Part shown: piece by piece, positions 1 to 64,000 of the stretch | How positions within the stretch are numbered: position 1 is the stretch's first letter | Layout of the letters: every line of letters begins with the position of its first letter | DNA from: Magallana gigas | Taxonomy: Eukaryota | Assembly (NCBI RefSeq): GCF_963853765.1 | Contig: NC_088860.1 | Span: forward strand, 10,912,001 to 10,976,000 | Direction of reading: 5' to 3' | Length of the DNA stretch: 64,000 nt | The notes under the pieces: generated by a model | Told to the model about the DNA's origin: nothing | Database searches by the model: none | The model's input: the letters and a program-made list of their open reading frames with translations, nothing else | Program-made: the position numbers and the translations under genes

Positions 1-3000
1 GGCAGCTGCAGAAATTGATTATCATCTTCTTGAGAAATGTTTTAAACACCCTCCCAAACTTTACTTCTGTTGTATCATTTGTGCAAACACAACAGCCATA
101 TGAGTGGTGCCTTTGGAGTGAGAATGGGAGAACTATGCCATGATAATTTGAAAACACAATTTGATGGAGATGGTGAAAATGATTAAATTATAAATATGAA
201 AATCACCTCAAACTCATTATATACTTAGATATATGTACTTTCATATGATATTACCTGCAGTACATGATAAGAAAGAGAAAGGGTAAAATTTATTGAATGT
301 CATTCAAAATGTAAATGCATCAATCAAAGGATTCAACAGGAATTAAAGATTGTTATTATCTTTCAGTTTCAAAGGTTTGTCCATATTTGCAGCATTCATC
401 AATCATAATGACTTAAAACAGCAAAATTTTAATTTTACATAAAGGAAAAAAAATAGCACCAGTTGGTGTTGCTGCTTAAAATAAAAAAAAAAGGCACTGC
501 AAGTCTGCAGTTTTGGTGCAGTCATAGTTTAAGGATAGACATGACTATTCTTATTCGCTTATACATGTACTTCAGAAATGGTTATACTTTGCTCCTCATC
601 TTTTCATCTTGCAAGAATTAGAAATATGTCTTTTTAATGCTAAGCAATACATTTATTAGGTAAGAGCAAAACTTGTGTAGGAATTGTTTCCCTTGTTTCT
701 TGTAAGGTTATCTCACTAAATGTTAATGAACATTTTTTAAAAAGTCTGCTGATCACAACACAAAGGGACCTCATGGGATATATGTATCTATTGATTAGGA
801 ATGTTTTTCTGGAACCATTAAGTGATTGTATTGGGGGATAAGGTGTGGTTAGGTCCGTATTGTGATTTGTTTTGTTAATTATTGTCAGTTCATTTTGTAC
901 ATGGAATATTATTTTCAAGTCTTTTATCTGTGTGTTGAGCAGCCATGATCGAGTCACTAATTAAAGTTTCTTATGCTGAATTGATGTGTACCAATAGTAA
1001 TTTTGTGATGCTGTTAATTAACTGTGAAATATTTGGTGTTACTGTTCTTATGTCTGTGCAATATTCAACTACTAAAAGCCATGCATATATGTTTGTTAAT
1101 GATTCATTCAAATTTTTTGCAACATGATAGTTTGATGTAACATTTAAAGGGACTTGGACACGATTTTGTATCAAAATTTTCTTTTTCTTATTTTATGTAT
1201 AAAATGGTTTACTTGCTCATTTTGAATAATTATTGACCAAACTTGGAATATTAGAAGCCAAGTCTTGAGAGAGATAGGTAAAAAGTCATTGTTATGTATT
1301 ACAAACAAAGCTCGTGTCTTACATTTGTTTACAAATGATGTAAAGTATAGAATTACCATTTCTTTGACCAAATGACTGGTGGCAAACCAGGAAAACTGAT
1401 TCAAAGTGTTCATAGATAATATGATAAACAGAAAGAAGCAACATTTGATAGAGACCTATATCAATAAAACACATACATGTATGTAAACCAAACAAAGTTT
1501 GAGCTTTGTTTCCAAAACAAAGGTTTTCAAACTCGATCTGTATCTTGCCTATAACTCAATATTTGACTTTCAAATTTTGAAAAAGCATTAAAAGTAACCA
1601 TATTAACCATTCTAAACATCAAAATTGGAAAAATAAAATTTTTAATTTCGAGCTCAAATCCTGTCAAAGTCCCTTTAAGAAATATAGTCATTGGGGCCTT
1701 ATTTACTGTGAATGTTATGAATTTGTTTATGGTAGAGATCAAAAGTTCAATGTCCACCAAAAAATTAAAATCACTTTGATTTATTAGCCCCTCCCCCTCC
1801 ACCAGCCTTAAAAAATTGTTTTAAGGGCTGATCCAAATGTTATTAACAGAACTTTGTATTTATTACACTGCTATTAAGACATATTTTTTTTGGTTTGTAA
1901 GAAAAAAAACCCCCAATAATATAACTATCATTGATTTATGAAATAAGTATCATAAACTTGTGGAGTCCATGACGTTGGCCTATAACAACAAGTATATACT
2001 AATGTATGATTAAGTTATCTGACATTGATCTTTTGATCTATACTCACATTCTGGGATTCTGTGAAACTGTTGAAGTGCTCTGTTGAAGTGCTATAGCAAT
2101 AATATAATAATTGTTCTGTTCACAATTAGAAGTATCTGAAACATTTTCTTCAAAAGAAATAAACTACATATCATATGAACAAATATATACCATTATTTTA
2201 TATTCTACATGCATCATTCATTCTATTTAACAAATTAATGTTGTTTAAGCATGGTAAACTAAAACAACTTTGTTTGTACATACCTATGTGTTTATATAGC
2301 TGTGTTTATATGAAATTCATAGCAAAGTTGCAGGTGCTTGTATTCACTTTGAATTGACAATTTGTTTTATTATTTTGTTTATATGTGCTACTTTGTTTAC
2401 CAAATAGATTTATCCTCATTTGAAGTTTACCAACTTGTGTATGAATGGAGCATGAAATGCTTAGGACAGTGTAGTTATTGCTTTTTCTTTTTTTATATTT
2501 CTTTTATTTTTAATCAATTGTGAAATGAATATTACACCCTTCAGCTTTGGTGCTTTAAATGTATTTTTTCCCTCTCCTTTTTTTTGCATGGATATTTATT
2601 TTCACTAGGTCCATTAAGAAAGCCAAATCAGCTACATTTATTTCATTTTTAGTGTATCAAAATAATATTTTGATCTTTAACACAGTTTTCAAATACAAGT
2701 CTTACACATTTTAATGTTAAATCAAGGGTTACAAGGGTTGTGTTTTTGGGGACTTAAAAAAGGTTTTATGGAGGGAAAACCCCATGTCAATTATTTGATA
2801 CTGATTTTGAAAGAGATTTCTCACAAGAATAATTTGTCAATTTTTTGACATTTTTAATTATGATATTAAAATTTCTACATTAAAAAAAAATACATTGATT
2901 AAACTTGCATTTTTAGAATTTTTATGAATATGTAAAATAAATTTCACGAATCTGCTATTGTTTTAAGATTGAAACCAACTGTGAACAAAATGGTGCATAC

Positions 3001-3288
3001 AAAATTTTTTTTTTCAAACTTACATAAGCACATGTTGTACTATTTAAGATCTTTTTTGGTTTTGACAGTCTTTTGAAGGGAGGAGATTTGTTAATTGATT
3101 GTACTTAAATGTTACAGAGTAACACAAAAAGAAATGTTTGAGCTGTCTGTAATCACTATGTATACGTGCTTGGCTGTTGTATTTTAGATTTTTTTATCGC
3201 TATATTGGTTACTATGGCAGCATGTTGTAATCTTTGTTATATAACTGCTGGAAAATAAAATTGATTCAATATTAATTACATTGTATTT

Positions 3289-3290
<2 letters not shown>

Positions 3291-3321
<31 letters not shown>

Positions 3322-3403
3322 TAGCTACTTTGATCACTTTTTGTCTGTGGTTCGTCTGTCTGTCTGTAAACTTTTCATATTTTTAACATCTTGTCAAGAA
3401 CCA

Positions 3404-3441
<38 letters not shown>

Positions 3442-4213
3442 AGCCTAAGGGGATTCAAAGTTGTGAAAATCAAGGATCACACCTTTTTGCAAAGGGAGAT
3501 AATTAGGAATTTATGAAAATTTTCGAGAAATGTTCAAAAATCTTCTAACGAACCATATGACCAGGAAAGCTGAAACTTGTGTAGAAGCATCCTCAGGTAG
3601 TATAAATTCAAAGTTGTGAAAATCATGATCCCCAGGGTAGGGTGGGGCCACAATAGGGGGGGGGGGGGGGGTCAAAGTTTAGCATAGGAACATATAGAGT
3701 AAATCCTTAAAAAAATTTCTTCTCAAAAACTAATCAGCCAGGAAAGCTGAAACTTGTATGGAAGCATCCTCAGGTAGTATAGATTCAAGATTGTGAAAAT
3801 AGGGGTAGGGTGGGGCCACAATGGGGAGGGGGGTCAAAGTTTTACCTAGGAATATGTAGAGTAAATCTTTAAAAATCTTCTTTTCAGAAACTAATCAGCC
3901 AGATGATTCTTTATAATTGTTAAGACTTTGGCCCCAGGACAATTCTTCAGCCTCACAAGAAGGTTCAGGACTTGATGTAGGTTTATATCACATATATAAA
4001 CAATTGTTAAGGATCTTTTTGAGAACTGCAATACTCAACATGTGATATGACTATAAAATCATCCTGTTAGAAAAGGGACTAATGATTATAAACATAAGAA
4101 TATCCGGGGGGAAAATGGATTTTATTTATACAGGATCTACATGTATTATTGTACATTGTCGAGATAGTTTGTATTATGACTCCATTAAGCTGATTTTATC
4201 ATACCTATTGTTC

Positions 4214-4248
<35 letters not shown>
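3291..4248 (+). mobile_element. Non-autonomous Helentron/Helitron-like element with internal satellite-like tandem units
   Basis: 5' T-run then GCTCACCTGAG (3297-3307), whose inverted copy CTCAGGTGAGC lies at 4214-4224. A 3' hairpin GGCCCATGGGCC (4230-4241) is followed by TCTTGTT. A (GTCT)n microsatellite lies near the 5' end. Three internal units begin AAGCATCCT at 3432, 3585 and 3762 (periods 153 and 177). This is the subterminal-IR + hairpin + microsatellite + core-repeat layout of Helentron-derived non-autonomous elements. Confidence 0.85.
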
Positions 4249-4249
<1 letters not shown>

Positions 4250-5263
4250 ATGATTAGGGGGGAAAATATACAGTCAAATGTCAGTAAATAATGTTAAATT
4301 TGTTTCTTTCAGGTGAGGGAGGTTTTCAAACAAACAAAAAAGAAAACCGATCCGAAAAAAGCTTAAATTTTACAACACTGTTTCTGGACTTTTTTTTTTT
4401 GGAAAGGGGGGGGGGGGGTGAATAAGTGGGGTGTTTGACTACCTTTCTCTTAACTTAAATGCTATATGAGATTTCCTGGCAACAAGTATTTAAAATAAAT
4501 GTGCTTATCTTAGCACGAATCTTGACTTTAAAGTCTTCAGAATTCATGGCTATTTAAAATTCTTATCCAAGTACATGTGAAAAGAAGTAAACAAAATACA
4601 ACCTTCCCCCATACCCGTGGCTTTTTTTAAACTGTACATATTGACCTTTAGAAAAAGACCTAAATATCAAAATCAAGAAAAATCCCAAAATTTTAAAGGC
4701 AAAATATATGATTTTTAAAAAACTAAATAATAGTTCATAGCTTATCAAATCATAGGTTTTTGTTAGGTAGATCTGGATGGTTAAATTTTTTTTTTACCAT
4801 CCAGCCTCTTTAAAAGCTTATGGTTATGAAAGTCTGCTATCACAAAAATGTTTTTCAAATCTTATAAAGCACCTGTCCCCCAAAAAACGTCTAATGATGA
4901 AAAACCAACCGTCAAATGCATTAGAAATGAAAGCGTCTTAGTTTTGTTTCTGAGCACACAGATTCAAAACAAGAAACGAAAGATCACCTGTTCACCAATT
5001 TATTTATGAATATACATCAATAGGCATATGTAAATATTTTGAAATAATCAAGGACACAGCATGTCATGCTAAAGTATACGAGATGCCACATCAACATGTT
5101 TTATCACAGGTCTCCAATATCAAAATCTCACCACATATCAACATCATTTTCATTATGAGACGAAATGCATGTGTGGCGTCATACGCCACAACATCGAAAA
5201 TCCACAATGAAAAGAAACTCACATGGTATTATCACATAATACCAATGCACGAAAGTTTCACTT

Positions 5264-7055
5264 TTATTGAAACGAAAAACATTCACCTATAGCTTGCAAT
5301 CCAACCACAAACGCAAATGACCGCCAATTCTGGACAATCTTAGGCGGGACGTGAATGATCTTTGTCGCTCCAAAACCGCTCTGAACAATAGCTTCATAAA
5401 TAATTGTAGAGTAGATGGGGTTTCCTTCTTCCTTATCACAGTATCCTGGGGCAGCGGCACCATGCCTAGTGCTGTGACGTAACTGCATTGCAATGGCAAT
5501 TTGGTTATTGTTATGATTTTTGTACTCCACTTTGCTCATGATTTGCCCATTTGTGACGTTCGCTGTTGTGATGGAGATCTTGTTATTCATCTGATGTGGA
5601 CGAGAGTCTAAAGCATCCAAGGACTCATCGGATGTTTTAGGGGTAGCAGTCTGGTCAAATAAAATTAAAAATTTAAAAAAAAGAAGAGAGAGACCAGTGA
5701 AGGTTTTATTACTTGTTGTAATGAAAATATCAGTACACAGAAACTTGTGCGGATTAATCAGTTTGTCTAAAGGATGTGCCTTAGTTAATATTTATATACT
5801 TTATTACAGAATGCATGGCCCACATAGTAATCTTTAAGTTTACAATACATCTAAATATACTTCAATAATTAAAATTGACATCTTGTCTCAATAAAAAATG
5901 AACTGTATAGTTGTTTTCTATTAAAGTATTGATTTAGAAGCACTTTATATGTCGTAAAAAAAATCATCACCTTTTTTGTTCAGGTTAGAAAGAATTCAAA
6001 AAAATATGCATGTATGTTTGTATTTATAACAGACCAAAACCCTTTGTCACGTGCACATCTATTTGATGTTGACTTTGAACTTGTGCAAAAGAGCAGTCAA
6101 AATTTTACAAGAGCAGGCTTCGTTCAAACTACTTAGGGCTCTCTATTTTCTAATAACTCAATATGAAGAAAAAATCATTCGAATATTTAAAATTGTATAC
6201 TACATGTACCAACTGAAATAACTGACATATTGTTGTTACTGCCTCATACAATGGTAAAACATGTTACAAATACAATGACCCATATCAGTGTATCGTTTTT
6301 GTTAATTAGATAATGTAGGTTTATACATATATTAAGTTATTGATTATCAATATTGTTGAACTGTTATAAGGAAAATAGCTCGATTTTTTCTACCTAGATC
6401 CCCTGCGTGAAAACTTTGTATATTATGCAGTTGAAGAGACACCTTCACCATGCATAATTTAGACATTTGTTTGATTTCCAGTATCTGGCGTTACCTATAG
6501 CTTGATTACGAGTTTTTGCGTCTTACATGTACTAGCATGTTGTCTCTTGATCACCATCTTCATTGCTTTGCATAGATATATACATTTATGTACACGATTT
6601 TTATTTTTTTTTACTGAAATTTAATATTAAAAAAATAAGAATTCGTAAAGCGTCGGTATACGTACCGTTTTAGCAGCACCATTTCTCTGGAACACTTTCA
6701 AGGCCGCCGATGCCACTCTATTACGCGGAGCCCAGCGGGTCAGGTTCATCAGCTTCATGGAGTACCGGCACCCCGGGGCCTGACAGTGGAGGGTCCCCCC
6801 GTCCCCGTGCTTGTTCCTCAGGGGGAACTTGATGCGCCACTCCCGGGACGTCTTGTCCCTCAGCTGAATCAGGCATTCCTCGCAAAACGTGTGGCCGCAA
6901 GGTAAGATCCGGGGCTTCCGGTAATACTGGCAGCAAATACGGCACCGTAGAATGGAATTATAATCCAATATGTCCTCCCCCTCGTCACTTTCCTCGTGGC
7001 CGGAGTCTCCCTTGTCACTCATCCCGGGGGTAAGAGACAGGGCCGTCCGGTTCAT
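5264..7055 (-). CDS. RING-finger (C3HC4-type) protein, ~258 aa, two coding exons
   Basis: Exon 7055-6666 starts at the first in-frame ATG after an upstream TGA. It encodes CRICCQYYRKPRILPCGHTFCEECL...CQAPGC and ends at a phase-0 donor ACG|GTACGT. Exon 5650-5264 follows the acceptor TTTTATTTGACCAG|, is in phase 0 and runs to TAA. Minus-strand AATAAA at 5004-4999. An alternative phase-1 donor (ATAG|GTGAAT at 5287/5286) could extend the gene, so the 3' end is uncertain. Confidence 0.75.
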
Positions 7056-7812
7056 GCGGTTTTTGCGTGTATAAGCTTTCTGACAGATCAATCCGTCTCC
7101 TATTGTTGCAGACTCTGATAAACTGTGTAGTCGGCGGTATTGATTGTTTGATCAGCGCCAGCTGAGAGATTACTTCATATGTCGAAAGCATCTTCATCGC
7201 AGGAAGCGCTCAGTTACCTTATATTGTACACCTTGAATCGATGTCTGGTTTGCAACGTATACAGCATTATTTGTTACACTTTGCTCATTAAGAAGAAAAT
7301 AGCCAGTCATTAAGTCTTCTGATCAACCGGCTAGAAAGCCATAAAATCTTAAATTCGACGGATACATAAACGTTAGCTTAAGGGGCCTTCAGGCGCATGA
7401 GATAGATAAGTCTATGTACTATATATAGACAACGAAAAGCACAAATCGAGCAAGAATATAATGCTAAATGTATGATAGTTATTCTCTAAGGTTTGGACAT
7501 TTATATGTTAGTGGTCATCATTGTGTGGAGGGTAGAGAGGTCACATGTAATCTGTATACATGTGACAATCCATGCAACGTCTCTCCGAATCGAACACCTC
7601 TTTTACTTTTTGGGACTCGGACGCAACGCCTCGACCTCTATGCACTTTAACAATACTGTAGACAGTCAATAACAACCCCTATAAGTAATGATATTGTAAT
7701 CGCTTCCAATCTCTATAATAGTATGCATTTTGTTAAATGCGTCGGCCTTTTGGATATTTTAAATACAAAAACTCTTAAAGAAATCAAACAAAATGTACTT
7801 TTATTCACTCTC

Positions 7813-9129
7813 CTACAATCCAATGCTTCTTAGAACTTCGTTTTCTTTTCTCTCTTTAAGTAAACCATCATAATGAATATAAGGGCGTGTTTGACTAAGG
7901 GCTGTATCGCTACAGCTACCGCTCATCAGACAATGTTTTAAATATAGTGCTAAAGTCACGTGGGACTGACGAAACACGATGGGAATATCCTCGTACAGCT
8001 GACCAGTCAGTTTGAAAATATGTTTCAAAATCTCCTACATAAATGAAATGGAAAAAAAACCTTAATTCATTAATACTAAGTAATATTATACCGGGAAATC
8101 ATTTGCATAAATCAGAAAAATAGCTTAATTCGTTCTAAGTAACATTTCACCCGAAAATCATTTGCATAATTCAGAATCAATTACCAGAAAGTTATACCGT
8201 ATTTAAAATAATTTTAAAAAAAATTCTAAATAAAAAAAGAATATTATCGAAACAATAGAATAAACATTGATCGACCTCTATATTAAGGTAATGGTCCATA
8301 CCGCTGGTATAATTCTAACGACCAATCTCAACAAGATCACGAGAGGTATACATTTGTAAAGTTCATCAGTATAATAAACGGAGGGGGGGGGGGGGGGGTT
8401 ATCGGTGTTTTACAGAACCTTTTCCCCCATAGTAGTTTTCCCACAGTAAAACTAGCTCTATATTTTAAAAGGGTGGGTTTTACATTAGAAAATCACCGGC
8501 ATCCTGCCCTTGTATGATGATTATTTGAGCTCACACTGGCAGAATTTTTTTTAAAAGAAACTTACCATGGTAAGATTGAATGACTTTACCATGCGCGACA
8601 CTAGAGTTTTACGTACAGAAGGGGGAGGGTTGGTAGGAATAATCTGGGTTCTTTTTAGGGGGGATTTGGGAGGTTATTGGTCCAGGTCCGAACCCTTCTA
8701 GATCCGCGCATGTGCACCAATACTAATTTATAAATGTGAATTGTGATTTATATATCAGATTTAAATGTATGAATGCATAAAAATATTTTTTTATATGATT
8801 TATAGTAAATGATATTTTGGAGAGGCGACACACAGCGCAAATTAAGAAAGTTTTCAAAACCTTATAAACAACACCAATAAAATAATTCTATACAAAAACA
8901 ATTTACTTACCTTCATAACTCTCTTGTTTGGAACAATTAAAAGAAACTTTGTTCGACTGGATTTTATAATACCGGTAAGACTTGCAATATATGCATCTTC
9001 TTTGGCGATGTAAAAAGATATCGATGGTGTCTTTTCCTGTAAATCTATGAGAACCCGTCGATTTCTGAAGTCATTGACATCTGTAGGATCAAAAAGCTCT
9101 TTACTGTAAATAACAGTCCCTTCTTCCAT
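7813..9129 (-). CDS. Uncharacterised 134-aa protein, two coding exons
   Basis: Exon 9129-8911 has an ATG with an in-frame TGA three codons upstream and ends at the consensus donor AAG|GTAAGT (phase 0). Exon 7998-7813 follows the acceptor CTGGTCAG|CTG (phase 0) and runs to TAG. AATAAA lies 8 nt after the stop (7805-7800). The joined ORF of 405 nt has no internal stop. I do not recognise a domain. Confidence 0.65.
8590..8712. mobile_element. Short MITE-like element
   Basis: Imperfect terminal inverted repeats CATGCGCGACACTAGA and TCTAGATCCGCGCATG around a G-rich core. It lies in the intron of the orphan gene. No clear TSD. Confidence 0.5.
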
Positions 9130-9283
9130 CTTCTCTCAGCTGTAAATATTGTAAACAAATTCCATGCGTGGCAACCAAACATTGCAGCGTGATAGAATCG
9201 CGCTAAATGACGTCGTTCTTTCATTTGTTACGTCATTTACTATATATTATGATGTCATAATTTACCGATTTTTTTCTGACGAG
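9130..9283. promoter_or_regulatory. Putative bidirectional promoter/5'UTR region shared by the orphan gene (-) and SoxH (+)
   Basis: Only 154 bp separate two divergent ATGs. CRE/ATF-like octamers TGACGTCG (9208), TTACGTCA (9228) and TGATGTCA (9250), plus an RFX X-box-like half site GGCAAC (9170-9175). Confidence 0.55.
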
Positions 9284-12200
9284 ATGCAATCTGAAAGCAA
9301 AGAAAAAATGGAACAGGGGATCAAAAATGGGTTTTCTGTGTACAATAATGACAATACACAAAAACCTACTATGGTAAAATATTTTTACTTTGATAAAGAC
9401 GGGCGACAATTATCAGAGGAGGATGTACAGAAGCTAAAGATAAATGTGAAAGGCAACGTTGTGCTTTCTTCGGGCCTTGCAGGAGCACCCATCGATGGAA
9501 ATTTCTTAGACTCGCAAGGAAACTCCTTTGAAAATGGTACCCGGAAAACAACACCCCAGCAAACTTCTGTTATAAAAACCGAACCCGTTAGACAGAGGTC
9601 TGTCATTCCCAACTTTCAGGCAAGTCATAATGGGCAGATATACCTTGTTACCCCAGATGGCGGATTAAGACCTGCTGAAGAAAGTTCTGAAATAAAAACC
9701 GAACCTGATGACCAAGAGAAGAAAAATACTACGGAGAAAGTTATGCCAGGTTTGATCTTAATTTATGCTTTGAAACGTGAAATTTTCTATTATTCCAAAA
9801 AGTGCTTTAAAAAAATATTTAAAAAAAACCCTTATTTTCAATCTAGGCCAAACTTTTTTTTATTGTGAGGTATTTTCTTAATAAATTATATGAAAATTAC
9901 CAAAATGAGTTATTAGATTTTAAATAAAATTTATCAATGATTTAATACAATATGTATATTTTTATTGCCATAGATCAACATTTTTTGCCAAACGTTTTGA
10001 AAAAAAAACTATAATTTATTTCCATTGCCTAGTGCAAGCCATTTGCAGATCTCTCATCTATAAAAAAAACTGCATACAGCGATGTTATGCATACAAATTT
10101 TCATAACGCTTACGCACGTTACTCAATTTGTATATGCACACACCGCTGCGGTTATGAGACTGTATCTTTCAAAAAATCATGATTCAGTGCTATAATAATC
10201 ATAATAAGTTTATTTATTCCCTCTGTTAATACTCTTTGCAGGAACCAACATAGAATACCGCAACCGTGGAACAAACCATCTGAACAGAAATGGAAAAATA
10301 AAGAGACCGATGAATGCTTTTATGCTGTGGGCAAGAGAATTTCGAGGCAGATTGGCAGAGCAGATGCCCAATGCTTCCAATGCTGAGATCAGTGTGGGGC
10401 TTGGACAAGTGTGGGCTAATCTTCCCACACCTGAGAAACAACATTTCTACCTTGAGGCAGAGCGAGTGAAAAACCAGCACAGGAGAGACTTTCCAGGTAC
10501 TGGTGGTTGACAAATGGTTGAATACTGTACATTATTGAACGCCATACTTTGTTGAATTTTAAGCTCACTGTCTCCCTGGTATGGGAGATAACTCTCAAAT
10601 GGTGAGAGTACCATGTTATTTCAGTCCGATTAAGATTCACCCCACTAAATTAAAATATATGCTTAAACAGTCTAAATTTCAATTAGAATCAAGATTTTTA
10701 AAAAAAGAAAATGAACATCAAGAAAAACCAAAAATCTTAAATGAATGTTGAGACAAATATGTTATATTAAAATGGTGATGCATGGGGATTAAAAAGGTAA
10801 AATGAGCTTAGCCTTTACAATACTGATCAATTTTGAATTATCAGGTTGGATATATCAACCAAACATCACAAAACGTCAGAACTCGAAAGACTCTCAGCAC
10901 GCTCGCATGTGGCAAAGGTTTGTAACCAACAAGGAAGCAGACGGCAAAGAACAAGGCATGGAGACAAAATTTCGACCAATTGCTCCAGCACCTCCAGACA
11001 GCCAGTCTTCTGGTAACATCAGCACAAAGGTCTACTCTACAGGTACGGATGATGATAAATTGTCCCCTCCCAAATCATCTGTCAAATTAGGAGACTCCCA
11101 AATGAGTAACGAAGTAAAATCTAACACAATGACATTAGATGAACAAAAACATCAACAAGACTCTAAGATTGATGCCCAGACCATACAGTCTACTGTGAAA
11201 CAAGTAATTGTTTCATCAAGTTCTCAGCAAAGGGTTTATAACCATCCACTCCCAGTCTCAACATTCAAAGAATTTAAGCAGGATGTGATGTCATCTGAAC
11301 AGTTGAAGAACACTGCAACATGTGTCCATAATGGACCCCAGTTACAAACAGGTCAGCAAATTTACTAGTATATAATCTGATTTTACATATGAAATTGATC
11401 AGAATTTGCGAATAACCTTTATTTTGTTAATACATCCTTAAAGATATCAGAAAAGATGTAGCTCCCATTATGTCTACTCATACCCAGCCTGCTCCCGTAT
11501 CTCGCTCTCACATGATGTACAGAGACCCAGTAGCAATGGCAGCAACTGGAACACAGGTTGAATACACAAGGGGGTTCAGCAAACAACCAATACCAGTCCC
11601 TGGGTACCAAACCGCTAGACCTGGACGACCCACTTCTTATGGCTTGAAATATGGTATGCATATATTACTCATATAGCCATTACTTTGAGGAAACATTCTA
11701 AATTATTGTTTAATATGCAATTTTAAAAAAGAGCCTTTTCATAAACATACTGGAAATAGGTACAATATATTTAAACTTGTTAGATAACCAAATTTGCTCT
11801 TATTTTTAAAGTCTTTTTGGCCAATATGACATTACAACCCTTTATGGTACAGGGTCCTGTATTCTTTCAACTGGGAATTTTTCATCAAAACATTGCTCTT
11901 TTGGAAAAAATAGTTTAACAAATATGGCTCAATGCAAGTTAGCAAAAAACAATTAATAGTCTATACAGTTTTCTTCTTTCATTTGCATATTACATGTAAT
12001 ATGTATTAAATCATTAAATTAATGTTTTCATCATAAAACCATACTTAACGACCACTGACTGATATTTTAATTAACATATATATAAGGATGCCTCACTCAG
12101 CATAGATACAAAATCGGCATCCTATCTTTTATAACACAATACAAAACAGTTATTTTGGGAATTTTTCAATTAGATTTTGAGGAAAAACAGTCAGATTTCA

Positions 12201-15200
12201 ATTGGTAATGGATCCTTCTACAGTACCCCATACATTATATTTCTATAGATTACACACCACTGTCCAAGATCAGTTCGTTTGTTCCCATGACAAGACCAAG
12301 GGTTTCATCAACAGTAGTTACACCATCGACAGGACAAATTAATCAACAACCTCCACAGAAACTCCTCACTCAGGAGACATTGGGAGCACATTTACCAGTA
12401 AATCAGACAATGCTGAATCAGTTTGCCCCACATCAAGGGAATGAAACACAGCAGAAAACAAAACAAGCAGTGCACCAGATGACAGCTACTGAAAGGTACA
12501 TATATATAAAATGAAATTATTTTCAATTGCTACAAAAAGTTTGTAATTTTTTTCAGTCATTCCTGTGCACTCCTCTAAGGCCATTGCAAGTTTTTTCTTT
12601 GTTTAGCATCCACCCAAAACTCAAAAACCTGTCTTTCTATCAGGAAAAAAACCCACAAACCTTAGAAAAAAACACAACTTTAAAGGTTCAACAAAATAAA
12701 ATTTGTTATATATTTTGAAGTAATTTCTTCATTTTGCGACAAAAATACAAAAAAAACAAATACCTACTATATGATTTCCATTTTGAATGTTTTTATATTT
12801 GATTTCTGATCCAGATTTAAAAATGCAATCCTGAGCCCAACATATGAAAAAGCGATCTAATTTTATGAATAACAATTGTGTTTTGTTTTTTTTTTTTAAA
12901 ATTTTTACATCTCAAAACCAATCTGTCCGCGGACGCTAAACATAGAAAAATCTTGGAATGGCCTAGATATCTAACCTGCTGCTTTATGATTTCCAATTTT
13001 TAAAAAATAGATGAAAAAAAAAGCCATTAAGAGAAAAGATTTAATTGGACATAGTACATGTACAATAAATGTATACAAAAAATAAAAAGCTCAATGTGTA
13101 AAGTGTTATTTTGCGCACTTGTGTGGGATATTATATCTAGTATATATACATGTATGCAGTGAATACTGTAGAAGCAGATCGATATTTTCATAGCTGCCAT
13201 AATTAAATTTTGCTTGATTTGTAATCTAAAATGATTTTGTGAAAATAAAATTTGGTCCCTAAAAAATAAAAAAATAAGCAATTAAATGAATAACGTATTG
13301 TGACCTGGTTCTCTTGCAATAAAGGCCTTAATCAAAATTAAATAAAGTTTAATTCAGCTATAATCTCCAATATTTTGAAATGAGAATGCATTATGAACCA
13401 TGTACAAACTGAAGAAAAATATAATCACCTGGCCAGGGAGAGTTGACACTCAAAAATTTGTTATACTTTATATCAAATCTCCAGTACTTTGTAGAATGGA
13501 ATTCAAGATGCTGTATAAAATTATATTCTTTTGGTTCAATATATACATATACTAGTTCATATTCACTTGTGTATACGAAATCAATGTAATAGAAATATGT
13601 TGAATGATGGCATTCTCATATATCGGTCATGATTACAGCCATTCCCCTGACGACCTACAGCAGCCAATAGCCATACCCACACTTCCTAACCTTCCAGACA
13701 AGGCTGACCCCCTGTGGCCATTCCCCTTCCCTGGGGTGGAACAAGGGCCACAGACCCATCTCTTGTACCAAGGCAAGTACTTATACAGCGTTTTAATGTA
13801 GAATCATCCAAAGTGGACTTATGGGTAGCTGATATAATCAACTTAAAGGCAGGCTCAACCCATAAGTGTTTCCATTTATTAGCACATTTGGATTTATTTA
13901 GACCTATGTATAACTGTTTTAATAACACTTTATTGTAAATGAAACAAAGCAAAAGGTTACCACTAAAATTAAGTCAAGTACATTTATGTACATATTTCAT
14001 AAATAAACTCTATACTTGAAGAAATTGTCTATCAATTTGAATTTAATTTCATTTCCAATTACTTTAAAGTACCGATAAAACACAAAAATTAACCCCTCAT
14101 TTGATTCCATGATAAACATTGGAACTTTGATCATGATGTGCTCTTTTTAGTAATGTGTAATAGAAGTAACTATAATATTTAACTTGTAAGATTTGTAAAA
14201 GTTTTTAACGGGTTTTCCAAAGGAAAAATCTGATTATTGAAATGGTGAAAATGGTGAGTGGGCAGCTGACAAAAGGGTACCCTTATTGTACAGATAACTC
14301 CTCCTACAGTTTTCAAGATAGGAATTTGTTCTTTTGCAGATCAATCATACATATATCAGAGGTGTGCATATTGTTAGGATTTTGATTTCTGATGATTTGT
14401 GAAAAAATACCAGCTGTTGAGCTTAGTCATTTTCTCGCAGAATACTGCGTATAGGGTACTCCTATTGTACAAATAACTCCTCCTACAACTTTCAAGATTG
14501 GAAATTGTTGTTTTGCATATCAATTGTACATATATTATAGATGTGCATATTACTTGGATTCTGATTTTTGATAATTTATGAAAAAAATACCAGCTGTTGA
14601 GCTAAGTCATTTTCTCACAGAATATTGCGTATTGGGTACTCCATTTCTCTGGATAGGTACTATTAAGTAGTGTTTAGCTATTCAGACTTGGCATGGATAC
14701 AGCTCACATAAAAAAAAAACCTGGTTTGCTGTCACATTGACAACTTTTTACTTGTCTAGAATTTTTAATTTATTTGAAAAACACAGTATACGCATCAGCT
14801 TTATGTTTCCCCCTTTCTTTATTAGGTAGTGTTCCCGAAACTCATACCAAGAGTGTTTTATCTGATCCGTATGCTCCGTTCTACTTTGATAATTACATCA
14901 ATCCAGTCAGACCGACGGAGCTGCAGGTTGATGTTAATGGGTATGTTATTCTTAGTTCGAATATATACAATACACATGTAACATATAATTGTTTTCAATT
15001 TGATCAAAAAATTTCTTTACTCTGTTCAATGGTTTTAATTTTAGAGATGCTTTTTCCCCCTTTGACAGATGGCAACAATACCTCAATGACGACCATACAA
15101 ATGCTCCCATCAAACAAACAGCCAGCTATTTCCCCACGGTGAAGCAGTGTCCTAGTGACATTGAAATCTGTCCCTCCCCAGCCTCCCACACCCTCAGCAG

Positions 15201-16986
15201 AAACCAAATCAAGCCGACCTCTTCGGGGACTGAATTGTCCACATCTAAAAGTTCTGATAGACTGATCAACACATCAAACACGGCAACACTTCAGGAAGTT
15301 AATATCAATCAGCAACAAGGGTGCTCACCATCAATCGAAAAATTAAGTTGTCCGTCCACCTCTCAAGAATCTATGTTGTCAGATAATCAAGAGAAACAAA
15401 ATCAGATGGTGGTTATTCAAACAACTGGTAACAACCAAAGGGTAGCTGAAGAGAATGAGATTCATATTACTCCACTGCAGACTCCGTCGGGGCATCATAT
15501 TGGCACCATGGTTCAAAACTTCGGAAACAATGAAGTGTCCATCAATCCTGCGCATTATGGTGGTGAAAATATGTACCAATGTATACCCCAACCAGCACCT
15601 GGTGCATGCCCAAGAAGTCAAGGAAAGGGTGTAGAATTTGGCTCCGTTATGTCCTCTGCATTTCACGCCATTAATGGGGACTTGGAAACTTTTGAGAACA
15701 ACTTGGAAAAGTATCCATTACCTGGGTATAGTGAAACTGTGTCATGTATCTATCCACAGCATGATGTTCCACAATATGTGCAGCCTTCCACATCCAGTGA
15801 AAATTTTCAGATGATTTCAAAATATCAAGATGAAAACAACAGACCTATCAAAAAGAGGTCATATAAAATCATTGAGGGGCTGTTGGAAAATGAAGTGTGG
15901 ACGACACAAAATAGACCCATGAAAACAGTCTCAGCAACTGAGCAATCATTCAGTGATCTGGAATTCAAAGATGATGCAAAAGCGTCAAAAAGTGATGATG
16001 AATTACTGAGGAAAGGAAAGATTACAAAAGATCAAGAACAGGTGCAGAGTATAGAAGAGGATGAAGATAACACAAATGCACAAGAGCCAATGGTAGAAAG
16101 GAATGACATGATTCATTGTCATATAAATGAGTTGCTGGAGACTAATTCTGAGACTGAAACAAATAATACGAACATTCAAGAACAGAAAAATTCAACTGCA
16201 GCAAATGAAGATAACAATGAAAGTCCTCCAATAAGAAAGGAAGTTGATCTACAGAAAATTGATCAGGAGAAAAAGGGAGATAATTCTGGGGAGGACACTG
16301 TGGAAGAAAACAATCAAGAAAATGAATCAGAAGATGAGTTTCTGTCGGGCAATATTGATGAAACTGAAGTTTCCAAGGTAAATACAGAAACTGTAACATG
16401 TGAAGAAAACTTTGAGAATAAATGTCCTGAAATTGTCGTAAAAACCGAAGCAGATGATGAGACCGATGAAGGAACTTCTGGTTATAGTGAAGTTGCTGAA
16501 TCAAAAGAAGAGCTTTCCAAAATTGAGCTGGTGATTGATAATGCAGAAGTTATGTCCCTTTCTAATTGTGAGGAACAATATCTTATTTCAAATGACACTT
16601 CTGCAGAAATTTCTGGTGAAATGGAAAATCAGTTACATCAACTGAGCAAGCCTCAATTATCTGAAATCTTGGAGGATGAGAGTTCTTCAGAGATAGATAA
16701 ACAAAACACATCTGAGTCTAATCATCAATATGAGGAAATCTTCAAATCGGTTCAACTTGTGAAAAAGAACAAAACAAAATATACAATTCTGGATTCTGAA
16801 AAAAGCTGCGAGGAAACCAAGCATCATCTAGACTATCCCAACTTAGAATCTGGCGATGCCACAGCAAGTGTGAAGAGAGTTGCTCTTGAAGAGGAGGAAC
16901 CACTGCCTAGCTTTGTTAAGTCCAGAAATAAGAGACGGCAGCCGTACGATTCCCCCGTCAGGGCATCAAAGCGACTCAGGAATTGA
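9284..16986 (+). CDS. SoxH: SoxH / Sox30-like HMG-box transcription factor, 1283 aa, 8 exons
   Basis: join(9284-9749,10242-10496,10845-11351,11444-11653,12249-12495,13639-13772,14826-14940,15069-16986) = 3852 nt, with all phases consistent. The HMG box NGKIKRPMNAFMLWAREFRGRLAEQMPNASNAEISVGLGQVWANLPTPEKQHFYLEAERVKNQHRRDFPG|WIYQP closely resembles SOX30 (..NAEISVQLG..HREEFPGWVYQP) rather than SoxB-F. Intron 6 is GC-AG. AATAAA at 17270 and 17292. Confidence 0.88.
14202..14755 (+). mobile_element. Second Helentron-like non-autonomous element with ~180-bp tandem core, in SoxH intron 6
   Basis: 5' TTTTTAACGGGTTTT is loosely mirrored by 3' AAAACCTGGTT. A 3' hairpin TGTCACATTGACA (~14730-14742) is followed by ACTTTTTACTTGT. 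Units start GGGTAC at 14275, 14454 and 14634 (periods 179 and 180). Confidence 0.7.
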
Positions 16987-17619
16987 CTGCAAATTACCCT
17001 GAATAGTTGCACGTCATTTAGTTGAAATTTACAATCATTTATTTGAATACATTGGTATTTGTTTTTTTACACCACCAAGTGTCACTTAAAATGGATAAAC
17101 TAGAATGAAATTACCAGTATTGCAATTGAAGATTTACTAGCATGAAAATACCAAGACACTTTAGGTAAAAGATAACAATTCTGCTTTGTTTTTACCGTTT
17201 GTGTAACTAGTAATGTTCAACCAAGCCATTGTTTTGTAAACAGAGATTACATGCAAATATGTAAAATAGAATAAATATTTTTAATGTGTTTAATAAAGTT
17301 ATCTAATTAGCTTATGTGTTATGAATATTCCTTTACGATGACACATTTTTTGTTTGTTTGTTTTTTAATCATTCCCACTATAAAAGCACGACTCAACAAA
17401 AATTGAAGACTTTTTTTTGCCTTTATTAATAATATGCTGAACAATAAATTTTTATCATGTCCTTATTTAGACACAGTAACAGAAAAATATTGTGTAAATA
17501 ATTAACAATTTTCACATATATCGATAAAAAAAAACATTACAAAAGACTCTAGATCAGAAAAGCTTTGCTGTCAAAAATACCAATTCAAAAAAAAATATTT
17601 AAACATGCACATCACATGA

Positions 17620-18220
17620 ACACAAGCACTCTTTTCATTATTTCGGTTTTCATAAATCTGGATAATTGCTGCTGTCAAAAATGACAAGTCATATACTGGT
17701 TAAGAAAATTGAACACGTGGGCATATGAACACAAACATGCTTTTCATTGGTTTCGGTTTTTATAAATCTGGGTAATTATACATGTAATTGCTGTCAAAAA
17801 TGACGATTCATTTTGAACACATGGGATAATTATACATGTAACTGCTGTCAAAAATGACAATTCATTTCGAACACATGGGCTTATGAATACAAACACTCTT
17901 TTCATTGGTTTGTTTTTTTTATAAATCTGGATAATTATAATTGCTGTCAAAAATGACAATTCTAAAAATAAAATTGAACACAAGCACAACATTTGAACAC
18001 ATGCACTCTTTTCATTAATTCGGTTTTTATAAATCTGGATAATTGCTGCTGTCGAAAACAGGTAAAAAAATTTGAACACATGGGGATATGAACACAAACA
18101 TGCTTTTCATTGGTTGGTTTTTATAAATTTGGGCAATTGCTGTCAAAAATGACAATTCATTAAAAAAAAAATGAACAATGAACACGAAAGCATCAAATGA
18201 GCACAAGCACTAATTTAATT
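17620..18220. repeat. Degenerate tandem repeat, ~5-6 copies of a ~90-130 bp unit
   Basis: The motif TTTTCATT(G/A)...TTTTATAAATCTGG.TAATT...GCTGTCAAAAATGAC recurs at about 17632, 17742, 17898, 18007 and 18104, with a partial copy near 17810. It lies between the convergent 3' ends of SoxH and UNG. Confidence 0.75.
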
Positions 18221-18272
18221 GGTTGGGATGTTTTACATTTACACTAATTTAATTGATTGGGATATTTTATAT

Positions 18273-21200
18273 TTACTCTTGTGGTGGGAGATGCTTCCAG
18301 TCGATGATGGACTTCCCCTCCTTTTTTAAGAGTTCATTACACTTAGAGAAATGCTTACAGCCAAAATATCCCCGATGTGCAGACAATGGTGATGGATGAA
18401 CTCCTGTTAACACATGGTGCTTCTTCTGCAATTCAAAATTCCAAAAGTTATATTCAATTTGAGTTAGAGTAAAAAAGGAATAAGGAATCATTCTTTGAGT
18501 ATTATGAGGTGATAATTTTGGTCGGGGCCTGATCAAATCCAATAAAGCAAAAATGTTTAAAGAATGATTCCTTATCACTTATATTTATATAATTTTAAGC
18601 TATCGTACGATTAAATATAAGCAAACCCCACTGGTGCCTCAATTTGGCAGCATTTGAAGTTATGGGTTTTATAGTACAAAATCGATATGTAGAGTTATCA
18701 CAGGCAAATACACTAGAAAATGTAAATATTCGCAAATAAAACTAAATCAAAAATTACTTAAATCAGAGGATAATGGTATATACAAAAGATAATGGTATAT
18801 ACAAAAGACCTACCATTAAAGACCAATAACACTTTATGTAAGTATGTTCCATACTCAAGAGCAAAGGTCAGCTGATGTATTTTAAGGGCAATGGATGATC
18901 TTAAAAACCATTACCTATATCGGAGCTAACAATTCTTATCCAACAAGCGGTGTTCGGAATCAAGTTGTTACCTTGTCAATGTGTGCACCTTTCTTCTGGG
19001 CATACGACCCCCATAACATGAATACCAGTCCCTTCTTATTTTTGTTGAGCCATGAGATGACAGCATCGGTGAATTTCTCCCAGCCCTTGTCCTTGTGGGA
19101 GTTGGCTTGTCCGGCTCTTACAGTCAGACAGGCGTTCAGTAGTAATACCCCTACAACAGGCAGAGGTCATAGTGCTGTACAATACAGACACAGATCACAT
19201 CAACAAAACAGTACAGGTTACATCCACTTTGCTGTACATGAATATGCAGAGTCTGTTTTGTGGCTTATTTTATCTACAGTCATGAATGGCAGACTCCAGG
19301 TCTTCAGATTTGTCAATTGTAGACACTATTATGATTTAGTCGTCAATCAAATTAAATTTATGAAAAGAAAAAACATAAGACAAATAGATTATATCATTTT
19401 AATCTCTAACAGCTTAAATGATTTATTAACCAACAAGCCAAAAATTCCTACTCCTTAAGGTTAAAAAAAAAAAGAGAAAAAATCTTTGTCTAAACCTTCA
19501 GTGACCATGGTTGTGCAAATGGTTGTACAGCATATTACACAATTCAGGAAATTTGACTACTGTTGTCTTAATTATCTAAACATGCTAAAGGGGCACAGCT
19601 CTGCCATATGCGGGTCACTTACCCTGATTTGCCCAGCCTATCAGTGTACCATGTCCAGGATGAGAGAACCCAGGGATGTCCTCGGTCAGTTCCTTGTACA
19701 TATTCTGTAAACTGGACAATATAAAATGGTCAACGTAAACAACAATTAATGCTGAAATAGGTTTAAAAAGAAAGAATTTGCACTAAAAATTTTGATATAG
19801 ATATTTAAACTGTAGTGATTTAAGACCCATGAATACATGCACTTGAAAGGTGCACATAAAAGGAGATTAGAGAAGGCATATTACAATACATCTAGTTATT
19901 TTTTATACAAGTAGAATCTTTTCTCAAAGTAATCTTGTGGACAAAAAATTTAGTGCCAAATTCTTTATAATATACATGTAGTGACTGAGTAAAATAAAAA
20001 ATCAGTATCAAAAGGTGTGGTACTTCATTGTACTAAGAAAAATATATTTATCAATCCCCCTCATAGAATTCCTTACAAGTAAATAGTGAAGAGGTTGGGG
20101 CTTCAAATCACCTTAACATATTGAAGACAATCAAGATAATTTAACAGTACCTTGGTGGAGGGGGGACTCCCTTTTGAACACTAAAACATAAACCTGAAAT
20201 TATAAGTAAATGATAGCATTGGTACAGTGATAGATTTAAACATTTTACACAGACTTCATTCATGACAGTACATGTACATGCCATTTATTTATGTGCAGGC
20301 ATTTTAGATTTGTTTAACAAGTCAAACTACTGTTACAGTAGTTTAATTAAGAACTAAGAACTCTACCATGTGCTTGTTTGGGTCCATGATATGGGTCTTG
20401 TCCAAGAATTACAACTTTAACCTGAATTATAAAAAATACGTCTTCATGCAAAAATTGAAATTTGAAAGCCTTGCATTGCTCAATGCAAACTGTTAACAAA
20501 CAATAACAACATTTCTTCTAAATGAAACTATCCATGTATCAGGTACAGTACACGATGCTTATTTGTAAGCCGGCTAAGTTAAACGAGAATGTTTCACAAT
20601 GTCATTTGTTAAAGTTAGATTCATTTATTGTAACAATCTATAATTAAGTCAGATACCGTATATCAGGTTTTTTCCGTGTCATGTTTTTTCCGCGAATCAG
20701 AGCCTAGAACGGTATATAAAATTTACGCGAATCAAATTTTCACTTTTTCAAATACACATTGAAAAAATAATTCACGATTGTTCAAACCTGTGAGGTGAGA
20801 GCTAGGGAAAAGTATCTTAATTCAGACAATGAAACCATATACACGATCTCCTTAATGTGAAATAATTCCCGATAATAATTTAATAGATCATGTACCGTTA
20901 CATATACCAGTAGCTCAGGTATAAATAGACATCGGTTTATGCAAGGAAAGCGACCGTTTTAATTAGCTTGTCAATGGATTATCAAATAAACAACGAGGCT
21001 TATAAATCTATTATCTGGTGTTTGTTCTACGATCCTGCAATTTTTACCTCTAACTAAACTAACTGAACACAGTTCACCATACTTTTACTTACCTGTTTAC
21101 TTTATCAGGAAAGAGAAAATTCTATTACTAAAACAAAACTTTGTATCAAATTTACGCTGATTTATTTTTTCCGCGATTCGGAAATCGTCGCGAACAAAGC

Positions 21201-23795
21201 GGAAATAGCATACACGCGAAAAAACCTTATATACGGTATATTATAACTAATTGTTATACTTTCATGTTAAATACTGAAATCTGATTGGTTAAGACGCAGT
21301 TAATAATATTTACTATTACCCTCAGCGTTAGCAACGCACTTGGCAACGGGTAACATTAAAAAATGTTACATGCGCGAAAATTATGCGCGTACGGTTCGCT
21401 GTAGAATTCACGTTATTCCTATATAAAAGCAGTAAAATTTTCTTAAAAATTTTAAAAAAGACATTCAGTATAACAAAATAAATAGTGCCTGTTTGGGAGG
21501 ATAACAGTTGAAATTGACACCCCTCGAAAACCATTGTCAACCTCCGCTTCGCGTCGGTTGACAATGGTTTTCTCGGGGTGTCAATTTCAACTGTTACCCT
21601 CCCAAACAGGCACTATTTATATAATAACAAGTGTAAGGTAAGTGAAGGAGTCTTACTTTGTCAATGGTGCAGTAGTTTGTCCAGCTGAAGACATCATGTG
21701 CGGGGGGGTAGATTGTATTCTTGCTTCTCTCCGCCATCACAAACTTTGATAGCTAAAACATAAAATTTATTTGAAAAGTACAAATATGACACTCTTTGCA
21801 CATCATATCATACATGTGTAGGACACCTACAAAATGCAATGGGTCTCTAAAGCCTGATTGTCAAGTAAAAGTCTGTTGTTGAGTTTATCTCCAGTAATTC
21901 CAGTAATAAAGTTATCGCAAATAATAGTTGGTTTAAAGTATATTGAAAAATTTCTATCTCTCACAACATGACAAATCCTGTACAGGTAATTCATCAGGTA
22001 CTCACCTCTGTAAAGTATTGCTTGGAGAACTCGGGCTCTAGAGCTTTAAACCATGATGAACCAACATCCACCAAGAGACCGTTAGATGTCTTGGCTGCAA
22101 GTTTTATCCTGGCTGCTAACTTGTTCTGTTCTATTTTAGATTTCTGCTCTGGTGACAATGCCGTGGGGGTTGGGGGTGGTGAGGGAGGGGTCTGGGCATT
22201 CGGACTGAGTTCTATGTTCTCCTTTACTGATGTTGTATCTTCACCCTTCTCATCAATTTTACGTTTCTTGGGACTTGGTGTTTTAGACTGAGGAATAAAA
22301 ATCATTACATTGAAGACTTCAAAAGCTGTTCTTCTAACCACTTTTGACATTGTCTCTGACTCAGTAATTAATTTCATTATCATCCTATCATGACATGATA
22401 AAATAATTTAATTCAACTTTTTACAGAATAATATGTGTTAAAGACTACTCCCATCCAAGAATTAGAACCCATGCAGCCATGGGAATAATTAAACCCTTTC
22501 TTGGTAAATGCATTATGAGCTCTTTCATGTTTTGGCTAAATATAACCTATCGGCAATTGTTTGAATAATTTATACATAAACTTAGTAAAACTATATCAAT
22601 AGGTTAACAGGTGTGTCAATGTCGGTCGGTCAGAATATAAGGTCTCCTTAGCTCTGAACTTGGTCAGTTAGTGCAGGCATAGGGATTGAGTCCTGGTTGA
22701 GACTAAAATTCAATTGACTTTTTACCACTGGTTTCATAAGTCTCCCTGTAGGTCTAGGTGAGCAGTACCACATGCAGTTACTGTGAAAAAGTTAATGTTC
22801 AAATCAAAAGTTTTAGGCATTAAATCAATTTGTAGCATTTTTGTTTTATAAATTCCTGTTTTATAAATCATAACTACTGTTTAAGTACTGGTAAATTTGT
22901 TTTATATTTGAGCCCTATCATTAGGAGCCTTAATCTTTGTGCCCTAATATAGTGCAGCAGGCCCTGATACTGGAGCCTGCTGCCCTTATGGTGTAGAAGG
23001 CCTAAATACTGGAACCTGCTGCCCTAATGGTGTAGCAGCCTCGATACCAGAGCCTGCTGTTCTAGTATAATGACCTAACAGCATTAGGTCTCTGGGCAAA
23101 GTATATATAAGGGGAGAGAGAGAGAATGTGAGAGGAGAGAGAGAGAACTAGAAGCGAGAGCGGATTGGCATTTGATGTACAACTTGTTCTTTTAATACAC
23201 TTGAATCCAAAGAAACTTGCATTTGTCTTCGATAAATTTATTGAGATCTACTGGTTCTTAATATGCAACAAAGAACCCACAAAAGTTTGTGATGCTGGAG
23301 CAAGGAAATCCTTATGCATTGACTCTGGGAGCCCTTAAGATTTAATTAATCTAAATTAAAATGGGAATTTTTTTCAATCATCATAAACTTTGTCTCTTGA
23401 ACGAAATTTTTTTCATTTGATTCTTTACACCCGATCATGAAATCCTAAGATTTGACACAATTTCATATGATTATGTGATCATGCATGCTAGGAGGAAATG
23501 TACATATTCTAAAATCCCTCATCTGTGGTTTAAATACAATTAAACAAAGATCGACGATGTTTGCTCTCTACAATAAAATACACGACTGTATATTCATTCT
23601 CTTTTTTCATATAAGTTCTGTTTTACACGCATTGAGCTTGTTTATTTGGGAGCGAAACCCATATATAGGCATTGTATACTTTTTGCATTTGTTTTTGGAA
23701 ATAAATAAACTGATTACCACAGTATCTCCATTACTAATCACTCGCTTGTTGGTTGATTGTGTGAAAAATGAGGATATTTTAGCTTGTCCACTCAT
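18273..23795 (-). CDS. UNG: Uracil-DNA glycosylase (family 1, UNG2-like nuclear form), 324 aa, 8 exons
   Basis: complement join(23795-23718,22287-22006,21752-21657,20421-20367,20193-20151,19711-19623,19150-18972,18425-18273) = 975 nt, all introns GT-AG and phase-consistent. It has an N-terminal PIP box ([11 protein letters not shown]), the catalytic GQDPYH motif, [21 protein letters not shown] and HPSPLS. Confidence 0.95.
18480..18575. mobile_element. Internally deleted fold-back mini-element, in the last UNG intron
   Basis: Perfect 17-bp terminal inverted repeats ATAAGGAATCATTCTTT (18480-18496) and AAAGAATGATTCCTTAT (18559-18575). Its left half matches the reverse complement of the right half of the copy at 32817-32960. 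Confidence 0.75.
20656..21236. mobile_element. MITE with TA target duplication (Tc1/mariner-pogo type), in UNG intron 3
   Basis: TA|CCGTATATCAGGTTTTTTCCGTGT ... ACACGCGAAAAAACCTTATATACGG|TA. CpG-rich subtermini and no coding capacity. Confidence 0.75.
21478..21620. repeat. Long near-perfect palindrome (65-bp arms, 13-nt loop), probably part of a non-autonomous fold-back element starting near 21240
   Basis: Left arm 21478-21542 and right arm 21556-21620 are reverse complements with 3 mismatches. The loop is TCCGCTTCGCGTC. Confidence 0.9.
22960..23065. repeat. 39-bp minisatellite, ~3 degenerate copies, in UNG intron 1
   Basis: GGCCCTGATACTGGAGCCTGCTGCCCTTATGGTGTAGAA at 22960, GGCCTAAATACTGGAACCTGCTGCCCTAATGGTGTAGCA at 22999, and GCCTCGATACCAGAGCCTGCTG at 23038. 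Confidence 0.7.
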
Positions 23796-23836
23796 ATTTC
23801 TACATCCGATGGCTAGTCTGAAACTAAACATAAACT

Positions 23837-23864
23837 TTTTCGCCAATATCAGCTTTTTCCCGCG
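23837..23864. promoter_or_regulatory. E2F site plus CCAAT box upstream of UNG
   Basis: TTTCCCGC(G) at 23856-23864 is a canonical E2F-type site. TTTTCGCC overlaps CCAAT (23843-23847). Both lie 40-70 bp upstream of the UNG ATG. Nuclear UNG is a known G1/S, E2F-regulated gene in mammals. Confidence 0.5.
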
Positions 23865-25079
23865 TTATTTGTGAATGAATTAGGTCAATTATCGAACATT
23901 GGTCTATGTCAACATCAATGTCGTTGTGATTTTTGTGTGTGAAGTATCCAGCATTAATTTTTAATAATAAGTGTGTTTTTACTGAGAAAGATATTATGTA
24001 TTAATCAAGAAGGAATAAATGTGCTTCAGAATTTCTGACTTTACAACAGGATCGCTGCTTTTACGACAACGATTTCCTGACCTAGTTTTTGTTACTTCTG
24101 AACTCAGAAGAAGCTGGGGCAGACGTGGATGGAATATGATGTTGGAGCTTTGTTTTTTTAGATCCAAATTGGTAAGAATATATTGTTGGGTCTTTAATTA
24201 GATCACATACAATGTAAATGCATGCGTGCAATCAAACAAATTCGTCTTATGACAATTGTGAAATCAGCTGACTATTGAGAGAAGGAATATGCGTAGAACA
24301 AATTACAGATTGTGACAGGGGGAAATGGTATTGTTCTATTTATAACGACAGTAGCAATTTACAATCAAAATGTCGAATCTTGTGTAAGCTACAATCAGGA
24401 AATACTTTGGTGTACCCTGAATCTTCATCACCCTTTAAACTCTTATGCAACAGAGGTCGATCCATGAGATCAGCTGTCCACTTGATTACTTAATTATGGC
24501 ATGAGACCAATTTTTGCCAAGAACCAATTCTCGCCACCTTATAGTTTATGGTGTTAAATTGTGATTTTTTGGTGTAATATGAGGAGAATTTGTATTTGAC
24601 AAGAATTGATTCTCTGCCAAAGTGTTCATTGTAAAATTATTCAAAGTTGTTTAAATACTATTTCCTTGGTTGTCTTTTCAGAGCTTGAGTTATTTTTTAT
24701 AGGTTCGTACTCCTTTAGCCATTTGTCACATTCTTGAGAAGTCAGAAAGATTCGATGCTAAATACAATGTGCCGTTTTGTCGCAGAACTTTATTAACTAA
24801 GATCAGAGTGGTGCTACAATGTTGAAAGACTGAGAGAAAGTCAAGATTGATCACAAAATAAACTACCCTATAGGCACAAAATCCGGCTGATGTGACAGTC
24901 CTATAAAATAATTCAGACTAATTCTAAATTATATAAGCAACAATGTGTGCCTAGTGCATTAGTAGGTAGGAGGTATATATAATTATTATATATTTCATTA
25001 TTAAAAAAATGAATAAAGCAATGCAGGTCATCTCGGGTGCCTGTGACTGGGAGCTGTGTGGCACAGAATCCTTGTCTAG

Positions 25080-25755
25080 GGTCTTTAGTCATTGTTCAAC
25101 TTCTGGACTGGAATAATGGTCCAATTTCAAACTTGGCACAAGGTAGCTTGAGTTAATGGGAATCAGGTTTGTTCTAATGAAGGGGCATGCTCTTTTGAAA
25201 GGGAACTTTCTGATAATAGGGTGAGTGTCTTGAAAATCTATTTCTATAGAATGATGAATCCAAAAGTACCAATATATGAAAGGGGGTTTCTAAATAGTGA
25301 TATAGTGAAGATTTAATTTTTTAACAGCTTGACCCTTGTAACAGTCCCAGTAATTAGACTTCGATCAAGAGAGGTAAAAATTTTACAATTGAAAAATACC
25401 TGGTATAGGTAAAATCTGAAAATGTAAATAAAAAAATTCCCAAAGAAGCTCATTGCTACATACAGTGACATATCCAGTGCATTATGCAACCATCCTGATA
25501 CCAATCAGATTCCAGTTTTATAGTACATTAACCTATAGCTGATCAATACTCATGGTGTTCCAAATTTCTATTCAGTAAGGTCTATGGAAAAACATTCAAA
25601 ACCTCTTTTCATAGAAATACTGTAAATTCAATTTTTATAGAATATTGATATAGATTTAGAGTTGTATAAATCATTTAATTTTGTGGAAAAAAAGGAAGTA
25701 TGAAATTAATTTGAGAATGTGTTACCCTGGTGAACAAAGTGGCCCATAGGCCTTT
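25080..25755 (+). mobile_element. Degenerate Helentron-like remnant
   Basis: CCAATTTCAAACTTGGCACAAG (~25120-25141) matches the core of the 3291-4248 element. The 3' end CCTGGTGAACAAAGTGGCCCATAGGCCTTTTT (~25727-25757) resembles its subTIR/hairpin end. The 5' boundary is unclear. Confidence 0.4.
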
Positions 25756-25834
25756 TTGATTTTTTTTCATTTAAAACATTGATTAATTGTTGATTAACCT
25801 GTTGTTGACAGAGTGACCATGTGACTTGTGACAC

Positions 25835-28800
25835 ATGATGGTGGACAACCTCCCAGCCAATATCTCCTTGCCATTGCTTGGTATTGGGGCCCTGTCTCTT
25901 ATCCTTAGTCTTATTTTCTGTTGCTACATGTGGAGGTAAGTGAAAGAAACCCAAGTTTTTGTTTCTGAAACCAAGTTGCACCCTTGCCCCAACATACCAT
26001 GGTTGTTATAACATGATTTAGTGTTTGCCAAATGCTTGGCAGGAGAAGGAAATGTCTGTGTGACTGTGTCTTTTAAATGAGACCCTTGAAAACCCCTTCT
26101 GGTGAGGTATTTAGGTCATATATGCACATAAGGGACATATTTCTCCCCCTCCAATGCCCAGAATCTGTTTATTTTAAAAACCTTTCAGATTACTAAATCC
26201 ATAGCTATTTTATCCCTGAAAACTCACTGTATTATGTTATCCCCTATTGATTCTTAATCATTATATAGCTGCCATTCTATGGATTTGTACTCATAACAAC
26301 TCAGGCGACTGTTAAAGTCCTCGGGCCTCTTGTTTGAACTAGCTGGTGGATTTAATTTTTTCCCCCTTACAAATCAATTTTCTGTTTTATAGATTGAAAT
26401 GGAAAGCAAAGAGAGAGAGAGGATACAGGAGGGTAACTATCCAAATATCTCAAATTATTGGAAAAAAAAGTTCTATCTCATATTAATGGAGATAAGGATG
26501 TCAAAATTTACAAAATTCATAAGAACAAATATCATAGTCTATTTTATTCTTGTATGAAAAAAGTACAGTATATAATGTGTCTCATTTTAATGGTTGATTT
26601 TTGAAAAATATAACAATATAATTGAAGTTTAAACTTATGAAAATTGACAATGTGAGAACTTTAATATTATCTGAAGTTAAATATAAAAGCTCTTAATTAT
26701 CAGCTATGTGGGCACAAAAATGGAGTAACATTAATGAACATCAATTATGAATGAGGTTGATTTTGATAAATTTTAAGATATTAATAATAGTCAATACATG
26801 ATTTTTAAAATTTGTAAGTTTTTAACTCAAAAAAGTCTTTTTGAGATAGCTGTAAATTGTATTACAGTGCAAAAACTTTATAGCAGATGCAATTCTGCAT
26901 GCATTAGTTTTACAATATGTGACTGCAATGTTGCGTGCCAAATACAGGTTGGAAAACTTCTGTGTGAATGTTAATCAAGCTCCAAGGTCTTATGTGCATT
27001 TGATTGGCCAATCAACTGTGCATTGGAACTAGAGAGTCGGCTGAATGCGGTCTTATAAATTGTATAAATGTGGCATGACATAACACATTACGCAAGTCTC
27101 ATATTTTTGGCAATTTGTCAAAGCAGAGTTTGATATTTTTTACAGTGAACAATATATTGTACAACCTATTATTATCTTAACTGTTATCACAGATCGATAC
27201 ATGTACTATAGTAAAATACGTAAAACAAATTATTTTGTGCAGGTGAAATTTGTGTGTAGAAAAAAGGCAGCAAATGAGGTGAGTTTGACTGATTATTTTA
27301 ATTTTTGTTGCATATTACATATAAATTAAAACTTTTTCAGAAATCCAAAATTTATTCATGAGAAATAGTTTCTTATTAGCTCACCTGAGCTTTAATTGAT
27401 TGAAAAAGTCGGTTGTATGTTATCCTTGTAACTATTGTCATATTCCAAGGTGTCAACTTTTAATATTTTATCTTCTCCTCTGGAACCATTAGACAAATTG
27501 CAATCAAATTACAAAAAGTACAAAGTATATCCTTTGGTAAGAGATTTGTTCAGTTAAGGGGAAATGAATTGTGTGATGTGATTATGGAAAACTGGAAATT
27601 ATTGTGGGGGGGGGGGATTTCTTCTCAAAAACCACAGCATCTCAAATGCCAATGCAATATTTAGACAAATGCTTCTTATAATATAATAATTCAATTCTGG
27701 TTGTAACACACTTTCTGATTTGCTGAAAAAATTAATTTATATTGTATAAAGAATGTTGCCTACTTCACACAGAAACATCAAATTATATTAATCCACCAGA
27801 TTTTACATTTGAATTTAGTATAATTTAATGTCATTTTAAAGGTCAAATGACCATTTTAATTTACAATTAATAGCAAAAATAAAAGTTACAAGGAATAGAT
27901 TCAATTATAAGCTACCCAATTTATACTTTTAAAAAATTGGTTGGAACAGTTTACGCTTTATTATAGACTGCTTTGCTCTTAATAAAGCAAACTGCCTCAA
28001 CTCATTTTATATTTATAAAAATTGGGTAGCCTTCAAATTTCAAACATTAAGAAAATTTAGGAAATCTTTCTCTGAAGAATTAAAAAGGTATGGTTTGGAA
28101 TACATGTATCGATTGAAATGCACTTTGTTCAAGCCATGACCCCATGGCCTGGATTGATACACGGATTCCATGAGGGGAAGAAAATTTAAAAAAAAAAAAA
28201 AAGGCACTTATAGGAGAAATATTAATGACATGTTTAAGAATTTATTTTGCTAGCAACCTGTTGATTCAAACATGCTCATGGCCTCCACTTCAATAGAGGT
28301 CTCAATGAGGGGTTAACAGTTCAACACTGGAAAATAAGGGAAAGTCTTTAAATATCTTTTTCTCAAGAATTAAAATCCTTTAAAAACAATTTCTTTTGCT
28401 TTTATTTAAGCATCATGAGATAGTGTAGAATTAAAGTTCAAACCATTACCTCTACCTCAATAGCCCAATGAGGAGTGCAAAGTTCAGCAAAGAACTCTTT
28501 GCTTTGTTTTATTATTGTGGAAACATCCTGATATACTGTTGATTTAAGTTTCTCCCAAATGCGGTACATGACATAACATAAGATCCATTTGAAGGGTGCA
28601 AAGTCATTCTAGGACTTGGGGAAAATCTCCAGTAAATCGTTTAATTCAAATGACATTGTCGAGTTTAAGTCGAGAGCAATCTCTTCAAATGAATTGTCAC
28701 CCCTGAAGACCCATTTTTTTTTTACCCATGTGGTGCTTTGAGAACATAAACTCACAGAGTTACCAAGCTTGATTTTTTATATACCTACATGTATATGTAC

Positions 28801-29844
28801 AATGGATACCTTAAATAATATATGATGATTTTGATTTTATGAAGAGCTACTTTAGGTTGTCACTAAGGTGAGTGATATTGCCCATGGGCCTCTTGTTTTA
28901 AGCCCAGACTGATTACATAATCACATGATATCGTGATGTTTAGTTATATAGATAAATCAGTACATCAGATGTAGAAGTGTTTATCCATATATACAGTTAT
29001 GTAATAGCCGGTAGGTAACCTAAGACATCTAAAATTTAGGAACTATGAACAACTGGGATATTATACTTCAGTCATGAACAATTTTAAGCTTAATTAGACC
29101 CTTCAGCTAATTATATTGGGACTTCAGGATGTTACAGATTGAGATTAATTAGAGAAGTATGTATATTTATGTAATGGTAATACATGTAATAGCATTAACT
29201 TGCTTGATCTCTTACAGACCTGTCCTGTCTGTCTAGAAGACTTTGAACTGAAGGAATACATAGCTATTTGCCATTGTACACACTGCTTCCACATGAAGTA
29301 AGTTTTATAGACATGCTGGGATAATGCATTTTCCAAATTATATACATCCACCCAAACACATGCATGAACCACTTCTTTACTGTAACTGTCATATTTTTGA
29401 AAAATACATTTGAAAACATTCATTATAAATTTGATGAGAATGAAGGCATAAACGTTTCATTGGTTTTTTTTTAAGGGGGGGGGGGGAGGGGGGTTAGAAT
29501 TCTCTGACAACTTTATTGTATAAAAACAATTACTTTATTCATGTATTGCTTCTGCCATGTTGGAAAAAGCAGATGCAATAAATTAAATGTTTTTTTAAAT
29601 AGATATATAACTAAAATCATATTAAATGTAGATTGCCAGAGTGATGTATAAATTAATGTACATGTAAATATTTACCAAGATTCGCATCTTGTATTACAGG
29701 TGTCTTTTAGAATGGCTACGTCACAAGAACATGTGTCCAATGTGTAAGGCACCGGTGCAGTCTGGCTGTGTCAGTGAGAGGACTGGGCTAGTGTCAATGC
29801 CCATACCCACAAGGAATCTGCCTACCCAAGTCAACCATGTGTGA
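25835..29844 (+). CDS. RNF24/RNF122-like transmembrane RING-H2 E3 ubiquitin ligase, 133 aa, 5 coding exons
   Basis: join(25835-25935,26393-26432,27243-27278,29218-29297,29700-29844) = 402 nt, phase-consistent with GT-AG introns. The TM segment is LPANISLPLLGIGALSLILSLIFCCYMW (SLIFCCY is typical of RNF24/122). The RING-H2 is CPVCLEDF...CHCTHCFHMKCLLEWLRHKNMCPMC. A probable 5' non-coding exon ends at the donor TTG|GTAAGA (24171). The probable 3'UTR is long, to AATAAA near 32311. Confidence 0.9.
25975..26335 (+). mobile_element. Helentron-like 3' remnant in RNF intron 1
   Basis: It ends CTCAGGCGACTGTTAAAGTCCTCGGGCCTCTTGTT (~26301-26335), the same GGGCCTCTTGTT terminus as the other Helentron-like copies. 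The 5' boundary is approximate. Confidence 0.35.
27376..28897 (+). mobile_element. Old, diverged copy of the 3291-4248 Helentron-like family, in RNF intron 3
   Basis: It starts TTAGCTCACCTGAGC (27376-27390) and ends AGGTGAGTGATATTGCCCATGGGCCTCTTGTT (~28866-28897). Decayed core units (AAGCATC..., AAAGTTC..., GGAAAA..CTTTAAA) lie in between. Confidence 0.7.
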
Positions 29845-31044
29845 TAAGAATACATGTACCTCTATTTCCTGTATTGGTACATGTGATTATTACTCCTTTA
29901 TTTTCATAGTTTCATGCACTTTTATTTGGTTTTATAGTGTGGATTTTTCATTTTGATTATAATGCAATTATAGCGTGCTTCCATCTTTGTTCAGGTTTTT
30001 TTCCTGGTTGAAATAGAATTGGATTGTTTTATATGTGAGCATTCTTCAAACAGTACAAAGAATTTTTTTAAAAATCTGCAACAAGTTCATACTTACTTAT
30101 TAATCAAAATCTTAAGAGGGAAAACCCCATGTAATTGAATAGTGTAGTTTTAAACTTCACTAGCTAGTGAAAAGCACTGTAATATGTTTCTATGTATCAC
30201 CTGAGACTACTTAATTCTTTGCCTTTGTTGAAATCTTCTAAAAAGTTATTTCAGTAATAGTCGATGAAAATGAACATGTGAAATGTCAATTTTGGAGTTC
30301 ATTAATGACTTTTATCATGCAATGTATCTTATAATTCATAAACCATGTCTTAAAATCAAAATATGTGCAAGCATACAGTATAAATATGCATTAAAGTATG
30401 CACATGCATTTTCATAAGCATGTCTGGGTTATCGGATAAATGCATGGTTTTGTAGCTTTGACTTAAGATTTCACATACAAACAAAGCTATAGAATCCTTT
30501 CCTGCAACAATAATTTTGCAGTACTGCAATATTCTTTGAAGAAGGTGCTCTTACACAAGTGTATTGTCATAGTATATTTATACATTGTTAGGAAGTGCTT
30601 TGCAGTGCTATTTCTACCAATCTTTCTCTGTTTTAGCCATTTCAATTAATGTTGCCATATATTCAATATACATGTACGTAACATGATATATCTACTGTGT
30701 AATCACATGTTCTGCAATTTAAGATGTATTTGTTTTCTTAGTTTACATTTGATTGTTTTAGTGTACTTGGGTTTGTATTTTGTACTTTTATATGAAGTAT
30801 TGATGCGGGTGATAGTCCTATCGTGTGTTTATTGTAATGATCTTTATATGAATTAGAAATACAATAACTGAATATTACATGCGTATGTGGGCCCGAAAAT
30901 TAGACTAAGCTCTTGACAAGAAGAGTTGTTGAGCTCAGAGCCAATACCAGTAATTATTGTTAATGTTAGTGCTAGCTAGGTGGTTATTGTTGAAAAGAGT
31001 TTTTTTTTTTAGATATAATTTTAAGGCCCTGTACCAGAAGTATA

Positions 31045-31272
31045 TGTACAGGTACTTTTGATCCCATTTAAATGTGAGTGCTTAATTCCATAATTTCACT
31101 GTTTTGCATTAAATTGCAAGAACATAAAATTGCTGCAGAATTTTTATCTAATTAGTTTTATATTGTAAAAACAGTCAGAAAAATAAAAGCAAGTTTTAAA
31201 AAGAATCAGCGAGATGTGATTCTCGCGATTTAAGGAAGATATTAATTTCTCATGTTTAATTAGGAACAGGTA
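31045..31272. mobile_element. Degenerate MITE, same family as 45002-45227, inside the probable RNF 3'UTR
   Basis: It shares GTGCTTAATT and CTCG(C/T)GATTT...GATATTAATT.CTCA.GTTTAATTAGGAA segments with the 45 kb copy. Boundaries are approximate. Confidence 0.5.
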
Positions 31273-32816
31273 CTAGACAGGTGTTTAGGTTTTGATGCGT
31301 GAGGTGCTGTAAGGCTACATTCCTGTAAAACTGGAGTTGTTTGTTGAAGCATTAAATGTAGGGCATACGTGTAATGTAATGTATTTTAATTTTCCGCCAT
31401 AAATGTACATGTATAATGTGTTTACCGGTATGTATAATAACTATTAACCATGGTTTGCTGTTTGACAATTCACTAAGTGTACCAGGTACCGTACATGGAC
31501 TGTTTTCTTTTAATTGTTCACATATATAAAGTTATGATGCAATTTAACTGTATTTTACATGTACAATAGATTCATATATTTTGAAAAAAATTTTCATTTA
31601 TTTAATCTAATGTTATAATTTATCTACTCACGTGAATTTTAAACCACTTGGCTGATATTATCTAGTTCAATTTTCCTCATGTTCATTCATGTTCCTTATC
31701 GCCAATCCTGAACAGATCTAGAAATTCATCACATCCAAAATTCTGGGTGGACATAAATTAAACCTTAATTTTGTTAACGACTTCAAAATTATTTCTTATT
31801 AAAGATCATGCAGATAGAATTCTGACAGTGATTATTACAAAATTAAGTTCTCAAGACGAACACTTTTTTCAAGGTTGGAATGAATTTAACAGCTGTGTGA
31901 ATGTTGAATTTCATTTTAAGGGCATTGCTTCAGTGATGGTTGTATTTTTACAAGTTTTTATTTTTAAATCAAACTAAGATTCACTGCAGGTTTTTCATGA
32001 AGTTTGATGTGTCTATGTTACAGTAATTCTTAAGGATTTAAAGTAGAAATTAAAATTAGATTTTATAAAATGATGATCTAACTATATTGTAAGTGTTTAA
32101 CACATATTTATTATGTCTTCACATACTGTCATATATATTTGCACATTTATAATGGTAATCAAAAACACCCATATTATTGATATATATGCACCCATATAAA
32201 TATCAGTATATATTTCTATTTTATGATTAATGTATAATTTTCATTGAACAATATATATAACTATAACTGTGTATTTATATTGCTTCAATTTATATGCATG
32301 CATGTACTGGAATAAAAAAAATGGGTATTTTTTTTTTATTATAGAGAACTAATGAAATTACTTGTATTTCATTTTTGTCAACCAAAGAATGTGGGTTTTT
32401 TTTCATTATATTTGTATTTTGTTGGAAATCAAAATATGTTGAGAATGTTTAGTACCCAAGAAATGTCCTAAAATTGTGTTGAATCTATGCATGCACCCTA
32501 AAACATATTAACTTGGTTAGGATTTACAGAAGTAAACTTTATTGTATTGGCACTTGTTATAATTTGTACTCTGTATATAGTTCTGTGAAAATGAAACCCT
32601 TGTTTACTTGTTGCAGTCATGAAAAATAAACTGTTATATTTACATTTTTCAGTGTCTTTGCCTGTTTTATCACATACTACGTATTGATTTTGTATTAAAC
32701 ATGAGTCCAAGAAATTTAAATGAAGTATAATTGGGATGCAAGCGGGGTTTGCTTATTTAATATTTTCAAATATTTAATCATACAATTTTAAAAAATTACA
32801 TGAAAATTCCCTTAGT

Positions 32817-32960
32817 AATAAGGAATCATTCTTTGAATATTATGAGATGATAATTTCACTTGGGGCAAGATCGAAACTATCATTAATAAGTCTTTGGGTG
32901 GATTTGATCACGCCCCGACCAAAATTACCACCCCATAATACTCAAAGAATTGTTCCTTAA
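32817..32960. mobile_element. Fold-back mini-element, same family as 18480-18575
   Basis: Arms TAAGGAATCATTCTTTGAATATTATGAGATGATAATTT and AAATTACCACCCCATAATACTCAAAGAATTGTTCCTTA are imperfect reverse complements. Confidence 0.7.
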
Positions 32961-33136
32961 ATACAACTGACATTGATCCTTTTAACCTCTTATTTGAATG
33001 CATTAATGTTGAATTGAAATTTGTCATATCATCAAGGTAAGGACCTAGATAGTTAAAAAGTATTTCCCTCTGGTCTGACAAAGGTTACTTTGGAGGTAGA
33101 GAAAGCATTTAATATATGTTATAACATTTCATTGTC

Positions 33137-34466
33137 TTTTTATACCCCCGCAAACGAAGTTTAGGGGGGTATATTGGTTTCACCCTGTCCGTCTGTCTGT
33201 AGACGCAACTTTGTCCCCCCTATAGAATTTTTTATTACTGCATGGAACAGTTTGGAAATTTGTACATATGTTGAACACCATCTGAAGATGTGCACCTGCA
33301 ATTTTTTTTAAGATCAGACAAGATTTAATGATTTTATGACAGTTTTCATTTTCCTTATTCTATATATTGTACACTTATGTTGAAAAGTAAGGGAGGTAAT
33401 CCTTACAGATTTTATTAATTAATTAATAGTATTAAAACACTCTAAAATATATTTATATAAATACATCTAGATGGAGGTTTTTTGTCTTTATGTCTTAATT
33501 AATTAATAAATTTTTTAATTTTTTATAAGTATTCTATCAACTGACAATGCAAAGTTTTTGTTTGTCGATGATAAATTCTTAGGAGCTAATAAGAACATCA
33601 AAGACAAGTGTAGCTGAATTCATTTGTCCCAAGGAAGCCATTATCTGAGCCATGGTTCAGATGGAGCATGTGTTTAGGCGAAATTGATAATCTGTAAAAT
33701 GAGTGATGGTTTTGGGGCTATTTTAAAACTGTTTCATATAAACCAAAAGTTTCTATCATAAGGAAATAAATATTATCATTATTAATATAAAGAAGTTAAA
33801 CTATTTTTAGAAGTTGTTTAAATTGATTAGTCAAGTAAATTGATGAAGTGACCCTATTGGGCATTAATTTAAATGAAATTCAAAATTACTGATATGATTG
33901 TAGTGTTTTGGCAATTTTAAAATTGTTTGTAATATTACATTTTCTTTTTTACATATTTTTACATAGTATGGTAATTATGGTAAAGTTTTGGGAGTTTATT
34001 AAATTTAACAAGCTCATCAAAGAAAATCATAGTCCTATGGGATCAATTTTCTGATATGGAGTTCCATTGTGCCATAGGATAAAGTGAGGAAAATTTGAAA
34101 CAACTAATTGCATCTGTCAAGACTCTTATTAGAAAGATATTGAAAGTTTTATAAACAGAAGAGCATTGCTTGGCTACCGGTATTTCCATTTATTGCAAAG
34201 GGAGGGGTTAATGTCATTTTGTTGGTTTTTCTTTAAATCAATTAAATTTAAAAAATATATATATCATCAGATATATTACTGTTATAGATATGTATTTGCA
34301 GTGAAATTCTGACAATTTTGATTTGAATTTTTCTTTAATTTTTTTTTTTTTTTTTACAGTTCTAAAAAATTTTTTTGTACGTGTTCCAAACCTTCATTAT
34401 TCAATTATTTGTCCCATTTGAAATTAGCCTTGCGGGGGTATTAGTCCCATTAGGACAGTTCTAGTT
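33137..34466 (+). mobile_element. Third Helentron-like non-autonomous family
   Basis: 5' TTTTT then ATACCCCCGCAA (33142-33153), inverted at TTGCGGGGGTAT (34430-34441). A 3' hairpin GTCCCATTAGGAC is followed by AGTTCTAGTT. A (GTCT/GTCC)n microsatellite lies at ~33187-33200. Confidence 0.8.
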
Positions 34467-36016
34467 AGAATTGACCACAAATCTGACAGAATGGCAGTAC
34501 TCCACAACACTTCTCAAATTCAATGAACACATACTCTAAAATAACTTTTATTTGCAACATTTTATTTTGCAATTTACCAGAAATGAACTGGTTCACAGAG
34601 ACTATTATAATTTTTGTTGACAAAGCCTTAAATTGTAACTGGACTCTTTCAGACTGACTGTAAAGATTTTAAATGAAGACACAAGACAATGCATGTTTTA
34701 ATAATTTATTATCAATATCATTATCAGATATACAAGCCAGACATCCAGTCCGCGTCCGCAAGATTACCCCAGAAACAAAACTAGATTACAGTCATACAGT
34801 TGCATAGTACGTTTCTCAATTTCTCCCATATTTCCTAAGCAAAAATTAGATATGTTGGTACCAGTACATGTGCTAAAATACTGGTTAATAAACATGAATA
34901 GCATTCCTTTAAATGTATAAGGATGACAGAAGCTTAGTGCTATCTTGGCTAAGGTGAAACATATTAATACTATTCAAATAATATAAAATATATCCGGATT
35001 TTTTAAAATAAAAAACTGTATTCACTTGATGCATCACTAACACAATAATACTGTCACAGAATAAAAGAAATTGCTGGATATTCCATAGTAAGTACCACTT
35101 ATTCACTTTGTGATATGCAAATGCAAACCGGGTAATATTTAATCTTTGAAATCAAATTTATACTATCATCATTTAGGGAGGGAATGAGAGCAAAAAGAAT
35201 TAAGATATTTCAGCTAGAATGCACCAATATTTTCCATCACTTATAAGAATATGCTTGTAAAAATAGACACTCAAAAGTAAATATAATCTTCAAAATTATT
35301 TTGAACAAATCAAAGCACTTGACAAAATGCATCATGTTACAAACAAACGTTTTCATATATAAACAAGAATCATACAAAACATATCACAATTATTTATACA
35401 ATAACTTGGTATTTCTAATGTTTAAATATGTGGACCTTCTTCAGTAGTCCTGGATTTTCTATAGAGACATGGAGGACTAGCTTCGAACAATACATGTACT
35501 GAAATTCTCATACAGAGGCAAAGTTAATCTAAAAAATACGACTTAGTAATTATAAATGCAAATTTTCAGCTTGTTTTTTACCCTTGCTCATCTTCTAAAA
35601 TTACGACATAGTAATTACGGTATAAATGCAAATTTTCTGCTTGTTTTTTTACCCTAGCTCATCATTAACCAAATAAAAATGCTTTCACAAAAAAGATTTT
35701 TACCGGATATGATCGGAGGCAATTTACCAGTAAACCTTGATAATTCAATAAGCTTGGGTACTTGCTGATTAAGTCATTGTAGTTCTGTTGGGTACAAACC
35801 AATGTTGCAAGCTCAGATTATACATATGTACATGTACTCCATATATTAGTAATTTTCCCATAAAAATACAATTTGCAAAATTTAATAAAAAAAAATAATA
35901 TCTTCATACAAATCAGAATATGGTACACATTTTTTCTTCTCTAAACTTCTTATTCCGTTGGATTAAATTAAATTTGTTGCTAGAATCTGTGATAATTTGT
36001 GCAACTAGCTAATCAA

Positions 36017-39000
36017 TCAGCCATTAATTAATTCCACATAATTAGCGGGAAACATTCCGTGATTTCCATCTGGTCCCATCCCTGTCCACCATCCCTCGTC
36101 GATTTGCTCAATGTTTGTAATGATTTGATCCGGATCAAAGGAAATTTCTGATTCATCAGCTGTAAAAACGAAATTGAAGAAATCTTTATCCTAATTTATC
36201 CAGTAAAAATTGTACAGTCACCTATATCTTACATGTAATTTAAATCGATACATGTATTCAACAAATAAATACTCTCAAGTAGGTTTATAATTAAAAAAAA
36301 CATTATTGAATAATTTATAATAGATATAAATATAAAATGAAAATCAAGTAATATGTGTAGGTACATGTATCTTTAAAAACATGTCCAACATATAGCTTTC
36401 TTTATTAATAATAAGTTACTTTTATTCAGTCAATACAACTGAGCAAGGTTGTCGTTGGAATAGCACATATTGAATTATAATACTGACAAATATTCCCACC
36501 TTAAAGCAATTTTTTCACACACTTATAGGTCAGTACAAGATAAACTACTAGCATCAGTTGACAATTGCAATACTACATATACTGTGGTTTCATTAATTTT
36601 CGTGGGTATCAATTTTCTTGGATTTTCTGAAAACCACAGTTTCAAGGACACGTAATTTCGTGGCCAATGATCCTATCAATACAAAGTGTTAGTTGAAATT
36701 GAACTTCAATGAACATTTAATTTCGTGGATCAACTTAACAACGAAATCCACGAAAATTGGTATTGAGCGAATATTGATGAAACCACAGTAGCTTGATAAT
36801 CGTAACCCCATACTTACAAGCTTGATAATCGTAGACGGCTCTGGCACACAGTCCGTGCTCAGGGAGGATTCCGTAGCCACTCAAGTCCTGGGTCTGTTGC
36901 TGGTCGTACTCTTCGTGGCCGTTCTGCATCTCCTGGGTGTGCTGTTCCTCCTCTGGGGGGTGATGGGACTGGACTGCCGGGATATATGTTTCAGCGTTAT
37001 CATCTAACACAACAGAAATACATCATTTATTAATCATTCATTAATTACGTGAAAACATCAAGGCTTAATAAACTTTATGGTGTGTCAACTGACACAAAAA
37101 ATACATGTGAAGAATTCAACCTTTAAACTGCATCTGATACAAAAGAATTTGATTCTTTTAAAATAACAGTCAAACCTGGTGTTGTAGATACTCGGGTACA
37201 ACAATGTGTAAAAAGTTAAATCTTATGAAAAATGTAAATTTGTCATAGTCGCGATACCATTCAATCTATGCTCTCAGTGATTGGTACATTTATTAAACAC
37301 TGCATTGAGTCTTTACCATTTCTGTAGATATTTTATCCTTTTTAGTAGAAAATGAATGTACAATGACATAAATGATCAAATAATAGTTAAAAGCATTTTT
37401 TTTTATAAGTCTTGGAGTAAGAATTACAATACATGTTTTAGTAGATACACATGCACAATCATGGCAGAAAAAGTGAGCAAGCTCACATATCCCACACTCC
37501 CTCATTACTTGGAAACACTTCTCATATTGAATGGCATGGTACACATTAAAAACAAATAATAATTTGATAAAGAGCATAACTCGCAAAACATCATGATCGC
37601 AGATAAAAAAAATCCTGCAAATATGCACAGTAACAAGCCAGAATTTCCAGAAAAATGATAGAATTCCTTTTTTCTCGTATTATACACCTCGATCTATAAC
37701 CATTGTGTCCTATATACCTACAAAGTTTACACAAAATCCTTGCAGTGGTTAAAGAGAAGCTGTGCTACAAACTGTTCAATACTATATATTCAATAAAGGA
37801 CCAAAGTTTTAAGTCCTAAAGGGCTAAAATTCCTGGAAGAGTTCAGGAATTGGAATTTCCTGATCATATTCACATCTATACATTGTGTCTTAAATACCAA
37901 CAAAATTCCTTGCAATAGTTGAAGAGGAGTTGCACTTACGAAAAAAAAAGGACTGATGGACTGACTGACCAACTGACAGACTCACTGATAGACAGGTCAA
38001 AATCATATACATCTCAACTTTGTTGCTCGGGGTGTAATAATACATATTTATTACATGCAAATCAACCTACATGCATATCAATTGTAATCGTCAAGGCAAG
38101 AGTTAAAAAGAGAATGTACATGTACTAGTCATTTGAGCAGAAGAAAGTACTTAAAGGACTATGTGCGGTATGGTCAAATATCTGCCCCCGATTTCAACCA
38201 ATTTTTAAATAGTATCGTATAAAAATAAAATCTTCACAAATCATTGTATAGAGGATGCCTATAACTTTGATATTGATTTTAGTCATCATTGCTCATTCGC
38301 TTTATATATATAACGTCACCTAAATGACCTAATTCCCGCAAATTTGCAAACAAATAAAAATATTCTCATTTTTGCACAATATTTTGCATTCGGAAGTATA
38401 GAGCGCAGCTCTGCTCAAGTGCGATTTTAACGTATGTTTTTCTTCAGAGTGTTATACACGTTATACTAAAAAATGGTACTTGAGCAAGCCTGCGCTCGAT
38501 GTTTCCCAGTCGAAAAACCATCGGAAAACACCCATATTTTGCTACAAAACACCAATTTATCAAAATAATGCAATCTTCATGACGTCATTCCTACATTATG
38601 ACGTCACTGTGGTGATAACCTTTTACACCTTTACTTCCGATATGATTTTAACTATCTCTCACTTTAATTTTAAAGCTCTTTCTAAAACTTTGATTTTGGG
38701 GGCAAAAAATGCATAAAACCGCACATAGTCCTTTATATTTTCTTTATATTCTGCAGAATTCAGACAATACATGTAGTTAAAAATGTAAATCCATCTTTAA
38801 TAAATAAAAGAATTGTACGAACAGTCTGCATGCAATTTTAAACATCAGATATTGTCTTAATGTGGATGTACAGTATGTAACTTACAATTTGCATAGGTTT
38901 CTAACAGAAAAATTAATTATACATACATTAAATTAAACCTTAATTCAAATACTTTTATTTAAACAAGAATGACCAATGAATACAAGATAATTTAATGAAA

Positions 39001-42000
39001 GTTTAGGCTAAATGATTGCCATTTAGGTGCCAGTAGTTTAAACTTGGACAGTCCAGTAATGTACAAAACTCCCATAATTCAGTTCAATGAATCCCTAAAA
39101 ATATCTAATAAAAACTTCCCAGAGTCTAATTGCTTGTAATTGGATAATGTTATTGCACTGTAAATTAAATGTAATAATTTGTATTCTGATTTATTACATA
39201 AGGGCAATAATGGCTTCAAGTTTTATTATAATCACCAGCATCTATGAACTGCATTCAAACTTAATTATCTCGAACTAAATGGGACTGTTTAAAAACTTTG
39301 AGATATCTGATTCGAGATATTTAGGGTAAAGTGCTTAAAAAACATGAGGTGGTTACGACTTACAAATCACTTCGACCTATATCCATTGTATTCGAGATAT
39401 CATTGTATAAGATACTGAAGTTCAATTGTACATACATTCTTAAGGTTCACAGGCCCTCAATTAAATATAAAATATGAAGTAAAGAAAACATGTTTAGCTT
39501 AGGAAAATTAACACTTTGGAAACAGTTTTTGATCACATGACCTTTGAACAACATTTTACTTTTGTGAACATAAAGATGATGAACTTGAATAAGAATACAA
39601 AAATCAAGTAAATTTTACCTTCTCCCCATTCTTCATCATTGTTATTCTCTTCGTCTGAATCCTGGCGAGGGGGAAGTCCCTCAGATAACAGATTCCTGGC
39701 CCGTGGAAGTTGAGGTTCTGGTTCACTGGGCGGAACCCTAGGCAACTGTCGAGGAGGGGAAGGCTCTCTAGGGGGAGGGGATGGTTCTCTAGGGGGTGGA
39801 GATGGTTCCCTAGGGGGAGGGGATGGCTCTCTCCGTGGAGGGGAAGGTGGTCTTGGAGGGGTTGAGAAGACTGGTCCCGAGGGCTCCGGCTCTGCAAAAC
39901 TGCGTTCTGGTTTGGGTGGATTTCCGCGGGGGATTTGGATTGGTTCCTTTCTCTCTACTGGCTCCTCCTGTTGTTGCTGATTAAGGAAGCCATGCTGGAT
40001 TTTTCTGTACAATTTAATATAACAATTTCTGATTTATTTTGATTTAGTAGATAAACAAAATATAATGTCTCGCAAAACAATTATTTCTGACAGTAAAATG
40101 CCTTTCAGTTAGAAAGAGAGATTATTTTTGCTTTAAATACAAGTATTCTGCTACTTATCACATTTTGCCTTACTTAGGGGGAGGAGGAGCTCTAGACACC
40201 GGTTGATCATCAGCCTCCGATTCTCGTCTCTTGAACAGAGCCCTGGCATTGGCTGTAGAACTGCTGGCCAGACGGACAGCTTCCTGTCAAAACATAATTG
40301 GCAGATAAGAAACAACTAAGTTACGTGTACTTATGTGATAAGACTGAAGCTGTTGTTGTTTCATAAACAGTAAACACTTGATGGATCTTCCTTTTAATAG
40401 CTAATGATTAAAATATGAAAATATTATCTACACTCTGAATCAAATCTACACTCTGAATCAGTGAGTTGTGATGCAACCTTCTGAGGGGTGACCCTTTGAG
40501 AGCATGGTGACTTTTGAGGTGTGACCCTTTGAGGTGTGACCTTACCGCTGCTCTCTCCTTCCTGATCGCTTCACTGCGGCGACCTCTTTCTTCCTCCTCC
40601 TTAAACGCCTCCTGTTGTTCTTGTTCCTGCAGAAACAGGGGATAATATATAATTTTAGATTTATGATTTCAATTCTTTCTACATGGAAAAATCCTTACAA
40701 TTAAACGCTACATTACAACAGTTTTACACAATAGTTATTAATATTGTCTTCAGATTCTGATTTTTTGTAAATTGAAATTCTGGTAAAATTTCTCAAAATC
40801 TAATATTTTGTGATTTCCTTTTATGATTTTCATGCTATGCTTATGTTTCATATGTACTTGAAGAAAAACTTTTTTTATTTAAAATTATACTTAAATGTTT
40901 CCTGTGCATTTAACAATTGCTGCAATTTGGCCTTTATACAGTGTATATGTACATACAAAGACATTGTGTTGATGGCAAAATAATTGTTGTTTTCAATACT
41001 GGTAAGAAAGATTTGTAGTCATAGATTTCATCTGGGTGCAATAGATAAATACATGGACAAGTTGTAATATGTCATAGTCCAGTGGATGGTCCAGGAAAGT
41101 AAACAATTACAGGGGACAATAGTGCAATATGTAGATACATGTATAGCATTATTGTTGCTTCGACATCATTTCTTTGGCAGACATTTCTCTGTCATGTCGT
41201 GCTTGATGCTACTGAACACCATTTCATCTTGAGTACAGGTTGCTCTTTTAAAAACTCATGCATTCTTATTTCCCAGTGCCACAGAATCTCTTTTAATTCA
41301 CATGCATATTGTCATTCATAGCATATAGCTTTAAATTTCATACCGGTACATGTATTTTTTGCAAAATTTTGAAACATTATGATGATTACATATATTAAAT
41401 TATAATGAAAAAGTGCTTTTGACTTTCAATGATCAATAATGCTGTTAAGAAGAACTTGAAGGATTATTATAATAAAGGATAGAAAGAGCTGGTGGATTAA
41501 ACATATTTCAAATCAATCATAGATTTCTCCTTTCATAATTTTTTTTTTACCTGCAACTGAAATTTGAATTACATAATGTACTTCAGCAATAAAACAATGC
41601 ATTTCATTTCCCTTACTCTAAAAATATAAAATATTTACCCCCCTCCCCCCCCCCAAAAAAAAATTGTTAATTCATGGCTGCAGATTACAAGCATCCATTA
41701 TCTTTGATCATGCAGTCTGTGTAGGATGCAGTAGAGCATGGATGTGACAGATGTGTAAAATAGAGAAACATAAAACTTGGCATGGGTACTTACACTGCTT
41801 TCTTCATTCTATTACAGTATAAATTTCATTCTTATAAATAAATGAATGAAAAAAATCTTCTATAAATATCACTGATTCAGCTACAACTTTTTATGCAATT
41901 AATATTTTTTCTAACATACATGTACAAGTGCTGTTATCTAAAATCACCTTATTTTTTCAAATTAATGGCTAAGCATATTGTAACTGAATGAAAATCTTGA

Positions 42001-45000
42001 GGTTCAATTGATAGCAAAAAGTTTAAACACATAGTTTCTATAAATAATGATTTTTTAGATCAAAACAAAGGCTACTAAAAAAAGATCAAAATGAAATAAA
42101 ATTGTAGACAAATAGATTAATTCCACTCCCAACAGAGATAAGACTGAATTCACAGCACACATATTACTTACAACATCAAGGAATATGCAGATTAATGAAA
42201 GATAACTCCAGACTATGAATAAACGCCTACCCATCTTTTCTTCTGTTCTTCTCTTTCTATTTCACTCGCTCTCCTCTCTCGGACTTTCTGTTCTCGAGCT
42301 GCTTTCAACTTTTCATTCATAAATTTTTCTCTCTCCTGAGCTTCTTTAGTCTGTAATATTAATTTTTCATTAGTAAGTGCCTCTATTCATACTTGTATAT
42401 TATATTATGAAATGTGTACAATTATAGTCAGTACAGAAATGTGGTCGTCTGAAACATCAATATAACATTTTTCAATAGAAGGTATATGTATTTCAATTTT
42501 ATAACAGATTTTATTTTCCTGTATCTATCATGTAAAATGGTTTGAATTTCAGTACTTAAACTAATTACAGAATAAAAGGTAATACATGTATAAATACATG
42601 CAGTTCTAGCTCTAAAGTACAAGTAAATGCATGTGTATATATACAAGGTATATCAAGCATCATTCAAGAAGCAAATATGAAGTTGATGGAATATTCCTAT
42701 GGTGCATGCTTTTTGTGTATAAATCACTTTGGACCATTTTGAATGCAAAAATGAAGGAAAGAGATGGGATGGTTTTTGAAGGGTATCAAAAGGTCTTGGT
42801 AGATACAAACTGGGTGGAAGTTGTTACTTAAATCAAATGTTTAATTGGAAACCTGAGATGGTTAAAAACAAGACATTTTTCAAATGGTCACAAGATGTGT
42901 ATTCTTCGATCATTTCAATAGATAATCCATACCACCAGCATCTGTGTTGTGTCATGCAAGTCTTAGAATGGACCTAAAAATTAGTACACATGTACTGAAT
43001 GAGCTTTAAACATGAAACAAGGAGAGAAAGTGATGCTGAAAGTGAACATAAAAAAAAATGTACTTCAAATCCTTGGAACTGGGTTAAGAAACATAATATA
43101 AAGAATTTGGTTCATGTCAAGCCACACTGCAAGAATGCCATGTTATATTTCATTCCATGGATAACATTCCTGTGATTTCACTGGATATATTCTATTAATG
43201 CAAACATATGAATAGCTATATGAATATTTTTAGTATTCAACAATAGAAGCATCTGCATACTATATGAAAATAACACACAGAGTAAAATAATCAACTGAAT
43301 GTAAATTGGAATTAGTATGAAAAATGCTTATTCTAATGTGCTACAATGTTAAAAGAAAAACTGTCCGATTTAACATCTACACGTAGAAAGTGGTACAAAG
43401 TTATATAGTTATTATCAAGTTCTTTTGTGTTCTCTTGAATATTGAAAAAAAAAAAAAATTCATATGTAACATGCTAATAATATGAAAGCATACATCCAAA
43501 TATCAATCTGTGCCAAATAAATTTACAATAACATCTTGTCTACAGATTGGTGTATCCTTAAAGATTTTAAATAATTATGTTTTTTTCCAAAATGTTTTCC
43601 AAGTACAATCTTTAAATCTATAAAGATACACATCACACAACACTCTAACTACAAGTACACCACATCACCCCGATACACAAACATGCTGTTGCTATGGATA
43701 CCTCTCGTTCCCGCCTCTCTCTGTCCAGTTCCTGTTGTTCTTTCATTCGCCTCTGTCTTTCTTCCTCAATTCGCCTTTGTTCCTCTTTCTAGTAATGCAG
43801 GCAATAATCACATGCAAAGCACTTTAGTTTCAATGCATTTCTAATTAAACTTCCTTATTGCTATCTAATTTGTTAATAGTTTTAATATCTATCAACAGAT
43901 ATATTATTGACAAACAGAAAAACCATCCAGCAATAGGAATGACTCTCTAAATACTGATTCCCTTTCATGTTCACAAAACCAGAACCTGAAATGTTTACAT
44001 AATGGTTTTATTAGAAAACTCTAACCAAATGAATGTTTATTTTCAAGGTGTTTAGTAGTCAGCTTATTATCAAACCTTCGCATGGTTTCTAGCTATTTAA
44101 TAAAGCATGGTCTAAAAAGGTCATAGAAAACTGATGAGTTGAACAATAGATAGATAAATTGGCAGATTGTATCATGGTTAACAATACGACTCCATGGAAC
44201 TGCCAACAGGAAGCATTTGCTATTCACATATCCCTACAACTGGACAGTAAGAATCATTGAATGCTACCTCAGTTTGGGCCCAGAATTTGTCTCGCTCTCT
44301 ATTGTTGATGTCCTTGGCTGCAATTGTTCTCTGATAAACCGAGCCCTAAAACAAAATGGCATGATGATCCTGTATAACAACTTAAATACATAACACATGT
44401 ATCATAAACAAAACCCCATTAAATATGTTATGATCCTGAATATCAATTCAAATCCTTAACATAAACGGAATCTATAACAAATGTTATAATCTTGTACATC
44501 AATTCTAATGTATCACACATATCATGGACACATTGTCTTAAACTGAGACAGCATTTATCAACCTTATCTTGGTACTCAAACTACTATAAAAACACTTTAA
44601 AACTGTTCTTAAAAAGTAAGGATCATTTCTGGAGGTAAACTCATTTTATATTTGGAGAGGTTTAGAAACAATGAACAAGGAAAAATAAGGTATGGCCAGT
44701 TTGTAGGCTTGCAAGGAACTATAATTGTGTAAACATAGTACTTGGGACATTTGGGACAAGATATGCAGTGTTTAAGGAAATCAGTGAATTTACCACAGGC
44801 CCAGGTGAATCCTCCTTTTTGGCATTCTTTGTTGGTTTGGGGGGTGGAGCTTTGGGTTTCTCCTGGTGTATGCTGTAGTTTGCCCCTGAAGCTTTTGCCA
44901 CTTTCTGTGCGATGTCATCAGGGTCTACATCATCCTCTGTGCGAGCATTTACCGTCACATGCACACCCTAAAAGTCAAGTAAATATTGCGTAAAACACAT

Positions 45001-46465
45001 ACTGTACATTCTATATTTTATGCAAGTGCTTAATTTCGCGATTCAATCGTTTTCCATCAAATCGCGAGAACATAAAATCGCAAATGCAGATTTTTTTTAA
45101 TCATAGTTTCATGTACCGGTAGTTTACATATGTCCGAAAAATAAAAGCAAGATTTTAAAATTCTTGAATGTGCCTCTCGTGATTTTACGCGGATATTAAT
45201 TCCTCACGTTTAATTAGGAATCTACCGTAATGTTCTGTTCATAGTTGGAAAGATGCAAAAAGAGCACAATAATTTAGTTGGTAAGAAAATGACAAATAGA
45301 AACACTTACTCTCACAAATGCAGCCACATCACGGAGATGACTTGTACATTTAAACTTCATGGATTCTGGGGCCGCCTCTCCTTGCTATATAATGCAAAAA
45401 AAAAAATCAAAATCTGCTTCTAAAATGTTACTCATGCAAACTAATAAAAAGAGAGATATTCTGATGATGAACTTATATGCAGTTTCTTATATCCATTTAC
45501 TATCTTACGTTTATGTTAATGCAATTAATGTTTGGTTAAACAAATACTCAAACAATAATAGAGAGTAAATCTCAGTACAGATAAATGATCAACATTGAGC
45601 TGCCAGGGTTAGTTGCCTTCTTACCCAATTTATCAGCACATATTTTGGAAGATTAGTGTTGGAGTCCAGTACTCGGCAGTATGCATATTGAATCTTGGAA
45701 CTGTTCAGGTCCTCTGCCATCTCCTCAATTCCACCCTCTGTAACACAATACATGTAATGATTCAATCTTAACATGTATCAAACAAAATAATAAAACTAGC
45801 TAGACTTGTATATCAATTTTTGACTTTGCTTTCTCCATTTCATGATCGAATAATAAATCATGAACATGAATATTTTACTTTTTTGAAATGACTTATACTC
45901 ATATCAAAAAGGAATATTTGTTTTACTTGAAACAAATTGCATAAAAATTTCTTTAGAGAAAACACCAAAATTACCATGGAAGTCACTCAAATTCAATAGA
46001 CTTTAAGTAGAATTTAACCACAAGAATATATGTATAATATAACTATAAACTGTAAAAGTGGTTATTTATGCTGGTGGTTAAGCACATGTTTTCTGTAGTC
46101 AAACAATACATGTTGATGTTAAATGCGCTGATGCATGATTTACCACTCTAAAGTTTTCGTTATTTTTACCATATCCGCGAGGATATGTTAATGTGGTTTT
46201 TAAGCTTACTACATTAACTAGTGTAAATTTCCCCCATGTGTAAATACTAAATAACCACTTTTAAGGTACATGAAAATCCTTTTGATATGAAAGAAAAATG
46301 TTTACCACCACTTCCAACCAGCTTAAGAACTGGAGTCTGACCTTCATATCCCATGACCATCCTAAAAAAGAAGACATTACAGAATTAATCACCTAGCATC
46401 TCAAGTTTAATGTTGAACTATGCATTCCTGTATCAAGAGACTTTCAAAATCAAATCAGAGCTTAG

Positions 46466-46534
<69 letters not shown>

Positions 46535-47096
46535 GAAAAAGATAAAAGGGGGAAAACTCATGCAACTGCAAAATCAAATAAAGTTTAAAAAAAAAAGAGA
46601 AGTCTTAAAAAGAATATTGACATGATTTCAATGCTAACGTGTTAGCATCTTGATTACATATAGTATTCAAAAATTAGTAAATGACAATTTCATTTCCTTC
46701 CTCTTTATTTGAAGAGAAACATAATTCCACCCCCCCCCCCCTTTAACATTTCCAGCTTGAAACAAAAAAAAATGAAATCGTGTTAAGCATACTAAAACAT
46801 TATTTATGCCATTTGAGTGATAGCTAGATGACTTTGAAATTAAACTTCATTATTCCGCTGTGATTTGAGCTTTGGACACACCTGACAGTCAGTGTCAACA
46901 AATCAAACAAAAGCGGAAGCTTGGTCAAAGTATGACTAATGGCTTATTCAAACATATATTCACTTTTTCCAACATGCTAGTTATTTTTGCAATGAACAGT
47001 TAAAATAAATTACCAATCCGTTGATGAATTATCGTCCACAACATCGTTGTATGCCTTTAAAAGGGCGTCTTTATTCTTTCGGATATCTATCGCCAT
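36017..47096 (-). CDS. DBNL: Drebrin-like protein (Abp1/HIP-55): ADF-H, charged coiled region, Pro-rich region, C-terminal SH3; 563 aa, 13 exons
   Basis: complement join(47096-47014,46361-46306,45737-45625,45384-45310,44967-44794,44345-44268,43788-43702,42350-42231,40626-40546,40283-40174,40004-39619,37003-36818,36159-36017) = 1692 nt, all introns GT-AG and phase-consistent. Motifs: [59 protein letters not shown], and the SH3 [30 protein letters not shown]. Confidence 0.95.
36582..36788. mobile_element. MITE with TA target duplication, in the last DBNL intron
   Basis: TA|CTGTGGTTTCATTAAT ... ATTGATGAAACCACAG|TA. Confidence 0.8.
37632..38040 (-). mobile_element. Reverse-oriented Helentron-like remnant
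   Basis: On the minus strand it begins TTATTACACCCCGAGCAACAAAGTTG followed by a (GTCA/GTCC)n microsatellite (37951-37995), the same layout as the other copies. The 3' end is uncertain. Confidence 0.4.
38155..38732. mobile_element. Non-autonomous DNA transposon, Kolobok-like (TTAA target, RR..YY termini)
   Basis: TTAA|AGGACTATGTGCGGT ... ACCGCACATAGTCCT|TTAT: a perfect 15-bp TIR with a TTAA/TTAT target. The superfamily assignment is inferred from the termini only. Confidence 0.65.
45002..45227. mobile_element. MITE with TA target duplication, in DBNL intron 4
   Basis: TA|CTGTACATTC ... GAATCTACCG|TA with imperfect TIRs and a CpG-rich interior. A second copy lies at ~31045-31272. Confidence 0.6.
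46469..46532. repeat. (TC)32 microsatellite in DBNL intron 1
   Basis: Uninterrupted 64-nt TC run. Confidence 0.97.
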
Positions 47097-47246
47097 CCTC
47101 CTTTTTCCGCATGTGCTTGAGAACTACGTCACTGTTTTCTGTGCACATGATCACATGACTCATTTTGTTTACGACGGAAGGAAGTTGTCCAGAACGTCAA
47201 CAAAGAACTTCCAAGAAGCAGACATTCTTCAAAAATTATCTGACAG
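47097..47246. promoter_or_regulatory. Putative bidirectional promoter of DBNL (-) and RhoBTB (+), including a probable non-coding first exon of RhoBTB
   Basis: The DBNL ATG is at 47096 and a plus-strand donor CAG|GTACTG is at 47246/47247. Between them lie E-boxes CACATG (47144) and TCACATGA (47151), a CRE half-site TACGTCA (47125) and an ETS-like CGGAAG (47175). The link to RhoBTB is inferred from orientation. Confidence 0.5.
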
Positions 47247-48415
47247 GTACTGATTTTGTTTTAGTTTTGATTGATATTTTCATAATATTTCATTTTATTA
47301 TTGTTTTCTGTATTTGATCTTTTCTTTAGAAATGAATACATGGAATGACATCATTTTGCGACACAGTTTTCAATCAAAAAAAAAAATCATGTCATGTCAG
47401 CCAGTAATGTGCCCGCAAGCGCGCGTAAATATTATGTACTCATGCCTGTCATTCGTCAGAAACTAAGCGAGCTAAATGTTGCGAAGATTCTGTTTGAATG
47501 GCATATTTGAAATACTTATATTAACAAAGCCTTCGGCGATTTTGTCAGTATAATTTTCTTTTTTCTTTTATGAGTCCCACTTGGTTTTCTGTTGCAGCTG
47601 TCGTGAAATTTATTCAGCATCAACCAATTAACAATACTTTTGCCGTAATTTTATTACTAGTTAAATGACATTCACTGTATTTCATATTTCACATGGCTTG
47701 ACTTGTGATTATTATTCAATTTCAATTACAAAATGATTCCTCTAACAGTTATGCAATAAAAAAGAAAATGTCCTCAGAAATTGATATTGTGAAGTTCTCT
47801 ATTAAATGTATATTAGAATGTAGGAATAATGATGAGCTTATATACTTCATACAATTTTTATTCTGAGAGTTTGCAAAATTACTTTACTTAAGCTTAATGT
47901 GTTTTTAATTTGAGATTTATTAATTACATGTACGTACATGATACCATGTTTGTTTTTTTCAATGATCTTTTTACTCTTTGTACAAATGTTAGAGAACCTG
48001 AGGTAGATTATGTAAAAAGAAAATCAAATGTTTAAAAAACACACTTAAGTGTACATATTTAATAAGATAATATTCCCTCCCCCATCTAAATATCAGCTAT
48101 ATATAACTTGTTTTTACTTGTAAAAACAGGTAAGTTTTGGAGATGGAAAGAGTGAATGAATAACCCCACCATGTCATAGAAAGATTGAATAGGGCTTGTT
48201 GTCATAATGGTTAACAGCACTGAGCAGGTAGTTGTCCTAAGCATGAGAGCCCTATGGTTATTTAAACATGCTTCACAAAACAATGAAGTAATGCTGTGTA
48301 ATGGGCTGATATGAAGTGAATACATCAATGTCCTTTAAAAGTCAGTTGGTAATTCCTTATTAAGGTCCTCACTTAAAATGGGCCATCAGTTTTAATTTTG
48401 GGTACTCACCCAGGG

Positions 48416-48560
48416 NNNNNNNNNNNNNNNNNNNNNNNNNNNNNNNNNNNNNNNNNNNNNNNNNNNNNNNNNNNNNNNNNNNNNNNNNNNNNNNNNNNNN
48501 NNNNNNNNNNNNNNNNNNNNNNNNNNNNNNNNNNNNNNNNNNNNNNNNNNNNNNNNNNNN
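48416..48560. other. Assembly gap (145 N)
   Basis: Run of N characters. Confidence 1.
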
Positions 48561-51503
48561 GCATTTTTGGTTTATGATTATCCTCTTTCATTGACTGTAT
48601 ATTGACCCCACTCTGACCAACAGGTGCTCAATTCAGATCTGTCAGAGAGTGTCAGTCAAAAAGCTTTCTATAGACAGAGTATTAAATGAAAGATAATAAT
48701 AAAGCAAGGAAACCTTGGGAGAACAGTGTCTGAACTTTGAAGGTTAAAGCCTTTGTTTGTTTCGTCCTATCAAGGCACTTAAGGTCAGATAAGAACACAT
48801 TGTGAAGGTCATTGATTTACCATAGTCTTTAGTAGCTAAAAAAAAAAAATGACAGAAACATGCAACTCAAAATGTACTCCACAAGAGCTGCATAGAGTTT
48901 TAAAAATATTCTGTCTAGGATATCATATGTATATAAGGTACTGTACATAATCTATTGCATTTAAAAAAGATATCAAGTTAAATTAAGCTGATATTCCCTG
49001 AAGCAGAAAGATCATTTAGGATTATAAATCAACTGTTTATGGAAAATCTATTAGCAACTTGCCCAAAAGGCCTTGATCTTTGACAAATATTATGGTGATA
49101 AATGTAATTAGAATAAGACTTCTGGAAGTGAAATATTCATGTTTGTTTTTTAAAAGATTAGATTTAGAACGTTGACTGCGGAAAGAATTGTTGTTTAATT
49201 TTTACTTGTCATTTTGAGCATTCCAGTACTATGATTAAAAGTATGTAAAGGCATGTCCACTGGTCATTGTATGCACACGTTTGGAATTTAAACTGCCGTA
49301 TACTTATTGACCTTACACGAGAACTCAGTGGCTTTTTAAATCGGATCTTGAGATTTTAAAGTCAACCAAACAACATGGATATTTTTGTAGCTTAGAAATA
49401 CATGTATAAGGAATAAGATAAAATCTTTGATTTAAACCAGACATTCATTTTAACCTTGCATAGTTAGATTTATTAGTATTATCTGGTAATACATGTAGGT
49501 GAGATAGGATTTAAAATCTAATGCTTTACTACGGTACATAAATGCACTTTATCACTAATCATCATCATTTTTGAAATGGCTTGTCAATTCATATTTTTTT
49601 AAAGGTTAAGATGTATGCATATTGAATATATAGTTAGTACATTATTTTTTCTCTCGCCCAGTATGAGTGGCATGATTAGTTTATAATATAAATGTAAATA
49701 TATATATCTAGAATAATGGGTTATCATCAGTTTATTACTTAATTAACTGCATTTTATCTGTTCACTAAAGAGATTGAAAAGGTAGTCGAAATTTAAAAAA
49801 GGTTTAATAATAAATAGATTGAATAGTACTATTTATGTTTTTTTTCTCTTGCTAATTCTTAATTATGAGTAGCATGTTCATGCAGTTATAATTTAAGAGA
49901 TGCATACACATTATTGTATGACCTTAGGTTAAAATATGCAGTTCTGTTTACACACAACACAACTTTGGAATTTTTAACTCCTGGGAAGAAATTCCTTTTT
50001 CGTAGCTATTAAAGCAAGGTAATTTTTTTACTCTATAGGAGTGCCTTTTGCACATTTCTTTGTCTTAAGGGAGTCATGTTTTCATAATTTACACTTGAAT
50101 ATATTACGACAGAGCTTTATTCAGTATAATTACGATGGTAAGTCACCCAGAGGATATGTACCTATGCTTGAGTATATTGATGGCATTTTTAGGTATGGCT
50201 GTTTATAATATCAAGAGAAATTGACGTTGACCTGTGAATGTTGATTTCATACAGTTGTTACCTAAAGCCATTATGTATTTCCATTAATAGCCCCCATATA
50301 TCAAGCGGTTATTTCTCTTCAACAGATAATTTGTATTTCATATCTCTTTTTTATTTGGAATCAATGAAGAGTAATTACATTGAGGAGAGAGGCTTGATAA
50401 AGACTAGGACCTTAAGCTAGCTTGAACTAGCTGCTAATATCATTGACTGCCCCCTCAATGGCTCCCAATGTACAATCAATTACTTGTTTGGAGAATCACA
50501 CATGTAGCTCCTGTATATCTTATTGGATTGATTTATTCATTAGCTCACGGATCAGTATATATAGATGTGCTTGCCACAATGCTTTCAACAAGAAACAGGC
50601 CGTGAATGTTTAGGGGCTGATTTAATGTGCATGGGGTTACTTGGAATTCTTAATGTATTTGTTATTTTCTTCTGAATTATTCATATAATGACATAGTATT
50701 TGCATTCAAGTGATCTGGACATTATTCCTGGAATCTAATTATGTTAATCAAAATGTTTTTGATAGTTTAAAATTATATGGTTTATTTACTTATGGAAATT
50801 TATTTGTTGAATCTCAGAAAAGATTTATAGGGTTTGTCCCAGAAACGTTGTTTTCCAGATACAAGACTTGATAATTATAATAATAATGTATAAGTGACAG
50901 TTCATATGATATTGCATATTTAACTTTTTGACACGTACATACAAATAGTTACCCTAGCTATAAAACAACTCTATATGCTTACGTGAAAGTAATTAACTCT
51001 CACTCTTGAACTGATCGTCACAGGTAATTAATGTAATCATGCTGATGTTGAGTTTATAAGTACAGCTATTATATGCATATTGTGATAGATATGTTACAAC
51101 CCTTTGATTTTAAATCAATCTAAATAAGACTAAGAAGATTAATGATAGAAAGTAAGATATTACACACATAAAAAGCACCAACATCTTGGTAATGAATCAA
51201 TTCATTTATTTAATGAGGACAGGGAAAGTGCACTGTGTTTTTTTTTTTGGGGGGGGGGGGGGTTCGTTTTATACACAAGTGCATTCATTTTGGCAAAATA
51301 TGATAATCAACAGATGAAGTACTCTTTGTTTCTTACAAATGCAGCACCAGGTTTTTAAAATTAAAAATAACCTGGCTATGCAACAGATGCTACCATTGTT
51401 AAAAAATATTGTAAAATTTTATTCAGAAATCAGCAGTAAAACTGTTCTGTTGACTACAAAATGTACATGCATTTATATTATTCTCCGCTGTATTCTCAGG
51501 GCC

Positions 51504-51560
51504 ATGGTGAACATCTTGGGACCTCATTGGAACCATTACAACAAGAGGTCAGTGTCTTAA
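51504..51560 (+). other. 18-codon out-of-frame upstream ORF in the RhoBTB 5' region
   Basis: GCC ATG G in strong Kozak context, encoding MVNILGPHWNHYNKRSVS*. The stop lies 11 nt before the main ATG at 51572. Confidence 0.55.
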
Positions 51561-51571
51561 ATCGGTTGGCC

Positions 51572-54500
51572 ATGGTGAACCGGTCTCTGGAGGAGGGGAG
51601 TCAGTATGAGTACATCAAGTGTGTGGTGGTGGGGGATGCGGGGGTGGGGAAGACCTGCCTGACCTGTGCCTGGGCCTGTGGGACAAATTACACCCTGGAG
51701 CGCCTCGTCAAAACCCCTGCATCCTCTGTGTGGGCCATTGATCACTACAGAAACGATCAAGAGGTAACAAAAATTTTGATAAAGTCTATATGTTTTAGAT
51801 TTACTTTAGATTATACTAACATATATATATACACATATTTAAGATTATTCCTATTTCAATAGAGACATTCAATACAGCTTATTATCCTATGTATTAAAAG
51901 ATTCCAGTTTATTGTTATTTCATTGAAAGTTTTTTTGTGTGTTAAATTTTTTATGGCATTATTCTTGCTTTATAATTGATCTTCAATAGATTGAATACAC
52001 ATAAGTTATTCAGATTTCAAATATTGGAACGATTTGTGTATTTAGGTGATGGACAGGTCTTGGTGTAATGTAGATGGAGTTCGATGTTCCCTGAAACTAT
52101 GGGATACTTTTGGTTACCATGACAAGAACAGGAAGTTTGCATATAGAGGGTAAGGCTGTGTACAGTACATACAAGGAAATAACTCGATGTCCAATAAATA
52201 TTTCATCTTCTAGTAAAAGTTGATCTGTAAATGTGATCATTTATGACTGAATACAATTTAGGATTTTATTTCCACCAGGAACGGGAAATAAAAATGTTTT
52301 ACAGATAATTTGATATGAATACACACCAACATGTCCTCTCCAAAGTCTATGAAAAAATTGTACTGTTTATCTTCCATTTCAGTAATTAGCTATATTGTTA
52401 AAAAAATTGATTTTTACCCCTTTTAATGTTAACTTACCGTATACAATATAAAGTCATTCACTGATCCCCGAAAGTGCCATCATTTGATCCCAAAATTTGA
52501 TTATTCTTAAGAATACACAAAATGTTACTAAAGATAATAGTTAAATATTAAATTTAAACAGATAATTGTTTTTTGGGTTGCAGGTCGGACGTGATTCTGC
52601 TGTGCTTCAGTGTGGTCAAACCAAGCTCTCTGAAGAACGTGGAGAGGTTCTGGCTCCCGGAGATCAAGAGTCGGTGCCCTGCCACACCCATCGTACTGGT
52701 GGGGACTCATGCAGACCTACGCTACCTGTATAAGAATGAAAAGTACAAGAAAATGAACAAAGGATTGCTTTACAAGTAAGCTCAAGTGTTATCTCTCTCT
52801 GTTTCTCTGTCTGTCTCTCTTTCTCTCTCACATACACACAAAATAGTGTGAAAAGGGAGGTAACTTTGATAGTCATGTTGAGATGTGTTTGAAAAATGGC
52901 ATTTTTAAAATTTGTGTAAGTCTTTTTGATAGTATAATTTCCTCAAATATATAGATTTTTAAATGAATTTACACTTAATAGATATTATGCTTTACAATAA
53001 ACAATCCTTTTTTCAGAGCTGTCAGTGATGAAGACATTTTGCCGCCAATGAGTGGAAGGGATATGGCAGCTAGCATAGGAGCTCCATACTATGAAACAAG
53101 TGTGCTGACTAAATATGGTATTGAGGAGTTGTTCTTTAATGTGATTAGGGCCACATTAATTGAACGGCGGGCATTGAAATTTTGGAATCCTCAACTACGA
53201 CGTGTACAGTATCCTTTAATTCAGGCCCCTATGGATATCCCCAAACCTGAGCTGCCAATCATTAAAGACCCAGGGACGGCGCCTCATGAAGACTTGTCTA
53301 AACTTCTACAGGAGGATGGGGACATTATTTTCGATGTACAAGGAACACATTTTAGAGCTCATAAAATCTGTTTGATCATTGCTGAAAGTGTTTTTGAGGG
53401 TATTTTTGTTCATTCCCCAAAAGCCAATGGTAGAAAGTCTTTATCAAGACAAGGTAGCAGTGGGTCGGATAGCGGCAGAAAATCTGAGAAAAATGGTGGG
53501 AAAGAGGACAAAGAAAACCTTATAGGTGGAGCTCCTCCTCTGCCAGATATCTGTCTCCATGGTACAGAAGCAATGACCAATGGAAATTGTCGTCTGCTGA
53601 ATGTTCCTGGGTTTGTTAAAGTGGAAGAAAAATTGTGGATGGATCCACTCAGTTTGGTAGAAGAAAAGAAGACTGTGATCACCATGGATTCTGAACTGAA
53701 TCCACTTGCCTTTCAGTATGTTCTCCGGTTTTGGTACTCGGGACAAGTTCCTGGGTCATGTGACTGTCTCGCAGAGTTACGCAGAGCGGCTGAAATTCTG
53801 ATGCTTCCAACATTGATCCTAATGGTTTCCAATCTTCAGACAGGGGAATCTTACCTAAATCACCCACTAGAATCCAATTTCTACACATCACGCAAAAATA
53901 AGTTGCAATCCATTGGGCTGGAGTCTGGAAGATTCACTGGTATGTTTTAGTCTGAATAATCAGTTTTTCAACCATTTATTTTCTTTATAGAGAGCCATAA
54001 AATACATCTTAATTACAAATTGACTCTGATTCTTTCAACATATTTTCTTGTAGACATTGAATTCCAGTTGGAAGATGGAGTTATTGCCCTTCATAAACCA
54101 ATTCTAATGGCTAGATGTGAAATGATGTTTGCCATGTTTAGTGCCAATTTCATGGAGTCTTCTGCTGAAATTGTATGTTTTCAGATATGTTGAATTCTCT
54201 TCCCTTAGCATTCAATTTATACTTGGTGTCCTACTTTTGGGCAATTTATACATTTTGTATGTGAATTGAAAGTTGATACTTCACCATTTGCCATAATCAC
54301 AAACTCAATTCCAGTTTATAAATCTATCATTTGTAGATACCATTCCCAGGAATGGATGTGCAGACTTTTAGAGTGTTGATGACCTATTTGTACTTAGGGC
54401 GGTTACCCTCGCTGGACGGGTCCGACATTGTAGGACTTTTTGAGGCTGCTGATAGGCTGTGCCTGAAGCACATGATCAAAGCTCTGGAATATGAGATTGT

Positions 54501-57500
54501 CTCGGAACTTTTGCAGGCAGAAGCAAACGGAGACAAAATTGTAGAGGAGACTTTAAAACTCATCGAACCAGCTCAGGTGAATATTGGGTTTAAATTATCT
54601 TGGCTTAGTTCTGGTTAAGTGGGTTTTTTTAATTTAATAAATTTGCGAGATTTAAAAAGATTAATATTTTTTTTCATGTATCTGTGAAAATTTACACATT
54701 CAGTGTGTGCTTTCCATGTATTTTGGGTGAGAAATCACATGAATATTTTATGTTAATTTTATTTACATAAATGTTTTCATAGGAAATTGTCCTAAAGGTT
54801 TTCGATGCTTGATTGTTCATTTGCAAGAGGGGTAGGTTTTTGTTTTAATTTAGAAATTGTTCATGTAAAATTGGTACATAAATATTCTTCAGTCTTAAAT
54901 ATTATTGTTGAAAAACTCAACATTCATTGAAATGACATGCATAAGATCCTAATTATCCTTTACACTTAAAGAAATAAATGCATTGTATGTTAAATAACAA
55001 TACTTCTTTTGTAAATCATTTATTGAGAGTATAGATAAACAAAAAATCAACATGATGGTAAACAGACATACTTTGAAAATCAAAGTAATCAGGGAAAAGG
55101 AAATACATGTAAATACATGTACCAGTGACAAATTTCCCTTTGGCATGTTATAAGTTCAACATAATTTTGACTAGTTATGCATGTCCTGATATGGGTATTA
55201 TTTGGTAAGGATGTGACAGTTTCATTATCAATTACATGTACAAATTTTCATTGACATGGGTGTTATACTTGAAGACTGACACAAACTCTTTTCCTCTTTG
55301 ACCAAGCCAGAGATTATTACAATCATCGATGCATAATCCAAGTGGTTCTAGGATGCCATCATCCTTAGACAAGAGGAAGCGTAGAAAAACTCCATCGGGA
55401 TCCAACATGTGGATTCTGTACTTGCACTGATTGTCACAAACCAGGATGTTTCCTACTTTGTCAGTGCAAATTCCATGTGGAAAAAACTGTGCCTTCTTGG
55501 GCCCTTTATAGGTGAATTTGTATTCCCCTTTCCTGTTGACAGTTATGACGGAGAATTTTTCAAAGTCAGATGCACAGACATCCCCTGTTGGTCCCTCTGT
55601 GATGTAGTGGGGGTAGCAGTACAGGTCTTCCCCAGTCTTGCTGTTTCTCTGAATAGTTTCTAGTTCTTTTCCAGTGCTTTCAAACCGAACAATTTTGGCC
55701 TCCTGTTTGTTGTGCATGCCTATCAAAATGTCTTCATTGATCCAAGAGGAATGAATGCTTATTGCGGCCCAGGTTTTAGGAATAGAGAAAAGGCTCTCTA
55801 CTTTCTTCTCCTTTGGAAGGAGTTTGCTGATCCTTTTCATGGCTTTGTCAATGTAGAGAAGATTATTGGTCATTGTGGCACAGTGGTACCCGTCCCCTTT
55901 ACTTTTGATGGAGAAAGTGTCCAGAGTTGTCCCTTGAATGTTCACCAAAGTCATGTTACTCAGACGGTCACTAACCCATGCACAACTGTTCCTCATGCAG
56001 CTGATGTGACGCCCGTATTGGATGTCAGAGGGCGCAAAACCAATGACTTTTTGGACAGGGAATGTCATGTTATTGTAAAGGTTTCCAAGATCATGCACAG
56101 GAGTAATAGGGACTTCCATTGCATCGGGGGATTCAATGATTTCTCCAAAGAGTCGAGAAATCTTGTCCTCAGGTATAGATTTGCTGTGATATTCGGGCAA
56201 AGTCAGCTGTTTGGGATATGGAATATTTTCCTCTTTTAGTGGCAGTTTGGTATCGGCTGTGAGCATCAGTTGAGCAGGAGTACAGTTCTGATATCTATAC
56301 TCTAAATCATCCAACTTATCCGTCAATAATGTCAACTGGTCACTAATTGTACTCTCCTCTGACAAAAGTTTCTGCAACAAGGAAATCTCCATTCTCTCAA
56401 GTGTGGCCATGTTCTTTTCAAGCACTGCATCTACTAGTGACTTAATTTCTTGAGCAGTGTCTCTAATTCGGCCCCTTATGTTGGCCATGACCTGCTTACA
56501 GTTGGTAATGTTTTCGAGGACCTGGTTATGTGTATCCTTACACTTGGGAACTAGTTTATTCTTCAGTGTAGAGATAATGGAGAGAACCGTGTCCTTTTTC
56601 TGTTGATACAACATCTCTTTTTCCACAAACACATGCCCCACGTGGTTTTCGGTAACACACTTAACACACACTGGGACATCACAGTCTTTACAACACATGT
56701 CATACGTGTGTGTTGTGTGCAGTACACATTCATCCCTATCAGAGAAAGCTAGGGGAGACAACTGGTGATTCTTGGTGGATTTGGATTTCAAATGTTGTCG
56801 TTTACATTTTTCACAGAAGTTTTCTCCGCAGGTCTTGCACACACATTCAGCCGGCTTCGCACACTTTCCACAGTCAATTTTTTCTGCAATGAGTGCCATT
56901 ATATTACTTTGTCACAGCAACATTTCTAACCACTGTATTATATGGTTAAAACTGCACTGAAGAATTCTACAAAGAGAAAGCAAAATGATAAATTGTATAA
57001 CTTTTTTTTAGCCATTATATTAAACTTCATCTTTTGGCTGATCAGTGATCTTATTCTACCCTAAAGTATAATAGATTAATATAAGGAAGGAAACAATTAT
57101 CATTTTATTTTCAGTTGAATACATGACAAAGAATATGTAAAATCTACTGATCTCTGAAAAAGTCCAAAAAATGACAATTTAAAAGATGTATTGCAAAGAT
57201 ACACAGATATTTGATTTAATATTAGGTATGAAAAAGTCGACACTATTTGCTGCTTTTATCCATGCATGAGAAATTTATTTTGATCTGTTGGCTGGAGAAC
57301 CACTTTATCACAAATATTTTTTTTTGTGATCCATCACAGGTAAACATGCATTGCAAAACATGTTACAAATTAGTTTTTCATCCCTTACCACTTTTACACT
57401 AGAGAATGGTAAAATAAATTAATAGCTACATATGTAATGAAATTGGTTTCCATAATATAAACATTATATGCAGTATACATTAGGAAAAAAAAAAGAGTAA

Positions 57501-60500
57501 AATGTTTGTTACCTGTGTAGCTATCTTTGTCGTGATGAAGATTGACACATTTTGCTCACTCTCTGAACCTGATGATAAATTCCTGAAATTAGGGTCCACT
57601 TCCTTATTGCTCAGTGAATAGACTTATTTGTCTATACTCTTAAAAAGGAAGAGGCATAATTGAAAAATAAATTGATCTATAGAAAATAAGCCATATAAGT
57701 GGAGGATTGTTAGTTTGTTGGAAGATTTGAAAATTTTTCATGTTCATTTATGAAATGTGTTTTTAAAGAAATGTTAAAAAATTGAAAAAAGTAAAACTAT
57801 GTACATGTTACTGTATATACATGTACTGTTTATGGGGAAGTATTACACATTTAGACCTTTGCTCACCACTCTAAGCTTTAGCAGTGGGCGTGTAAGGTTC
57901 AAAAAGTATAGTATTAGTAAATTTACGGGGTGTAAGCTCACTGAATTACATCAATTTTTTTGTGTTGCTTTTTCATAAAAAATGTTATCAAATATTATTT
58001 TGATGGTTTTATAGATTCACATAATTTTATGATAAATTCTCCTCAAATAATATTGATTAGAGTTTTTTTAAAAATTAGATTCAGTATGTACCAGGGCGCT
58101 CATTCTCTAAATAAAATTTCCTCATTTGATATGGCATTCATATAAAGTCTTAATGCAATACATGTATTGACATCAAACCAGACCACTCAAATGCTTTAAT
58201 TAAAATGATTCATAGTACCAGTTTATACATATGAAAATTATGATTTCAAACCATGTAATTGTGCCCACAATTTTGCAGTTGAAATGAAAATCTTCCTAAA
58301 GTCCAAGGAAATTTTACCTTACAATATAGTTTATTGCATGTTTAATCATTACTTAAATTAAAACCAAACCAAACATCTCAACATTCACTGGGAAGTGAAT
58401 GTCAATGACAATGACAAAACTATGATGGACAGCCGTCGATGGCAATTACAAGATGAGTATTACAATTCTTGTGATAACGAATTTATATCAGTAAAACATA
58501 AAACACCACGATTTTTCATTTAAAATATTCAACAATATTTATAATTCATCATGTATAGTGCGGTATGTTGTCAGATCGAATGACATAACTGGATTTATTT
58601 AATAGGCATAAAAGTTCTATATTTTAGCATCTCTTTTATAGATATACATGTTTTTGTACATGTTATTTAAACATGATAAATGTCATTTCCAGATATTCCA
58701 TGAGATAAGCTCAATAAAAGGACATCTTTTTTAAGGACTTTCAATGATCAAATAGATTTTGTAAAAGCTGAATGTAAAAGTGGCCTAATGAATGTTTTAA
58801 AGTGGTACATATTTTGTTGGTTTGACTTCATGCAATCATTTTACTTATCAATTAAGAGCACTCCAAAATCATTGAAGAAAAGTGTTTTATATAAGCCTGC
58901 ATGGAATAAGACCTGTACAAAGCTTATAGACAGGTTCTTAATCAATATTTTGAACATTAATATAGATGTTAAGTTTTGTGAGCAATTGATCATTAAAGGA
59001 CTTTGATAAGCAGTTATTAAATGTATGATGTATCATTTGTGCAAGCAAGTTCTTGATGCTTAAATGTTTGTTTTGCGATAAGTAGATTGACTTTTTAAAA
59101 AGTCAGGTGACTTTTCATTTCAAAATATTTTATTGTAAAATTTTAATTTACTACATGATACAATATCATATCATATGATAAAAAATGATATTGAAAATCG
59201 GACACATTGATACAATATTGTATCATACTATACTGTACAATTTATAATGGAATAATCATATTGAACTACGATTTTCAAATAAAATCATAATGGTGGTATC
59301 ATATAAAAGGTTAATGTCTTGTCTTGGTGAGCTCTGTAATCTTTAACTACATGTATGTTTTGAAAGGGTGCTTACTTGTAATTGGTCGAAAATTAGACTG
59401 TGTGAGAATAGACATAGTCGTTATGTATACATGCAAGAATCAAATTGCCAACATATTTTTTTTTTTAATGCAAGTTTGAATATGTTGTTGATGTCAATTT
59501 AGTCTTTTGATCTGAGATTTCCCTGACTGTTACTCTAGATTTTATATTTTGATTTGTACCGTGCGCATGTCATAATATGAAAACAGGTGTCCCTGTTACA
59601 TTTAGAGAAATCTCGGAGTAAAGTCATTTGTTCATTACATCTAAATGTCAGTGTAAAACACTTTTTGTGTTTAACATACAGGCACATAAACAAATTTGAA
59701 TGTGAATTTATCATATTAATGAGTTACGTGTCATTGTCCACAGTTCCACAATGCGGTAGAGCTGGCCGGGTGGTGTCTGGATTACGTGTGCGTGAACTAC
59801 ACCATGGTCCACAGGAAGTACTTCAGCCTCCTGTACAAGCTGCAACCCGACAACCAGAGACACATTGCCCAGAACAAGTGGCCCCCAGACTGGTGAGTCC
59901 CCTAAACTCTACATACAGTAAAACACTGTCATAACAAAGCACTACTATATACAGGGTTATTTCACCCCCCATTTTTATTGCCCTTCTACACTTGCAAATG
60001 GTTTCGCCCATCTTGAATTCACCCAAACCCAGTTGTGTTAAAATATGATACTTTTTTAAATATATTTAACATAGTAATTTAAAAATTTGCCCACTGACAA
60101 TGAGGGTAAAAGGGGCTAAAATAAAATGGGGGTGAGTAACTTCCCTGTATACAGTATTTTGATTTGTTATATATCTATGTGGTCAATCTGATTAAACTCA
60201 GCTCTGTGTGGTGACAAAAAGTTGTCAGAGCTGATCAAAGATTTAATCAGATTGTAAAAATAGTGAAACTGACTTTGTTGTAAGCATGAATTTGTATAAG
60301 GGTGTGTATAAGCATTATAAACATGTAAATCATTATATCAATTTAGGTTATATTATGTTTTAAGATTAAAGAAATGAAACTGTCTTCACTATAAGCATGA
60401 TATTTTTTGTGTGTTCCCTAGCTGTAACCGTGATTTACCGTACAGCTTAAATTTGGATCAGGCTTCCTAACTTCATGTAATACTACATATTTGTTTACAA

Positions 60501-61423
60501 GTTGTGTGATACAAATGTATTTCCTAACTGTCTTTACAATTTTGAAAATGGTATATTATTAAACAAAGATTTAATGGGTTTACCAAAATAGTCTTTCAGG
60601 AAATTTATATATGTTTAAGTGCAATAATACAAGAAGTTTTCTTTATATATCTCTGAATTTATAGATATTAACTTAAGTCTAAAGTGTGTGCAATATTGGC
60701 AGTCGTGTGCACTACATCTAGTTGCTTCATATGAGAACATACACCAAATATCTGAAAGAATGAGGAAATTTGTACAGATTGAAGCTAGCTTTAGTCTAAA
60801 GTGACACTTCATACACAATTTTCTATAAAGTGAATTATAAGTGAATGACACTTTAGGAGTACACACTGAATTAGTTTTTTAAAAAAAATATAGAGAATTT
60901 CGATGACATCAGTAATAAAAAAAAAAAACTAAATAAATACTATTATAAACAGGAAATTTAACCTTGTGTGGTATTGATGTAAGCGCGCTCTCTCTCTCTC
61001 TCTCTCTGTGTACTAGCTAGACAACAACAAAAACTGGCAAGCAAGTAGCTTGCAAACAATTCATTCAAACGATTCATGTAATTTTCAATGGTATGGGATT
61101 ATGGTAAACTTTCAATGTCACAATCTGAATTGGGGGCTGCCAAATTTAGGGTTTACCATAAAGAAGGACTTTTCCTGTACATCTCAAAACTCTGGATAAA
61201 CTATCCTGAGTACTGGGGAGGATCACTATAACAAATATAAGTCTTTTCCAGGTACACCCAAGAGAAAGAGTACTACACCATGGCCCTGAGAGACATGACC
61301 CCCAAACAGATGATCCAGCAGAGGCACCAGTTCTCCCGCTGGCAGCGCTGCAAGTCAAGCTGTCTGTGTTTCGGTCGACGCAGTCGAATGATCAACATGG
61401 AAAACGAGGATGATGCAGACTAG
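51572..61423 (+). CDS. RHOBTB: Rho-related BTB domain protein (RhoBTB1/2-like), 696 aa, 8 coding exons
   Basis: join(51572-51763,52046-52149,52584-52775,53017-53939,54054-54172,54337-54576,59744-59892,61252-61423) = 2091 nt, phase-consistent with GT-AG introns. Hallmarks: [48 protein letters not shown], a split first BTB domain, a second BTB ([11 protein letters not shown]), and [21 protein letters not shown]. Confidence 0.93.
55232..56899 (-). CDS. B-box1/B-box2/coiled-coil/NHL-like beta-propeller protein (RING-less TRIM-NHL-like), 555 aa, single coding exon, nested in RhoBTB intron 6
   Basis: ORF with B-box1 [26 protein letters not shown]-box2 [26 protein letters not shown], a helical coiled region, and NHL-type blades ([49 protein letters not shown]). 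An acceptor CTTTGTAG| lies at 56968/56966 upstream of the ATG. Confidence 0.9.
   Translation of the reverse strand: MALIAEKIDCGKCAKPAECVCKTCGENFCEKCKRQHLKSKSTKNHQLSPLAFSDRDECVLHTTHTYDMCCKDCDVPVCVKCVTENHVGHVFVEKEMLYQQKKDTVLSIISTLKNKLVPKCKDTHNQVLENITNCKQVMANIRGRIRDTAQEIKSLVDAVLEKNMATLERMEISLLQKLLSEESTISDQLTLLTDKLDDLEYRYQNCTPAQLMLTADTKLPLKEENIPYPKQLTLPEYHSKSIPEDKISRLFGEIIESPDAMEVPITPVHDLGNLYNNMTFPVQKVIGFAPSDIQYGRHISCMRNSCAWVSDRLSNMTLVNIQGTTLDTFSIKSKGDGYHCATMTNNLLYIDKAMKRISKLLPKEKKVESLFSIPKTWAAISIHSSWINEDILIGMHNKQEAKIVRFESTGKELETIQRNSKTGEDLYCYPHYITEGPTGDVCASDFEKFSVITVNRKGEYKFTYKGPKKAQFFPHGICTDKVGNILVCDNQCKYRIHMLDPDGVFLRFLLSKDDGILEPLGLCIDDCNNLWLGQRGKEFVSVFKYNTHVNENLYM
57513..57582 (-). other. Probable 5' non-coding exon of the nested B-box/NHL gene
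   Basis: Minus-strand acceptor CCTAATTTCAG| and donor CAG|GTAACA bound a 70-nt segment. Confidence 0.45.
59945..60154. mobile_element. MITE with TA target duplication, in RhoBTB intron 7
   Basis: TA|CTATATACAGGGTTATTTCACCCCC ... GGGGGTGAGTAACTTCCCTGTATACAG|TA. Confidence 0.7.
60988..61007. repeat. (CT)10 microsatellite
   Basis: Uninterrupted CT run. Confidence 0.9.
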
Positions 61424-63003
61424 GGGAATTGTCAGTGAGGAGCGTGTCAATCAAATCGGGATCTTGGTCAGCAACAGAGCTAGTCAGTCAGTCATTGTAT
61501 GGGAAATTTCAGTCAGTTCTTGCAGTATTCCGTGTCTGTACGATTGTAATATGTAACATGCTTTTTATTGTGAAGTCTGTTATTTATTTCTTGCTAAATA
61601 TGAGAAATAATCGGCCTGATTATATACTGCCGGTGTTGTATGTAGAACCCTATAGTTCTTATACAGGCAATAATTCTTCTTACTTTTGATGTCTCACTTT
61701 TATTCTTTAGGCAAGATTGCATGAGACAATATTCTTGATTAATTATTTTGAATAACGAATAGGTAACAAATAATGGACATTAAAAATAGAATTAACCAAT
61801 ACTTAAATTTGATAATAGTAAAACTAGAAACACTAAATGTCACCTGCCATTCAAATATCCCAGCCATTACATTATTGTAAAGCATAGTTTATATGATAAA
61901 GATATTTTATTTTTATTCATGATCAAAATCTGTTTGACAACTGTGATACCTAATGGAAACGTTACCGGTACTAGTTGAAAGTAATGGATATGTGTCTGAT
62001 ACCATTTATGCATAGACATGATACACATGCACCCACACTACAACTGTACGGGTCATTTTAGTATAATCTCATGTTTAAGTCTATTTATATATTTTGCAAG
62101 TGCTTAATGCTGTGAACATTTTCAAATAAACAGACACCCATCACAATAACAATGTGACCGTGCACTTTAAATATTGTCAGAGTAAAAATTGTTACTTCGA
62201 AATTTTAGAAAAATACCTGTTTATAGAACAGGTATGATAATTACAGAATATGGTCCATAGGAAGTGTCTGATTTTTTTTTTTTAAATTTACCATTGATAT
62301 TATGGGTCTTTCCTTTTTTTCTGTGATAGTTCTTGTGTTTACAGTATAAAGAAACATTTTTCATAGGATGCATGCATCCATTGTATAATTCTGAAATATT
62401 TGGCAGAATCTTTTAACACAACAGAAAAGTTTAGCAGATTCTTGCCAAATTTTTTCTAAAATATCAACAGCATTTCAATGATCCATGTAACAATGTTATT
62501 GCTTTATATATATATACATATAATACATGTTATTATTTATCCTTTCCAATAAGTATGTGATCTTGTAATTTAATATTCTAAGGGTAATTGTTATTTGCAC
62601 CGGTAGTAGAAATACATGTAGTCATATTATTGTGATTGTTGGAATTATAAGCACCGCGTGTATCACACAGTAAGATGTCTGACCATTAGTTGTTTGTGAG
62701 GAACCAGTGAAAGAGACAGCGGGTCTTGAGACATACCACTCTTTTCTAAACATTCAGGATTCTTCATAATATGTGTCTTCATTTCTCACTTCTCTTTTCC
62801 TCTTTACTAAGACATCTTTAATACCTATTTTCTTCGTGTTTGAGCAAGTCTTTCAGAAACATTTGTCATGTTTTTATTTTAAGATTCTGTAATTTCCTTT
62901 TTTTTAGCAGTCTGCAGAAGTGAAACCAATTTTCTAAAACCATGATTGATTTGAAATTGATTCTCAACTTTAAAAAATTTAATATATATTTTACTCGGTA
63001 ATA

Positions 63004-63177
63004 CAGTAAAACACGGTTATAGCGAACACGCTTATAATGAATTAACGCTTACAGCGAAGTGAATTTCATTCCCCAAGTCTCTATTTCATGTTGTAAACTT
63101 GACGGATATAACGAATTACGCTTATAACGAAGTTAAATTGGCCGTCCCTGGGACTTCGTTATAAGCGTGTTTTACTG
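63004..63177. mobile_element. MITE with TA target duplication (Tc1/mariner-pogo type)
   Basis: TA|CAGTAAAACACGGTTATAGCGAA ... TTCGTTATAAGCGTGTTTTACTG|TA, CpG-rich and apparently young. Confidence 0.85.
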
Positions 63178-64000
63178 TAGTTCTAATTGTTTTGTGGGTT
63201 TTTTTCTGTGTGAACCTGCATATATGTTTGATAAACATTAACAGAGAAGGAAAAAGAAATGTTTTACAATGTATCTTATGACTCTGAGCTAGGACTTCTT
63301 TTAAGTATTGCCATGACAGTGTCTTAATAATGTCACGCTGCAAATAGTAAAACAACCAAAGGTTTTTGTTTAACAAGGCATACTTTTTTCTAAGGTGACT
63401 CATATAAATATTAAACTTACACTATGATAAATTTAATTCAAGGCTTTTATAATGAAGATATACTTCTATTATTGCTCACACACATATAAATAGTGCTTCA
63501 TTTAATTTACAAATAATAAAGTGCTTTCCTTCAAAAAAGGAATATCTTCCTCAAGCATTTTTATTACACTTTTTTAACCGACTTTTTATAGACTTATTGC
63601 TGATGAAAACATAGTGCTCCTCACACCCTCTTGTTTTATTCCTGATGGAAACACAGTGCTACCTTACTTGATATATATATTTACTTTACATGTTTTTCTT
63701 AATTCTTCTTTTGCTTTTGATAATTTGTATTGCTTGTACATCATGTGTACAATGAAATAGTAGCTTATATTTTAAGCACAATTATTTATTAAGGGCTGGT
63801 AGTTGCATGGTTGCCTGAGACTGTTTTTTATAACAGTATTTTTTTTTCAAGTGTTGCTTTCCTTCATTTTTTTTCCATCCCATTGTTGCCAAAAGCATTA
63901 TTTTAAAATGCAATTGTAGGTAGATTTAATTAAATTAATTAAATCAATTAAGAAATAACATTGTTTTTTGATAAAGTAGGTGTTTAGAATTTGGTTTTTT

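What the first reader, a model, noticed from the sequence alone, without database searches (positions are those of the whole stretch)
9130..9283. Head-to-head SoxH/orphan module sharing a 154-bp region with phased CRE-like sites and an RFX half-site
Seen: two divergent ATGs lie 154 bp apart. Between them are three CRE/ATF-like octamers at 9208, 9228 and 9250 (spacing 20 and 22 bp, about two helical turns) and GGCAAC at 9170. Established: mammalian SOX30, CREM-tau and RFX2 are core regulators of spermiogenesis, and a testis-biased Sox30-like SoxH has been reported in Pacific oyster. Inference: SoxH and the orphan are co-transcribed from a CREB/CREM- and RFX-type male-germline promoter. This would make the orphan (and perhaps the RING gene just downstream) an undescribed component of bivalve spermatogenesis or sex differentiation, and would hint at deep conservation of this regulatory logic. 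A minus-strand acceptor-like TTTACAG at ~9146-9140 means the orphan may have an extra 5' exon that overlaps SoxH antisense.
Basis: partly seen in the sequence, partly recalled or inferred. Interest (0 to 1): 0.72.

Follow-up and report, generated by a model that had tools for sequence, protein, structure and literature searches.

The report
Shared CRE-rich promoter of SoxH pair
In an oyster genome, the sperm-development gene SoxH and a small unknown testis gene are transcribed outward from one 110-154-bp promoter, and both the gene pairing and a cluster of cAMP-response-type (CRE) sites are conserved from oysters to scallops.

Summary
The two divergent ATGs lie 154 bp apart. CRE-like octamers sit at 9208, 9228 and 9250, and GGCAAC at 9170.

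**Supported**
- RNA contigs end at 9144 (unknown gene, minus strand) and 9256/9261 (SoxH). The two transcripts therefore start at most about 111 bp apart.
- The unknown gene is a real two-exon gene encoding 146 aa (K1RTS8_MAGGI). It is single-copy and has no Pfam, PDB or fold match.
- Its orthologues sit head-to-head with SoxH, 134-223 bp apart, in Saccostrea, Pinctada, Pecten, Argopecten and Mizuhopecten.
- Every one of these spacers holds 2-4 CRE-like sites (P 0.0002-0.009 each).
- In Argopecten the same region is a published testis-open chromatin peak with promoter activity. That paper mentions neither the CREs nor the divergent gene.
- Oyster RNA-seq lists CgSoxH and its numbered neighbour CGI_10006949 as testis-specific. 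That this neighbour is the unknown gene is inferred.

**Not supported**
- The RFX half-site is at chance level and found only in Crassostrea.
- The 20/22-bp phasing is not kept outside Ostreida (17/22 bp in Pinctada, 13-26 bp in scallops).
- No antisense 5' exon is seen.
- The RING gene is expressed where the pair is silent, and it neighbours the pair only in true oysters.
- Mouse Sox30 expression needs neither CREM nor RFX2.

**Verdict**
This is a conserved, probably CREB/ATF-driven, bidirectional testis promoter. It is a new member of a known kind and of moderate interest.

The parts
9130..9283 (.). ATG-to-ATG spacer (154 bp) holding the shared bidirectional promoter. It is single-copy and CpG-rich, with CpG obs/exp 1.85 against 0.44 for the whole window.
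9208..9215 (.). CRE-like site 1, TGACGTCG (7/8). It reads TGACGTCT in the sister Crassostrea lineage and is absent in Saccostrea.
9228..9235 (.). CRE-like site 2, TTACGTCA (7/8). The same octamer is present in Saccostrea and in Pinctada.
9250..9257 (.). CRE-like site 3, TGATGTCA. It reads as the perfect palindrome TGACGTCA in the sister Crassostrea lineage and in Saccostrea. The CpG-to-TpG change is present in all 6 same-species sequences compared. The site overlaps the 5' end of the SoxH RNA contigs.
9241..9249 (.). TATA-like TATATATTA between sites 2 and 3, conserved in Saccostrea. It sits 7-20 bp upstream of the observed SoxH contig starts, too close for a canonical TATA box at about -30.
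9170..9175 (+). It is at chance frequency, has no X-box partner and is not conserved outside Crassostrea.
9151..9157 (+). GTAAACA, a forkhead-type core (the motif class is from my own knowledge). It lies at the same offset from the unknown gene's ATG in Saccostrea and occurs inverted in Pinctada. Expected 0.05 per 154 bp. It lies just beyond the observed 5' end of the unknown gene's transcript.
8910..9144 (-). Unknown gene, exon 1. The CDS runs 9129 down to 8910 (73 codons plus 1 nt). The RNA contig reaches 9144.
7585..8033 (-). Unknown gene, exon 2. The CDS runs 8033 down to 7816, with the stop codon at 7815-7813, followed by 3' UTR. It is joined to exon 1 across an 876-bp GT..AG intron. The product is 146 aa.
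9256..9746 (+). SoxH exon 1. RNA contigs start at 9256 and 9261. The ATG is at 9284. The upstream in-frame ATG at 9164 lies outside the observed contigs.
10239..10493 (+). SoxH exon 2, holding the first part of the HMG box (Pfam PF00505, E 3e-16).
10842..11351 (+). SoxH exon 3, which completes the HMG box. The following intron is 11352-11443. It is GT..AG once an A/G difference at 11444 between the window and the RNA contigs is allowed for.
11444..11652 (+). SoxH exon 4. Exon 5 starts at 12248 and the gene runs on beyond the stretch on which reads were laid.

Best explanation
The interval is the core of a single, compact bidirectional promoter. It drives the oyster Sox30 orthologue CgSoxH rightward and a 146-aa, two-exon gene of unknown function (K1RTS8) leftward.

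Shown: the two transcripts begin no more than about 111 bp apart, and both are abundant in the same RNA libraries. The head-to-head pair with a 134-223-bp spacer is conserved across oysters, pearl oysters and scallops. Each spacer carries a significant cluster of 2-4 TGACGTCA-type elements.

Inferred: the CRE cluster is the main activating element and is bound by a CREB/ATF-family bZIP dimer that recruits the transcription machinery in both directions. Testis restriction comes from something else, such as chromatin opening, other factors or SoxH feedback, because CRE sites alone are active in many cell types. The partner protein acts in the male germline alongside SoxH.
For: - RNA contigs from two libraries end at 9144 (unknown gene) and at 9256/9261 (SoxH). 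Their introns are canonical.
- Depths are 870 and 420 in X1, and 55 and 140 in X2. Both genes have zero reads in two polyA libraries that do express the RING gene.
- Orthologues of the unknown protein are head-to-head with an HMG-box gene in Saccostrea echinata, Pinctada imbricata, Pecten maximus, Argopecten irradians and Mizuhopecten yessoensis.
- Those HMG-box genes are SoxH orthologues: 55-85% identity over the HMG-box exon, with the same intron position.
- The Argopecten gene matches the published AiSoxH (1,010 aa, about 8 kb).
- CRE sites with at most one mismatch: 3, 2, 2, 3, 3 and 4 observed against 0.08-0.23 expected, P from below 0.0002 up to 0.009. CGTCA half-sites are 13-35 times denser, and ACGTCA hexamers 15-59 times denser, than in the surrounding loci.
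- The site that is degenerate here (TGATGTCA) is the perfect palindrome in the sister Crassostrea lineage and in Saccostrea.
- The spacer is a small CpG island (obs/exp 1.85 against 0.44).
- In A. irradians, the 324 bp upstream of the SoxH ATG is 2.76-fold more open in testis than in ovary and has promoter activity in HEK293T and TM3 cells (PMC13219418). That span covers the whole shared spacer plus the start of the divergent gene.
- File S1 of PMC4232546 lists CGI_10006950 (CgSoxH) at 94/16/57 RPKM in three testes. It lists CGI_10006949 (no SwissProt hit) at 76/17/3 RPKM in testes and 0 in every other tissue.
Against: - No direct TSS mapping exists. Contig ends only bound the 5' ends.
- The tissue of libraries X1 and X2 is not known to me, and these runs were chosen because they hold this stretch.
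- CGI_10006949 = the unknown gene is inferred from adjacent numbering, the lack of a SwissProt hit and the fact that SoxH's other neighbour is UNG. It is not proven.
- The ratio of the two transcripts varies about five-fold between libraries and is discordant in one of three published testes (3 against 57 RPKM). Co-regulation is therefore not strict.
- No binding data exist for any factor.
- CRE spacing and order are not conserved between oysters and scallops.
- In mouse, Sox30 does not depend on CREM.
- A CRE-driven fragment that is active in HEK293T cells does not explain testis specificity.
Confidence: 0.65

Rival explanations
1. A CREM-tau plus RFX2-type male-germline promoter, with helically phased CREs and an X-box half-site, co-regulates SoxH, the unknown gene and perhaps the RING gene. 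The unknown gene has an extra antisense 5' exon. The arrangement reflects mouse-like regulatory logic conserved from deep in animal evolution.
For: The CRE cluster and the gene pairing are real and conserved. A CREM-bound half-CRE lies 87 bp upstream of the mouse Sox30 TSS.
Against: - RGYAAC is at chance level (0.20 per 154 bp), no X-box is present, and the site is absent in the other five genera.
- Spacing is 20/22 bp here, 22 in Saccostrea, 17/22 in Pinctada and 26/13 or 21/25/13 in scallops.
- The RING gene is expressed where the pair is silent, and it is a neighbour only in Ostreidae.
- The transcript runs through the supposed acceptor, and that motif is missing in Saccostrea.
- Mouse Sox30 expression is unchanged in Crem-null and Rfx2-null testes.
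- CREM is a vertebrate paralogue (my own knowledge), so a CREM-tau equivalent in bivalves is unproven.
Confidence: 0.07
2. The conserved ACGT-core octamers are bound by another factor class rather than by CREB/ATF1-type proteins. Candidates are an ATF2/Jun-type, CREB3-like/OASIS-type or PAR-bZIP factor, or a germline-specific paralogue. Alternatively they act mainly as unmethylated CpG elements that keep the promoter open in the germline.
For: Several variants are not canonical: TTACGTCA, TGATGTCA (the reverse complement of TGACATCA), TGGCGTCA and CGACGTCA. The spacer is a CpG island in an otherwise CpG-poor region. Many bZIP families share this core (my own knowledge).
Against: A perfect TGACGTCA is present in every lineage except the window's own species, where it was lost by a single transition. 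The scallop fragment is active in mammalian cells, which contain ubiquitous CREB/ATF1.
Confidence: 0.2
3. The leftward transcript is a non-coding by-product of the SoxH promoter (a promoter-upstream antisense RNA), and the 146-aa ORF is fortuitous.
For: The protein has no Pfam, PDB or fold match, and the structure models have low confidence.
Against: - The ORF has protein-level homologues in seven other pteriomorph species. They share an approximately 70-aa block with 14 invariant residues.
- The position of the single intron is identical in all six genomes checked.
- The RNA is spliced and abundant.
- The gene is single-copy.
Confidence: 0.03

Closest known systems
Metazoan bidirectional (divergent) promoters
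   Same: Two protein-coding genes lie head-to-head with 5' ends well under 1 kb apart (here at most 111 bp). They share a CpG-rich spacer, are expressed in the same samples, and the pairing is conserved in evolution.
   Different: This one serves two tissue-restricted (testis) genes rather than housekeeping genes. It is very short and dominated by one motif class. No TSS mapping or bidirectional reporter data exist.
CRE/ATF-site promoters of post-meiotic male germ-cell genes (mammalian CREM-tau targets)
   Same: TGACGTCA-type sites lie within about 100 bp of the start of genes expressed in spermatogenic cells. A CREM-bound half-CRE lies 87 bp upstream of the mouse Sox30 TSS.
   Different: Here there are 2-4 sites per promoter and they serve two genes. 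The binding factor is unknown. Mouse Sox30 itself is not CREM-dependent.
AiSoxH 'testis-enriched promoter' of Argopecten irradians (PMC13219418)
   Same: It is the orthologous region. The published 1-324-bp upstream fragment contains the whole 210-bp shared spacer with its three CRE-like sites.
   Different: The paper treats it as a one-directional SoxH promoter. A search of its main text found no mention of CREB, CREM, RFX, bidirectionality or a neighbouring gene. The scallop spacers also carry 5-6 ATTGT/ACAAT cores, the SoxH DAP-seq motif, whereas the oyster spacer has one.
RFX X-box
   Same: One hexamer, GGCAAC, matches the half-site pattern RGYAAC.
   Different: There is no inverted partner, the frequency is at chance level, and the hexamer is not conserved outside Crassostrea.

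Membership tests
Bidirectional promoter | Two genes on opposite strands, head-to-head, with 5' ends less than 1 kb apart | tested here: met
   The ATGs are 154 bp apart. RNA contig ends lie at 9144 and 9256.
Bidirectional promoter | Both genes are really transcribed and spliced | tested here: met
   Spliced contigs for both genes in two RNA libraries. Protein models.
Bidirectional promoter | Co-expression of the two genes | tested here: inconclusive
   Both are high in X1 and X2 and absent in X21 and X22. CgSoxH and CGI_10006949 are both testis-specific. However, the identity of CGI_10006949 is inferred and the transcript ratio varies.
Bidirectional promoter | Shared cis-elements are needed for both directions | not testable with these tools
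   This needs a two-direction reporter with mutated sites.
CRE / ATF site | TGACGTCA palindrome or CGTCA half-site close to the TSS | tested here: met
   Three 7/8 matches at 9208, 9228 and 9250, between or at the two contig ends.
CRE / ATF site | More frequent than chance and conserved in orthologous promoters | tested here: met
   P ranges from below 0.0002 to 0.009 in each of six species. A perfect palindrome is present in five of them.
CRE / ATF site | Bound and activated by a CREB/CREM/ATF bZIP protein | not testable with these tools
   No binding data. There is only the indirect observation that the scallop fragment is active in HEK293T and TM3 cells.
RFX X-box | Inverted repeat GTNRCC N0-3 RGYAAC | tested here: not met
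   There are no X-box matches anywhere in the window. Only a single half-site is present.
RFX X-box | Conservation in orthologous promoters | tested here: not met
   RGYAAC is absent from the Saccostrea, Pinctada, Pecten and Argopecten spacers. Mizuhopecten has one at an unrelated position.
SoxH / Sox30 (the plus-strand gene) | HMG box of the Sox type | tested here: met
   PF00505 at E 3e-16, with the RPMNAFMLW motif.
SoxH / Sox30 (the plus-strand gene) | Orthology to characterised SoxH genes, including the conserved intron inside the HMG box | tested here: met
   55% identity to the Argopecten gene that matches the published AiSoxH, with the intron at ...DFPG|W in all species. CgSoxH has been described as testis-specific. 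I built no Sox-wide tree myself.
Any known protein family (the minus-strand 146-aa gene) | Significant match to a Pfam model, a solved structure or a predicted fold | tested here: not met
   Pfam gave none. The best PDB profile hit has E 0.19. Foldseek best E-values are 0.57 (Swiss-Prot models), 2.6 (PDB) and 1.3 (AFDB clusters). Atlas scores are at most 0.80.

The most novel reading that the evidence does not exclude
SoxH and its 146-aa divergent partner form an ancient, obligatorily linked testis unit. The partner would be a so far unrecognised spermiogenesis factor, possibly working with SoxH. The linkage might extend beyond bivalves. From memory only, human SOX30 also has a small, testis-enriched, uncharacterised gene (C5orf52) head-to-head with it. 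If the two small proteins are remote homologues, the pair would date back to early bilaterians.
Probability: 0.1. Interest if true: 0.8.

Novelty: new member of a known kind. Interest (0 to 1): 0.5.

Why it matters
SoxH is the leading candidate male regulator in oysters and is required for spermiogenesis in scallops, yet what switches it on is unknown.

This analysis gives three testable handles:
- A 110-150-bp promoter core with conserved CRE sites, which points to cAMP/CREB-ATF signalling as an input to SoxH.
- A conserved divergent partner gene that is testis-specific and entirely uncharacterised. It has a defined conserved domain and is a direct RNAi or knock-out candidate.
- The published scallop 'SoxH promoter' is in fact a shared, two-gene promoter. 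This matters for interpreting reporter, ATAC and genome-editing experiments at this locus.

The analysis also removes three unsupported ideas: the RFX site, the antisense exon and the involvement of the RING gene.

Tried and rejected
**Function of the 146-aa protein**
- Pfam on the exons and on four orthologues found nothing.
- ESM Atlas gave only sub-threshold primase-C-terminal look-alikes at 0.80 or below. I rejected them as noise.
- AlphaFold2 of the Saccostrea orthologue reached pLDDT 52. The conserved domain alone reached pLDDT 66.
- Foldseek against Swiss-Prot models, PDB and AFDB clusters, and a PDB profile search, gave no credible match.
- I could not fold or search the window's own spliced 146-aa protein as one piece. 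It has no reference, and I did not type it in. Orthologues and P0012:1-99 served as proxies.

**Deeper relatives**
- An exhaustive phmmer search and a profile search found only Ostreida and Pectinida.
- A search with SoxH exon 1 found only Crassostrea-level relatives plus one 58% hit whose contig is not on record.
- Mussels, clams, gastropods and vertebrates therefore remain untested.
- The human SOX30-C5orf52 idea comes from memory only. Papers gave only gene lists, and a Sox30 synteny paper names only Thg1l and Adam19.

**Other checks**
- The second CRE pair at 38580/38599 turned out to be part of a high-copy repeat, not a promoter.
- The apparently non-canonical 92-bp SoxH intron becomes GT..AG once an A/G polymorphism at 11444 is allowed for.
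- The 145 N in the window were left untouched.

Full report
**1. Observation.**
- The minus-strand start codon is CAT at 9127-9129 and the plus-strand ATG is at 9284-9286. The spacer between them is 9130-9283, 154 bp.
- TGACGTCG starts at 9208, TTACGTCA at 9228 and TGATGTCA at 9250. GGCAAC is at 9170. The minus-strand TTTACAG lies at 9146-9140.
- Across the whole window, one-mismatch matches to TGACGTCA are no more frequent than in shuffles (15 against 15.8).
- Three such sites inside 154 bp is unusual. The expectation is 0.08 and P is about 0.0002 under a first-order Markov model of the spacer itself.
- The only other cluster in the 64 kb, two perfect palindromes at 38580 and 38599, lies inside a repeat with over 1,000 candidate copies in this genome. 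The SoxH spacer is single-copy.
- The spacer is a small CpG island, with CpG obs/exp 1.85 against 0.44 for the window.
- The GGCAAC is unremarkable. RGYAAC is expected 0.20 times per 154 bp, and no full X-box occurs anywhere in the window.

**2. The two genes.**
The organism is Magallana (Crassostrea) gigas or a very close relative. Exon 1 of the minus-strand gene is 99% identical to K1RTS8_MAGGI.

I laid contigs of two RNA libraries (X1, X2) and raw reads of two polyA libraries (X21, X22) on 6500-12400.
- SoxH runs as exon 1 from 9256/9261 to 9746, then 10239-10493, 10842-11351 and 11444-11652. Exon 5 starts at 12248.
- All SoxH introns are GT..AG. The 92-bp intron that the tool printed as TC..GA becomes canonical once an A/G difference at 11444 is allowed for.
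- Exons 2 and 3 encode a Sox-type HMG box (PF00505, E 3e-16).
- The upstream in-frame ATG at 9164, which ORF callers use, lies outside the observed contigs.
- The minus-strand gene has exon 1 at 8910-9144, joined across an 876-bp GT..AG intron to exon 2 at 7585-8033. It encodes 146 aa.
- Depths are 870 (unknown gene) and 420 (SoxH) in X1, and 55 and 140 in X2.
- The two contig ends, 9144 and 9256, only bound the true 5' ends. They leave at most 111 bp between the transcripts. That stretch contains sites 1 and 2, and site 3 lies at the edge.

**3. The antisense exon and the RING gene.**
- The exon-1 contig continues colinear with the genome for five bases past the proposed AG acceptor. Nothing else covers 9145-9255.
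- The acceptor-like motif is missing in Saccostrea. No extra 5' exon is supported.
- The RING exon (6666-7529) has a lower and separate depth. It is covered by minus-strand-type reads in X21 and X22, where SoxH and the unknown gene have none.
- A RING gene follows the pair only in Crassostrea and Saccostrea, not in Pinctada or scallops.
- The RING gene is not part of the conserved unit.

**4. The unknown protein.**
- It has no Pfam match and is single-copy in its genome.
- An exhaustive phmmer search and a profile search found homologues only in Pteriomorphia. These are Saccostrea echinata and S. cucullata, Pinctada imbricata, Pecten maximus, Argopecten irradians, Mizuhopecten yessoensis and Ylistrum balloti. 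All are annotated as uncharacterised.
- The homologues share a C-terminal block of about 70 aa with 14 invariant residues.
- The position of the single intron is identical in all six genomes checked. It is therefore a genuine, conserved protein-coding gene and not promoter noise.
- Structure models are weak: pLDDT 52 for the full length and 66 for the domain, mostly helical.
- Neither Foldseek (Swiss-Prot models, PDB, AFDB clusters) nor a PDB profile search gave a credible relative. Its biochemical role remains open.

**5. Conservation of the pairing.**
- In all five other genomes I fetched, the orthologue lies head-to-head with an HMG-box gene.
- ATG-to-ATG distances are 134 bp (Saccostrea), 223 (Pinctada), 187 (Pecten), 210 (Argopecten) and 196 (Mizuhopecten).
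- These HMG genes are SoxH orthologues. Identity over the HMG-box exon is 85%, 62% and 55-57%, with the same intron at ...DFPG|W.
- The Argopecten gene (1,010 aa, about 8 kb) matches the published AiSoxH.
- By my own knowledge, the oyster-scallop split is several hundred million years old. A spacer of 223 bp or less kept for that long argues for functional coupling.

**6. Conservation of the motifs.**
- Every spacer contains 2-4 sites within one mismatch of TGACGTCA. P values are 0.0002 (window), 0.004, 0.009, 0.002, 0.002 and below 0.0002.
- CGTCA half-sites are 13-35 times denser in the spacer than in the surrounding locus, and ACGTCA hexamers 15-59 times denser.
- All species except the window's own carry at least one perfect palindrome.
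- Site 3 here (TGATGTCA) is TGACGTCA in a sister Crassostrea lineage and in Saccostrea. The CpG-to-TpG form is present in all six same-species sequences compared.
- A roughly 50-bp block spanning site 2, a TATA-like run and site 3 is almost identical between Crassostrea and Saccostrea, although their unknown proteins are only about 54% identical.
- Site 1 is absent in Saccostrea.
- Spacing is 20/22 bp here, 22 in Saccostrea, 17/22 in Pinctada, and 26/13 or 21/25/13 in scallops. Helical phasing is not a conserved property.
- RGYAAC is absent from four of the five other spacers.
- Two further patterns are worth noting. GTAAACA lies at the same offset from the unknown gene's ATG in Crassostrea and Saccostrea, and occurs inverted in Pinctada.
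- ATTGT/ACAAT, the published SoxH DAP-seq core, occurs 5-6 times in each scallop spacer (P 0.001-0.013) but only 1-2 times in oysters and Pinctada.

**7. Outside evidence.**
- PMC13219418 reports that the 324 bp upstream of the AiSoxH ATG is 2.76-fold more accessible in testis than in ovary. It drives a reporter 2-2.8-fold in HEK293T and TM3 cells.
- In my locus L010 that fragment spans the entire 210-bp shared spacer plus the first 114 bp of the divergent gene.
- Text searches of that paper for CREB, CREM, RFX, bidirectional, neighbor and adjacent found nothing.
- File S1 of PMC4232546 lists CgSoxH (CGI_10006950) as testis-specific, at 94/16/57 RPKM in three males. It lists CGI_10006949, with no SwissProt hit, as testis-specific at 76/17/3 RPKM and zero in ovaries and seven somatic organs.
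- SoxH's other neighbour in the window is uracil-DNA glycosylase. CGI_10006949 is therefore most likely the unknown gene, but I could not verify the identifier.
- No paper in the searchable library deals with the CgSoxH promoter.
- In mouse, Sox30 expression is unchanged in Crem-null and Rfx2-null testes, although a CREM-bound half-CRE lies 87 bp upstream of its TSS (PMC5732304).

**8. Mechanism.**
- Shown: two spliced, abundant, divergent transcripts start at most about 111 bp apart. The pairing is conserved, and the CRE clusters are conserved and enriched.
- Inferred: the CRE cluster is the main activating element and is bound by a CREB/ATF-family bZIP dimer that loads the transcription machinery in both directions.
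- Also inferred: testis restriction comes from chromatin state or additional factors, because the scallop fragment already works in unrelated mammalian cells. Possible inputs are SoxH feedback through ATTGT cores in scallops, or a forkhead-type input at GTAAACA in oysters.
- The variable ratio of the two RNAs suggests extra gene-specific control. The ratio of unknown gene to SoxH is 2.1 in X1 and 0.39 in X2, and one published testis shows 3 against 57 RPKM.

**9. Novelty and score.**
Bidirectional promoters and CRE-bearing germ-cell promoters are well known, and SoxH itself is well described. Three things are new:
- the conserved SoxH-partner gene pair;
- the partner's protein family;
- the recognition that the published scallop SoxH promoter is a shared, CRE-rich, two-gene promoter.

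This is a new member of a known kind, useful to the field rather than surprising. The most novel reading not excluded is that the pairing predates bivalves. It rests only on my recollection of a small head-to-head neighbour of human SOX30 and could not be tested here.

Noticed in passing
window 38520-38680: Two perfect TGACGTCA palindromes lie 19 bp apart (38580, 38599) inside a very high-copy repeat. The first look found 1,092 candidates in the genome, and the scored copies are 95-98% identical. This is probably a young mobile element that spreads CRE pairs around the genome.
   Followed up: partly
window 9151-9157; L007 and L008 spacers: A forkhead-type core, GTAAACA, lies 22 bp from the unknown gene's ATG in both Crassostrea and Saccostrea, and occurs inverted in Pinctada. 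It is expected 0.05 times per 154 bp. It could be a FOX input (FoxL2 or FoxJ1 type) to the SoxH promoter. This was not tested.
   Followed up: partly
L009, L010, L011 spacers (scallops): Each spacer has 5-6 ATTGT/ACAAT cores, including an inverted pair ACAATC..N..GATTGT. ATTGT is the published AiSoxH DAP-seq core, so this suggests SoxH autoregulation in scallops. The oyster spacer has only one such core.
   Followed up: partly
window 6627-7529 (minus strand): A RING-finger gene lies directly downstream of the unknown gene. A low-depth RNA contig (7497-7670) bridges the unknown gene's 3' end and the RING exon, so there is some read-through or UTR overlap. The RING gene is expressed in polyA libraries where SoxH and the unknown gene are silent.
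   Followed up: partly
window 18273-22383 (minus strand): Uracil-DNA glycosylase exons lie tail-to-tail downstream of SoxH. I recognised them from the translated ORFs only.
   Followed up: no
window 10046-10242 (SoxH intron 1): Reads from all four libraries pile up here on both strands, with loose ends at 10133 and 10199 and shared variants at 10150 and 10187. This looks like a transcribed repeat inside the intron rather than SoxH RNA.
   Followed up: no
window 11444: There is an A/G difference between the window and both RNA libraries at the first base of SoxH exon 4. It would change Asp to Gly, and it made the splice junction look non-canonical.
   Followed up: yes
window 9147-9160 against L001/L005/L006: The sister Crassostrea lineage carries 4-bp and 4-bp insertions next to the observed 5' end of the unknown gene's transcript. 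The CRE-bearing half of the spacer is almost invariant between the two lineages.
   Followed up: partly
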